Assembly: GCA_021613535.1 (NCBI GenBank)
Contig: CP075497.1
Coordinates: forward strand, 9,486,001-9,550,000
Reading direction: 5' to 3'
DNA from: Adineta vaga
Taxonomy: Eukaryota > Animalia > Rotifera
Length of the DNA: 64,000 nt
Position 1 is the stretch's first letter; the number at the start of each line of letters is the position of its first letter. The translations under genes and the position numbers were made by a program. Positions 1-64,000 of the stretch are shown here, one piece after another. The notes below the pieces were generated by a model. It was not told the origin of the DNA, searched no databases, and worked only from the letters and a program-made list of their open reading frames with translations.

Positions 1-1728
1 TAGTCGTTCTGGAATTTCTAATAAGTCAATAAAACTTCTAATGGATTACTAATCAATACAAAACATCTGATGAATAATAACAAAAAGGAAAACAAAAACA
101 CATTCTATACATCGTTTCAACAACGACATTCAACTGAAAAACTAATTACAGAATTCTATTTCATGATATAAGATGATGCTTGTGTAATTCGAGTTCGCAT
201 GATATGAATCAATTATAACATGACCGTAGCAATATGAATGAAATCCTTTTAATCATTTCTACTTTCATGACCAATTCAATCTTCCCTGAATTCATCGTTT
301 CCGTCCGTTATCCGACAACAACGGTATTCGATTATTATCAAAATAGAGAACAAATCCGATTCTATTCATACTAAAAAATATGGCCATCTGTTAGTTTGTT
401 ATTCTCGACACTATCCATACACTTCAATTGAGAGAAAATACAATACATAGATAAAATACATTCTCAATCGAGAAACAATTGTTGTAAATATTCGTCTTTT
501 TCATTTCATTCATATGCTTACAATTATCACTGACACCTAGCGCTATCTATTTGCAAGCATATATCATTTTTCTAAACAAACAGAACAACTTTCGTACATA
601 CTTCATCAATTCTTACCTTTTTCTTTTCTATATCAATCGATAAACATCAAAATAAATGTTATTATCAATATAAGTTTATTTTGTTTATTTTTTTAACTAA
701 TAAGAATATATTTTATCAAGCAGTCGAGACATCTAACTAAATTTGAAACCTTTTCAATATAACTGAAGAAACACAATTATTTTTAACTTGACAACGGTTA
801 GTCAATTTCTTTTACTCCATCTTTTCATCATAGAAAAAAAACTATATATATGTTGATAATAAAAGACGAAAAAAATCATTGGTAAAATGCAAACAAAATT
901 GTAAGTTATTTGACTTATATTTAAATATAGACCTTGGATTCTCTTCATAGTGATTGGGAACCGAATGCTGATGGTATTGATGATAAGGCAAAATCGAAAG
1001 TATATCCTTCAGAAGAAAAAAAAGAACCGTATACAATTACAATTAAAGATAATGTACAATATGGAATAGTTAACGGATGGTTAAGTAAGCGATTTTCTTT
1101 CTCTTCTCGATAATTTATTGATTATTTCAATGTAGTTTTCTTTTTCTTTTTTTCTTTTAGAATACAATTGATTATTTTTAATAGAAGTATTTCGATCAAA
1201 GAAAAATTAATTGATTTAATACGGAAACAGATTTTACTCTAGGCATTTCCGTTATTATTACAATCACTTATTTTTCACTATAGAATATTATTCTTTAGTC
1301 TTTTCCCAAAGTCTTTCACAGAAATCTCATCTAACATATATATATATAAATACATGATGTAATCTTTTCATTTATTTTATTTAGATTAAAAAAAAAGGAA
1401 CTTGACTGTTGATGATGTAATAACATTCACTTATGGAAGTGACAAAAAATGTTGACATATGTTCATAACTCTACTAAAGATAAGTCTTTAAGAAATAGTT
1501 TTTATACATCTGTTTATTTATCAATCAATCTTAGTAATATTTATCAAATGAATACTTCGAAACTACGATTATCTATATATTTGTTTTTTTTAATACATTA
1601 CTACTTATCCCACTGAGAAATATCATATATACCAAGGGTGCTATTTTTGGGAATGTATTTTCTAACGATATAGCTGCTTATCATTAGAAAGTATCGAACG
1701 GAAAAATCTAGAAAAGTAATCTTTCTTT

Positions 1729-1749
1729 TGTGTGTGTGTGTGTGTGTGT
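1729..1749. repeat. (TG)n microsatellite
   Basis: Perfect TG run read directly from the sequence. Confidence 0.9.
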
Positions 1750-2959
1750 AAAATCTTTTGAGAATAATGTTTGACGTAAGATATCGTTTCCTTTTTTTTT
1801 CATTAATGAAAAGGGTCTTTTATTATTCATATACAGTATAACACAGTAGGAGATAGAATAGATTATTCATTGTATGATGCAGATGGTAACTGACATATCC
1901 TTCTGTCTTACTTCGATATGCTCGAAATAATCTGCAATTAAAATCGTATTCTTCTCTCTCCATGTACAAATTGGAGAAATTGTTTTTTATTTAACAAAGA
2001 AAAATTAACCTTCGTATGTCTTTCAATATTGACGAAATGTCTTGATACATGTTTAAAAATGAAATTCAATACAATAATTTCTTACAAATAAAGAAATCGT
2101 ATTTTGATCATTTTATTGCATAAAGTATGGAAAGGAAAAGTTCTTCTTGTTTTTTTTGTTGTTAGACTAAATTAATCTATGTTTATTTACGCTTTTCTTT
2201 TGTTTTATGTCTTATATAGTCTGTTCTTCTTTTATCAGAAAAACAAAACAACATAATTAAGACGTAGGTGGTGCTTATAGTAGGCGAGATCGAAGTAAGC
2301 CATAGAAATATTCATCATTCTATTGTTATCTTTTTCTTCGCTTTTGATAGGTCATATACAATGAACAAGAATAAATTATGCTTATCAAAAATCATTTAAC
2401 ATCAGATATCTCGTATTTGATTGATTTAAATCTTTTTATTTTACAGTTTTATTCATGACACATTTGTCTTTTAGATCTGTCATATTAGAAATAAAAAAAT
2501 AGATATAAACAGAGAGATGAAGACGAAGAAGAATGTAGTACTATCCGTTTGGTATAGAAATATATATATGTATATGTATGTCAGTTAAGAAAAAAAAACT
2601 GTACAGTAATAGTTGAGTAGAAGAGAGAAACGAAAAAAACAACGAGCCAGTCCTAGTAAAAGAAAAGAAAGAAAGAAAGAGAAAAATTTTCTCCTCGTCG
2701 TTTTCTTCCTTTTCATCTCATCTTGATTCTTTTCAATCAGTTGGCCGTGTTTCTCCTAGTCGTAGCAAGGATTATCATTCTGATGATTTCTTTACTTACT
2801 CCATAGATTCGATCGTATCTTTCGCTACTGTATACATATGTATATCTTCTTGAAATAAATACGTTTCTTTTATTTATTACTATATATATTTCCTTTTTGT
2901 TTTAGATCATGAGGCTAACTAATTTTGATGTAAATATATCGAAGTAAAACTTAGTAAAC

Positions 2960-10441
<7,482 letters not shown>

Positions 10442-10595
10442 TGCATTCTTATCTTCATTGTTTTTTTTCTTCTTCTTTTGTACATTAATTTAACGTTTTC
10501 TTTCTCTTGCTCACATTATTTTTCTATGCATTTTTTCGTTCTTTATATTAACTCTCTGTTCGAATGATCTAAACTAATAGCGACAAGATGAGATG

Positions 10596-10645
10596 GACGA
10601 CGACGACGACGATGATCCCTACTGTGTGTGTGTGTGTGTGTGTGT
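10596..10645. repeat. (GAC)n and (TG)n microsatellites in the DAPK 3' region
   Basis: GACGACGACGACGAC followed by a TG run at 10623-10645. Confidence 0.85.
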
Positions 10646-11358
10646 TTTGTGTTTGTGATAACTAATACAAAAAAAAATGTTATTAATAATTCCTATGTTC
10701 ACTTGCCTTGTTTTTATCTCTTATTTAAGGAAAAAAAAGAAAGTTTTATTCAAATTAGGTCAATGATGTTTCACGAAGTACATAATTCTTTGTTGTAGAA
10801 ATACACAGATGTTGTTGGAAATTTTATTTTTTATGTGTCATATAGTTGCTATTGATTATTTCATCATCATTTCCAATAAATCTTGATAATATCTTCTAAT
10901 CTAATTGCATATCTGATTTGAATAAAAAAAGTGTAAACGCAACGAAAAAACCGAATGTTTTAGTTTCTCATCGTGTTCTATTCTGTATTGAAGAAAAGAA
11001 AATATTTATATATGTGTTTTACTTTGCTCTCCGTATCACAATCTTGACTAATATCCTTGAATTTTATTGATATTATACTTTGAATCTACAGAAAATGGCA
11101 CTTTTCTTCTGAATCACTCTTTTACTTTATTCTGTCGAAAGGTATTCAACGATCTGCTTGTCGAAAACAAGTTCCAAATCCTATTTTTTTTCTCTTTCTG
11201 TCCTTATCGTTTTGAAAACATTAGCGCAAAGACCTATTCATTGATTGATTCATTGGTTGTTAATCATCGTGAAAAATTCTGATACGGAATAACAGCATCA
11301 AACAGATCGATATAATAACTCAGTACAATATATTGTCCGTATTTCACAAACATAAAAA

Positions 11359-11693
11359 ATGAGATTATTATTCGTGTTCGTCGGCATTTTGCTATTTTTA
11401 TCTTCTACCATAACGTAAGTTTTGTTGATTATATCATGAGAAATAATTATTTTCCTTGCAGTGGTCTATTTTCGAATGCATGCAAAAAAAAAGCAGAAAT
11501 ATGTCGAATAGATAATGAATGTTGTCCGGTAATGGGTCGCCGTATGGTATGTGCCCCACATCTTGAAATATGTGGCAAGAAAATCTGTTGTATTACTGAA
11601 GTTGAAGAACAACAAGAAAAACAAGCTGCTATACTTCGAAATCGTAATCGAAACTTGAAACGATTCTTCAATGAATTGCTTGATGAAAATTGA
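11359..11693 (+). CDS. Small secreted 8-Cys knottin (ICK)-like peptide precursor; 2 exons (11359-11414, 11462-11693)
   Basis: Signal peptide MRLLFVFVGILLFLSSTITG joined through a 47-nt GTAAGT..TTGCAG intron to a C-x6-C-x5-CC-x8-C-x6-C-x4-CC core, then a charged tail containing KR. Confidence 0.8.
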
Positions 11694-12702
11694 TCATCGA
11701 TATTAAACTCATAAATATTTCTTTTTCTCTCTACAAATATATTTTAACTATTTGATAAAGTTAATAAAATGTAAATGTAATTTTTTTTATGTTCTTTCCT
11801 TCAAAATACAACGAATACAATGAAGCTATTCCTAAGTAGATTGCATATGTATATATATGGAAGAGGAAATTGTTATCTACGATCTAGAAAAAATCATTAC
11901 AAGAGCATTGTCCATTTCTGTAAAAATGATGACTTACGACAATCACCACAAACTGGAAGATTTTTTGTTCAAATAATCTCATTTCTATTCAGTTTTACTA
12001 ATGAAACTATCGTATTTTTAAAATTCTACATAGATGTTCTACAAGAGCATTTCTTCTAAAACTTAGTCTGATTTAAAAGGATTATGTGTTCCGTATACAC
12101 ATGTCTGGAAGATTATCTCGAATTTAACTCTGACTATCCTCGTGAATAAATATTATACTCTCGTGATTGCATAACTATTATAATATCACATTCTTCGCAT
12201 CGAAATTTGAATTTCATATAGTGTCAATATCTCTCATACAAATGTTACTTTTACCTTTCAGATTAAAGTTCTAAGTCTATGTAGTATACGCCAATGTCAT
12301 ATTGCAATATTTTAGATTGCTACTAGCAATATAACAATGATATTTATTATGACGTCGCTATTAATAATTTCACTTTTTCATAATCCCATAGATTTCATCA
12401 AATCATCTGCTAAGAATAGTTTTAAATCTTTTGATACAAATGTGATTTGTTAATGTTGTTTCTATGAGTATTGTCTCAAAAGTATATTCAAGTAGGCTTA
12501 GTTAACGCAAACATGACTTATAAGCTGCTTGAAAGATGATTTCGCCCTGAAAGTTCTCTTTTTTCTTTTTGTCTTTTTCTTGGATGAACTTTGAAACATA
12601 AACTACGTACATTGAACTTTTTTGAAAAGAAAGTATGATCTCTTTTTCTTGAAGTTTAATCATAAAAATTGATATAAAGTTCGTTTCGTAACTGTTCTTG
12701 CA

Positions 12703-13682
12703 ATGGAACAAAAAGTTACGATTTTTTTCTCGCGATTACTGACCTCAACTGTTGATTTATCTATCCCATTATTTATCAAGTTGTATTCTAGATATCTACC
12801 CAGTATAGTGATGGTTGATGTTTCAACTATAGTAACAATTATCTATTCTATTCCAATTATACTTATTCCTCGTTTTCGTCATCGTCTACATGCTTTTACT
12901 ATCAATACATGTATAACTATGTTGTGTTGTTCCATTTATTGGTTTGTATATTGTATTATGACAATAGTCAATGTTCATCAATTTTATCAACTTAGCACAT
13001 GTTCTATTGTATTATATACACAAATAATGTGTACACTTCAAGTACCATTGGCTTTAATGGTAGTTTCGATTCATCGATTATGTTGTGTTGTACATTATGC
13101 TAAAACATTTTTCAAAACCAAACTGTGGATATCTGTGTGTATCCTATGTCAATGGTTAGTTGGCATTCTAATATCATTACCAACAATTATCCGAAATCCA
13201 ACGGTAATAAATATTTTGTTCATTTAATTTTAGTTTTTCTATACTATTTATAGATTTGTGCTATGCCTTTTTGGATGAACTATTACGTACTGATGATTAT
13301 TATAATAATACCGGTGTTACTTTATATTATTATTAATGTAATTATTTTCAAATATGTACAATCTTCAACACGTCGTATTCAACCAAGAACCGAAACAATG
13401 GTAGTCGACAATAATAGTGTACAACAATTAAAACTTAATCGTCGAGATATTCATTTACTTCGACATATGATTATCATGTTTTTTGTGTTTGTTATAGGTT
13501 GGTGTCCTATTTATATCACTACGGTTGTTAATGCTCATATTCCAGTCGATCTACTCATCCTCAAAATTTTGTCTCTTCTAGCTGAAATAAGTCTTTTTTG
13601 TAATGTCATTGATCTCTTCTTATATTCACATGATTTAAGACAATTCTTGAAATCCATGGTGATGCCATGTTATCATTCATAA
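12703..13682 (+). CDS. Divergent rhodopsin-family (class A) orphan GPCR; intron 13204-13253; start codon uncertain
   Basis: Seven hydrophobic segments. SIHRL at the DRY position, GWCP in TM6, DLFLY at the NPxxY position. The phase-0 splice is in frame. Confidence 0.8.
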
Positions 13683-14996
13683 TAAGATTGAATTGTGTCA
13701 ATTATGTCGTAATCATTGATTATTATAATGTATATCTTTTGTTTTCTATTAATAAAATATATGTGGAGAATTTTTATTGTTGGAAAAACACTTAATGAGA
13801 AATAATTTTGCACAAAATTACATGGGCACTAGTTGTTTCATCAGATGATCATGTAAATTCACCCTCAAGATATGTTTTATTCGATATTTTATCAGTGTCA
13901 GAACATATGATGTATTTCTTCTAATTAGTTTGCATTTAAATATGACTCAGATATAATTCTATAATAGTTCGTTACTTGAAAACATTTAAATAATATTGAG
14001 TTTTTATTAAACTTCTATAACGGATGAATTATTAAGTTGAATATTTCATACAGAGTATAAAACAGTGAATTGTTCCAATTGTTTCGTATGATGATATGAG
14101 CTATTCAAATGTGAGATGTATTTAACTATCATCATTTGATATTCAATCAATAATTGAAACCATATCATCCTTAAGAAAATTTGTTTTTGTCATTCTCAAT
14201 ATGACATGTCACATTCACTGTCTTTCGTTAAATTTTTTTTCCAAATCAAGATTATGTCGAGATGTTATTATTTAACTCATGAATGTTAAGCTATTTATGA
14301 AAGATTACTACAAACTTTCATCAATAAATATGACAATATTTTTCCTTTAAATTGGCTTCAGTTTCGACCAATTATTCTATATTTTATCATAAAAACTGCT
14401 TAATATCATATCAACTATAAATATAAAGCTGTTTCTTGAAAGTAGATTTTCTCATTCAGACGAAATTTTTATTCGTATTCTTTTTACTCATTTTAGAATC
14501 AAATTAAATTTCATGTAAACTGCGATATATACAGATCTAAAATTGCAGTACATATTGTCATTAAAATCCTTTTCAGTCAATGAAAGAATTAAATTTGATG
14601 TTATAAAATTACAATAATAATATCAACTTTTACTTCCTTAAGAAGAACATACACGTCATAATGCTAAACAGTAAGTCAAACATATAGTCAAAAAAAAATA
14701 CCCCGGAGAGTTTGCATATATGACTAAATAAGTGTTGATATGGATGTGTCTTTGTTCAGGTATATTTAAACCATTGTATGTATGCGATCAAGATCGTTAT
14801 AAGACAAGAGAAGAATATCAACGTAGTTTATCAACATCTGAGGCACGATTGGATTATATTTGAATTGACATTTTCATCTCTGTATGAATACGTATTCAAT
14901 CGTATAGAAGCGTGACTAGATTTTATTCGTTCTGCCATTTTATTCAAAATAAAGACATATGATAGATTGTTAAAGGATAGAGAGAATCGTTACAGA

Positions 14997-17820
14997 ATGA
15001 CTATTTTTACAATATCTCAAACCGTACGTCATTTTTATTTTAATTATCATTATCCTGAATCCAATGTCTCATGGATTCATTCTGCCTTTATACGACGTAT
15101 TCAATATGGTATTCAAGTAGTAATCTGCTTTTTAACAATCGGTTTCCTTGCATTTGGATCTCCAATAGCCAATCATCTTTCAGTCGAATATTTAATGCTT
15201 ATTGTCAGTATGTTATGTTTACAACAAACATTTGGAGCAACATTAGCTTGTTGTTATCGTATAACTTTGACTCTAATACCTTTATCGATATTATTATTTG
15301 CTATTCAAAAACTTGGCCTCGGTTATCATCATTATCTTGCAACTGAACTTTTGCTACTATATATCATTCTGTATTGCATATACATGTACTCAAGTAAATG
15401 GACCATGACTATTCTGTACTAGAAATATTAATCATTGTTTTAGGTGTCAACAAAACGAACTGTTTTACTTTACAATGTTATTTATTTAATCACGAATTTC
15501 TCTCAAACTACTACACCATTAACATTCTCTTTTCAATTACTTGCAGTTCATATTGTAGGAATGACTGTAGCGATATTGGTTTCACTCATTATTTTCCCAC
15601 TTTTTGCTACTTTTGAAGTTGAAAATCGTTTTCATTATGCTCTTTCGAAACTTCAAGAAATGCATGTTTTGATTATTCAAGCATTTCTCTGCGATGATAA
15701 AATGGGTGCTCTAATGTTTCTTGTTCGAGCATCAATAATAGAAAATCTTGTTCATAAAGCATTGATTCCAATTCAAATGAGACTTGATGAAGCTGAATTT
15801 GAACCAACACGATGGCTACAACGAATTTTCAATCGAAAACATCAACATATCATCAATATGACATTACAAGGTAATTTCATTTGTTGTAAAACTTAATTCT
15901 ATCGTATAATTTTGTTTCTAATAGAACAAGAAAATTTCATTACTTCGTTCATGTGTCATGTTGGTTCCTTACAACTTATGATTAAAAACTGTTCATTCAA
16001 TGAATATCATCATGATTTTACGTATGAAATTAAATCAAGCTTGTTACATCTGAGTACTTGTCAATCGATTATTGTTTCCAGTTTAATGTCGCCTTCATCA
16101 ATGGCAAAAGATGATTTTGCTCGACAAATAATCGATCTTCGAGAAGCCTTTACAAAACTTCGCTCAGCTTATATTGATGTTCGTCTACATCGTGTCGAAT
16201 ATGTGTTACAAACAACTGCAACAATTCAATCGGAAGATAGTCTGTCGCACGCTTATTTTCTTTTCCATCTTGGAGCAACTGTACAACTTTTAACCCAATT
16301 GATAATAAGCAATGAGAACAAGAATACTACTAGCATTTCATCAGTACAAGAAAAAAGAAAGATAAATTTCAAATTACAATGGCCACGTTTATTATCATCT
16401 TTAAAATGTATGATAATTATTGGAATCGGATCTATTTTCGTATTAGTACCTCGTCTATCAACAATATTTGAAAACGGACATTTAATATTAATTACTCTTT
16501 GTGTAACACAAGGTGATACAGTTGGTGGAGCATTAACAACGATGAAAATGAGATTGATGGGTACACTACTCGGTGCGATCTGGGCATATATTACATATCG
16601 ATTAGTTCGTGATGATATATATGCAACTTTAGGCATTTTATCTCCATGGATATTCATTTTTAGCTATTTGAAATTATTACCTAATTGGGGTTATACAGCT
16701 ACCGTAGCTTCATTTACACCAGTTGCCATTAATTTAGCACGATTATCTAATGGAACTACATTATCTGGAGATAGTTCTGTTCTTCTTCGAATTGAAGAAA
16801 GTTTTCTAGGTATTACACTAGCTGTTGTTCTGACTCTTCTTATATTTCCTATATTTGCCATCGATTTATTGAAAGATAGTATTCAAAGTAAGCCTTGGAT
16901 TAGAACTTCAACTTAATTTGAATGATTCTATGCTTCTTTATAGCTACACTTAAAACATGTCAACGTAGTGTAACATCGATGCATTCTGTTTATGATCAAT
17001 TGTTTCACCATAGACATTCACAAGATTCGTTGATGCAAGTTGAATTCGAGGAGAAAAAAATCAAATCATTTGTTGATATTGAACGAAGTCTTTTTCATCG
17101 TTTAATTAATTCACAACGAACTCTAGTTGAACACGCATCACTCGAACCAACTTTATGGTGGATGAATCGTGGTTTTTCCACACAACATTATAATTCACTT
17201 GTTCGTCAACAAGTCAGTACATTTAATATGTTATATGATATCGATGCAGCAGTAAGAATATCAATAAAATGAACTAATCGATGATATGTATTGTATTTTA
17301 GTTAATGAAAATAAATGAATATTCTGAAAAGATTGAACATATGCAATTAAATGTTGCTGGTGGTCATTTTCTTCCTGATCTTCATCGAGAACTTTCAGAT
17401 TTAAGTAAACAATTAAGTGCTTGTTTCAATTTATGGATGTCTTATTTTTCTGTAACACAAACACGATTTTATCGATTATTTCGTCAATGTATTTATTCAA
17501 ATACAAAATTAAATGAAAATGATCTCATCAAACATCAACAATGTTTGATTGATTTATATCAAACAATTCATCGTTTACAAGTTCAACATCAAGCAAGACT
17601 TGATCGATTGATCCAACATTATCGTGATCGATTAACAATGGGAGAAGCTTATATTTCATTTGTACCATATGCTAATAATACTGAAGTAGATGCAGTGTTT
17701 ATCGCTTTCAATGCATTATATTATTCAACTACACAATTAACACAATCAGTTTTGATATTAGGCGAAACTATTCATACTATTTTAGAACTTGAAACAACAC
17801 ATCTCTATCGAAGTTTCTAA
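14997..17820 (+). CDS. ALMT/FUSC (aromatic acid exporter)-like multi-pass membrane protein, with an apparent frameshift near 15360
   Basis: Two hydrophobic blocks with family-like motifs: QQTFGATL..YR; TVGGALTTMKMRLMGTLLGA; WGYTATVASFT; LLRIEESFLGI..LIFP. Each is followed by a helical domain. Four short introns. The frame breaks before the 15394-15443 intron. Confidence 0.75.
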
Positions 17821-17911
17821 TGATAAGTCGATTTTTGTATACATTTCTCATTGTTTGATAAAATATTAAATAAAGATTTGACAATTGTAAGTAAATCTTT
17901 TGTGTAATTTT

Positions 17912-20636
17912 TTATTTTTTCAAATCTGGTTTATCAAAACGAAAAGATACTTTTTGATCGAAACGTTTACTATAAGATACATCACTAAGCCATTTCTTAT
18001 AGAAATTTTGAAATCGATCATAGGATGAACTTAACAATTGATATTGTTCATCATTGACATTAGCACGTTCCTAGATAAATAATAATGAATGTACTACTGA
18101 AATAAAAGATATATTGTTCATTTTACATACCATAGCTAAAACTTTTGTACGAATATCTAGTAGAAATTTTTCTAATCGTTCCAAAAACTCCTTGTTTACT
18201 TGTAGATTATATGTTCGATATGTTTCACAAATCAATGAAAGAAATGGAAAATTGGTTCGATAGAAAGCATTCCTAAGCATTGCTTCTAATATCCTCTGAT
18301 TTGGTTTCATGTTGAGATCCTATATACTATCATACATACATACAATGATATTTAATTGAAACAAGATTTTACCTTAAGTTCATTTAATAATTGCTCGGCT
18401 TCTTGTCTAGTTTGACAACCTTTAGCCAATGCTGAAAATGTATATTCATCAGGTGAAAGACATCGTTCACGCATCAGATCTAGTACTTGCTAAAATATAT
18501 ATATATATATATATACATTGTATAAATGAACTTAAATGTATTACCAAAGCGTCTTGTTTAGAACCACGGCGTAATCGTCGCAGAATGAGTGTATTGTAAA
18601 ATTGAATGTTAGGTTTGACTTCACATAGATTTGAAACATGTATTAATGCTTGTTCATGCTCCGTTAATGGTGGAATCAGCTAAAGATTAAAATAAAATAG
18701 GAGAATCACTCAAAAAAATAAAACAATCTGTTTACATTGAGAAGAGTATTGAAAATTATATTATTCGGAACGACATTACATTCTTGCATATGTTTTAATA
18801 CACCTGGAATACCACCTAAGAGCATCAATCGTTCCGAAGATGAATTAGGCATTCGAAGACCAACAAGATTCGGTTCTTCATAAGATATATTTGGTTTGAG
18901 AATACTTGCATTGTTGAATGGACGTAAATGATTTTGTAATAAATGTCCTTTTTGAACATCATCGGGATCTTGCCACCATTCCGAAGTTAATTCTGATGAT
19001 GATAATGAATCTTTTTCATGTTCTATGATGCTAGAAGATGTTGAAGGTATTAGTTCTTGAGTATCATTGTCTGTAGTAGATGCATCAGTCGATGTCGACA
19101 TTATTTGTGATGGTTGATCATCATGTAAATGAATTGATGAAAGAAATGAAGGTCCACGTCGTATTGGTTCTTCTTTGTCTTGAATATCTTCTTCACGAAG
19201 AAGAAACTGTTGTGGTTGTGGTGGAAAGAGTAAATTATGCATAGATTCTGATGATCCCAATCCACAATGACCTGTAATATTTAATAATAGACCAAAATGG
19301 AAAGGAGTTGGTCGAATATCAAAAGCCAACATACGTCGCCAAATCTATATTAAAGAATAATATATCTCATTGAAAACACGTCTTCTCGTTATTTACTTCA
19401 ATAGCATATTTAAAACCAGCATGTTTCTCTGATTGACATGCAATCAGTAATGATGCATAAGTATCTTCATTTGGTACAAAACCAACTTCAGTCATTTCAT
19501 CAGCTAATTGAAATGCCATTTTCAATTGACCATGCTTACCAAATGCAGCAATCAATGCATTATATGTTCGATATTCAATACGAAATTCTACAATATCACA
19601 ACCAATCAATCAAAAACGATGACAAGTATCAAATATTATCAAACCTTTCGTTTTCATTTCATCAACGAGATGAGTTGCGCGATCAATTGCCATGGAATTA
19701 TCAGATGCACGATAGCAAGCATGTGCAAGTAATGTAAATATTTTAGACATTTTTCGTGAATCAACAGTTGTATAACCTCGATCTTTCATCTAAACCAAAT
19801 AGTTGATTATAGATCAAATAAAAAAGTATATAATATTAAAAAAATTACTTCTCGATATAGATCGAATGCTTGTGTTAAATAACCATTTCGTGCACAGATG
19901 CCAATAACGACTTGATAACAAAAAAGATTTGGAGCAACACGTTCTTTATCCATCATTTCATTATAGAAATAATCAAGAGTTTCTTGAACCTAATCATATG
20001 TATGTTTCAAGTTCAATAGAGAATTATTTCGATTTAGATTGTCAAACTTTATTTTCTGATGCCAATTGTTTTAATTTGCCTGCATAGTACCAAACTGGAT
20101 AGTGTCGTCCACCAACAGCTAATGGTTTTGGTTCATCAGCCTCTTTTTCTTGTTCATCTTCATCTAAATCAGCATCAAAATTAAGTTGAATATTATCTTC
20201 ACGAACGATTCCATCCGGCGTAACATAGGTATCACTAGGTAAATATGATTGCTCAACTGATAAATTAACAATTAAATAAATATATATTCTACCGGATGAT
20301 TTTGTTCTCTGAGATGAAATCTTTCTGTTCTTTTGGTATTGATCTTTCTTCTGGAACAAATGATGATAAAGGTGTTTTTGGACGAATTTGTCGTTGGTCG
20401 AGTTCTTTTAACCAATGCTTTTGTTTTCGTTTATTTTTCTCTTTAAACTTAGCGGATTTCGAATCAGCAAAGATATAATCTTTCGATGACATGAATTTTT
20501 TTGCATTCACATCATCGTCGTCATCATCTTCTTCGATAGCTGGTAAATTTCGTATCGGAATTTTTTGAGTCGAATTCAATCGAATGATAATCGGAGATGG
20601 AAATAATCGAGTCTTTTGTAATATACGAAACATCAT
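17912..20636 (-). CDS. PTCD1: Mitochondrial pentatricopeptide repeat protein, PTCD1-like
   Basis: Basic N-terminal targeting-like sequence. PPR motifs (TYNALIAAFGKHGQLKMAFQLADEM, PNEDTYASLLIAC..AGFKYAIE, PDEYTFSALAKGC). Conserved ERLMLLGGIPGVLKHM block. Confidence 0.85.
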
Positions 20637-20890
20637 TATACTGTAAACGATAATATGAATTTTTTTTCAAACTATCAATCGAAGATATTGATATTCTTAT
20701 GATCATTTGATTGGTTTAATATATACCAGTGAGATGGAAAGAGAATATTGAAGGAGACCAATAGAAATTATGAATGAAGTATACTCTTTTTTTCCTTCTC
20801 TGCCCATCGGTCAAATAATAAGTAGAGCAGCAGTCATGTACTTCTCTATGTAAGGGAAGTTTCCTTTCTTGTATCTTCCTTCTATATGAA

Positions 20891-22932
20891 ATGCCGTTTA
20901 ATAAACGGACCGTCGAACCAATCTGTTTAAGTCAGGTACAAATAGCAAAAGATGTTCCAAATGAACTCGAATGTGTTGCTAATCATACTTGTGCAAATGT
21001 TATTCGACAATTAAGTTCATTAAGTGCTCATGCACAAGATCTTTTCGAAGAATTAATCAATGATGCTGGTCATATCTTTCAACGTACAGAAGCATTACAT
21101 GGTCGAATTGAAAGACTTAAACGTCAAGTAACACAACTCGATTCAAATGTTGAAGAAGGTTAGTCTTCTTTTTCCATGTAATTTATCATTTTTATTTCTA
21201 TCGATGTTTATCTTAGTAACGATACAAGATGTTAATAATCGAAAACCATTTGTAAGTGTTACTCGTATCGATCAACAAGTGGTTAATCGTGCAACAATGC
21301 CAAAATCATTACATTTACTCTATGAACAAGCTGAACCTGCACCAGCTCTTCATCTTCTCAATCCATATCGGTTTGTTTTCGAAAGAAATATATAGTTATT
21401 TGCATAGAAAATGTTCTTTTTTTAATTTAGTGATGATGGCCGTGATTCAATGAAATTTTATACTGATCCGTCATTCTTTTTTAATTTATGGATGCAATCT
21501 ATGATACAATTTCCACAGAATCATCATGCTCATCGATCTGGTAAACATGAACGTCATCGATCACCGGTAAGATTTAATCGAAAAAGACTGTTACTAGATA
21601 CATGAATATGTTTTCGTACTTTTTTTTTAGAAAGGACAGCAACATCAACAAGAGTCAATCTATGCAACCAATCCGACATCATCATCTCAAGCACGTCTCA
21701 TTCAACAAACATCGGAAGAACAACAATATCGAAGTCCTCAAGAATTGGTTCGTCATCGAAATGATTTTGATCAAACTAATCGTGGTACTATTCGTTCACA
21801 AATGCATCAACAACAAATCTATTCACCATCAAATCCTCGTCAACTTATGCAATATCCAAATAATAATCATTTAAATTATCATCCTGATTTAGTGCAATAT
21901 GGCAGTCCTACCTTATTCAATACATCATCAATGCGTGAACAACAACCTATGATGATGCATTTTAATACAAGCACACCAGAATCGATATCTCATGTACCCA
22001 ATGGATACAATGGCGAACAATCACCTCGATTCAATGTTCATTCACCTATGATTACACGACAAGCTCCAGTACCACCACCTCCACCACCTTTACTATCGTC
22101 ACAATTTGATTCAACAAATCATATGTCACATCATTCAATGATGAGACAGACAATTACTAGACCATCGACTAGTCCACCACCGCCGCCTCCTCCACCGCCA
22201 GTTCCACCACCAGCACCGCCTCCACCGGTATGCGTCTCTTTCTTCGTGTTAAAAGAATCTTTTCAATATCATTTATTTCATCTTTAGAATATCGGTATGG
22301 TAACATTAGCAACGATTTCTGAAATCGATAGTTTACCACCACCACCAGCCGATTTTATCGAACACTCACCTTCACCACCACCGCCACCACCACCTCCATT
22401 TCCACCTTCATCACATGCTCCACCTCCACCTGCGCCTCCTATGCCATCAAACATTCCACCAGCACCACCTCTACCAAATTCTGCAATTCAATCACTTGTT
22501 ATGCGACCGTCCGAAGAAGATACATCAGCCAAACTCAAAAATAATGTACATAATCATCATCATCAACATCATAATTCATCTTCACATAGAGATGATGTGT
22601 CGATGACATCAGAAACATCTATTCAAGATCAACGTCCTTATATTAGCCGTGATCTTCACTCTGATCTCTTAGATGAAATCAAAAAAGGTAATAAAATCAA
22701 TAGTTTTCGCATGATTATAAATATTTTGATTATCGATTTAGGTATCCAATTGAATAATCGTAAGAAAGAAGAAGAAAAGAAAGCAGCAGCAGCCGCAGTA
22801 ACAACTAAAACACCATCATTGAATGTCATGGCTATCATGGAACAAGCTGCAAAATATCGTCGTGATAAAATTCGTCCTCAATCCGAATCCGAAAATGACG
22901 ACGAATCATCACGTTGGGATGATAGTGAATAA
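20891..22932 (+). CDS. WASF: WAVE/SCAR actin nucleation-promoting factor
   Basis: WHD domain (MPFNKRTVEP..ELECVANHTCANVIRQLSSLSAHAQDLFEEL; KFYTDPSFFFNLW), polyproline tracts, WH2-like SDLLDEIKKGIQL, and an acidic C-terminus containing Trp. Confidence 0.95.
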
Positions 22933-23054
22933 ACTTAGATCTGACTTCCATTGTACTCATGTTTTCTTGTCTTTTTCTCAAATATTGTATATAATCTCTT
23001 GTTTTGTTCTTCAATATTTAATGTTGATCATGTTCAATCAGTTTTTGTTTCGAG

Positions 23055-24170
23055 ATGAATAATAATCAGTCTGATATATACGATGAATTAATGTCGAAAG
23101 ATTGGATTAACCAACAATATGAGAGTGACGATGGTCTTGTTCGATACGATCAACCGCCAAGCTATGAAACATTTATTCGAGAATGTTTTCTAAAAAATCG
23201 ACCAGCACTTTTCACTGCTAAATGTGGTCTTATGAATGATTGGTCATGTCTTACTGAATGGTTAAATGAAGATCGAACAAAACCTGATTTTGATCGTTTA
23301 ATACAACTCTATGGTTCGATGGTAGTACCTGTTACTCAATGTGCATCAAATAATACTGAATATGGTTCGGAGGAAAATAAATCTACGATGCATTTCGATG
23401 AATTCGTTCAGTTTTGGCGTGATAATCATACTACAGGACAATATTATTGTAAAGATTGGCATTTACAAAAAATGTCGGATGAAACTAAACCGTTATTTTA
23501 TTCGATTCCAATTTATTTTCAATCAGATTGGCTTAACGAAAAATGTTTAACTGAGAAAGAGGATGATTTTCGTTTTGTTTATATGGGTGGTGATGGAACG
23601 AATACACCATTACATATGGATGTACTTGGAACATATTCATGGTCAGCAAATATTTGTGGTCAAAAACGATGGCAATTTACAAAACCTTATTCCATCGAAT
23701 TTATTCAGGAACCTGGTGACATTCTATTTGTTCCATCAGAATGGTATCATAATGTTACTAATATTGGTCATACAATATCGATTAATCATAATTGGCTTAA
23801 TGCATTTAATATATTTCGTATATGGAAACATCTATGTCTAACACTCGATGATATTGAACATAGAATTGAAGATTGTCGTGTAATCATGAGTGAAACATGG
23901 CATGAACATTGTCAATTAATACTTCAAGCAAATGAAGGTATGAATTTTACTTCACTCTACAAACTTCTACATACAATTGCTCAAAGACGAATACAAGAAG
24001 ATCCTAAAACACAATCTACAAAATTTGATCTATGGATAATCGAACAATTGATACGAACAATGTTACAAAGTTCTCGATTTTTATCTGCATGCGATTTTGA
24101 TACATTTCCTCAAAGACCAAAAGCATTACTTAAACAAATTCATTCGTGTATTGAAAAACAAAAGCAATAA
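23055..24170 (+). CDS. JMJD4: JmjC 2-oxoglutarate oxygenase JMJD4; intronless
   Basis: YCKDWHL, YFQSDWLN, DDFRFVYMG, HxD (HMD), SWSANICGQKRW, FVPSEWYH, TISINHNW. Confidence 0.93.
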   Translation: MNNNQSDIYDELMSKDWINQQYESDDGLVRYDQPPSYETFIRECFLKNRPALFTAKCGLMNDWSCLTEWLNEDRTKPDFDRLIQLYGSMVVPVTQCASNNTEYGSEENKSTMHFDEFVQFWRDNHTTGQYYCKDWHLQKMSDETKPLFYSIPIYFQSDWLNEKCLTEKEDDFRFVYMGGDGTNTPLHMDVLGTYSWSANICGQKRWQFTKPYSIEFIQEPGDILFVPSEWYHNVTNIGHTISINHNWLNAFNIFRIWKHLCLTLDDIEHRIEDCRVIMSETWHEHCQLILQANEGMNFTSLYKLLHTIAQRRIQEDPKTQSTKFDLWIIEQLIRTMLQSSRFLSACDFDTFPQRPKALLKQIHSCIEKQKQ

Positions 24171-24225
24171 AATGAGTGTATGGACGGATTAAAACAAAAA
24201 AAAAGAACTAATTATCTTTTGTTTT

Positions 24226-25354
24226 CTATTCGAAAAATGATGGACCTTCATAAAAATTTGATAAAATAATAACATGTCGTTTGATTGGATCAATAATCAT
24301 ATATGCAAAATCTTGTTCATATGCTGTACGTGATGGATAGAATTTTTTACCATTTTCATTCTAAAATAAAAACATTTTCTTTGATGATTAATTACAAAAT
24401 GTATTTACCAATGCTTCAATTTTAAATACAGGTGAAACAATTTGAATTGTTTGAGTTTCGGCATCTTTTTGAACACTAATTAATTCTTTATAAACAGATT
24501 TTGTTACATCGAGATACGGTTGAACTTCATCTTCATATTCTAGAAAGAAAACTTATAAATACATTTATTTATTCACTTTAATTGTATAACTTACGACAGA
24601 CTTGTCCACCAAGACAAAAATGTTTAAATAAACTAAAAACGAAAAGAAAAACATACTTTCGTTCATGTTTAAAAAAGACTATTTTTATACTGAAATATGA
24701 ATTCCTTGCGATCATTATCCGAAAACAGATCATAACCATCGAATTCATCCATAATTAAAACCTAAACAGATTAATGAATAAATGACTTGATTAATTTTAG
24801 TTTACTTTTCGAAGTTCATCATCAACAATAAATTCATCTTTATATTCTTCAATACATTTTTTAATATGTCCACTTTGTTGACGTACAACTTGATTATTAA
24901 ATAATCGATCAAAGAATTCCAAAGATAAAACATTAGTTTGTAATTGTTCAATTCGAACGTCATGAATGGATTGATTCAATAATTGCCATTCACCTGCTTT
25001 TGTAAACATTTTCAATGTATTGAGAACAGTTGGATCTTTGAAAAAATCCTACGAATCATTCGATTAGATTATTAATAAAATTTTGAAATCATTCAATTTT
25101 TTACCAGAATAAATTTTCGAACATTATATTCTTGGAATGGTTGATCAAATATATACATATTTACTCGAATTTTACCACGTATACCCCTACGAACATAGAA
25201 TACAAATCAGTTTGTATAGGAAAAGTTGAACATACCATTTTATTAAATGATCTCGATTTTGTTTACCATTGATACTTTCGAAATTTTTCTCGATTACTTG
25301 AAAACGATATTCACCAACTGAAGGATGATTAATAACATTCTCATTATCATTCAT
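24226..25354 (-). CDS. CFAP300: Cilia- and flagella-associated protein 300 (dynein assembly factor); multi-exon
   Basis: Spliced translation gives FDQPFQEY..DFFKDPTV, LSLEFFDRL, DDELRK, EFIFHLFKHFCLGGQVCQYED..YLDVTKSVYKELISVQKD, and YEQDFAYMIIDP. Confidence 0.9.
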
Positions 25355-25558
25355 TTCAATCTAAAATATGAATAAACGAACATGTGATCGTTTGTTAAGC
25401 TAATGTTCTCTCAATCATATTCTATCATAAAGAAACTGAGTGACATATAGTATACAAGTCAAAACATCACGGATCAGTTTCACATGGAAACAATAAGCAA
25501 AAATTATGTTTGTTAGAAAAAACGAATAAATCTAGTCTTTATTGATCGAATTGAAATA

Positions 25559-27179
25559 TTAACTATTAACTTCGACAAACATTGCTTGTTGTTGAGTATC
25601 ATTGATCGTATGACCATTGGATTCATCCTTACTGATGACAGGTTCACTTGGTGTAAATAAGATACCATTCAATTGACAAGGTCCAGCAAATATATCTGGT
25701 CCATTTTCAATACCAAGTACGTATTTTGGATGTATTGCAAGTGCTCTTAATAATGTTTGACTTGTCGAACATAAACGATCTTGTTCTTCTATTGTCATTA
25801 TTGGTTGAGATCGAGCTGGATTCATATGAGGATCACTAATTGGATCATATAATCCACTGGAACCTGGTAGAAATAAACCACTTGATAGAAGTTGTAATGC
25901 TCGTCTAAAGAAAACCAAACACGCAATGAATAATAAAAAAAAAACATTGCAAATGTTAAATACTTTAATGCATAACTTGGTGGTAATTGTTCTTTTGAAT
26001 TGGTATTTGTGACACAATGATGAGCAAGTAAATTAATTAGCCATGGATTAAGTGGTTCAAGACCACTGAAACGTTGTCTTAAATCTTTTAATAAACGTAC
26101 AAGAAGTTTATTTGATGGATGACTACAAGCTTCATCAACCCATTTGGCATGTTTTATTGCATTGAAATTACGTTTACATATAGCTCGATCTAAATGAATG
26201 GTTGAATCAAGAGAATTCCAATTTGCTGGTAAGGTTGTTAACAAAAGATGCACAGTCATTTGTCTATTTTGAATTGAAAGACCATAATCAGTCATATTCA
26301 TCGAAAGTACTATGTGGAATAATTGTTCTTACAAAATTTAATATTTAAAACGCTTTGAAACTTACCTTCGGCTTCATTGGGTAGATTTTCATCGAGAAGA
26401 TCTTGTTTAATACGATTACCTAATTGTTCTATTGCCTCTCCTAAATTGAAAATATAAGTAGTATACAATGATTAGCAAAAACTAGTTGAATTTATAAATA
26501 ATTAACATACTTGTTGGTAATGTTTTTAGGACAACAACCAGATCATATGTAAGTAGAGTTTGAGAGTCGGGAGATGGTTTTATTAGTGTATTATGTTTAT
26601 ATGAACCAACATCACGAACTTCATTGACTTGCTAAACAAAAAACGAAGATAAAGAGATTTTAAAGAAGCAAATTGATTCTATAAATGAACATACACAAGC
26701 CGTAAATGAACTTGGTGAGAGAACTAAAGTATCAATTTTTTGTCGAATACGTGATGCAAAAGTCATCAGAGCAAATAAATCAGCAGATGCTGGTGTTACT
26801 TGTTGATTACGTTCCATAATAATCTAGAAAACAAAAATTGAAGAGATAATTTTAATAAAAGAATAAATGACCTACCGGTGTTAATGTTGAATCTTCGATA
26901 TGTTCCTTCATCGATGGAAATGCTTCGGGTAACTGGAGAAAAAAAAAGAAATCATATTAGAAAATATGAATTGAAGTGTAAAACATACGTTGAGAAAATC
27001 AAAAACATCATGTAATTGTCCTTGTTGAAATTGATGTTGTGAATGTGAAGAAGAGGAAGGACTAAATTGATCAATAAGTTTATTTTTGAAAATAATCAAA
27101 TCTTTCTCTACCGATATGATTGTTGATATGGAGGTCGATTCTGTCGCCAAGATGGGAAACGTGGTCGACTACGACGCAT
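25559..27179 (-). CDS. ILF2: Interleukin enhancer-binding factor 2 (NF45, DZF domain)
   Basis: Arg-rich N-terminus, FDFLN, VREVGSYK, VVLKTLPT, AIKHAKW, LVRLLKDLRQRFSGLEPLNPW, RALQLLSSGLFLPGSSG, EEQDRLCSTSQTLLR. Confidence 0.92.
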
Positions 27180-27550
27180 TTCAATTATTTTCTAAATAAT
27201 AACTTTGACCTGATTTCTTTTTTTGTATCTATTTGTTACTTACATTTTTCTTCGTTCTATTGCTAGCGAACCATATGTTGATAAAATAAAATGATTATGG
27301 TGATAGTTACCGACAGATGTCGTTTAAAACTTACGTCTTAAAATATTTAGTTTTTTTTAAAAATATACCTCTAAATGGTTTCATCCCTCATCCAATATAA
27401 GTCTCAGTGACTATTTACTGAGATATTTTTATATGACCTTTGACCCATTAATATTTATGTAGAGTATTCTAATTCTTTTATCTTGTTTCACTATAGTTTT
27501 TCTACAATAAGAATAGCTATCGGTCGTTTACTCTTTAGATTTATATTACG

Positions 27551-28900
27551 ATGGCATCACCACCGATTCATATAAAGATATTATTCCTCATTGGACAACT
27601 TGTTCTTGTATTATTTTACGGTACATTAGGAACAGTTCTTACTTTCCTTGGTTTTCTTCGAAGTGGTCCGAATAAGTTCTTTCGAAAAGTTGAACGATCA
27701 ACACCACCACCACAAGCACTTGATCCTATCTATGGCGAACATAAAATGATAAAATTAAAAGTAAGTTTATATATTATCAAATGTATGCATTTGTTTCTAT
27801 ATGATCTTAGTCATCGGGTGTTACACTTCATTATGTTTCGAAAGGTACATCTGATAAACCTTTGATGTTATTTGTTCATGGTTTTCCTGAATGTTGGTAT
27901 ACTTGGAGATATCAAATGAAATATTTTTCTGAAAAATATCGGTAGAATCAATTAGTATTCAGATGAATATTATTATTTCTTTATGTTTTTAAGGGTTGTT
28001 GCTATTGACCAACGTGGTTATGGCCTTAGTTCAAAACCTTCCAGTATTAGTGATTATAAAGTTGAATTACTAGCTCGTGATGTTGCTGACGTTATTGAAC
28101 AACTTGGTTAGATTGAAAAATTCAATGTTTCCTCTTTTCATTAACAAGTATATTTTTAGGTTATAAATCTTGTGTTTTAGTTGGTCATGATTGGGGTGCT
28201 ATCGTTTCATGGACAGTTGCAATGCTGTATGTTTAAATAATTTATTTTTCTTATTGAATCTCTTGTCTATTAGTTATCCAACTTTGATCAATAAATTAGT
28301 TATAATGAATGTTCCACATCCTAAAGCCTTTGAAGCAAATTTATCATTCAGACAACTCCGTCGATCATGGTACCTATAATACGAAAAAGACGACGATATT
28401 GGATCAATAGCTATTGTGTTCTAGGTATATGTTCTTCTATCAAACTCCATTCATTCCTGAATTATTATTTCAATCTAACGATTTTGAAATTTTCAAACAA
28501 GTTTTTCTTGGAAAACCTATGGGCTTAATTAATCAAAATAATTTGACTAGGGACGATCTTGAAGTATTCAAATATACATTTGCTCAAGAAGGTACGTAAC
28601 AAAAAATTCGATTACGACTATCTACAGATTGATTTATATATAGGAACAGCACATGCGGCAATCAATTATTATCGCGCTTTGTTTAGAAATCAAAAAGAAG
28701 AATTACAGAAACGAATTATTGTACCCGTATTGATTGTATGGGGTTGTCAAGATGGAGCAATCGGTGAAGAACTTGCTGATGCTAGTACAAAATATTGTTC
28801 AGATGTTCGATTGAAAAAAATTCGAGATGCATCACATTGGGTTCAACAAGATGTTCCCGATGAAGTGAATAAATATATGGAAGCTTTTCTTAATGAATAA
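27551..28900 (+). CDS. Epoxide hydrolase, EPHX3/EPHX4-like alpha/beta hydrolase; multi-exon
   Basis: N-terminal TM segment, [19 protein letters not shown], nucleophile motif GHDWG, INYYRA, catalytic SHWVQ. Confidence 0.9.
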
Positions 28901-29262
28901 CTTATCATCAAATGGAGAATTATTGATTAAAACAATCCGTCTATTTTTCTTTTTCCGATAACATATGGCGTACTTTTTGTTTTGAAAAGATATTTAGCAT
29001 TTCGTATGATTATTAAATACTAAGATAAACGTATAACGATTTTATATTGATCTATTAGACATATACTATGTGAATCAGTAAACGAACGAAAAGCATTATT
29101 ATGTAAATATACACCATACTAATACTTCTAATACTACTAAGAAAATCAAGTGATAACATATGATTTACCGGTAAAAGCAAAATCATAGAATTTTTCTCTT
29201 TTCCCAAACCTCATACATATACGATAATCGATTAAGAAGAACATCAACGAGCACGTTTCAAG

Positions 29263-29723
29263 ATGATGATCCGTATGATAATCATACCGTTTATGCTATT
29301 CATTCTATTTGGTATATAGTTGATCTCTACTTTTGACCATGACTTTATTTCTTCTGAATGTTTAGAAATATGTCAATCGCGTAAGTATAAATATAAACTT
29401 GCGTCGACGACAACGCCAAAAGATCATCTCATTGTAAAAAAATATCTTTTAAAACCATTGAAAAAGAAATCAATAGAATCGAAACGTGAGTAAAACGAAA
29501 CTTCTTTATTAATAAGATATATTTCAATGTCTTTGTTTCTTTTTATCGAAAAGCCGCATTATGTAAATTACCGAAAAATGTGGGTTTATGTCGCCAATCA
29601 AAATTACGATTTTACTATGATTCAAAACTCAATAAATGTCAAACTTTCACGTATACTGGTTGTCGTGGGAATAAAAACAATTTTCGATCAGCTCTTATAT
29701 GTGAAAAAACATGCAAAAACTAA
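29263..29723 (+). CDS. Secreted single-domain Kunitz/BPTI protein; 3 exons; correct frame absent from the ORF track
   Basis: Signal peptide MMIRMIIIPFMLFILF, a Lys-rich linker, then CKLPKNVGLCRQSKLRFYYDSKLNKCQTFTYTGCRGNKNNFRSALICEKTC with the canonical six Cys and FxYxGCxGNxNNF. Confidence 0.9.
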
Positions 29724-30185
29724 ATTATGTTCTTATTGATAAATTTTTCTGTCTAGATTTAGATCGATTTATTTAAATATACAATTCTAGATTAGGACAA
29801 GGCAAGAAAGTATTGTTCTTATAATGAATCATAGAATCATTGCATGAATAAGTTCTAAATGTATTTATTATATCATTAGTAATAACGACACAAATATAAA
29901 ATCTTATATATATATATATATATCTGAGTAGAGAAATGGAAAAAGAAAGTTTTTTTTTCTGCCATTTCTTACTTGTATTACACCTCTAAAAACTATCAAA
30001 GAATGATTCATAATGATGCTTTTTGCATCGATAGAACATAATCAAGAAACAGCATTTGTTTGATTATTATAAAGTTGACAATTTCTAAAGAATCAGTATA
30101 CTCCCTCGTATATCAAATGATAGAAAAAAAAACATTTTCTCTCATCTGATTCATAAGTCTATTTTGTTTTCGTGTCAAGGTTGTC

Positions 30186-30193
30186 TATATAAA
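30186..30193 (+). promoter_or_regulatory. Putative TATA box of the orphan gene
   Basis: TATATAAA 60 nt upstream of ATG 30254. Confidence 0.45.
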
Positions 30194-30253
30194 TACCCGC
30201 TTTATAATATTATTCTCATTGCAGAATTATTCACATTATTCTGTACCATAGTG

Positions 30254-31307
30254 ATGGTATTCAGTAAAGAACATGCAATCGAATGTTTAGCTAAAACACC
30301 TATAGCATTTATTGGTACTATCACTGATGTTATTCTAGGTCTGTCTACACGTTCAATGCCACCAATAGATCATTATAAATTGCGATTTCAAAATATTCGA
30401 TCTTTACGTGGATCTATTAATGGAACAGAATTTGATTATCAACAACGAGGTAGTAATGGACAGGGAATGTTAAGAATTATTCAGAATCCTGATGGTTCAG
30501 AAACAATAGCAAATGATACACAAGAAAAAGAAGTTCGAGAACCAACATCTGGTTTAACTTATCTGGCATGTATTAGTGATGGACAATTTATCAGTACACT
30601 TGTTGAATTAGATAATAATACTATTGAACAATTACTTCAATCATCTCAAATGCCGTTAGGATGGAATAAACAATCGAATGGACAAATGGAAAGTCCATGG
30701 CAACATTCGCATGCAAAACATGCTAAATGGTACAATAATCAACGTTTTGCTGGTTGTGAGAAATGTTTCAAAACTGGTCGACCATTACTAATTACTCACG
30801 AAGATATTTCATTTTCATGTGAACCTGTCAAAGCTCTTCAAACAAAAGAATATCAAAATCCAGATGGTGATGGTATGTAGAAGATAGTTCTCGAACTTGC
30901 TTTTTTTTATTTTATTCGATTTATTTTCAGGTGTCTTTCAATTAACAGTGACAAATAAAAGTAATCGACCTGTTGAAATACCTGCTTTACTACGTGATAT
31001 TCGTTCGAAAAAAATTCTTTGGGAAGAAAGTATTTTTGTCATAACAGATGCTGGTAATCATTTCTTTCCTGGACATGGCCATGCTCATGACGTTGAATCA
31101 ACTATTCTTGAACCACATGAAAGCGTTTCAACGAAATTAGATACATTAACTCTACATGGTTTATCATGGCCACAAGGTGGTTGGCGTTTAAAACTAAGAT
31201 TTTGTTTAGGAGATAAAGCAACCGAAGGAAACTATTATTATTTTACTGATCATCATGAACCAATACGTAAGAAAGCAGAGAAGAAAAAGACTGCTTTGGT
31301 TGATTAG
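30254..31307 (+). CDS. Uncharacterised soluble protein of about 330 aa; one intron (30874-30930); no animal family recognised
   Basis: Two long ORFs joined in frame by a GTATGT..TTTCAG intron (QNPDGDG-VFQLTVTN), with coding-like composition. Confidence 0.8.
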
Positions 31308-31628
31308 ATTAAACAATTTTTCTTTCTTTTCTTTTTACTTATAATATTCTATCGGCACTAAAAAGAGAATGTGATGTACAGATTCATTTATTTACTAATA
31401 AACAGCAAAAAACTGAATCTACGATTTATTAACTTTAACTATCTGATTGATAAAATTTGATTTATTCTTTAAAGATTCATAAATGACAATCAATATATGT
31501 AGATAAAGTACACGCGTAGTTTAATTAAGAACACTATATTTAGTTCAGAAAAAAAAGAGTTTTACACATACTGTTTATGAAGATATTTAATAATGGATTA
31601 TAATGTTGACTAGAAAAAGAATTCATTT

Positions 31629-33282
31629 TTAATCTGTTGATATTAATTCTTGTGTGAGACATAAACGAGAAAATACTATTCCACCAGTGGGAATATTATC
31701 GGTTGATGTTATTTGCTCAATGTTTTGTCCCATAACTGCGGCATGAAAATGTTTATTTTCCTCGGTAGATGCTGGATGATGACGACGACGACGACGATCC
31801 GTATCGAGAAAAACTGTTAATTGAACAGATGTAGGCGTGGAAGGTAATGGTGATGTTGTTGATGAGTAATTTTCAATATGGAGTGAAGAAATTTCAATAT
31901 GAATAGTTGATATGGAATCTTTAATTCGAAATGAATATGCATAACTTGGAAAAACTAGATTTTCATCAACTTGAGATGAACCTTGAGAATTTTCATAGGC
32001 AACTTCAATTGATCCAGTTCGAGAAATGGTTATTGTCATTCCTAAAAGATCTTTTATATTGACAAAAACAATTCTTAAAATAAAGAAAATAATTGACCTG
32101 CTTTTGATATATGTTCAGTTTCAGCTAAATAACATAGAACAGCTTGTGATTGTGATGATGATGCATCGGAAAGAAAGTCAATTACTCCAGACCATGTACA
32201 AGCTTTTGTTGAATCAAATGTTTGTTTTGTGCGTAAGAATACATTTGATTTTAATAAAACAGCACTAAAATCTGATACTAAGACATTATCTTCTTGTCCA
32301 ACAATCGTATGCCAATCATCTTTCATTGAATGAGATATTTCTTCGTCATCTTCTTTTTCATTGTGTTTATAAAAATTCTCTTGAATTAATTTATCAAACG
32401 GTGCTGGTAAATCATAATAAATTAATGAACGATTAAAATATTTACGAAATTTTAATAAACGTTGCCAATTTTCAGTTGTATTTTCAACTTCATTAACTGG
32501 TGACCAAAATGTTAGACCTGATTTCGTCACTGTTGCAAGCCAATGAAGTTGCTCAAATGAATTTAATGCCAATGAAAAACGAATAGGAAATGTAATTTCA
32601 AAATTAAATAAAGAATAATTATCATCTTTTGTAATTGTTCGATACATATTGATAACACTTGACCATGTGTAAGAAGTTGTTGTTTTATCATAAATAGTTG
32701 TCCAACCAAGAGAAAATGAAACCATTAAGATTGGAATAACACGAAAAGCAAAAGTTAGATTTTGAGTTAGAAAACGTTGAGCATCTATGGGTTGAGTACA
32801 TTGAGAATTTGCACGAACAATATCGGCATTAAGAATAATTGGACCATTTATCTAAAATATTTAACTTTATTAAAGAAAGAAAGAATTGTATGCATTTAAC
32901 TGTATCTTTTTGTGCTTCAAGTTCATCAAGACATGGTTGTAATGCATTGATATCTTTGAAATCCAGTTTAAGACCTTTACTTGTTGTTTTCACGGCATGA
33001 AGAAATTCAGCAAACGTTAAATCACTTGTTGTATGTGGTGGATGAGCCATAATTGGACCGTTCGTTGATGAACCCATTAGAACATCCGCTTCAATAAATA
33101 GTGCAAAACCTATGAACAAGCAAACATTTTATTTAATGAATCATTCATAGTAAACTTACCTCTGAGTGTCTCGTTAATTTTTCCCGACTATTAACAGCAT
33201 GTGCCCATGTCACTCGTGATGCATCATTTTCCACACTTGGAAAATAATGTAATGTATGTTGAAAATGTCGTATATCACTCAT
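31629..33282 (-). CDS. FAM151: FAM151/menorin-family protein with a C-terminal extension; apparent 1-nt frameshift at about 33175
   Basis: VTWAHAVNS, FIEADV, PIMAHPP, KGLKLDFK, LNADI, SLGWTT, ITFPIR, LTFW, IYYDL. Confidence 0.85.
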
Positions 33283-33382
33283 TGCTATCGTATTAATCTA
33301 GAAATTGATAATAAATGTAAAGATTTCCTATTCATTATATACAAATATATTTAATCTAGAAATTTTAACAAAAAAAAAATTT

Positions 33383-34532
33383 TTATGTCGACATAGAATT
33401 TGTATTTGAATGATCCGTATTATCAACATAGGTACTTTGTACACATGAACGATAATATTCTTTACTTGATATTAATTCATGAAAAAGATTTTGTGTTGAA
33501 ATAATATCGGGAAGAATCTGTTCTGTATGCTAAAAAGATAAATTGATAAAACTAATCGTTTATTTTCATGAAAAAATCTATTTACGTCAGTCAGTGATTT
33601 CATATCTTCAAGTTTATGGCGAGCTTTTCTATGTAGAATACTTTCAATTTGCTCAATTCGTCTTTTCCATAGATCATTTTTGAGAACAGGACACCAAGCA
33701 CGATGTGATGCTATTGGATCGAATGTTAAATGTTGACGATTAATAGAAATTTCTCGACAACATTTTCCACAAATTAATAAAGAATCTTTTAATATCCAAC
33801 AGAAAACAAGCATCTTAAAAGCTGATAATAATCGTGGATCATTTAAATGTGTACTTGAAAGAAGATCAAAATCTGTTGCCTCAATTTGAAAGATCTAAAG
33901 AAAATCTCTATTATTTTTTCAGAAATATTCAATTTTCTAAAAACAAACGGTCGTCAATGGGCCAACAATATCAATTTTTTGAATCCGTAATATAATTTCT
34001 TCTGCTTCTTTTATAAACTTATTAATTGTTTCATTGGAATAAATATCAGTCAATTGAATAATCGATTCTGGAATGATCATAAATTTCCATACACAATAAC
34101 GATGATGAGATTCTACCAAAGATCGTGTGATATTTTCGACACATTTTGTATCTATAATTAAATCAAGAAAGATTCATAGAAAATATTTCTTTTAAGAGCA
34201 ATTTCTTACATTCATTGATCTTCAAAACACTTGGTAATTGAGCAAGAATTTGAGCATGACAATTCATACATTCAATCGAATCATTTGTTCGACATGCCCA
34301 TCCTCGTCGTGCACATTCAATAGCTGATATTTGATCAGATTTACCAAACCAAAGATAATCCTTATTTACAAAAAGAAAATAGAATTTTTTTTGTGCGAAA
34401 CTAATAGAACAATGAATAAACTACTTCATAAGTTTTCAAACGTTCACGATATTCATCCAATGTTTTATGATTAATTGTTTGTAATTCAGATAGATGAAGA
34501 AGATGTGATGAAAAGTTCGAATCTTTTAACAT
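33383..34532 (-). CDS. ZC3HC1: C3HC zinc-finger protein ZC3HC1/NIPA; multi-exon
   Basis: ERLKTY..WFGK..ECARRGW..ECMNC..HHRYCVW (first C3HC module) and CGKC..FDPIASHRAWCP (second, Rsm1-like module). Confidence 0.85.
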
Positions 34533-34760
34533 ATTATGTGAGTTCTTTTCTTTTTATCTATTAGAAAATAAAAAAAAGAATAAGACAAAGAAGAAGAAGA
34601 GATAGATCAATGTTTAAATATGATTTCTATCGATAAAAGAAAAATAAATTACGAATACAACATCAATGAATGCAAACATATTTCAAGACCGACTAGGAAA
34701 AAGAAAAGAATAAATCACATGATAATCAAGACAAATAACAAACGAAAAAAGAAAGAAGAA

Positions 34761-35511
34761 CTAAGCTTTGCGATATTCAAGTCGTTCAACGGTAAATTTT
34801 TCATTGATTAATTGATAAACATAAAGTGTAAGTGATGCTTGTTGAATGTCCATTAAAACGAATGAAGGTATAGTTGAACTAGAAGTATATTTTCAATGAT
34901 TATTATCGAAAAAAAGATTTAAACGAACCTATTCAATGCATTAAATGCTCCAGTTGCTGAACCTGGATTAATAAAAAATTTGTTATCACGTTCAAATGCT
35001 TCGAATTTATGTGTATGACCAGTTATAAGAATGTCAACATCCATTTGACGTTGTAACATACTTAAACTTTCAGTATCACCTAAATAACGATCGATATATT
35101 TATGTTTATATCATTCAATAATTACCCCATGGAACAATTTGATGACCATGACAAAGACCAATACGAAATTGACCAACAGTGACAACTTTTTGATCGACAA
35201 AATTTGGATTCTAAATCATAAATAAATAATAAAATATCAAACACTCATCCAGATTTACTAACATCATCAAAATCTCCACGAACGATATGAACATCAGCTG
35301 TTAAAGTTTTCAAATAATCAACTGTTTCTTTTGTACATAGATTACCAGTACATAGAATATGTTGAATACGACCAGGAGTTAATAATTTACGAAATTCATG
35401 TGGTAAACCACTCACACGATAAGGAATGTGAAGATCGCCCAAGACAAGAACAAGCTAAATCAATCAACTGTTAGAAATGAGCAAATAAGAAAGGTTTTGT
35501 TTACTGACCAT
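34761..35511 (-). CDS. VPS29: Retromer subunit VPS29; first coding exon is ATG only
   Basis: ATG|gtcagt, then [63 protein letters not shown]. Confidence 0.97.
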
Positions 35512-36780
35512 TATTGGAATATTATCAAGTGAACAAATGTGTTATTTGGTTATTTAGATTATAAAAGACCCGTTCTAAAACTATACAAATTGTTAGTTGC
35601 TTTGCTTATCTCGAATAAGTGAAAACTTTCTACCGAACCAAACTGTTTAGTGAGTCATTTGATTAATACTTTCATTTCATTTCTTCTCTTCTTTACAACA
35701 GCAACACCAACCAGAGATATGATAGTTATGAAAATAGATGTCACTCATGCTACATTTTTTATTCGAATAGATCATATTTTAAATATTGTAAAGAACGGCA
35801 CTAGTTACTTAAAATCTCATTTTTGATATTTTTTTTAAGAATCGTTTCTGGATTTTCTCAATATCACATTTGAAATCAGTGCAAAAACTGAACTTGGGTC
35901 AATTTGCAAATTTTATTTTCGACCGAAGTGAAGTTCGTATATACCTGCAATTCAATTACAATATCTCAAATTTCGTGTAAATGTAACCACACGTTTTCGA
36001 TCTTCCATTCTTTATATGTTTTTTCAGGGTTTAGTCTGAAAACTTCAGAGATTATTACAATAGATCCTTCCCTTCAATTTGTACATTGAAAGTCATCACA
36101 ATTTCATTATGATGCATGCTAAAATTCGATGAGGGAAAGAAGCATGAAATCATACATCAGAGAAAATACATTTACGATTCAATATGATCAATTTTAATGT
36201 ATGAAAAAACAGAACGTGACATAAACTTCTTAAGGATTTGAATAAAAAATGCAACAATCATAACAAAATTTAAGTACTTGTCAATACTTTCACTAATGTT
36301 TTATCAGTGCGGATAAGTACATTAAAAGGACGTATTTTGTGATTCTAAATCTATCAGATAAACGTTGTAGTTTTATTGGTATAAGCTATTCTTTTACATC
36401 ATTAAATAACTAAATGTACTGATGAATGATAATTTCTGCTTTAAATGCATTTTATGTAAATAATAACACATTTGGAAAAATTCTGCAGAGATTTATATAC
36501 GCAAATGATTGTTAAGAGCACTTGAATAAAAGAAAATGTTAGTGAAAAAAACGAAAACGAAAAACAAAATCACGACTTATTTTGTCAAACTTTCATAAGC
36601 ACAAGTAAGAGCTTCTAAATGAATTCAATAACTAGTTCTGCCGAAGCCAATATAAATTCTTTTCTATTATTACGTTCTGTAATGACATAATAGTTCCTAT
36701 AATAATGTTCCGATGAATCATGAAATATAAAATGTGAAGATTTATAGAAACTTATTGAAATGAGTTTTGATTTTTTAGAT

Positions 36781-39700
36781 ATGAAGTCAAATTTTGGTTT
36801 AACAGCCTATCAAGCTAAACGGCAAGCTTTAATTAATTTAGCTCTTAAAAGAGAACCAGCTCCTCCACGTTCGAAAACAGTTGTAACCTTTGTCGAAGAT
36901 ATACCAAGTGGAGATGTTAGCATTCAAGAATTACCGTCACCAAGCACACCGGTGTATATAATTGCATCACCTACTAGACAGATTACTATGATAGCACCAA
37001 CACCGACGACCACCAATGAACTTCCCAATACAAGCACGCCTGTGAAAGAGTTAACATTATGTACGAGACATGCTAGTATGATAGCAACACCTATAACATC
37101 TGTCAATGAGTTACCACCAACAAATGCCCAGTCAGCCTACACTGTAACATCAATTTTGTTAGTGCATTGTTCAAAAGTCAATATATGCGGTTACAAATAT
37201 GATTCTATGTTTTAGAAAGAAAACAACTATACAAACACCTACTGTACCATCAACTTTAACAAAAACCGACAAAAGCATTTCACCATTAATTCCTTTGATA
37301 GCTTTAACATTGCTTGTGTTGATACTTGCTGCTGCAGTCATTCTCTTACCACCCATTGCTATATCATTACAAACCCATCGAGGTATAATTTGAGTAGCTT
37401 CAATCGAATATTTCAATTTTATTCTTAATTATAGATATATCTTGTATTCCTGGATGTTGGAACGGTGGTAGTTGTTCTGCCAAAAACGTGTGTACTTGTC
37501 TAACAGGCTACAATGGAGACCGTTGTGAATCACGTAAGATTATTTTAATAAAGAGATCTAATGAAATAATGTCTTACAAATCGACATGATCAGTTTCAAA
37601 TGAATATACACTTCTTCTGAATCCCATACCATTTTGAACATCGGATTTACGGTAATCATTTTTTCTTCTATAGCAATATGCAATCAAACTTGTAACAATG
37701 GATTATGTACGAGTCCCTATCAATGTAAATGTCTAGCTGGTTGGAATGGAACCTATTGTAATCAACGTAAGTCTCCAATTTTGCGCCTGCGATAGATAAC
37801 TATTCATCATTCAAATATTTTAGCTATTTGCACTACTGCATGTGTCAATGGAAATTGTACTTTACCTAATTATTGCAGGTAACTTTTCCAAACTACTTTT
37901 TGTCATATCTCTTTTCTATCTCTAGTTGTTTTGCTGGATATTCGGGTTACTTGTGTCTAACACGTAAATGCCTTTTTTTCTCTCTTCTATATTAATTAGT
38001 AAGTATATCTCGATTTTAGCTGTATGTTCACCATCATGTGTACATGGATTTTGTACTGCACCAAATACTTGCACGTAAGTTATTCTACAAAAAACGATTA
38101 TAGTAAAATGGTTATGAATATGATTGATACAGATGTAATGCTGGCTGGAATGGAACACTCTGTGATGAACGTCAGTGCTTTTTTGCATATTTAATCATAC
38201 ATAATAATTTTGAATACGCCTGTTTTTATAGCGATTTGTTCACCTGCATGTGTGAATGGTAATTGTACACTTCCAAATGTATGCAATTGTAGCACAGGTT
38301 GGCAAGACAATATATGCAGTACTCGTAAGTTTTTTCTTAATAAAATTGAATGTATTCAATAATTACATATGATATCTTTCTCAGCTATTTGTTCGCCTAC
38401 TTGCATGCATAGTTCTAATTGTACTGCTCCAAATACATGTGTTTGTTCAACAGGTTATAATGGTAGCTATTGTCAAGATCGTAAGTTTTTCTTTTAATTG
38501 AAACTTTCCTTTTTAGTTATTCTCTTTTCTTTTTTATTCCGTAGCAATTTGTCCATTAGGGTGTTTACATTCGGGTAACTGTGTAAGTAAACTGATGAAA
38601 TTCATTGTTATCAATTTAATCAGTTCTAAATTAGACTGCACCATCGAATTGCACATGTCCATCAACGTATACCGGTGCAATATGTGAAACTCGTAAGTAA
38701 TTTTCATTACAGATGACACTCATATATTGGAAATATTATTGTTTTTTAGCGGTATGCAAAAGTGCATGCTTGAATAATGGAAATTGTACTGGTAGGATTA
38801 ACTCTGATCAAATCGAATCTATCTTTTGAATACTTTTTATTAATTAAGCACCGGATACATGCACTTGTGCTACAGGATGGACTGGAAGTCTTTGTCAAAC
38901 ACGTAAGGAGTTGATCGAGTGTTGTGTATATAAGTACTGAGAGAGAACAATTTTTTTAAGCTATCTGTTCGCCATCTTGCCGAAATGGGGGTATCTGTGT
39001 AAGTATAGTTTAATAGGAAATTGTGTTTATTCATTCAAATCAATCAATTATCAATTAGGTTGCGCCACAAAATTGTTCTTGTGATACAGCAAATTGGTTT
39101 GGATCTTTATGTGAAACACGTAAGTTGTAGTTTCAATTTCATTTATTACTCTTATTCATTGTCAATGATATGTTTATTTTAGCGGTTTGTGGTAATTGTA
39201 GCAATGGTGGCACATGTGGACTAACTCCTCATACATGGTTCGTAAACGCATACTATTTATTTATCATAGTATCACTGTTTATAATTTAATTAGTAATTGT
39301 ACTGTTCAATGGACAGGTTCTTCGTGTAATACTCGTATGTTGTTGTTTTCAGTCAACATTTAGAAGATTATGATAATGTTTCATTGTTTTCTATTAGCTG
39401 TCTGTTCAATACCATGTCAAAACCAAGGCGTATGCATCGGTATGTATGAATAGTTCAACTACCATCTATTCCACAAAATCAAATAATAATTTATTTTAGC
39501 ACCCGATAATTGTTCTTGTCAAATAGGATATAATGGTAGTGTTTGTCAATATCGTATGTTTACATTAATTGAGAAAAAATATGGATAGAATAGTTTCTTA
39601 TTTTGATAGCTATATGTAATCAACCATGTAACAATGGTGGTATATGTGTTGCACCTGATCAATGTAATTGTACAAATTCATGGTCAGGCTATCTATGTGA

Positions 39701-41256
39701 TATACCAAGATGTACTCCAATTTGTCAAAATGATGGTAAGAATTAGGCAGTTATTAGGGGAAGTTTTCATTTTACTTCCGTATAACATTTTCAGGAATTT
39801 GTGTTGGGCCAAATACATGTCTATGCGATAATTCTACCTGGATTGGATCTTATTGTGAAATACGTAGGTTGATCTTTTACGAAGCAATTTTTTTATTCAG
39901 ACATCTAATATAATCTCTTTCTTTCTCAGCAATCTGTTCTACAACGTGTCAAAATGGTGGTACATGTATAGCACCAAACACCTGTCAATGTAAAATTTCA
40001 GATAGAACTAATTCTAAATTCATTTGTAATATACTTATGTTATTAATTTATAGGTACTACAGGTTACACGGGCGCTACTTGCCAAGATCGTAAGTATTAT
40101 GATAAACTATTTTATTCATATAAATTATCTTTTTTATTATTACTATTGAATAGCTCTTTGTAAACCGTTAAACAGTCACGATTTTCTCGATTATCAAACA
40201 CCAAATGCTACTTGTCAAAACGGGGGAACATGTATATCACCGAATCAATGTGCAGTTAGTAGAGATATTTATTTCAAAACTATTCTATAATTTTGTTCTT
40301 TTCCTCAAGTGTACTTCATCATGGAATGGAACTTATTGCCAACTACCTATATGTACAACACCATGTCTGAATAATGGTAACTGTACTGCTCCAAATACTT
40401 GTACCTGTGAATATACTCTTTGGAATGGAACTCTATGTGAAACACCTATTTGTTCACCAATATGTCAAAATTCGGGTAATTGTACATCTCCTGGTGTATG
40501 TACCTGTGAACGACACAATGGATTGGAAGTCGATGTGAAACACCTGTTTGTACACCAATATGTCAAAATTCGGGTAATTGTACATCTCCTGGTGTATGTA
40601 CCTGTGATACGACACAATGGATTGGAAGTCGATGTGAAACACCTGTTTGTACACCAGTATGTCAAAATTCGGGTAATTGTACATCTCCGGGTGTATGTAC
40701 CTGTGATACGACACAATGGATCGGAAGTCGATGTGAAACACCTGTTTGTACACCAGTATGTCAAAATTCGGGTAATTGTACATCTCCAGGTGTATGTACC
40801 TGTGATATAACACAATGGATTGGTTCTACTTGCCAAACACGTAAGTTTAGATAGATTTTGAATACAGTCGTGGTTCTCAATCTTTTAACTTTCAGCTGTT
40901 TGTTCCTTGCCTTGTCAAAACTCTGGTGTTTGTACAGCTCCAAATACCTGTACATGTCCATCACAATGGACTGGTTCAGATTGTAGCGTTGGTATGTTTC
41001 TTTAATCATGTAGTTAAATAGAAAAAATGATTTGCTTCTTCGTTTACTAGTTAATTGTCATACATGTGCCAGTTCAACTTATAACGCCTCATGCTACAAC
41101 TGTATTGTTTCTATCAATATGTGTACAATAGCATGTGACTGCGAATATAATTCTGCAAATTATACCACATCAGTTCTTTTACAAACAGGTATTAATAATG
41201 GATGTGACTTAACCAATATCAATGGTGTTTTGATCTGTACCGGTACATGTCCATAA
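36781..41256 (+). CDS. Type II membrane protein: P/T-rich N-terminus, TM segment, about 21 EGF-like repeats, C-terminal Cys-rich CVNH-like module; apparent frameshift at about 40509
   Basis: TM segment LIPLIALTLLVLILAAAVILLPPIAI. Many 40-100 nt exons encoding C..C.NGG.C..PN.C.C..GW.G..C units. Final exon 41051-41256. Confidence 0.85.
40436..40830 (+). repeat. Four near-identical 99-bp tandem repeats, one EGF unit each; the first unit is 98 bp
   Basis: Units start at 40436, 40534, 40633 and 40732; consensus CETPVCTPxCQNSGNCTSPGVCTCDTTQWxGSR. Confidence 0.95.
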
Positions 41257-41460
41257 ATACTACAACTTCGAAGAATACTGCGCAGTTTTATTGTTCTTTT
41301 GACATTTTTTTCATTCTAAGTTAAAATTTATACAACTTTCTTAATGTTATAAGTCTATTTATAATGCAGTGACAGAGAGCGTATGATTCTCTATCACAAA
41401 TATTGAAATTATAAAATGAAAATAAATATATTATTATATATTTCATAAAGAAAGGTGTAT

Positions 41461-42063
41461 TTAAAAACTCTTCTCTTGATCTATTGTATTTAAACGTTTG
41501 AAAAGAAAGTACAAATCAGCAATAGCCACAATAAATGCACAGAATAATCCACATGATATTTGTAAAACAAAATTTTTAATACCAATCGAATATTCCACTA
41601 CTTTGTAACCAAAAACAAAAGCGCCACCAATCGTCAGAAAAACATTTGCAACCGTTATTAATTGTCCTTGAACAGATTTCATATCAGGCATAAATGATTC
41701 TGTTGATACCTTTGTATATAATTGATTACAACTAACATTTTTCGTCATTGCATCATATTCACGATTGGCTTGTTCAGCTTTTAATCTTTCAATACGTGCA
41801 TCTAATTCAGGATTTCTTTCTGGTTCAACATATGTAGGAACAAATAAATCACAATCAGTTAAAATTTCATGAAGATACTTTTCTTTATCAGATAATTTAT
41901 ATGCATCGACAATGATTGATGCTGGAATGTATTTTGTTGTATTTGATTGAAGTATGTTTTCAATTTGTTTATAATCTTGAGAATTTTTATCATCGAATTT
42001 CTTCAATGTATTTTCTAAGAATTGTTCGATTGTAGATGTTCGTTTGATTTGTACTAGATTCAT
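41461..42063 (-). CDS. TMEM199: V-ATPase assembly factor TMEM199/VMA12; intronless
   Basis: YLHEIL..P..ERNPELDARIERLKAEQANREYDAMTKNV, two C-terminal TM segments, ADLYF. Confidence 0.92.
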   Translation of the reverse strand: MNLVQIKRTSTIEQFLENTLKKFDDKNSQDYKQIENILQSNTTKYIPASIIVDAYKLSDKEKYLHEILTDCDLFVPTYVEPERNPELDARIERLKAEQANREYDAMTKNVSCNQLYTKVSTESFMPDMKSVQGQLITVANVFLTIGGAFVFGYKVVEYSIGIKNFVLQISCGLFCAFIVAIADLYFLFKRLNTIDQEKSF

Positions 42064-42431
42064 TGTTTAATTATGAATAAATAATTGAAAACCAATCCAA
42101 CTAAGTCCGTAAAGTGTTAAAGCAACAATAATTGTTGATGGAATGAGAAGAAGATAATAGATTGGAAGAATAGAAAAAATTGTCATCAAAATAAACAATT
42201 GCACTCCGATGATAACGATTGCAGATGCACACAGACTTATTTATTATGTTGTTCTCGTTCTCGAACTTGAAGTAGTGACACATATGACACATGAATTCTT
42301 TTTTGATTGGAAGATAGTACAATGAGTCATAAAGTTGTGTGGTAACATTTTTATTCGTTAGTTCATGAAAAAGGAAAAACTGCTATAAAGATTGAACTCT
42401 TTGTTATTCGAAATCATTTCTAACATTAAAC

Positions 42432-43712
42432 ATGTCGAGTAAAGTAAATCTACATCTTGAATTAAAAGAAATTGGTTATGAAATTGGAGCATTTGCTTCG
42501 AAAGAGACATTATCCAATGTTATGCGTCTTCATTTATCGGTAGGGAAATTTCTTTTTGATTATTGAAACTTTTAAATTATAATTTCTTAGGTTGAAGAAG
42601 ACAAAGGAATCAATGTAGCCAAATTAAGTGATCATGATCTTCGTAAAATCTTAGTTGAAAACGGTCTTTCAGTTGGACCAGTAACAAGTAATGAATCGTT
42701 TAATAGAAATAATTTGTCTTTGTATGAAAAAATGTCTCATTAATTTAGGTCATACTCGATCGATTTATCAACGAAAATTACTTGAAGTTTTAACAAATGA
42801 AACAACTGAAGGTAAAATCGAATATTTCTCACTTAAACAACCAACATATTTTACCTGTTTTTTAGGACAAGAAGATGTAACCGAAATAGAAGTACCTAGT
42901 TCAACAACACCACCACCATCATCATCATCATCATCACGTACAAATCGTAGTTCAATACTTCGGTAACTATTTCTCATTTCAGTATCAATCTTAATCTGTT
43001 TTTTTTCGAAAATATTTGCAACAGCGAAGACAATGGCATTTCTTCGTCTTCATCTGATCGATCGTATTTACATGAATTTCAAGAACCACGTATTCCATTG
43101 AATCGGGTCGAGATTGACGATAAAAATGTTCGTAATATATCATCATACTATCCAAATATTTCAACAACCAAATCGAAAAATGAAGAAATCATAACTAATT
43201 CTTATTCATCTCAACGTTCATCAACAAAATCAGAATCACGAAATAGTAATGTTACCTATGGTTTACGTGATCCATATGATTTTCAAAATGATGAACCAAT
43301 GATCATTCGTCATGAACATAAAGCAACACCGTTTCGGACAACAAACACATCTTCAACTGAAACATTTTCAAATAATACAAATCGCTTTTCAAAACCATCA
43401 GATATACAATCATTGGCACGAAATGATTTTAATGAAATTCGATCACGAATTTTTCCAAATACAAATGAACAAAAAGAGATAAAAATCAATCAAGATGTGA
43501 TAACAAAAAAGCCTACGTTTATCAATGATTCAGAACTAAAAAAACCCACAAATAATGAAAAACAAACTGTTGCAGTCAAAAGTAAATAAACAAAACATTT
43601 TATAATTTAACTTCTTTATTTATTTTAAGATAATGGAACATATCTTTACGGTGGTATTACAATCGGTGTTGCCTTAATTGTCTTTGTACTTTATCTCTTC
43701 TTTGAAAACTGA
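42432..43712 (+). CDS. LEM-domain inner nuclear membrane protein (LAP2beta/emerin-like) with C-terminal TM anchor
   Basis: Helix-extension-helix-like N-terminus, LEM domain (LSDHDLRKILVENGLSVGPVTSHTRSIYQRKL), Ser-rich middle, terminal TM YLYGGITIGVALIVFVLYLFF. Confidence 0.85.
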
Positions 43713-44172
43713 ACTGAAGTATTTTCTGTAATTGTCAGCATGAAAGAAAGAGTTGATAATTTTTTTATTCATCAATCTTTGTCTTGTTTATCAGAAACTT
43801 CTTTCTATATTTGTGTGATAATTTGAGATATGAAAATGAATGTTACGTGCTTGGTTATATGAATTGACATATCTCTTATTCCATATTAACTATCTCTATA
43901 TTTTCCTTCCTTCTTGTATTTCATAATGTCTATGTGGGTTATTATTTTTTTTTTGTATTTGAAGAATAAAATTGAAAAACATACACGCAAGGCATTTTTT
44001 ATGTCGGTTCATGTGAATAGTTTGTTGATACTGTTTATTGACAAAACATCAAGTTCCTGCGGTTGAATACATCATGAGAAAAGAAAAGCTAGACGTAAAT
44101 AAAATATCTGTACAGTATTTAACGTGAAAGAAGAAAGAGCAAAAATATTCGATGAAAAAAAGCAAATGAGAT

Positions 44173-44649
44173 TTATTGTGTATACTGAAAAAGTGTTTTA
44201 CCACTTCGTGTAACAATTCCATCATCAGGAATAGGTGGTGTGTGAAAATCATCATCAGCATCTTCTACTTCATCATCGGCACCTAAATAAACCAATATTT
44301 TGTTATACAATCATTTCATTTCATTTATCTTACCTTCACTACTTTCATTGGTAATAGCTTCAAGAAGTTTACGTTGATAGATTGCACGCGTATGACCTAT
44401 AACAGGACCAGCGGTGATATTACGTTCGTTTAAACCGCAACGAAGTTCATGATCATTCATTTTTGAAACATCAATTCCTTTTTCTAAAGCCTGAAAACAA
44501 ACAAGATATGTCTTGATATTCTATTAATTATGAAATTTTACTTTTGAATGGAGATGTAGTAAATTCATGAGAGTTTCTTTCGAAGTGAAAGGATTCAGAT
44601 CATAACCATATGTTTTCATGATTAACTGTAATTCGTGCTTAGTAGACAT
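44173..44649 (-). CDS. Short soluble LEM-domain protein, paralogue of 42432-43712; 3 exons; not in the ORF track
   Basis: MSTKHELQLIMKTYGYDLNPFTSKETLMNLLHLHSK|ALEKGIDVSKMNDHELRCGLNERNITAGPVIGHTRAIYQRKLLEAITNESSE-GADDEVEDADDDFHTPP..YTQ*; no TM segment. Confidence 0.85.
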
Positions 44650-44705
44650 TTGTGTGTTTATTTAAAAAAATAAAATCTGAAGAATAAAAGAAAAACAACA
44701 AATAA

Positions 44706-45152
44706 TTATGATTCCATTGTTTCATTTGGAAGATTTGAATCACCAAGAGGTGATAAATGTGTTCGTATTAGATCAATTAATTCATTACTCTGTGCTTCAG
44801 TCAAACGTGTTTCTGAATCTTCAATAATTAATTGTAATTCTACAGGTGTTGTTGGCCGTAAATTAAATATTTGAAGCATTTCTGTCTTTTTTAAATCAAA
44901 TTTTTTCATTTCATTATAAAATTGTTTGATTATCGTTGGATTTTGTTCTACACATGGCGTTTGTTCGAGATATTTCAATGTTTCATAAGTGACTGTATTC
45001 AAACCAAAATTACAATGTTCAAGTGTACGATTTTGTCCTTTTTTTCCACGTTTACCATTTTCACGTTCATTATTTGTCTCATGAAGTTGTTTAACAACAA
45101 GATAAGTTTCATAGTTTGATAATGGACGAAGTGAATCACGTTGAAAATCCAT
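44706..45152 (-). CDS. CRCP: RNA polymerase III subunit RPC9 (CGRP receptor component); intronless
   Basis: LSNYE, LNTVTYETLKYL..TPC, LKKTEMLQIFNLRPTTPVELQLIIEDSETRLTE (Rpb4/RPC9 family). Confidence 0.92.
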   Translation of the reverse strand: MDFQRDSLRPLSNYETYLVVKQLHETNNERENGKRGKKGQNRTLEHCNFGLNTVTYETLKYLEQTPCVEQNPTIIKQFYNEMKKFDLKKTEMLQIFNLRPTTPVELQLIIEDSETRLTEAQSNELIDLIRTHLSPLGDSNLPNETMES

Positions 45153-45322
45153 AAATTTTTCTGTTTAGTTTTAGTCGAAAGATAGATCTATAATAAACAT
45201 CAGCATGTGGTTTTTTCTCTATTTTTTGGAGAAAGGAAATCATGGGTGATGATCTAATATACAACCAAAAAAAGATCGGGGGATCACAAAAAGAAAACTG
45301 AAGAGTAGAAGGATTAAAATGT

Positions 45323-46160
45323 CTAATATTTATGCTCAGACCAACGATTGGATGTACGTGCTTTGAAACCACGATCGACATAATCAGTTGAATCAAGTGA
45401 TTTCCATGGGCCTACAGCCTATTAAAAATAACACGAATGATTAAGAGAGAAAACGTGAAAGAAATGATACTTACAGCAGCATTAGCGCCTTTATAACCAT
45501 ATACTTGAATTCCACCCCATTTTTCCCAATCCTAGAAAAACAAAATGTTAATAACATTCAGATTGAAATGAAATGAACATAACATACTTGTTTATGATAA
45601 AGCACCATGTATAACAAACTGCAAACACCCAAATGAATCACGAGTAGTTTAGGAACTGTTTGACGAAGCATCGATGCAGCAGTATTACCCTAAATAAATA
45701 AAAAGTTAACTTTCAATTCATCAGTAATTATACACAATATCAGGCAAGATCAGCAACTAACATTTAAAAGATTTTACTTAAACTTTCAATTGCTAGTCAA
45801 GGTTATTTGTTGTTAACTACAATTATTATTTAGGAATTCTTTTCTTAAAGGAATACGTACAACAACCGGACGTAATCGATTGAAAACACTATCCCAAAAC
45901 ACCATCCATCTATAGCGAACAGGGTTTTTATGAAGTTTATTCAAGTTTGGAACATTTTTCGGTTCATCCGTTGCCAACACTTGATCTTGAAGCCATTGTT
46001 TTCGCCATAAACGTTCTTCATTTGTCATACGAAATGGTAAACGTGAACGTTCATATTTAAATGGTTGAAGACTAAATTCACGTTCCCATATTGGAAATTT
46101 ATCTCGAATATCATGAGGATATAAATAACGTTGTTCTTCCCATGAAGAGTGACCCGTCAT
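45323..46160 (-). CDS. NDUFB6: NADH dehydrogenase 1 beta subcomplex subunit 6; 4 exons
   Basis: MTNEERLWRKQWLQDQVLATDEP..NP, a single TM segment, WENWGGIQV, DYVDRGFK. Confidence 0.85.
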
Positions 46161-46973
46161 AATGAAATTATCGACCGGACACTTTCAAAAAAGAAAAATA
46201 GTAATAGAAAATCTACAATATTAAATGGAAAGAACAATATATATATTATCGAATTGTAGTTCGTTAAATGATTGATGAATAACATCTCTAAATAAAACCA
46301 AAACAAGAAGGAAGATTGTTTATTTGTTAGAAAATTTCAAGCGCCACAATCACTGTCAATGTTTCATCGATAGAAGCAGAGAAAAATTTAATTAGAATGA
46401 AAATACCATGCTTAAATTAGATTGATTTTCATTTGTCTGTTGAAATATCTCAATTCGAACGAAACGAATTTGTTAATCAGACGTCTTTTTCGTGGACATC
46501 AACTTTCATTCGATTGGGTAATCTGTTATTTCTCTTCTGCTTCTTTACTACCCGTTAGTTTTACCATACCATGTGTTGAGGGTATGTGTTGTATGCTCAC
46601 ATCATTATTGGCGTCATCACAAAAACATACGAAACGGACGGACGGGAGAGTACAAAAATTAACTCGTCCGGTCGTCCTCATTCCAATATACGAGAGGGGA
46701 ACGACGAGAATATATATATATATTCTCTGTTGTTCGAGTAGGCGTCTTTAGTTATAGACATATCGGTATAAAAAGCTTTTGGACAGACACCTTATTAAAT
46801 TCATTTGATTATGTATAGATATATCTGTCTGTTGATTTTGATCAAAAGAGTTCTTTGTCTTTCTATTTCATTTAGATCATTGTATTAACATATAGATATC
46901 TTTTTGGTAAAAAACATATATATATATATATTCACATCCTTTGATAAAGTCTCATGTTGATCATCATTTGCTG

Positions 46974-49900
46974 ATGTCTACCACGCCACAAGGCTCTACA
47001 TTAAATCAAAACGAAACACCTTTAACTACAACAACGAATACAGTAACTGAACAAGACTACCTTATTACTGACGACAATACTGATTGTCGACGTAACGAGG
47101 CATTTGATTTGCCGAAAACGAAGAAGTTTAGACCATCAACAACGTTAATTAGTAACGGTAGTGAACCGATAATCATGTCAGCAAATGGTAATGGTACAAA
47201 TCCCGTTGAAAATATGGAACATACGAATGGAGGCATGAATTACAATGGGGTATGTTTTTCTCTCGATTGATTCATTTCATAGGGAAAAAAGTGATATGAA
47301 TCATATTCTATTACTAGAAAATTCTTGTATTTTGCGCTAAAAATAACTATTTGTCATAAAATATGGTTTATTTCCGAACAAATTTTTGTTTTAAATCTAC
47401 AACTCATGCTAGAAATTTACTTCTTCGTGTAAGTGTAGTATATTTTGCTTGTGAAGACTGATTTCACTCACATTGACTGACATCTGTTTTTGAGAAAAAA
47501 GAGAATGCTTTACTGTGTTGTTGTTATTATTGTTTTTTCTCTCCCCCCCTCCATTCTTCATCTTTCCATTCTTTACATAGCTTAGTATTAACAGGTGATA
47601 GAAAGAAAAAGAGAAAAGAGAACGACGAAAAAAAAAACCCGACAACGTCACTTCGCTTTTTTTTCTTCCTCGAACCACAAATACTGCCCTCTCTACTATA
47701 GTAAAGGAAAAAAGAAAATGTATATGTAAAGCTTTCATTTCACGGTCTTTCTTTCTTTCTTTATCTGACTCACTCGCAACATGCAAAGAATATTTGCCTA
47801 CATGTCCTCAGTTTTTTATTCCAACTTCATTTTCTACTTCTTTTTTTTTTTAAATAAAGGAGACGGAGTAGTTGATTGTGGTTGTAGCCGATAAAGATAA
47901 ATATTCATTTTTTTTTCATCCGTCTGGTGCAATGAAGAACTTATATATACATAAAATTGAAGAAAGAAAACTAGTTTTACTTCTAATATTTTATTTTTAC
48001 ATCGTTGAAGTTACATAAGATGAAAGAATATCTAGGTCATTATGTTCTTATTCGTTTAGAACAGTGAAAATACAAATTCACGATCAACCCAACAAACAAC
48101 AACCGCATCTAATCAAATGACGGACGGTTTACGACATCAAACGTCGACAACATCGTCGAAAACTCCTGAAATCGATGAAGGTCTTTATTCTAGACAATTG
48201 TATGTGATGGGCAAAGAAGCCATGCATCAATTGGCCAATGCTCATGTTCTTATATCAGGCATGCGTGGTCTTGGTGTTGAAATAGCTAAAAATATTATTC
48301 TTGGCGGTGCTAAAGCGGTCATCGTTCATGATTGTGATAAAGTTGATTACGCTGATCTTTCATCACAAGTAAAATAAATTTATACATGAAAATTTAGTCA
48401 TAAATTATTGATTTTTTTAGTATTATTTTTCCGAAGCCGATATTGGTCAAAATCGTGCTGATGTTGCAAATAAAAGCTTATCGGAATTGAATAGTTATGT
48501 TAATGTAACATGTTCATCTGCACCACTTGATGGATCTTTTCTCAACGAAAACAAAATCAATGTAAAAAAAAGCACAAACGACATTTCTATAATATACATC
48601 TTTTCATCTTAGGTTTTTGTTCTTACTGATGCTGATTTCTCGGAACAATTGAAAATGGGTGATTTCTGTCATAGTAATGGAATCAAATTCATCATTGCTA
48701 ATACAAAAGGTTTATTCGGGTAAGATTGAAATGAAAATTAATTTGAATCTTATTTTATTTATTAATAGACAAATTTTCTGTGATTTCGGTAAAAACTTTG
48801 AAGTTCTTGATACAAATGGTGAAAATCCTATAACACAAATCGTTACTGAAATAAGTCATGTATGTATAATTTAAACAAATATCTCAAAAAACGAATTTAT
48901 TTTCGCTATAGATAGAGATTCATACTGATAGGCTTGAGTATAAGATATCAATATCAAAACTAATTTTGAGTTTCTTTTTATCCTGTGTTCTGATGCATGA
49001 TGAAACTGATCATTCTTTTTCTGTTCGTCGGAAACAGACCATTATTTATGTTTATTGCCTGTAAAATTCGTTGCATAGCTATTTATGCATACAAGATGAA
49101 ATTTAAAAAATCTGTCTCATACTAGAGTAGACCAGATGTATATTCTATTAGTAATAGTCATACATCTTCATCTTCTCTATTGTGAAATACAATTATATTC
49201 TAAATATATTGTCGGTTCAGTTAGTTGTTTGTCACTTATTTTGCTAATGATATCATGTCACATTCTGTTTTGTTTGATTATTTAGGATGAATCAGGTGCT
49301 GTTTTCATGTCAACAGATACCCGACATGGGTTTGAAGATGGCTCATATGTTATGTTTCATGGTGTTAAAGGAATGACTGAAGTCAATGATCGAGAATTTA
49401 AAATCGCTGTACCAAGTGAGTCGTTTGAAAATGATTGATTTTAAAATAAAACGAAAATTGTTTTCTAGGTCCATTTACATTTACCATTGGCGATACAAGA
49501 AATTTTGGTGTTTATGAAAGTGGCGGAACAGTAACTGAAGTGAAAAAACCAGAAACTGTGAATTTTGTAAGAAACGCTTCTTGATTATTTTTTTATTGAT
49601 TAATTATTGTGTTTATTTTTGGTCTCCTCTAGAGATCATTTTCGGAATCTTTACAAGAGCCTGAAATGTTAATTTGTGATTTTTCCAAAATGTCAATGCC
49701 CGTTAATCTTCATTTAGCATTTCAAGTGTTATCTCGTTATCAAAAACAATACAAATCCTCACCAAAACCATGGGATAATGTATGTCGAATGATATAAAAT
49801 CTTCAATTTTTCTCAGAATTTTATCTTTCAATTTTATTTAGGCTGATTCCGATAAATTCTATGAATTAGTTGAACAATTAAATAAAGAGAATCGAGAACA

Positions 49901-52638
49901 ACCATTAACCGATGAATTGAACAAACATTGGATTAAATTATTTGCCCAAACATGTACTGGTGATTTATGTCCAATGCAAGCTGTCATTGGTGGAATTGCT
50001 GCTCAAGAAGCTATGAAAGTAAGAGCTATTTCTATTCCTTGATTTCTCTGTTCAATAATCATGTTTTTTTTCGTTATCAGGCAGTGACAGGAAAATTTAT
50101 GCCAATTCGTCAATTCTTCTATTTTGATGCTATTGAATGTTTACCAGAAAATATCTTTCAACCACCAACAGAAGCAGCAACAACAACTGAACCGGTACAA
50201 ATGCCAAAAGTACCAACAAAGAAATCACGATACTATTCACAAGAAGTTGTCTTTGGTGAAGATTTTCAAGATAAATTAGGCAAATCGAAATATTTCGTGG
50301 TAAGAAAAGCGATGAACTTTTCTTTCACTCATCGAAACAAAAATATGTTTAATAAAAGGTTGGTTCGGGTGCCATCGGTTGTGAAATGTTAAAAAATTTT
50401 GCTATGATGGGTCTTGGATGTCGAGAAGGTGGTCATATTTATGTGACAGATATGGATTCTATTGAAAAATCGAATTTAAATCGACAATTTCTCTTTCGAT
50501 CATGGGATATTGGAGTATGTATCTACGAAAAGAAGTTTAATATAAATCATTATTGATTTTGTTTTCATAGAAAATGAAATCGAAAGTTGCAAGTGACGCA
50601 GTAAAAGTAATGAATCCAGCTATGAATATTCTTGCATATGCTGATGGTGTTTTACCTGAAACAGAAAATGTTTATGATGATAATTTCTTCGAACGATTAG
50701 ATGGTGTTGTTAATGCACTTGACAATATCAAAGCTCGTAAGTATTATTTGACATATGAATAGAAATTAAACGTATGTAGATTCAATTCAATACGATGAAA
50801 AAAACCTTTTTTTTTATGTGGTTAATAGGAGATGTTTAGATTCGAACTTATCTGAAAAATGAGTCTTGTTGAATATTTAATCGTTAGAGATCTTCGACAG
50901 ATTCATTTTTATTCATTCTATTTTTATATTCAAGGGCAATATGTTGATCGTCGTTGTGTTTATTATCAAAAACCATTGGTTGATAGTGGAACGTTAGGTA
51001 CAAAAGCAAGTGTTCAAGTTGTTGTTCCATTTCTTACGGAATCTTATTCATCAACTAATGATCCACCTGATCCGTCAGTACCTATGTGTACATTACGTAA
51101 TTTTCCCAATTTAATTGAACATACAATTGAATGGGCGCGTGATAATTTTGCTGGTCTTTTCACCATTCCTGCTCAACAAGCCGAAGAATTTAGTCGTGCA
51201 CCAAAAGAATTCGCCGAACGAACATCAAAAAATCATTCAGAATATGATAAAAATGAAACCATTGACAACGTGAAACGTATTCTTGGTTCTGAACGTCCAA
51301 AAACATTTTCTGATTGTATCAAATGGGTAAGTTTATCATTTTCTTTTACATCGCACACAAATAATTTCATGAAATCTATTTCGTCTAGTCACGAAATCTC
51401 TTCGAACATCAATTTTATAATACCATTGCCCAATTACTTTATAATTTTCCACGTGAACATGTAACTACTAAAGGTGAACGCTTCTGGAGTGGAAATAAAC
51501 GTTGTCCACATGTATTGAAATTCGATGTTAATAATAAAATTCATTTGGATTTTATTATTGCTGCATCAAATTTATTAGCACATATGTATCACATCACTGG
51601 AACAGTTGATCGTCAAGCTATTGCACAAGAAGTTGCTAAAATTCATATTCCTGAATTTCAACCCAAAGCTGGTGTAACAATCCATGAAAATGATGATCAA
51701 TTAAGAGCTGAAAATGAACGACAAAAAAATTTGAATGCCATGCGTAAAGGAGGTCAAGATGCCGCTGAATCGGAGGCAGATCAAATTCTTAGACGATTAC
51801 CTCAACATAGTGAAGTTCGTGATATTAAAATTCGACCACATGAATTTGAAAAAGATGATGATACTAATTTTCATATGGATTATATTGCTGCAACAGCTAA
51901 TTTACGTGCTGAAAATTATGAAATTCAAACAGCTGAACGTAGTAAAATAAAACGAATTGCTGGAAATATTATTCCGGCTATTGCAACAACAACAGCTATG
52001 GTTACCGGATTGGTTTGTCTTGAAGTTTACAAATTTATTCAAAAGCATCAGAAAATCGAATCATATCGTAATGCTTTTGTTAATTTGGCATTACCATTCT
52101 TTGGCTTTTCTGAACCCGTTCCACCTAAACGTCAAAAAGTAACGATAATTTTGTTTAAGAAAAGATTCGTTTTTTTATGATTTTTCTTTGAATTATAGTA
52201 TCTTGATAAAGATTTTACTCTATGGGATCGATTTGATGTGAAAGGTGATATGACATTGGAAGAACTTATTGAATATTTTAAAGTAAAAATAATTGATGAA
52301 AAATAATCTATTTTAATATTTCTTTTTTTTATAGCGTGAACATAAATTGGCACCAAACATGATTTCAGCAGGAATGTCCGTTATTTATAGTCCACATTTT
52401 ATGCGTCAAACGAGCAAGGCACAAGATATGAAACGAAAGTATGTTGTTTTGTTTACTCTGATTATTTTCATAAAATATTGAAAATTTTTCTATTTCTAGA
52501 ATTTCTGAGTTATTCGAAACGGTGACTAAACGCAAGATTCCTAATCATGTTCGTTCACTTACATTAGATATGTTATGTGATGATCTCGAAGGAAAAGATG
52601 TGGAAGATGTTCCTTATATCAAGTATACATTTAGATGA
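46974..52638 (+). CDS. UBA1: Ubiquitin-activating enzyme E1; multi-exon
   Basis: [47 protein letters not shown], catalytic [36 protein letters not shown]-terminal DVPYIKY. Confidence 0.97.
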
Positions 52639-53557
52639 ACACATTTTAACACTTTACAGCAATAAGGACATTTATAGATAACCTATTATTCTTGATTAGT
52701 CCTTTCTTTTTTTCAACTATGTGTCATTCTTTCTCTCTTATTCGTCTATTGTAACTCTGTGTGTGCGTTCATCTTTTTCCTTTCCTTGTTCAGTTTTATT
52801 ATTATTCCAGAGTGCTCAAACGTGAAGAATAAAGAGAAACAAAACTATCTCTTCAAACAATTATTCTACAGAAAATCAATTTATTGAGAATATTCTTTAT
52901 AGAATAATTTCATTGAACACAATATATATATTGAAAGAGATGTAGCTTGGAGTCAGTTACATAAATTAATGTGAAGTTTTATAATAGAATTATATTTTCT
53001 TTGAAAGTCATCTGTTAAATTGAAATATAATATCTTCGAATTTTTATAAAACTGTATCGGTAATTTTGGCCAAACGCAACAAAAAATAATCCAATCATAT
53101 GCTGACACATATATGAATCGTTTTCACAATAATTTTAAATTTTTTCAAACAACTGATATCTAAACTAGCAAAACAGCAATGGAATATCAAAGAAAGTAGT
53201 TCGAATCATAAATTCATAGAAGATGTTCAAACTCTATGTTCTAGAATCGCCAGTTAGTTATTTCATAGTATTACTGTGAATAGTGAGTGTTTCCATCTTT
53301 ATCTCTACCGTCTAAGTAAGACATCTTTCGACATTGAATATTATTCTCATTTTTATTGCACCATTACACTCTATCGATGTAGACGATAGCTATTATTATA
53401 TTATATATGTACTATTATAGTATTTTATGTACCGTACTTTAGATACGTCATTTTTTCTTCTTTTTTTTCCAAATCGTGACTAATATTCTTCGTAAGTTAT
53501 TTCAAATGGCGTCTACATTAATGTTATTATCATAGACCAGCTCTTTTTTATTCAATT

Positions 53558-55890
53558 ATGTCTTTAAATCTTCGACATTTACTTTATCAGATTCCATTAC
53601 CATCACTTCGATATTATACATTACTTAGTAGTTCATTACTAATTGCACATACTTTCTATTTTCATCATTCAATTCTATCAACTGTGAATAAACAATCGAC
53701 TGATAATAATTTAACAAATATAAGCGAAGTGAATACGAATCAAACGCAATTCTATTTGAAAGCAAAACCACTTTCGTTCGACTATATTCAAACAATATTG
53801 ACAACTATTTTCTCTCAATCACTTTCACTTGTGGTAAAAATAAACGATTCTTTTTTATTAATTTTTGAATGCTAATTTGAATTCTTTAGATATTTGTGAA
53901 TACGGTGTTTTGTTTAATAGCATTATCAGCAAGAAAATTACAAGAATTTGTTTTTGGTGATTTACGTTCTGTTGAATTACAGCGAATAAAAGATAAATTT
54001 TGGAATTATACATTTTATAAGTTTTGTTTTCTTTTTGGTGTTCTTGGTCTCGAAAATTTACATGAACTGATACATTGGATAACATGGTTTTATATATTAG
54101 CTGTAGCGTTACTTTTTTGTCAATTAATCAAAGATCGTTTCGAATTGGTAAGTTCATAGTTTCGAATGCTCTAATATCAGAATGACCTTTCGATACTATG
54201 TGATCATGACACAGCTGACTATGTTTCTTGTACTAGGAAACCTATATTCAAGCTAAGTCTGTAGAATAAGATATATCTGTTGAATACTTTCGATCTGTGA
54301 ACACTATACAGATTGTCAATCGACGAGAATATGAGAATTCAAAATTCCATATATTTCATAATGTCATCTTTTGTTAGAATTTCACTTAATATTTAAATGA
54401 TCTTCAAGTGTAAATCTCTTTATATTTATTTTCTAGTTATCAACTTCGATTGCAATTCCTCAACGATCATTCAATAAGATCCTTTGTTTACTTGTCTTTT
54501 TACTATGTTTATGTTTTGTTTTATTGACAATTTGTTTTTCTATTGGTTTGAAATATGGTGGAATATCCATCTTCTTTTTCATGTTGGCAGAAACCATCTT
54601 ATTAACACTTGATACAAGTTATCTTTTCGTTAAATATATATTTTTTCAACAACAACAACAACAACAACGATCAAATGAATATCGTTCACATCTTTTCTAT
54701 TATTTTGAATTTCTTTTTGATACATTAGCACTGACAATTGATATTTGTTATCATTTACAAATGTTATGTTATCATCAGACATTTATGTCGATGTCATCAT
54801 TGATATTTTTTATGCAATTAAAACCATTATTTAATGAATTAACACAACGATTGAAACGGCATAAAGCTTATCGATTAGCAATGACACGAATGGAGAAAAA
54901 ATATCCATTAGTAACCAAACATGATATAGAAGAAAAAGCTCGAAGACAAAATCATGTGTCAAGTTCCGAAGAAATCTGTGCGATTTGTTGGGAGAATTTT
55001 GAAAAAGCTCGTTGTTTACCATGTAAGCTAATTTCAATTCAATTCATCTCATAAATTGGTTTTCGTTTGCTTTTTTTAGGTGGACATTTATTTCATCAAA
55101 ATTGTTTACGAAGTTGGCTTGAACAAGATACATCATGTCCAATTTGTCGTTTATCTTTACAAGAAGATACACCTCAACCAACAAATACAAATACTCCACG
55201 ATTGGGAGCAACGAATCATGATTTACCGATTAATAATGATCAACGTCGAGGACGTAATCATTTATTTCGTTTTGATGGCCATCGTTATTCATCATGGCTG
55301 CCAAGTTTTTCTATTGTTATTAATCATAATTTTCCATTTCGATTTGGTCGTGCACGTTTGACGGGTGTTCAATTAACAAGCATGGCACAAAGTATTCAAC
55401 AAATCTTTCCACAAATTCCATTTGAAGTGATTCTTGCAAATCTACAACAAACACAATCAATGGATGGAACTATTGAGAATATTGTCGAACGACGTATTCA
55501 ATTTGAACCACAACAAGAAGAAGAAGACGACGACGAAGAAGAAGAAGAAGAGGAAACAACGGAATTAGAAGATATATCTGATGTATCTGTTGATGTCAAT
55601 GATTCCAATGATCGAGATTTATTGTAAATTTTCTTTGAGTTGTCATTTCGATGTATTCATCTAAATATTTTTAGATCATCTTCATTACAAACAACGGATG
55701 ATAATACGGAAAATTTCACATGGCCATTAGATAGTAATCTATCATTTGATCATCGAAAACAATTGTTGATTTCATATATGCGACGGTAAGAGATGATTTT
55801 TCTTTTCAAGTTTGCAATCTCTTTTTTTTTAGACAATATCTTGAACGTGAACGTCGTCTTCAATTGTCATTACATAAGTTCGATCACTAA
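53558..55890 (+). CDS. AMFR: ERAD E3 ligase AMFR/gp78 (TM domain, RING-H2, CUE, G2BR)
   Basis: PLPSLRYY N-terminus, [80 protein letters not shown], G2BR-like RKQLLISYMRRQYL. Confidence 0.93.
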
Positions 55891-56327
55891 TATCAACATA
55901 TTATATTGTTTATTCATGTATATGTATTTGAAAAGTATCAATTACGCTTATTTGTAATAAAATTAATAACAATTTTCTAATTACATAATTTTCATTTAAG
56001 TTCTATATTATCAAAGAAAGAAAGTTTTAAAGTCGTAAATGTCTATCATACATATGTGAATCTATGTATTTTATTCTGATAATAAAACAAATGAATTACT
56101 ATCTGATGTTTATTTATTTTGGTTGGAGACTAAAAAACAAACAAACTAATTTGAATAATTACTGAATTCTTTTTCTGTCTAGTCTTGTAAATAATAAAAT
56201 GTCTAAGTGTGTCTATGTTTGTTTGTGTATAAAAATTCAAATGGACGAAAAAAAAAAGAAAAGAATCACCGGAGATTGAAACAAAAAAGAAACGCCATTA
56301 GAAGATCTTTATCAGTTTGATTAAGAA

Positions 56328-59300
56328 TTATGAATAATAAGTAAGAACATTCTTTTGATTACCACGTAAAAATAGAACAGGTGGTAAATTATAACTAATC
56401 GCATCTAGGTAAGCAAGATAAAGTGCAGCAGATATCGATTGTTTACGTGGAATAGGTAATGTACTGAAAAAGAAAAAGAAAAAGAATAAAAACCAAACTT
56501 TTTCGAAAGAAATTTTAAAATCACTTACACAACAATGAGAGTTGATTTCGAACTGTATTCTAATAGATATTCATGTAATTTTAAACCACGCTTTATTTTA
56601 TCTTTATTTGCTTCATATTCTCTATCAGTTATAAGAAAATTATCATTATTTTGATTCCAAGTTTGTAAAATTTGTTGAAATTTTTCCGATTCATTTTCAT
56701 TCGGCGGTTTATTTAAACCATGAAGAACATGTAAATCAGAATAATTTATTCGAAATTTAGCTAACAATGATGCCATAGATAGATGTTGTCTTTCAGCTTC
56801 AGCTTTTTCACCTGAAATACATGAAAAGATGCGAAATCGACAGTTACGCCACCGTTTTCGTCTTCGTAATAGATAAGGTAATAATAATGTTAAGCCACCA
56901 TCATCAAATAGCCACCAAACATCAATAATTGCTGATGATGAATGTTTTGAATGAAATACATTCATCGTTACTAGAGCACCTTTATTTAATATTGTATTTT
57001 TTAACATTAACACATCTGTTTTACGTGGTGTTGTTGATCTTGTACCACTTCGTAATGGACTTGATGATATAAATTCTTCCTTTTTTTCTTCATCATCACT
57101 ATCATCATTATCATCATCATCTTGATCTTCTGGTAAATCTATGAGAAAATAGATAAAAGATGAGTCGTGTGTGAGAAATATTTACCGGGCCCAAAAAAAT
57201 CACTAAAATCAAGTCCACTTTGAAGACGTAGTATACCAATACCATATTTAAGATCTAATGCATCATGAATGATATTGAAATAATCAATCGTTGCTTCAGG
57301 TTTTGTTAACCAATCATTTTTAAAACCAAGAAAAACGACATTAGGACGCATTTTACCTACGCCTACACACTAGATGAAGAGGAGAGAAAAAAAACAAATG
57401 AAAGAATTAATTATTAGAAATGCTAATATTAACATTAAAAATCTTTAGGGAATTTTTGATCTCGAAAATGAAATATTTTTAGTCCCTTGAGAAGTAGAGA
57501 TTTCACCGAACAAATGTTGAAATCTATTTTAGTGATGTTACATTCTAGGTAATCATTGACAATACAACGTTTTATACACTCGACAAAAGTCTCATCTATA
57601 TCTACTTTGTTTCAATGAAAAATAAAGGCAACGAAGAGTTTTGACATAGGTACAAGCATGATAGCTGAGATGTGTGCGAGGATATACACGGACTTTCGGT
57701 GTAACTGATCGTAAGAAAGTGATAGCACGACACAATATAGATGATAGTGATCAATCAACGGTTGAAATTGGTGTTTAAATTATTGAAATGTCGAAAGAAA
57801 CAAGCTTCAATGTATACAATGAAATTCAAACAGTGATCGTACGTTAGATAGATAATGTTGTTCATTTGATATTTCAAAAAGTGCAAGATATAGTCACGTA
57901 GTTTCTGCCAAAACGCGAGTTCAATTGTTAGCGTATATCTGTTAAAGACAATAAAATTCAGCATAAACAACTCAAATAGTTGTTTGAACAAATATGAATA
58001 ACTTCAATCCGCAATTCTTTTAAATTTTCATTGATGATACTCAGAACTCATGTTTTATTCAAAGTTAAATATGAAGAGTAGATGTTACGAATGAAAACTT
58101 GAATAAATCTGACATACTTGTAATAATGCTATTGTTCCTTGTCGAACAGTAGGTGCAACAATTGGCTGGTAAAAAGCTTTTGAATTTCGTTTTCGTAACC
58201 AAGCTTCACCATGTTCTCTTTGATCATTTAATTTAATATTTATCGATGGATCATTCTAAACATTCATATATACGATAGAATCCAATTGAAAAGATTTCTT
58301 CTTACTAGTACGACATTTCCACAAATCATTAAACTATGGCCATGAGTAACCGATGAACCTAGATCAACTAATGCTGGTCGACAGATAGGATTTCCAGTTA
58401 AAACTAACATTTGTGGTCGAAAATTTTTCACATGTTCTTGTACACTTCCTAATTTCAATGTTGCATCCAATGCTCGACGATAGGTATGTGCTTGTCCAGA
58501 AGAACCCCAATTAATTTCTAATGAAAAAGAAAGATCTTTCATCAAGTCATTTGAAATCAAAATAAAACTCTTCTTCACCTGGTTTCGTTGTTCGAACAAA
58601 TAGAAATATACCGGCACTGATCACTAATGTTATTAAAGCTGCCCACCTGAATGAAACAAAAATATGAATATTTTGTTTGTTTGTTTTTTTTAATTTATAT
58701 TATCTTACCAATTAATAATAAACATTACTCCAACACATAATAATGCACCAGTTAATGCTAACCATTTGTTATAATATCGAAAAGCTGGTCTCCAACCACT
58801 CGCTCTTGCTAACGATGCATCAAAACATGAATAATTTACAAGTGCATATGTCATAAGAAAGAAATTTGAAATAATCGGTGCGATAACATTCAATTTACCT
58901 TAAAAAATTAGAATGAAGTTTTTCAAAAGAAAAATCTTTCTTTGAATATTCGTTTTTTACCGATAGCAGTAAATGAAGTAGCAATGAAATATGTTAGAAA
59001 ATAAGCCCGATGTGGTTCATCAGATTTCCTATTACCAACAGCAAAATATTTCAACCAGGGAAATATCATGTCACGACAAACAGCTTGAAATACCTTTGGT
59101 GCGCCGACAAGACTAGCTGAAAACCAGAAATATCTCCTTTATGATTTTTCTAAAACAAAATATGTTATTAAATTTACCTAAGGCACTGGACAACGTAGCA
59201 GCAAAGATTCCAGCTAAGACACAAAAAAGTAAATTATCATAATCAAATTCATTCATTTCAACTCACCGATAATAATTGGACCATATGCTGATATCATTCT

Positions 59301-61291
59301 CATAGTTTGATAATTATGTATTAAACCAGATTTACAATTTGTATCATTGGAAACTAATGTACAATTGACTAGTTGTATTATACTTCCATTTTTACGTTCA
59401 TAAAAAGGTACTGAAAAAAAATTCATATATTTCATTTGTTGAATTGTATGAGAAATCTTACAATCAACATCTCGTCGTGTTGTGCAACCCGCGACAAGAC
59501 AAAAAACAAGATAAACAAATGAAGTTATGCCAATAGCAACATTTGTCCCAAGTGGAATGGCTTTCGATGGATTCTTGAATAGATAAAACATAAAATTTAA
59601 CTGTTGAAATTCATTAAATTGAAGAATTTATTACTTTTAAATTGCCAGATATATTTGCTCCAGCAAGAATTCCAGTAACTGAAGGAAAGAAAACTCCAAA
59701 AACGTTCTGGAATGTTTCACCATTTGTAAATCTTGGTCCAAAATTTTCTTTCACTATCTTCCCTAAATACATTTGAATACAATTTATTCTTTGCAAAAGA
59801 AACAAATTTTATCAATCTCATACATGAATATCCTTCAAAGCCATGTCGTCGTTTATAAGCTGTCGATGGTAGAAAAGAACCGATAAAAAAGTTTAATAAA
59901 GATGCTGATAATGTTATCAATAATGTTATTTGTAAAATAGTTTCACCACGCATACCAATTAAAGCAACACCTAATAGAAGGGTCATTGTAATCACGCCTA
60001 TATTTAGATTACGAATGAACATATTTATCGAGAAAAATTTCTTTTTTACCAATAATTCGAACGACATTAACAGATTCGCTTTCAACAACAGTACCAAGAA
60101 TTTTCACATTATGCTCCTAAGAAAAAATCTCAATTACATACAACAAAAAGCTTGTTCTTAAAGCTATTTCTTGTACCTTAAGAATATCACGAACTGTTTC
60201 GGCAAAACCAATTGTATACATTGCAGCAGCAACTGCATCTATGATAAAAGATTTCCATTCAAGCATTGATCATTTAAAACAAAAGAATCGTCAATTCTTA
60301 CTAGCAAAAGAAAAAACTAAACCAATAGCACCACCAAATTCTGGGCCAAGACTACGAGATATAAGATAATATGTTCCACCACCTTTAACTTCGCCATTTG
60401 TACAAATAGCACTCATTGATATTGCTGTTATAACTGTAACTGCTGTAGAAACGATAACAATAACACATGCTAATCCAATACCAGCTTGGCCAGTAACCCA
60501 CGATAAGCGAAGAAAAAGCATAACACCAAATATATTCAATACACATCGAATCTGAAGTAAAAAAGTTCAATTTTTCTGTCTTTTTCCTATCGAATATAAT
60601 TAACATACAAGAACACCAACAATCCATCCAAATTTAACAACTTGAACGTTTGGTTTTGTATCAATTTGTGATGGTTGATCCATTGGTGGTACTAATGTAC
60701 TTATCATCTCACTATTTAAATCAATCGTCGATCCTAATCGAAGTCTTGATGAATTATTAGTTGTTTCATGTAATGCTTCAAGTGTTGGTCGAGTTTTTGA
60801 TTCTGGTGATGTGATTGAAAATAAATTTCGATAATGATCAACATGTGGTAAAGCATCAATAGTATCATAGTCACATGTTTCTTTATGTTGATCATTAAAT
60901 GATGTAGGATTCAAGGTGATATTTGTTGCCAGTGGAGCTATACCGGATGCTGTACTACTATGTTCACTATCGTCATCTCCAATCAAAATTTTGATTTTTT
61001 TATGATTTGGAATAGCTGAAGGTTGAACAGTTGATGATAAACCTAATAAAGAAAAACACACACACACACATACAGTTAAATGATTCTTCTCTTATTGTTA
61101 GTTTTGTTTCGTAACATACTATTTGGAATACTAGTAGCTTTTCCCAATGATGATTCTGTATTCGTATCATTATGAGACACTTTAGCTACTTGAAAGCGAG
61201 CACTACTAACTGATCGACCCATTCCTGCATTTGTATTCTCATTATTTGTATTTGAAGTAATCTCATTTTGAGAATTATTTGCATCAGACAT
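56328..61291 (-). CDS. Cation-chloride cotransporter, NKCC/NCC subfamily (SLC12A1/2/3-like); multi-exon
   Basis: RFQV motif, [96 protein letters not shown]. Confidence 0.95.
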
Positions 61292-64000
61292 TATTGATGT
61301 TTTGTAATCATCTAAAAGCAAAGAGAGAAATAGAAAAAAAAGGATAGAATGATTCACGAAATGACATATAATACTATTGTATTAAGAAAAGACAGATTAA
61401 AATTAGACGATTTTTGTATTCATTGATAAGGAAAGACCCAATTGTTTCTCCTTCTTCTTCTTCTTCTTCTTCTTTTCTAGTTACTTAATAAAAGAAAAAA
61501 AGAATACAATATTTTCTGCTTCTTCTTCTTCTGTCACTGTAGAGCATACTATTTTGACAAGCATCAAAAATTAGTATGCACTCCATGTTTTAGTCAAAAA
61601 TCAGCGGGTAGTCATGATTATTAATGTTATTTGTCTGAGAAAAGAAAACATTTCTCTATTTCTTTTCTTTTACTTTTGAAATTGATTTTGTTCTTCGTTT
61701 TTTCATATGATAATCTAAAACAAATGAATTCAATCGATTCCGTATGTAGAATTCGAAAAAAAATGTTTGTTTATCTGACTCGACTATACGGACAAATGTA
61801 ATATGAGAATATCGAATACAATTGAAACTAAGAAAGTTTCTTGTTAAAAGAAATGGAATTATTCCGAATGAAAACAAAAGCTTTTGAGACAAAAAGAAGA
61901 AAACAGCATCCTGCTAATACAAGAAAAATAGTCTTGTCAATTAATTTAACAATCTAGTAAATTGATTCTTTAGGAATAAACAAAATAACAATAGATAAGA
62001 GGACAAGTAGATTAAATTAGAATGACGTTTTTATAGAACTAATAATATGACATGTTGTGAATGAGACAGATTATACGTAAACGGAAGTAAATGACCTTTC
62101 CAGATAATAAAAATGTTCTCATCAAGAAAACTGACGTGCATGTATGCTCGTGTTTTATATCTATAACTTCCATTTTTTCTCACTTTGAACAACAAAGTAA
62201 TAGTGCAAAAGAAAATAATTTTTTCTATTCTTACTTTAATGACAGTTTTTAATCGATAAGTGTTATAATGAAGAAAAAAGAAAAGGAATACCTGCCTTAT
62301 GAAACTTTAAAAACTCAAGTAAATACTTTATACCTTTCCTCAATGTTATCAATAACTAGAATGGAAAAGAAGAGAACGAAGGAATACATTATTATATTTG
62401 CTTCAAACAGAAAATCATCCTGCATTCAAATAGTCAATGAATAATCATATATGGTTCATTGGATATTCTCGTCCTATTTACACCTGAGAAACTCACTCGA
62501 CTGACTAGACTCATTGTAATCACTGAGTTTTACAGACGAACACAAAGAGAGACACAGAGACATGCACACACACATAAGGGAAAAGAATCGCAGTATAGAA
62601 TGCAGCAACTTGCAGAACGAAGAAAAAAAAGCAAAAAGAGTCCATGTTGTATTCTTGTGCAATTTGTCGTTACTCTCCCTCTCGCTCTCTATTCTTAGTT
62701 GTCGAACACATAGTATAGAGAAAACTTTATATACACGCATATTCTATCAGCATGTTCAAGTACTCAAAAGAAAAATAGAAAGAACAGAGAAAAAATGGCA
62801 TTGTTTCAAACACAGAAACTTAATTTATTTAATAATAGTTTATATTTGAATAGTACAGTAAATAAAACTTTCGATTGCATAGCAATCTTTCATTTTGAAC
62901 ATCAAAAAAGAAAAAGAGAAAAAAGAAAAATGATTGATTATTTTTACTATATATAAATAAAAAAATGTCTAAGATTCAACTTACTCTTTTCAGATATTCA
63001 AAATCAATTGAAGTTTAAATCAACAAAAAAGAAACCAGTATGGGCTTTTAGTTCAAATCTTTTTCTTTAACATTGATTGTTTATTTCTACACAGTAGTAC
63101 TCAAATAACTAAGTGCTTTTCTATATGTATCTATTGATATAATTCTATCCATGTTATCCAATCTTTTTTCATCAATAGTTACGTTATATTATCTGTTCTA
63201 CATGAATAATTGTAACATGTTGTTATTCTTCTATTCATAAACGATATTGGTTCTGAAATAATCTGATGAATTATTAATTATCTCTGTAGATATGTGACGA
63301 AGAAGAAGAAGAAGCAAAAGAACGAAAGAATACTTATACTCATACACAATATCTTCAAGACGAGTAGCTAAGTTCATATATCCGTATAAACAAACAATAT
63401 TCATATAGTATTATTATTATTATTATTAAGATTATGATTTGTTCTTCTATTCCGAGAAAGTATGTGTTACAGCGTTTATGTAAGCGCTCTCCTAACAGCT
63501 GTCCTTGACATGCGTTGTCAGAACGTACAATTCTATAGTGGCAGCTTGCACAACGATCCTCATACAAAATACGTCAAGATTATTCCGTTTTTGTTCTCTT
63601 TTGCCTTTTGTTGATGTTAAGTAAATTTTACAATCTGCTGCATCTTTATTTTTCATCATTGATGAAAAAGAAAATGAATCATTTTCAAGCAAAATACTGA
63701 TCAATGTTAACAATGACATATTTTTTTACATGATGTTTATGAGAAAAGCTAATACGCTTCAAATGATTTATATCTTCACATAATCGATAATGGGAAAATT
63801 ACGATGTCTCTTCATGATTTAGTATATCTTCAGTTCTTTTCATCTGTTAACTGCCTATGTAATAGAAAACCTATTCATTCGTTAAATAATAATAAAAAAA
63901 GAGAAAAAAAAAGAAAATGTTTGTTGTTAATAATGTCTCTTTTGTTATTTAATGAACTGCTAGGATATAGTGCAGTGCGTACTCTTTTTTGATGACTAAA

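What the first reader, a model, noticed from the sequence alone, without database searches (positions are those of the whole stretch)
41051..41256. Cyanovirin-N (CVNH)-like module at the tip of a 21-EGF type II membrane stalk
Seen in sequence: the last exon encodes STYNASCYNCIVSINMCTIACDCEYNSANYTTSVLLQTGINNGCDLTNINGVLIC, which is not an EGF pattern. It follows the Y/F-x-x-SC-x-N...C-x-C...TS-x-x-L...N-x-NG-x-L signature of a CVNH half-repeat. Established: CVNH domains are mannose-binding lectins typical of cyanobacteria, filamentous fungi and ferns, not most animals. Inference: a chimeric glycan or pattern-recognition receptor in which a possibly horizontally acquired lectin exon was shuffled onto an animal EGF stalk. 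Type II topology puts it at the distal extracellular end, and a half-repeat would need to dimerise.
Basis: inference. Interest (0 to 1): 0.8.

Follow-up and report, generated by a model that had tools for sequence, protein, structure and literature searches.

The report
Cyanovirin-like head on rotifer EGF stalk
A bdelloid rotifer membrane protein ends, at its outer tip, in a small cysteine-braced module that is a real but very diverged relative of one half of the cyanovirin (CVNH) sugar-binding domain, a design I found in no paper on animals; in this assembly a one-base frameshift upstream breaks the gene, and I could not check it against reads.

Summary
Window 41051-41256 (+) is the last exon of a 28-exon gene (36781-41256). 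It encodes a 67-aa, 10-Cys tail after a cytoplasmic N-terminus, one membrane helix and 21 EGF repeats.

The CVNH reading is supported, but not by Pfam directly: no hit at E<=10. The evidence is indirect and convergent:
- An exhaustive HMMER search links the tail to bacterial proteins (E 4e-7 to 1e-3) that are themselves strong Pfam CVNH members.
- A profile built only from rotifer-type modules finds CVNH chains as its top 13 PDB hits (best E 6e-4).
- hhalign against bacterial CVNH half-repeats gives E 2e-5.
- AlphaFold (pLDDT 94) gives a three-stranded sheet plus hairpin. The seven nearest of 48,161 PDB chains are all CVNH (Z 7.1-4.1, next 3.5), the same list as for a bona fide bacterial half-repeat.

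It is one repeat, not the two-repeat domain, with six extra cysteines. It is modelled as a self-closed lobe, so dimerisation is not required by the model.

Orthologues keep the same phase-1 intron and neighbouring gene.

Caveats: a 1-nt deletion between 40509 and 40510 breaks the frame in this assembly, and reads were unavailable. Lectin function and horizontal origin remain inferences.

The parts
36781..41256 (+). Whole gene, 28 exons curated by hand. Order: cytoplasmic N-terminus, one TM helix, 21 EGF repeats, CVNH-like tail.
   Evidence: Exon table with GT-AG introns of 47-140 nt. Pfam EGF hits on the EGF exons. The spliced product was never joined for any search.
36781..37157 (+). Exon 1: Pro/Thr/Ser-rich N-terminal region of about 125 aa with no signal peptide. 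Inferred to be cytoplasmic.
   Evidence: Maximum Kyte-Doolittle 19-residue window is 0.61. No Pfam hit.
37280..37366 (+). The single hydrophobic transmembrane segment, in exon 2 (37216-37382). Acts as a signal anchor.
   Evidence: Kyte-Doolittle 19-residue window is 3.05. Sequence read.
37435..40991 (+). Array of 21 six-Cys EGF repeats (exons 3-27), most bounded by phase-1 introns.
   Evidence: 126 Cys. Pfam EGF_2, EGF_DL_JAG and EGF_TEN (the last below its cut-off).
40421..40823 (+). Tandem array of four near-identical 99-nt EGF units inside exon 26.
   Evidence: Tandem Repeats Finder: period 99, 4.1 copies, 95% matches.
40505..40512 (+). Frameshift site. One base is missing between 40509 and 40510 compared with the three following units. 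The frame from the ATG then ends at the stop at 40808-40810.
   Evidence: Unit spacing 98, 99, 99 nt and aligned units. ORF frames.
40992..41050 (+). Last intron, 59 nt, phase 1. Same position and phase in orthologous loci L004 and L006.
41051..41256 (+). Last exon. The 67-aa, 10-Cys single-repeat CVNH-like module is at 41053-41253 and the stop at 41254-41256.
   Evidence: Translation; homology; AlphaFold pLDDT 94; CVNH as nearest folds.

Best explanation
The last exon encodes a single-repeat derivative of the cyanovirin-N homology (CVNH) domain, reinforced by extra disulfides.

The module:
- It has one copy of the CVNH unit: a short helical turn, a three-stranded beta-sheet and a beta-hairpin.
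- It keeps Cys at the positions of the canonical intra-repeat CV-N disulfide (C14 and C30).
- It keeps the hairpin-flanking Cys pair found in a bacterial single-repeat CVNH subclass (C51 and C62).
- It has six further Cys that are specific to the rotifer-type family.

Its place in the protein:
- It sits at the C-terminal, extracellular end of a single-pass type II membrane protein.
- The ectodomain of that protein is a stalk of 21 tenascin/teneurin-type EGF repeats.

Inferred mechanism: the EGF rod holds the CVNH-type lobe away from the cell surface, where it binds a ligand. By analogy with CVNH lectins the ligand is most likely a glycan such as mannose-rich chains. The module can fold as a self-contained lobe.

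What is shown: the sequence, the exon structure, homology to CVNH repeats, the predicted fold, and conservation of the module, its intron and its neighbouring gene in related rotifers.

What is inferred: the topology, the ligand, and an ultimately bacterial origin.

In this assembly a 1-nt deletion in EGF 17 breaks the frame. It is either a very recent lesion of this haplotype or an assembly error, because everything downstream is still open and keeps every invariant residue.
For: Sequence homology:
- Exhaustive phmmer over 1.84 billion representatives found 8 rotifer-type modules (E 4e-20 to 2e-4) and four bacterial proteins (E 4.3e-7 to 9.6e-4).
- Those four bacterial proteins score 52-111 bits on Pfam CVNH, whose cut-off is 24.5 bits.
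- A profile of 10 rotifer-type modules, searched against PDB sequences, has CVNH entries as its top 13 hits (best E 6.3e-4). The next, unrelated hits start at E 0.33.
- hhalign of that profile against 17 bacterial half-repeats: E 2e-5, probability 77%, 57 aligned columns.
- The same profile matches every repeat of the bacterial proteins, 37-64 bits in total.

Structure:
- AlphaFold on rotifer-type rows only: pLDDT 94, strands at 14-19, 25-32 and 35-42 plus a hairpin at 50-56 and 59-66.
- The Foldseek top list is nearly all CVNH.
- VIA-align over 48,161 chains: the top 7 are all CVNH, Z 7.1, 6.9, 6.8, 6.7, 4.3, 4.2, 4.1, with 56-60 residues aligned at 1.9-2.8 A for the top four. The next hit is at Z 3.5.
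- A bona fide bacterial half-repeat modelled the same way returns the same seven chains at Z 7.9-4.2.
- The nearest ESM Atlas clusters are CVNH clusters.

Conservation:
- P0008 has lost C51 and C62 together, as expected for a disulfide pair.
- L004 and L006 have the EGF exons in frame, the same phase-1 intron and the tail. L006 and L007 keep the downstream Vma12 gene.

Topology and EGF count.
Against: - Pfam's own CVNH model does not detect the tail at E<=10. It detects 1 of 10 single modules at E 0.085. The best family score is 17.5 bits, for a two-module ORF, below the cut-off.
- One spurious beta-propeller protein sits in the same E-range as three of the four bacterial hits.
- No Foldseek hit reaches E 1e-3, and the tool notes that Z around 7 is common for small sheets.
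- There is one repeat only and six extra Cys, so the binding surface may differ from known CVNH lectins.
- As assembled, the tail is not in frame with the start codon.
- No expression or read evidence could be obtained.
Confidence: 0.7

Rival explanations
1. The tail is a lineage-specific cysteine knot that resembles a CVNH half-repeat only by convergence. The weak sequence matches would then come from composition and shortness.
For: No direct Pfam hit. The pairwise match to CV-N has E 6.6. A spurious repeat protein appears at E 4e-4 in the same search. Z around 7 is not unusual for small beta modules (note).
Against: Four independent routes all point to one family and to no other. These are transitive phmmer plus Pfam, a rotifer-only profile against PDB with 13 of 13 top hits CVNH, hhalign at E 2e-5, and the fold search with a positive control giving the same seven chains. 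The canonical disulfide positions and the N-x-x-G-x-L hairpin motif are invariant.
Confidence: 0.08
2. In this genome the locus is a recently inactivated gene. The 1-nt deletion in EGF 17 is real, the protein ends after about 17 EGFs plus an out-of-frame stretch, and the CVNH-like tail is no longer made from this haplotype.
For: Unit spacing of 98 nt against 99 and 99 nt. The frame from the ATG stops at 40808-40810. No GT-AG path restores the frame. The site is not in a homopolymer run.
Against: About 210 codons downstream stay open across three exons at 30% GC. The tail keeps all 13 invariant and 5 near-invariant family residues. The site lies in a 95%-identical tandem repeat. If G000 is the published six-chromosome haploid Adineta vaga assembly, it was built from nanopore reads and then polished (PMC8494291), and residual indels are plausible in such repeats. 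Orthologues are in frame.
Confidence: 0.4
3. The module is CVNH-derived but no longer a lectin. It would serve as a disulfide-locked cap, or as a protein-protein or dimerisation knob, for EGF or mucin-type stalks.
For: Six family-specific Cys reshape the lobe. The positions that align with CV-N sugar-contact residues vary between family members (alignment; contact residues recalled from memory). The module also ends a Ser/Thr-rich stalk in Adineta steineri and occurs in tandem arrays in L005.
Against: Every characterised CVNH protein known to me is a carbohydrate binder. A distal position on a rigid stalk is typical of binding heads. Neither point is a test.
Confidence: 0.35
4. The module was inherited vertically from an old eukaryotic CVNH gene, or derives from the rotifer's own canonical CVNH genes, rather than from a separate bacterial transfer.
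For: The same genome holds two Pfam-positive CVNH loci on another chromosome. The module has host-like base composition, sits behind a spliceosomal intron and lies on a long stem branch.
Against: The module profile scores the resident CVNH loci at about 5 bits, against 37-64 bits for the bacterial single-repeat proteins. No other animal or eukaryotic relative appeared among 1.84 billion representatives. The 10-Cys class is one clade, apart from the resident CVNH halves.
Confidence: 0.25

Closest known systems
CVNH domain (Pfam PF08881): cyanovirin-N, microvirin, and the fungal and fern CVNHs TbCVNH, CrCVNH, GzCVNH and MoCVNH3
   Same: The repeat-level sequence signature is shared, with Cys at the positions of the canonical intra-repeat disulfide. 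The predicted unit is the same: three-stranded sheet plus hairpin. These are the only structures that match.
   Different: It has one repeat instead of two and 10 Cys instead of 2 per repeat. It falls below Pfam's threshold. It is membrane-anchored on an EGF stalk in an animal, whereas papers describe the family as mainly in bacteria, fungi and ferns (PMC3645700). The one CVNH isolated from an animal, an ascidian, was suggested to be a symbiont product (PMC11952781).
Bacterial proteins with 4-Cys single CVNH repeats, separated by Pro-rich linkers and combined with a beta/gamma-crystallin domain (P0007, P0009, P0010, P0013; relatives in Caulobacterales, Acidobacteriota, Thermodesulfobacteriota and other Pseudomonadota MAGs)
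   Same: These are the nearest non-rotifer sequences. They share the extra Cys pair that flanks the hairpin. A single repeat is modelled as the same closed lobe.
   Different: They are bacterial proteins; three of the four start with a signal-peptide-like N-terminus. They carry several repeats per chain, lack the six additional Cys, and have no EGF or membrane-anchor context.
Teneurins
   Same: The design logic is the same: a type II membrane protein with an EGF stalk of the same subtype and a C-terminal head of bacterial-type ancestry. EGF_TEN is the best Pfam EGF model at 48 bits. The teneurin head's ancestry is from my own knowledge.
   Different: This is not a teneurin. EGF_TEN is below its 65-bit cut-off, there is no YD-shell or toxin-like domain, the protein is far smaller, and the cytoplasmic domain is unrelated.
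The rotifer's own canonical CVNH genes (G000:C3:16057566-16057886 and C3:14893637-14893885)
   Same: Same superfamily and same genome. Pfam CVNH scores are 61 and 38 bits, and the 145-aa ORF of L002 scores 79 bits.
   Different: They are two-repeat proteins; L002 is a single 145-aa ORF. The module profile barely recognises them (about 5 bits), and they fall elsewhere in the tree.

Membership tests
CVNH domain (Pfam PF08881) | Scores above the Pfam gathering threshold (24.5 bits) on the CVNH model | tested here: not met
   The tail gives no hit at E<=10. One of 10 single modules hits at E 0.085. The two-module ORF P0005 scores 17.5 bits at E 0.007.
CVNH domain (Pfam PF08881) | Two tandem sequence repeats of about 50 aa forming a two-lobed pseudo-symmetric domain | tested here: not met
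   There is a single repeat of 67 aa, preceded by EGF 21 and followed by the stop. Matches cover one CV-N repeat at a time.
CVNH domain (Pfam PF08881) | Statistically supported homology of the repeat to known CVNH repeats | tested here: met
   phmmer gives E 4.3e-7 to a protein with Pfam CVNH E 5.7e-32. The rotifer-only profile has 13 of 13 top PDB hits in CVNH, best E 6.3e-4. hhalign gives E 2e-5.
CVNH domain (Pfam PF08881) | Repeat fold: short helical turn, triple-stranded antiparallel sheet and beta-hairpin (fold as described in PMC11952781) | tested here: met
   This is a prediction only. AlphaFold pLDDT is 94 with exactly these elements. The top 7 of 48,161 chains are all CVNH, Z 7.1-4.1, the same list as for the positive control. 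The nearest Atlas clusters are CVNH.
CVNH domain (Pfam PF08881) | Intra-repeat disulfide equivalent to CV-N Cys8-Cys22 and Cys58-Cys73 | tested here: inconclusive
   Invariant C14 and C30 align with these Cys. Model coordinates could not be read, so the pairing itself was not measured.
CVNH domain (Pfam PF08881) | Binding of mannose-rich glycans | not testable with these tools
   Needs recombinant protein and a glycan array or titration.
EGF-like repeat | Six-Cys pattern and a Pfam EGF model above threshold | tested here: met
   EGF_2 scores 39.2 bits (cut-off 22.1) on 40510-40839. EGF_DL_JAG scores 28.1 bits (cut-off 27) on 39612-39734. There are 126 Cys, which is 21 x 6.
Type II (signal-anchor) single-pass membrane protein | No cleavable signal peptide, and one hydrophobic segment with the Cys-rich, glycosylatable part on its C-terminal side | tested here: met
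   From hydropathy only: exon 1 maximum 0.61, exon 2 3.05. All EGFs and 27 sequons lie downstream. No dedicated topology predictor was run and there is no experiment.
Teneurin | Teneurin EGF model above its cut-off, plus the C-terminal YD-shell/toxin-like domain | tested here: not met
   EGF_TEN scores 48.1 bits against a 65-bit cut-off. No other teneurin domain was found.

The most novel reading that the evidence does not exclude
Bdelloid-type rotifers took a bacterial single-repeat CVNH lectin lobe, braced it with three extra disulfides, and spread it by exon shuffling as the distal head of membrane-anchored EGF stalks, of mucin-like stalks and of tandem arrays. The result would be an animal family of surface glycan or pattern-recognition receptors of foreign origin, possibly aimed at mannan-coated fungal parasites. 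This would parallel the teneurins' bacterial-derived head.
Probability: 0.3. Interest if true: 0.78.

Novelty: new variant of a known kind. Interest (0 to 1): 0.6.

Why it matters

This finding would add three things:
- An animal-encoded, membrane-anchored form of the family.
- A form reduced to a single repeat, which is predicted to fold on its own. This bears on how the two-lobed CVNH fold arose from a half-unit.
- A small, disulfide-stabilised scaffold for lectin engineering.

For rotifer biology it offers a testable candidate surface receptor. Bdelloids are reported to deploy horizontally acquired genes against a fungal pathogen (PMC11258130); that paper's main text mentions neither CVNH nor lectins.

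It is also a caution. The Pfam model misses this class entirely, so domain censuses undercount it.

Tried and rejected
- Direct Pfam scan of the tail at E<=10 found nothing.
- Pairwise PDB search gave only CV-N, at a non-significant E of 6.6.
- Automatic minimal-intron and maximal-coding splice walks gave nonsense models. They also showed that no GT-AG path keeps one frame from the ATG to the stop. I curated the exons by hand.
- Paralogues in the same genome: none, by protein or by family profile.
- An exact look-up of the as-assembled 201-aa frameshifted ORF and a word search with it found nothing. The frameshift therefore could not be confirmed or refuted from other assemblies.
- The search for related loci with the half-repeat alignment had no conserved stretch to search with. 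With P0010 alone it found nothing. It worked with the N-terminal alignment A4.
- P0012, a beta-propeller repeat protein at E 4e-4, was rejected as spurious: 0.9 bits with the family profile.
- 'Common animal Cys-rich domain' was rejected: no Pfam, PDB or Atlas match of that kind.
- Teneurin membership was rejected.
- The joined spliced protein was never built for any search or fold. All searches were exon by exon, by reference.
I re-ran it from locus coordinates.

Full report
WHAT IS THERE

The window is AT-rich (about 30% GC) with introns of 47-140 nt, most of them 50-65 nt. It lies at G000:C6:9486001-9550000 of a 100.8-Mb, six-contig assembly. One homologue of the module is an Adineta steineri protein. 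The size and contig number fit the published haploid six-chromosome Adineta vaga assembly (PMC8494291), so the species name is an inference.

On the + strand I curated a 28-exon gene by hand, 36781-41256:
- Exon 1 encodes a Pro/Thr/Ser-rich N-terminus of about 125 aa with no hydrophobic signal.
- Exon 2 holds the only hydrophobic segment (Kyte-Doolittle 3.05).
- Exons 3-27 encode 21 six-Cys EGF repeats: 126 Cys and 27 N-glycosylation sequons, with Pfam EGF hits.
- Exon 28 (41051-41256) follows a 59-nt phase-1 intron.

The layout is inferred from hydropathy and from the position of the disulfide-rich, glycosylatable part.

Exon 26 contains four near-identical 99-nt EGF units. The first unit is 98 nt long: one base is missing between 40509 and 40510 compared with its sister units.
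- As assembled, the frame from the ATG runs into a stop at 40808-40810. The last four and a half EGFs and the tail are open only in the shifted frame.
- No GT-AG intron path restores the frame.
- Downstream, about 210 codons stay open across three exons, and the tail keeps every invariant family residue. Orthologous loci are in frame.
- The lesion is therefore either very recent or an artefact. The published assembly that G000 appears to be was built from nanopore reads and then polished, and the site lies in a tandem repeat.
- I could not decide between these.

IS THE TAIL CVNH?

The direct tests are negative or weak. Pfam gives nothing at E<=10. The only PDB sequence hit is cyanovirin-N, at E 6.6. 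The resemblance seen by eye is at noise level as a pairwise match.

The indirect evidence is consistent and specific.

(1) Exhaustive HMMER search over 1.84 billion representatives. It returned 13 proteins:
- Eight carry the same 10-Cys module.
- Four are bacterial proteins at E 4.3e-7 to 9.6e-4. Each scores 52-111 bits on Pfam CVNH, whose cut-off is 24.5 bits, and each also has a beta/gamma-crystallin domain.
- One is a beta-propeller repeat protein. The family profile scores it at 0.9 bits, so it is spurious.

(2) A profile made only from ten rotifer-type modules (A1), searched against all PDB sequences. Its top 13 hits are cyanovirin-N variants, microvirin and the fungal and fern CVNHs (best E 6.3e-4). 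Unrelated hits start at E 0.33.

(3) hhalign of A1 against 17 bacterial half-repeats (A3): E 2e-5, probability 77%, 57 columns covering the whole repeat.

(4) AlphaFold on 16 rotifer-type rows, with no bacterial rows and no templates. It gives pLDDT 94 and pTM 0.73: a short helical turn, three strands and a hairpin.
- Foldseek's top list is almost entirely CVNH, although no hit reaches E 1e-3.
- VIA-align against 48,161 representative chains puts seven CVNH chains on top: Z 7.1, 6.9, 6.8, 6.7, 4.3, 4.2, 4.1. The top four align 56-60 of 67 residues at 1.9-2.8 A. The next hit is at Z 3.5.
- The tool warns that Z around 7 alone is not decisive. The family-pure top of the list and the gap below it are what count.
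- As a positive control, a Pfam-positive bacterial half-repeat modelled in the same way returns the same seven chains at Z 7.9-4.2.
- The nearest ESM Atlas clusters are bacterial CVNH, crystallin-CVNH and fungal LysM-CVNH.

I put the probability that the module is homologous to a CVNH repeat at about 0.9.

HOW IT DIFFERS FROM CVNH

It is one repeat, not two.

It has 10 Cys:
- C14 and C30 align with the canonical CV-N disulfide.
- C51 and C62 flank the hairpin, as in the bacterial 4-Cys subclass. One family member has lost both together, as expected for a bonded pair.
- C2, C5, C17, C24, C28 and C66 are specific to the rotifer-type family.

The structural alignments pair the model's sheet with the first repeat of CVNH chains and its hairpin with the end of the second repeat (chain ranges). 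This means the model is one CVNH lobe closed in cis. The bacterial half-repeat behaves the same way. A monomer prediction cannot exclude a dimer or a swapped form.

FAMILY, CONTEXT AND ORIGIN

The module is single-copy in this genome.

Related loci from unnamed assemblies:
- L004 has an in-frame EGF exon, the same phase-1 intron and the tail.
- L006 has a much longer in-frame EGF exon (about 17 units by eye), the same intron and the tail.
- L006 and L007 keep the downstream Vma12 gene on the minus strand, as in the window at 41461-42063.
- In L008 the module follows a truncated EGF in the same exon.
- An Adineta steineri protein places it after a Ser/Thr-rich stretch.
- A 51%-GC contig of unknown origin (L005) carries at least ten tandem copies.

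The module therefore behaves as an autonomous, mobile, C-terminal or repeated extracellular unit.

A maximum-likelihood tree of 53 single repeats (60 columns, so weakly resolved) gives the following:
- The 10-Cys class forms one clade (support 98/93) on a long stem, out of a bacterial polytomy.
- That clade is separate from the halves of the rotifer's own two canonical CVNH loci on another chromosome.
- The module profile scores those resident loci at only about 5 bits, against 37-64 bits for the bacterial proteins.

Relatives of the bacterial subclass occur in MAGs of Caulobacterales, Acidobacteriota, Thermodesulfobacteriota and other Pseudomonadota.

This fits a bacterial origin followed by exon shuffling into a phase-1 EGF gene. 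But the tree held no fungal or cyanobacterial rows, so neither donor nor direction is shown.

MECHANISM (INFERENCE)

A rigid EGF rod presents a CVNH-type lobe far from the membrane. By analogy with CVNH lectins the ligand is most likely a glycan. Positions aligned with CV-N sugar contacts vary within the family, and the contact residues are recalled from memory, so I put lectin function at roughly even odds.

LITERATURE

- No paper in the searchable library links CVNH or cyanovirin with rotifers.
- The family is described as mainly in bacteria, fungi and ferns (PMC3645700).
- The ascidian-derived Dm-CVNH was suggested to be a symbiont product (PMC11952781).
- The main text of the bdelloid antifungal HGT paper does not mention CVNH or lectins.
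- A word search of this scan's earlier notes found none that mentions CVNH.

LIMITS

- The spliced protein was never joined for a search or a fold. All work was exon by exon, by reference.
- No reads were available.
- Disulfide pairing was not measured on the model.

VERDICT

This is a real and specific finding: a new, single-lobe, disulfide-braced variant of the CVNH fold on an animal EGF stalk. The gene copy in this assembly is interrupted by an unverified frameshift.

Noticed in passing
G000:C3:16057566-16057886 (L002) and G000:C3:14893637-14893885 (L003): The same genome holds two Pfam-positive two-repeat CVNH loci on another chromosome (61 and 38 bits). L002 is a 145-aa single ORF scoring 79 bits. 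L003 has 4-Cys halves like the bacterial subclass. I found no paper mentioning CVNH in rotifers.
   Followed up: partly
L005:3700-6556 (ENA ERZ26165887, contig of 13.8 kb, GC 51%): At least ten tandem copies of the same 10-Cys module, with a period of about 318 nt, Thr/Pro-rich linkers and frame changes between some units. The organism is unknown and far more GC-rich than the bdelloid loci.
   Followed up: partly
L008:150-416: A variant in which the module follows a truncated EGF directly, in one exon with no intron. It has lost both Cys of the hairpin pair (C51 and C62 equivalents).
   Followed up: partly
window 40310-40840; L004:1392-1829; L006:3122-4918: The last large EGF exon varies greatly in repeat number between orthologues: 5 units here, about 4 in L004 and about 17 in L006 (counted by eye). 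This points to ongoing tandem expansion and contraction of the stalk.
   Followed up: partly
window 41461-42063 (-): The convergent downstream gene is a Vma12-type V-ATPase assembly factor (Pfam 87 bits). Its stop lies about 200 nt from the stop of the EGF gene. The gene pair is conserved in L006 and L007.
   Followed up: yes
window 36781-37157: The cytoplasmic N-terminus contains reiterated short Pro/Thr-rich motifs, with several E-L-P triplets about 25-30 aa apart. There is no Pfam match. These could be docking motifs.
   Followed up: no
window 37158, 39238, 40255: Three introns of this gene use less common GTT donors (two GTTAGT, one GTTCGT). My first splice walk missed them because it allowed only GTA and GTG donors.
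   Followed up: partly

Follow-up and report, generated by a model that had tools for sequence, protein, structure and literature searches.

How do three unrelated housekeeping genes manage to be expressed when they follow one another on the same strand with next to nothing in between? The question is raised by the genome of the bdelloid rotifer Adineta vaga, in a stretch of 64,000 nt that we refer to as the window (GC content ~30%; piece 6 of the 100.8-Mb, six-piece assembly). Here NDUFB6, CRCP and a small LEM-domain gene lie in that order on the minus strand, separated by coding gaps of 170 and 56 nt. An earlier note on this DNA had offered two answers: a polycistronic precursor resolved by spliced leader (SL) trans-splicing, or a leader exon shared between genes by cis-splicing. 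It also saw too little space for a promoter in the 56-nt gap, and we agree that promoters would not fit between these genes. The poly(A) site of NDUFB6 lies only 35 nt from the ATG of CRCP. On balance we lean toward the first answer, in the form of an SL-resolved operon of the tunicate (Ciona) type, and we set out below what was observed at each gene boundary, and which other arrangements compete with this one.

The genes

The gene coordinates, strand, gap lengths and spacer features reported in the earlier note all proved correct when rechecked. The genes are as follows (positions are those of the window):

45323..46160, minus strand: NDUFB6 coding region, 4 exons, 184 aa; PF09782 (exon 1, E 8e-7)
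46160-45861, 45689-45588, 45531-45475 and 45418-45323, minus strand: exons of NDUFB6; 3 introns removed in contigs of four runs
44706..45152, minus strand: CRCP (RPC9, a subunit of RNA polymerase III), 148 aa, without introns; PF03874 (Rpb4/RPC9), E 5e-25
44173..44649, minus strand: small LEM-domain gene (LEM), 3 exons, 124 aa; PF03020 (exon 2, E 6e-11)
44649-44542, 44490-44334 and 44282-44173, minus strand: exons of LEM; 2 introns removed in four runs
44055..44172, minus strand: 3'UTR of LEM; contigs end at 44091 (runs X1 and X2) or 44055 (X21)

Profile searches were run exon by exon. The exons were joined locally into proteins of 184 aa (NDUFB6) and 124 aa (LEM), each with a single, terminal stop, and these were compared by tblastn with the loci of relatives and with the window. 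NDUFB6 starts with the ATG at 46160 and stops with TAG at 45325-45323; its orthologues in relatives carry the annotation NDUF_B6. CRCP runs from the ATG at 45152 to a TAA at 44708-44706 and has 49 homologues, mostly bdelloid. A second, ohnologous copy of the cluster was sought for comparison, and the genome search returned a single copy of CRCP in the assembly. An exact-protein look-up of CRCP, intended to find transcript contigs, gave no record for the A. vaga genome.

The transcripts

Evidence from RNA comes from contigs assembled over 43900-46500 in four runs from four studies. All five GT..AG introns, three in NDUFB6 and two in LEM, are cut out exactly in contigs of all four runs, and the contigs therefore derive from spliced RNA. 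One intron-free contig of run X1, 1696 nt long, covers 44091-46171 and hence all three genes; the introns are uncovered in X1, which makes contaminating genomic DNA an unlikely source there. Neither the exact poly(A) site of LEM nor the 3' end of CRCP showed up in the contigs. Intron-free contigs bridge the NDUFB6-CRCP boundary, across 45188/45187, in X1 and X21, and the CRCP-LEM boundary, across 44677, in X1, X2 and X21, the latter uninterrupted and at full contig depth. A contig that spans two genes is not the same thing as a single molecule, however, and the bridge between CRCP and LEM could come from overlapping mature mRNAs.

The second answer, cis-splicing, fares badly against these contigs. 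It supposes that a single leader exon, whose donor would lie near 45272, is spliced to either 45161 or 44677, so that CRCP comes to be nested within an intron of the LEM 5'UTR. In its favor can be said that the NDUFB6 3'UTR contains GT dinucleotides, and nothing more. The candidate donor turns out to be a GGT at ~45265, a sequence that no spliced junction uses; in none of the four runs does a joint start within 45322-45187 or finish at 45161 or 44677; and the contigs are colinear through the supposed intron. Splice joints other than those of the five introns are, in fact, missing from the contigs of all four runs. We regard a shared leader exon as scarcely credible.

Run X6 (2013) differs in one detail. 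Its NDUFB6 contig stops at 45297, right after the conserved CTCTTCAG and ~25 nt beyond the stop codon, and 45107-45296 is without coverage. The contig stop could mark a proximal 3' end, or could simply reflect low depth.

The 5' end of NDUFB6

Pouchkina-Stantcheva and Tunnacliffe are said to have found, in 2005, that more than half of bdelloid mRNAs are trans-spliced, whether they belong to operons or not, and reportedly described trans-splicing of single bdelloid genes. The claim that SL trans-splicing occurs in bdelloids holds good for this genome, too. Two features lie ahead of the coding region:

46213..46214, minus strand: SL acceptor AG of NDUFB6, from an X2 contig with a loose SL end; mRNA body from 46212, 5'UTR 52 nt
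46313..46420, minus strand: conserved non-coding block upstream of the SL acceptor, from a three-species alignment (A. vaga, A. steineri, R. sordida)

The X2 contig carries nine extra letters, CTTGGTAAG, behind 46214. These are the reverse complement of CTTACCAAG, and CTTACCAAG plus the genomic AG makes up the 3'-terminal 11 nt of the rotifer SL, a 23-nt sequence that reads GGCTTATTACAACTTACCAAGAG (PMC3795323), and of the SL RNA genes of this genome. This match to the 3' end of the SL tells us that NDUFB6 is trans-spliced, and that the SL is joined to it at AG 46214-46213. The acceptor, TAG/A (a slash marks the junction, here and below), is kept in three species: A. vaga, A. steineri and R. 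sordida.

A search of the genome for the 3' end of the SL with a GT donor behind it gave 53 matches, compared with 0-2 in the control, and we take these to be SL RNA genes; no Rfam family matches them. Most occur as head-to-head pairs with donors 167 nt apart, clustered on pieces 2 and 5; L002:1335-1530 (C1:1639465-1639645) is an example. Two variants of the SL found within one divergent pair read ...TTATTACAACTTACCAAGAG and ...TTATTAAAACTTACCAAGAG (...TTACAAC... and ...TTAAAAC..., respectively).

The conserved block at 46313-46420 is probably the promoter of the cluster, shared with the divergent gene UBA1. No RNA contigs were found over 46249-46500 in any of the four runs.

The NDUFB6-CRCP boundary

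The 3' end of NDUFB6 is where the locus is most informative. Its features are these:

45187..45322, minus strand: 3'UTR of NDUFB6, ~135 nt; strongly conserved across Adineta and Rotaria in an alignment of eight lineages
45187..45192, minus strand: conserved TATAG/A; NDUFB6 cleavage and poly(A) site (after G45188 or A45187), and probable CRCP acceptor, AG 45189-45188
45161..45162, minus strand: AG proposed in the earlier note as the CRCP acceptor; not conserved, and at best a species-specific secondary site

The X2 contig that carries the SL end of NDUFB6 stops, at its other end, at 45187 and continues with 13 non-genomic A (T13 on the plus strand); NDUFB6 mRNA is thus polyadenylated after ...TTTATTATAG(A). 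It is so without the usual signal, for neither AATAAA nor ATTAAA occurs within the NDUFB6 3'UTR, whereas the convergent gene next door has its poly(A) site at 43983, 17 nt past an AATAAA that it uses. The upstream 3' end directly abuts a conserved AG. TATAG is present in all eight bdelloid lineages (as TGTAG in one, L017), 8-39 nt before the CRCP ATG, the poly(A) sites outside A. vaga being assigned by homology. In most lineages the 3'UTR ends with GATGATGTTTATTATAG/AT, precisely where NDUFB6 is polyadenylated in A. vaga, and beyond TATAG the sequences diverge.

Which AG, then, would receive the SL of CRCP? In five of the eight lineages TATAG, there 8-16 nt away, contains the only AG before the CRCP ATG, and this makes AG 45189-45188 the likely acceptor, rather than 45162-45161. 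The latter had been the choice of the earlier note, and we set it aside, for those same five lineages have no AG at all between TATAG and the ATG, and an X2 contig reaches 45171, 10 nt upstream of it. Splicing at AG 45189-45188 would also strip off the conserved upstream ATGs of the NDUFB6 3'UTR (in ATGCTGATG; GATGATG in most other lineages). CRCP probably has its SL acceptor here, as far as can be read from sequence comparison. The competing arrangement of 3' end and trans-splice site, which had been proposed for the 56-nt junction between CRCP and LEM, does exist, it appears, but at this boundary, where polyadenylation at TATAG (45188/45187) is observed and use of the AG as an acceptor is proposed; for the 56-nt junction itself it is a conjecture.

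Conservation of the NDUFB6 3'UTR is far above that of introns, in Adineta and in Rotaria alike. It includes an invariant GGTTGTATATTAGAT, within which lies UGUAUAUUA, a candidate 3'UTR site for PUF proteins of the Puf4/FBF kind. As a known or structured RNA the 3'UTR finds no backing: there is no Rfam match, and alifold gives -6.4 kcal/mol with zero covariation. Nor does TTTATTATAGAT behave as a genome-wide processing signal: it is matched 156 times, and its reversed control 224 times.

Conserved non-coding sequence just upstream of a gene might be a promoter, and here the main competitor of the operon enters. Perhaps these are overlapping, independent transcription units: CRCP, and perhaps LEM too, would have a promoter inside the gene upstream, and the SL would trim a short outron from each; or the cluster might be a 'hybrid' operon with internal promoters of its own. 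Spelled out for this locus, the CRCP promoter would reside in the conserved NDUFB6 3'UTR and that of LEM in the body of CRCP. In its conservation the ~135-nt 3'UTR equals the probable promoter block ahead of NDUFB6, and it contains a TATA-like TGTATATTAG; CRCP precursors that still carried their outrons would give bridging contigs just as an operon would; and more than half of bdelloid mRNAs are, it is said, trans-spliced regardless of operons. Against this, the TATA-like block sits ~70 nt before TATAG, and the invariant UGUAUAUUA would also fit a PUF-type 3'UTR element. Transcription could not start downstream of TATAG in those lineages in which only 8-16 nt separate it from the CRCP ATG, and TTATTATAG was rejected as a CRCP TATA box on the same count, with just 8-16 nt left before the ATG in four lineages. 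We consider independent units, or a hybrid, less likely than the operon yet its most serious competitor, and the NDUFB6 3'UTR could well hold a promoter for CRCP.

The CRCP-LEM boundary

The second boundary is shorter and differently built:

44650..44705, minus strand: CRCP-LEM spacer; pyrimidine tract 44700-44679, CAG/ATT (AG 44678-44677), AATAAA 44662-44657

The last 27 nt of this 56-nt spacer, ahead of the LEM ATG, are A/T-rich. Each of the eight lineages compared has a pyrimidine tract (75-90%) followed by YAG/ATT at a distance of 19-30 nt from the LEM ATG, and the YAG/ATT (AG 44678-44677 in A. vaga) may well serve as the SL acceptor of LEM. In R. sordida an insert of ~840 nt separates the CRCP stop from the pyrimidine tract, and the tract has stayed beside the LEM ATG. 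The AATAAA of the A. vaga spacer is not kept in other lineages. The earlier note had reasoned that CRCP must use this hexamer, and so be cleaved within the LEM coding sequence; the argument loses much of its force given that the hexamer is not conserved and that NDUFB6 is polyadenylated without any AATAAA.

The insert in R. sordida (L014:4470-5310) looks transposon-like, with ~12 TTCAGTA repeats on its left and ~10 TACTGAA on its right; a fragment of a short, basic ORF sits in the middle.

Synonymous divergence along CRCP is flat, about 0.20, and so no conserved element is embedded there ahead of LEM. This lack of constraint at synonymous sites speaks against an internal LEM promoter. Another possibility to be weighed is that of a stable bicistronic CRCP-LEM mRNA (or a tricistronic one), with LEM translated by reinitiation or internal entry, and trans-splicing playing no part. 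Contigs that run from CRCP into LEM uninterrupted, in three studies and at full depth, are just what such an mRNA would yield, except that contigs are no proof of single molecules. Reinitiation after a long ORF, here one of 148 codons, is inefficient in eukaryotes, and the conserved pyrimidine tract and YAG/ATT would be left without a role. A bicistronic mRNA strikes us as quite improbable, if less far-fetched than the shared leader exon.

If the SL is joined to CRCP and LEM as the operon reading proposes, SL-bearing ends might be looked for at the acceptors themselves. None occur at 45188, 45161 or 44677 in contigs of the four runs, and contigs lose short ends of this kind. Patterns for the junctions of the SL tail with LEM and with CRCP gave 0 matches each among JGI metagenome contigs, a result that is uninformative for the same reason. 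Missing internal SL ends weigh little, in other words: assembly tends to discard short variant ends, and any brief SL branch next to the read-through path would probably have been pruned. Eleven further look-ups of homologues returned genomic and metagenomic DNA contigs, with introns, which inform on synteny and carry no SL ends.

Gene order in relatives

The earlier note had recommended that gene order be compared between genomes. NDUFB6, CRCP and LEM are indeed kept together among bdelloid relatives: order, strand, tight spacing and YAG/ATT recur in Adineta steineri, in Rotaria sordida and in six metagenomic bdelloid contigs, a recurrence that goes beyond chance. In A. steineri the three genes occupy one strand with gaps of 164 and 47 nt; in R. 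sordida they do likewise, with gaps of 142 and 928 nt. Didymodactylos carnosus keeps NDUFB6 and CRCP in order, about 280 nt apart, and has no LEM gene at this locus; Vma12 follows CRCP, instead. The flanks are conserved as well, UBA1 upstream (and divergent) and Vma12 downstream, and because the wider neighborhood is conserved in this way, synteny alone is not specific to an operon. One candidate relative, L023, was discarded as a different organism (48% identity, 44% GC, no NDUFB6 neighbor).

In two Adineta-like metagenomic contigs (L019:1636-1744 and L020:1590-1684) a 5S rRNA gene (RF00001, 98 and 82 bits) lies ~300-450 nt downstream of LEM; no 5S rRNA match occurs at 43500-47000 of the A. 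vaga window.

The small LEM gene faces a second LEM-domain gene, convergent with it, at 42432-43983 (plus strand), whose mRNA ends at 43983. The first two exons of the convergent gene are paralogous to residues 1-89 of the small LEM protein (39% and 74% identity). The tail-to-tail LEM pair is found in A. steineri, too, where the partner measures 328 aa, and both LEM genes are missing from the syntenic site in Didymodactylos. Such a pattern suggests that the small LEM gene arose as a partial, inverted duplicate of its convergent neighbor.

A proposed spliced leader operon

We can now assemble the operon that we think the better account of this cluster. Transcription would begin at one promoter upstream of 46214 and read on to the end of LEM. 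SL addition at 46213 gives NDUFB6 its 5' end, and NDUFB6 is cleaved and polyadenylated at TATAG (45188/45187) without an AAUAAA. The AG of this same TATAG would also be the SL acceptor of CRCP, so that the upstream AUGs are removed and a 35-nt leader remains, and the pyrimidine tract and CAG at 44677 would provide the acceptor of LEM. At each boundary, the precursor would be either polyadenylated, to yield the upstream mRNA, or trans-spliced, to yield the downstream one; poly(A) site and acceptor coincide at the first of these, and one precursor therefore probably gives one mRNA or the other there, and not both. Some of the elements expected of an operon can be found here: genes on one strand with gaps (170 and 56 nt) that fall within the customary limit of about 100-250 nt, and an organism with SL trans-splicing and SL RNA genes.

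Why of the tunicate type? Operons without intercistronic DNA have been described in Ciona intestinalis, where '...AG + poly(A)' is found at the downstream acceptor, and no AATAAA (Satou et al. 2006, PMC1488885). The NDUFB6 3' end has this very geometry: poly(A) is added behind an AG, an AATAAA is missing from the nearest 40 nt, and the cistrons leave no DNA between them. It is for this reason that we read the cluster as an operon of the Ciona kind. In both, unrelated genes on one strand are involved, and the poly(A) of the upstream mRNA follows an AG that is the downstream acceptor, or in the rotifer the probable one; the same SL serves first genes and, as we propose for the rotifer, downstream genes; and mutually exclusive processing of the boundary is implied. 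There are differences. Ciona belongs to another phylum and its SL is unrelated, and in the rotifer locus the SL of the downstream genes, like unresolved transcripts that span them as single molecules, is a proposal. The CRCP-LEM boundary may differ, too, for the A. vaga AATAAA lies downstream of the acceptor.

Other SL operons are less close. In the SL1-type operons of C. elegans, with which Satou et al. compare those of Ciona (PMC1488885, its references 42 and 43), the upstream poly(A) site abuts the downstream trans-splice site and the general SL is used, as we propose here, but in the characterized cases the upstream gene has a canonical AAUAAA, and NDUFB6 has none. Nematode SL2-type operons employ a specialized SL and spacers of ~100 nt with a U-rich element; the rotifer locus gives no sign of this type and leaves no space between poly(A) site and conserved AG. 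The operons of the chaetognath Paraspadella gotoi, defined as same-strand genes less than 250 nt apart with evidence of SL, consist mostly of housekeeping genes and have no operon-specific SL (PMC12460157), and in these respects they are similar. Trans-splicing is taken there to have arisen independently in different lineages, and rotifers receive only a brief mention as one of the groups that have trans-splicing and operonic transcription. With bdelloid SL trans-splicing itself the locus shares the SL, the same 23-nt one (PMC3795323), with its 3' end on NDUFB6 and in the 53 matches to SL RNA genes.

As of 2021, operons and polycistronic mRNAs were unreported in rotifers (PMC7986045), and our search of the later literature found no report of them. 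The kind of operon is thus already known; its presence in rotifers would be new. If we are right, a rotifer operon with a boundary of the Ciona or SL1 type adds a phylum to the list of those with operons, and bears on whether operons follow almost automatically from SL trans-splicing wherever genomes are compact. It bears, too, on how 3'-end formation and trans-splicing are coupled at one common site, and for this the locus offers a short, conserved boundary, since in eight lineages a TATAG precedes the next ATG by 8-39 nt.

A wider reading can be put forward tentatively, at slightly less than even odds. Bdelloids might have tunicate-type SL operons without intercistronic DNA, and at this locus the NDUFB6 poly(A) site would double as the acceptor AG of CRCP. 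LEM, for its part, might have begun as a partial copy of the convergent LEM gene, lacking a promoter, that came to lie 43-56 nt behind CRCP once the lineage had parted from Didymodactylos, whose NDUFB6 and CRCP are followed directly by Vma12. The operon would then have gained a member in the course of bdelloid evolution and, if all this is true, would give a dated example of how operons grow by gene capture.

Two other tight junctions between genes on the same strand, spotted on first inspection of the DNA, occur elsewhere in the window, at 22921-23060 (plus strand) and 31629-35511 (minus strand). At 22930 a stop codon overlaps an AATAAA and is followed by CTTAG/ATCT; TCGAG abuts the next ATG.
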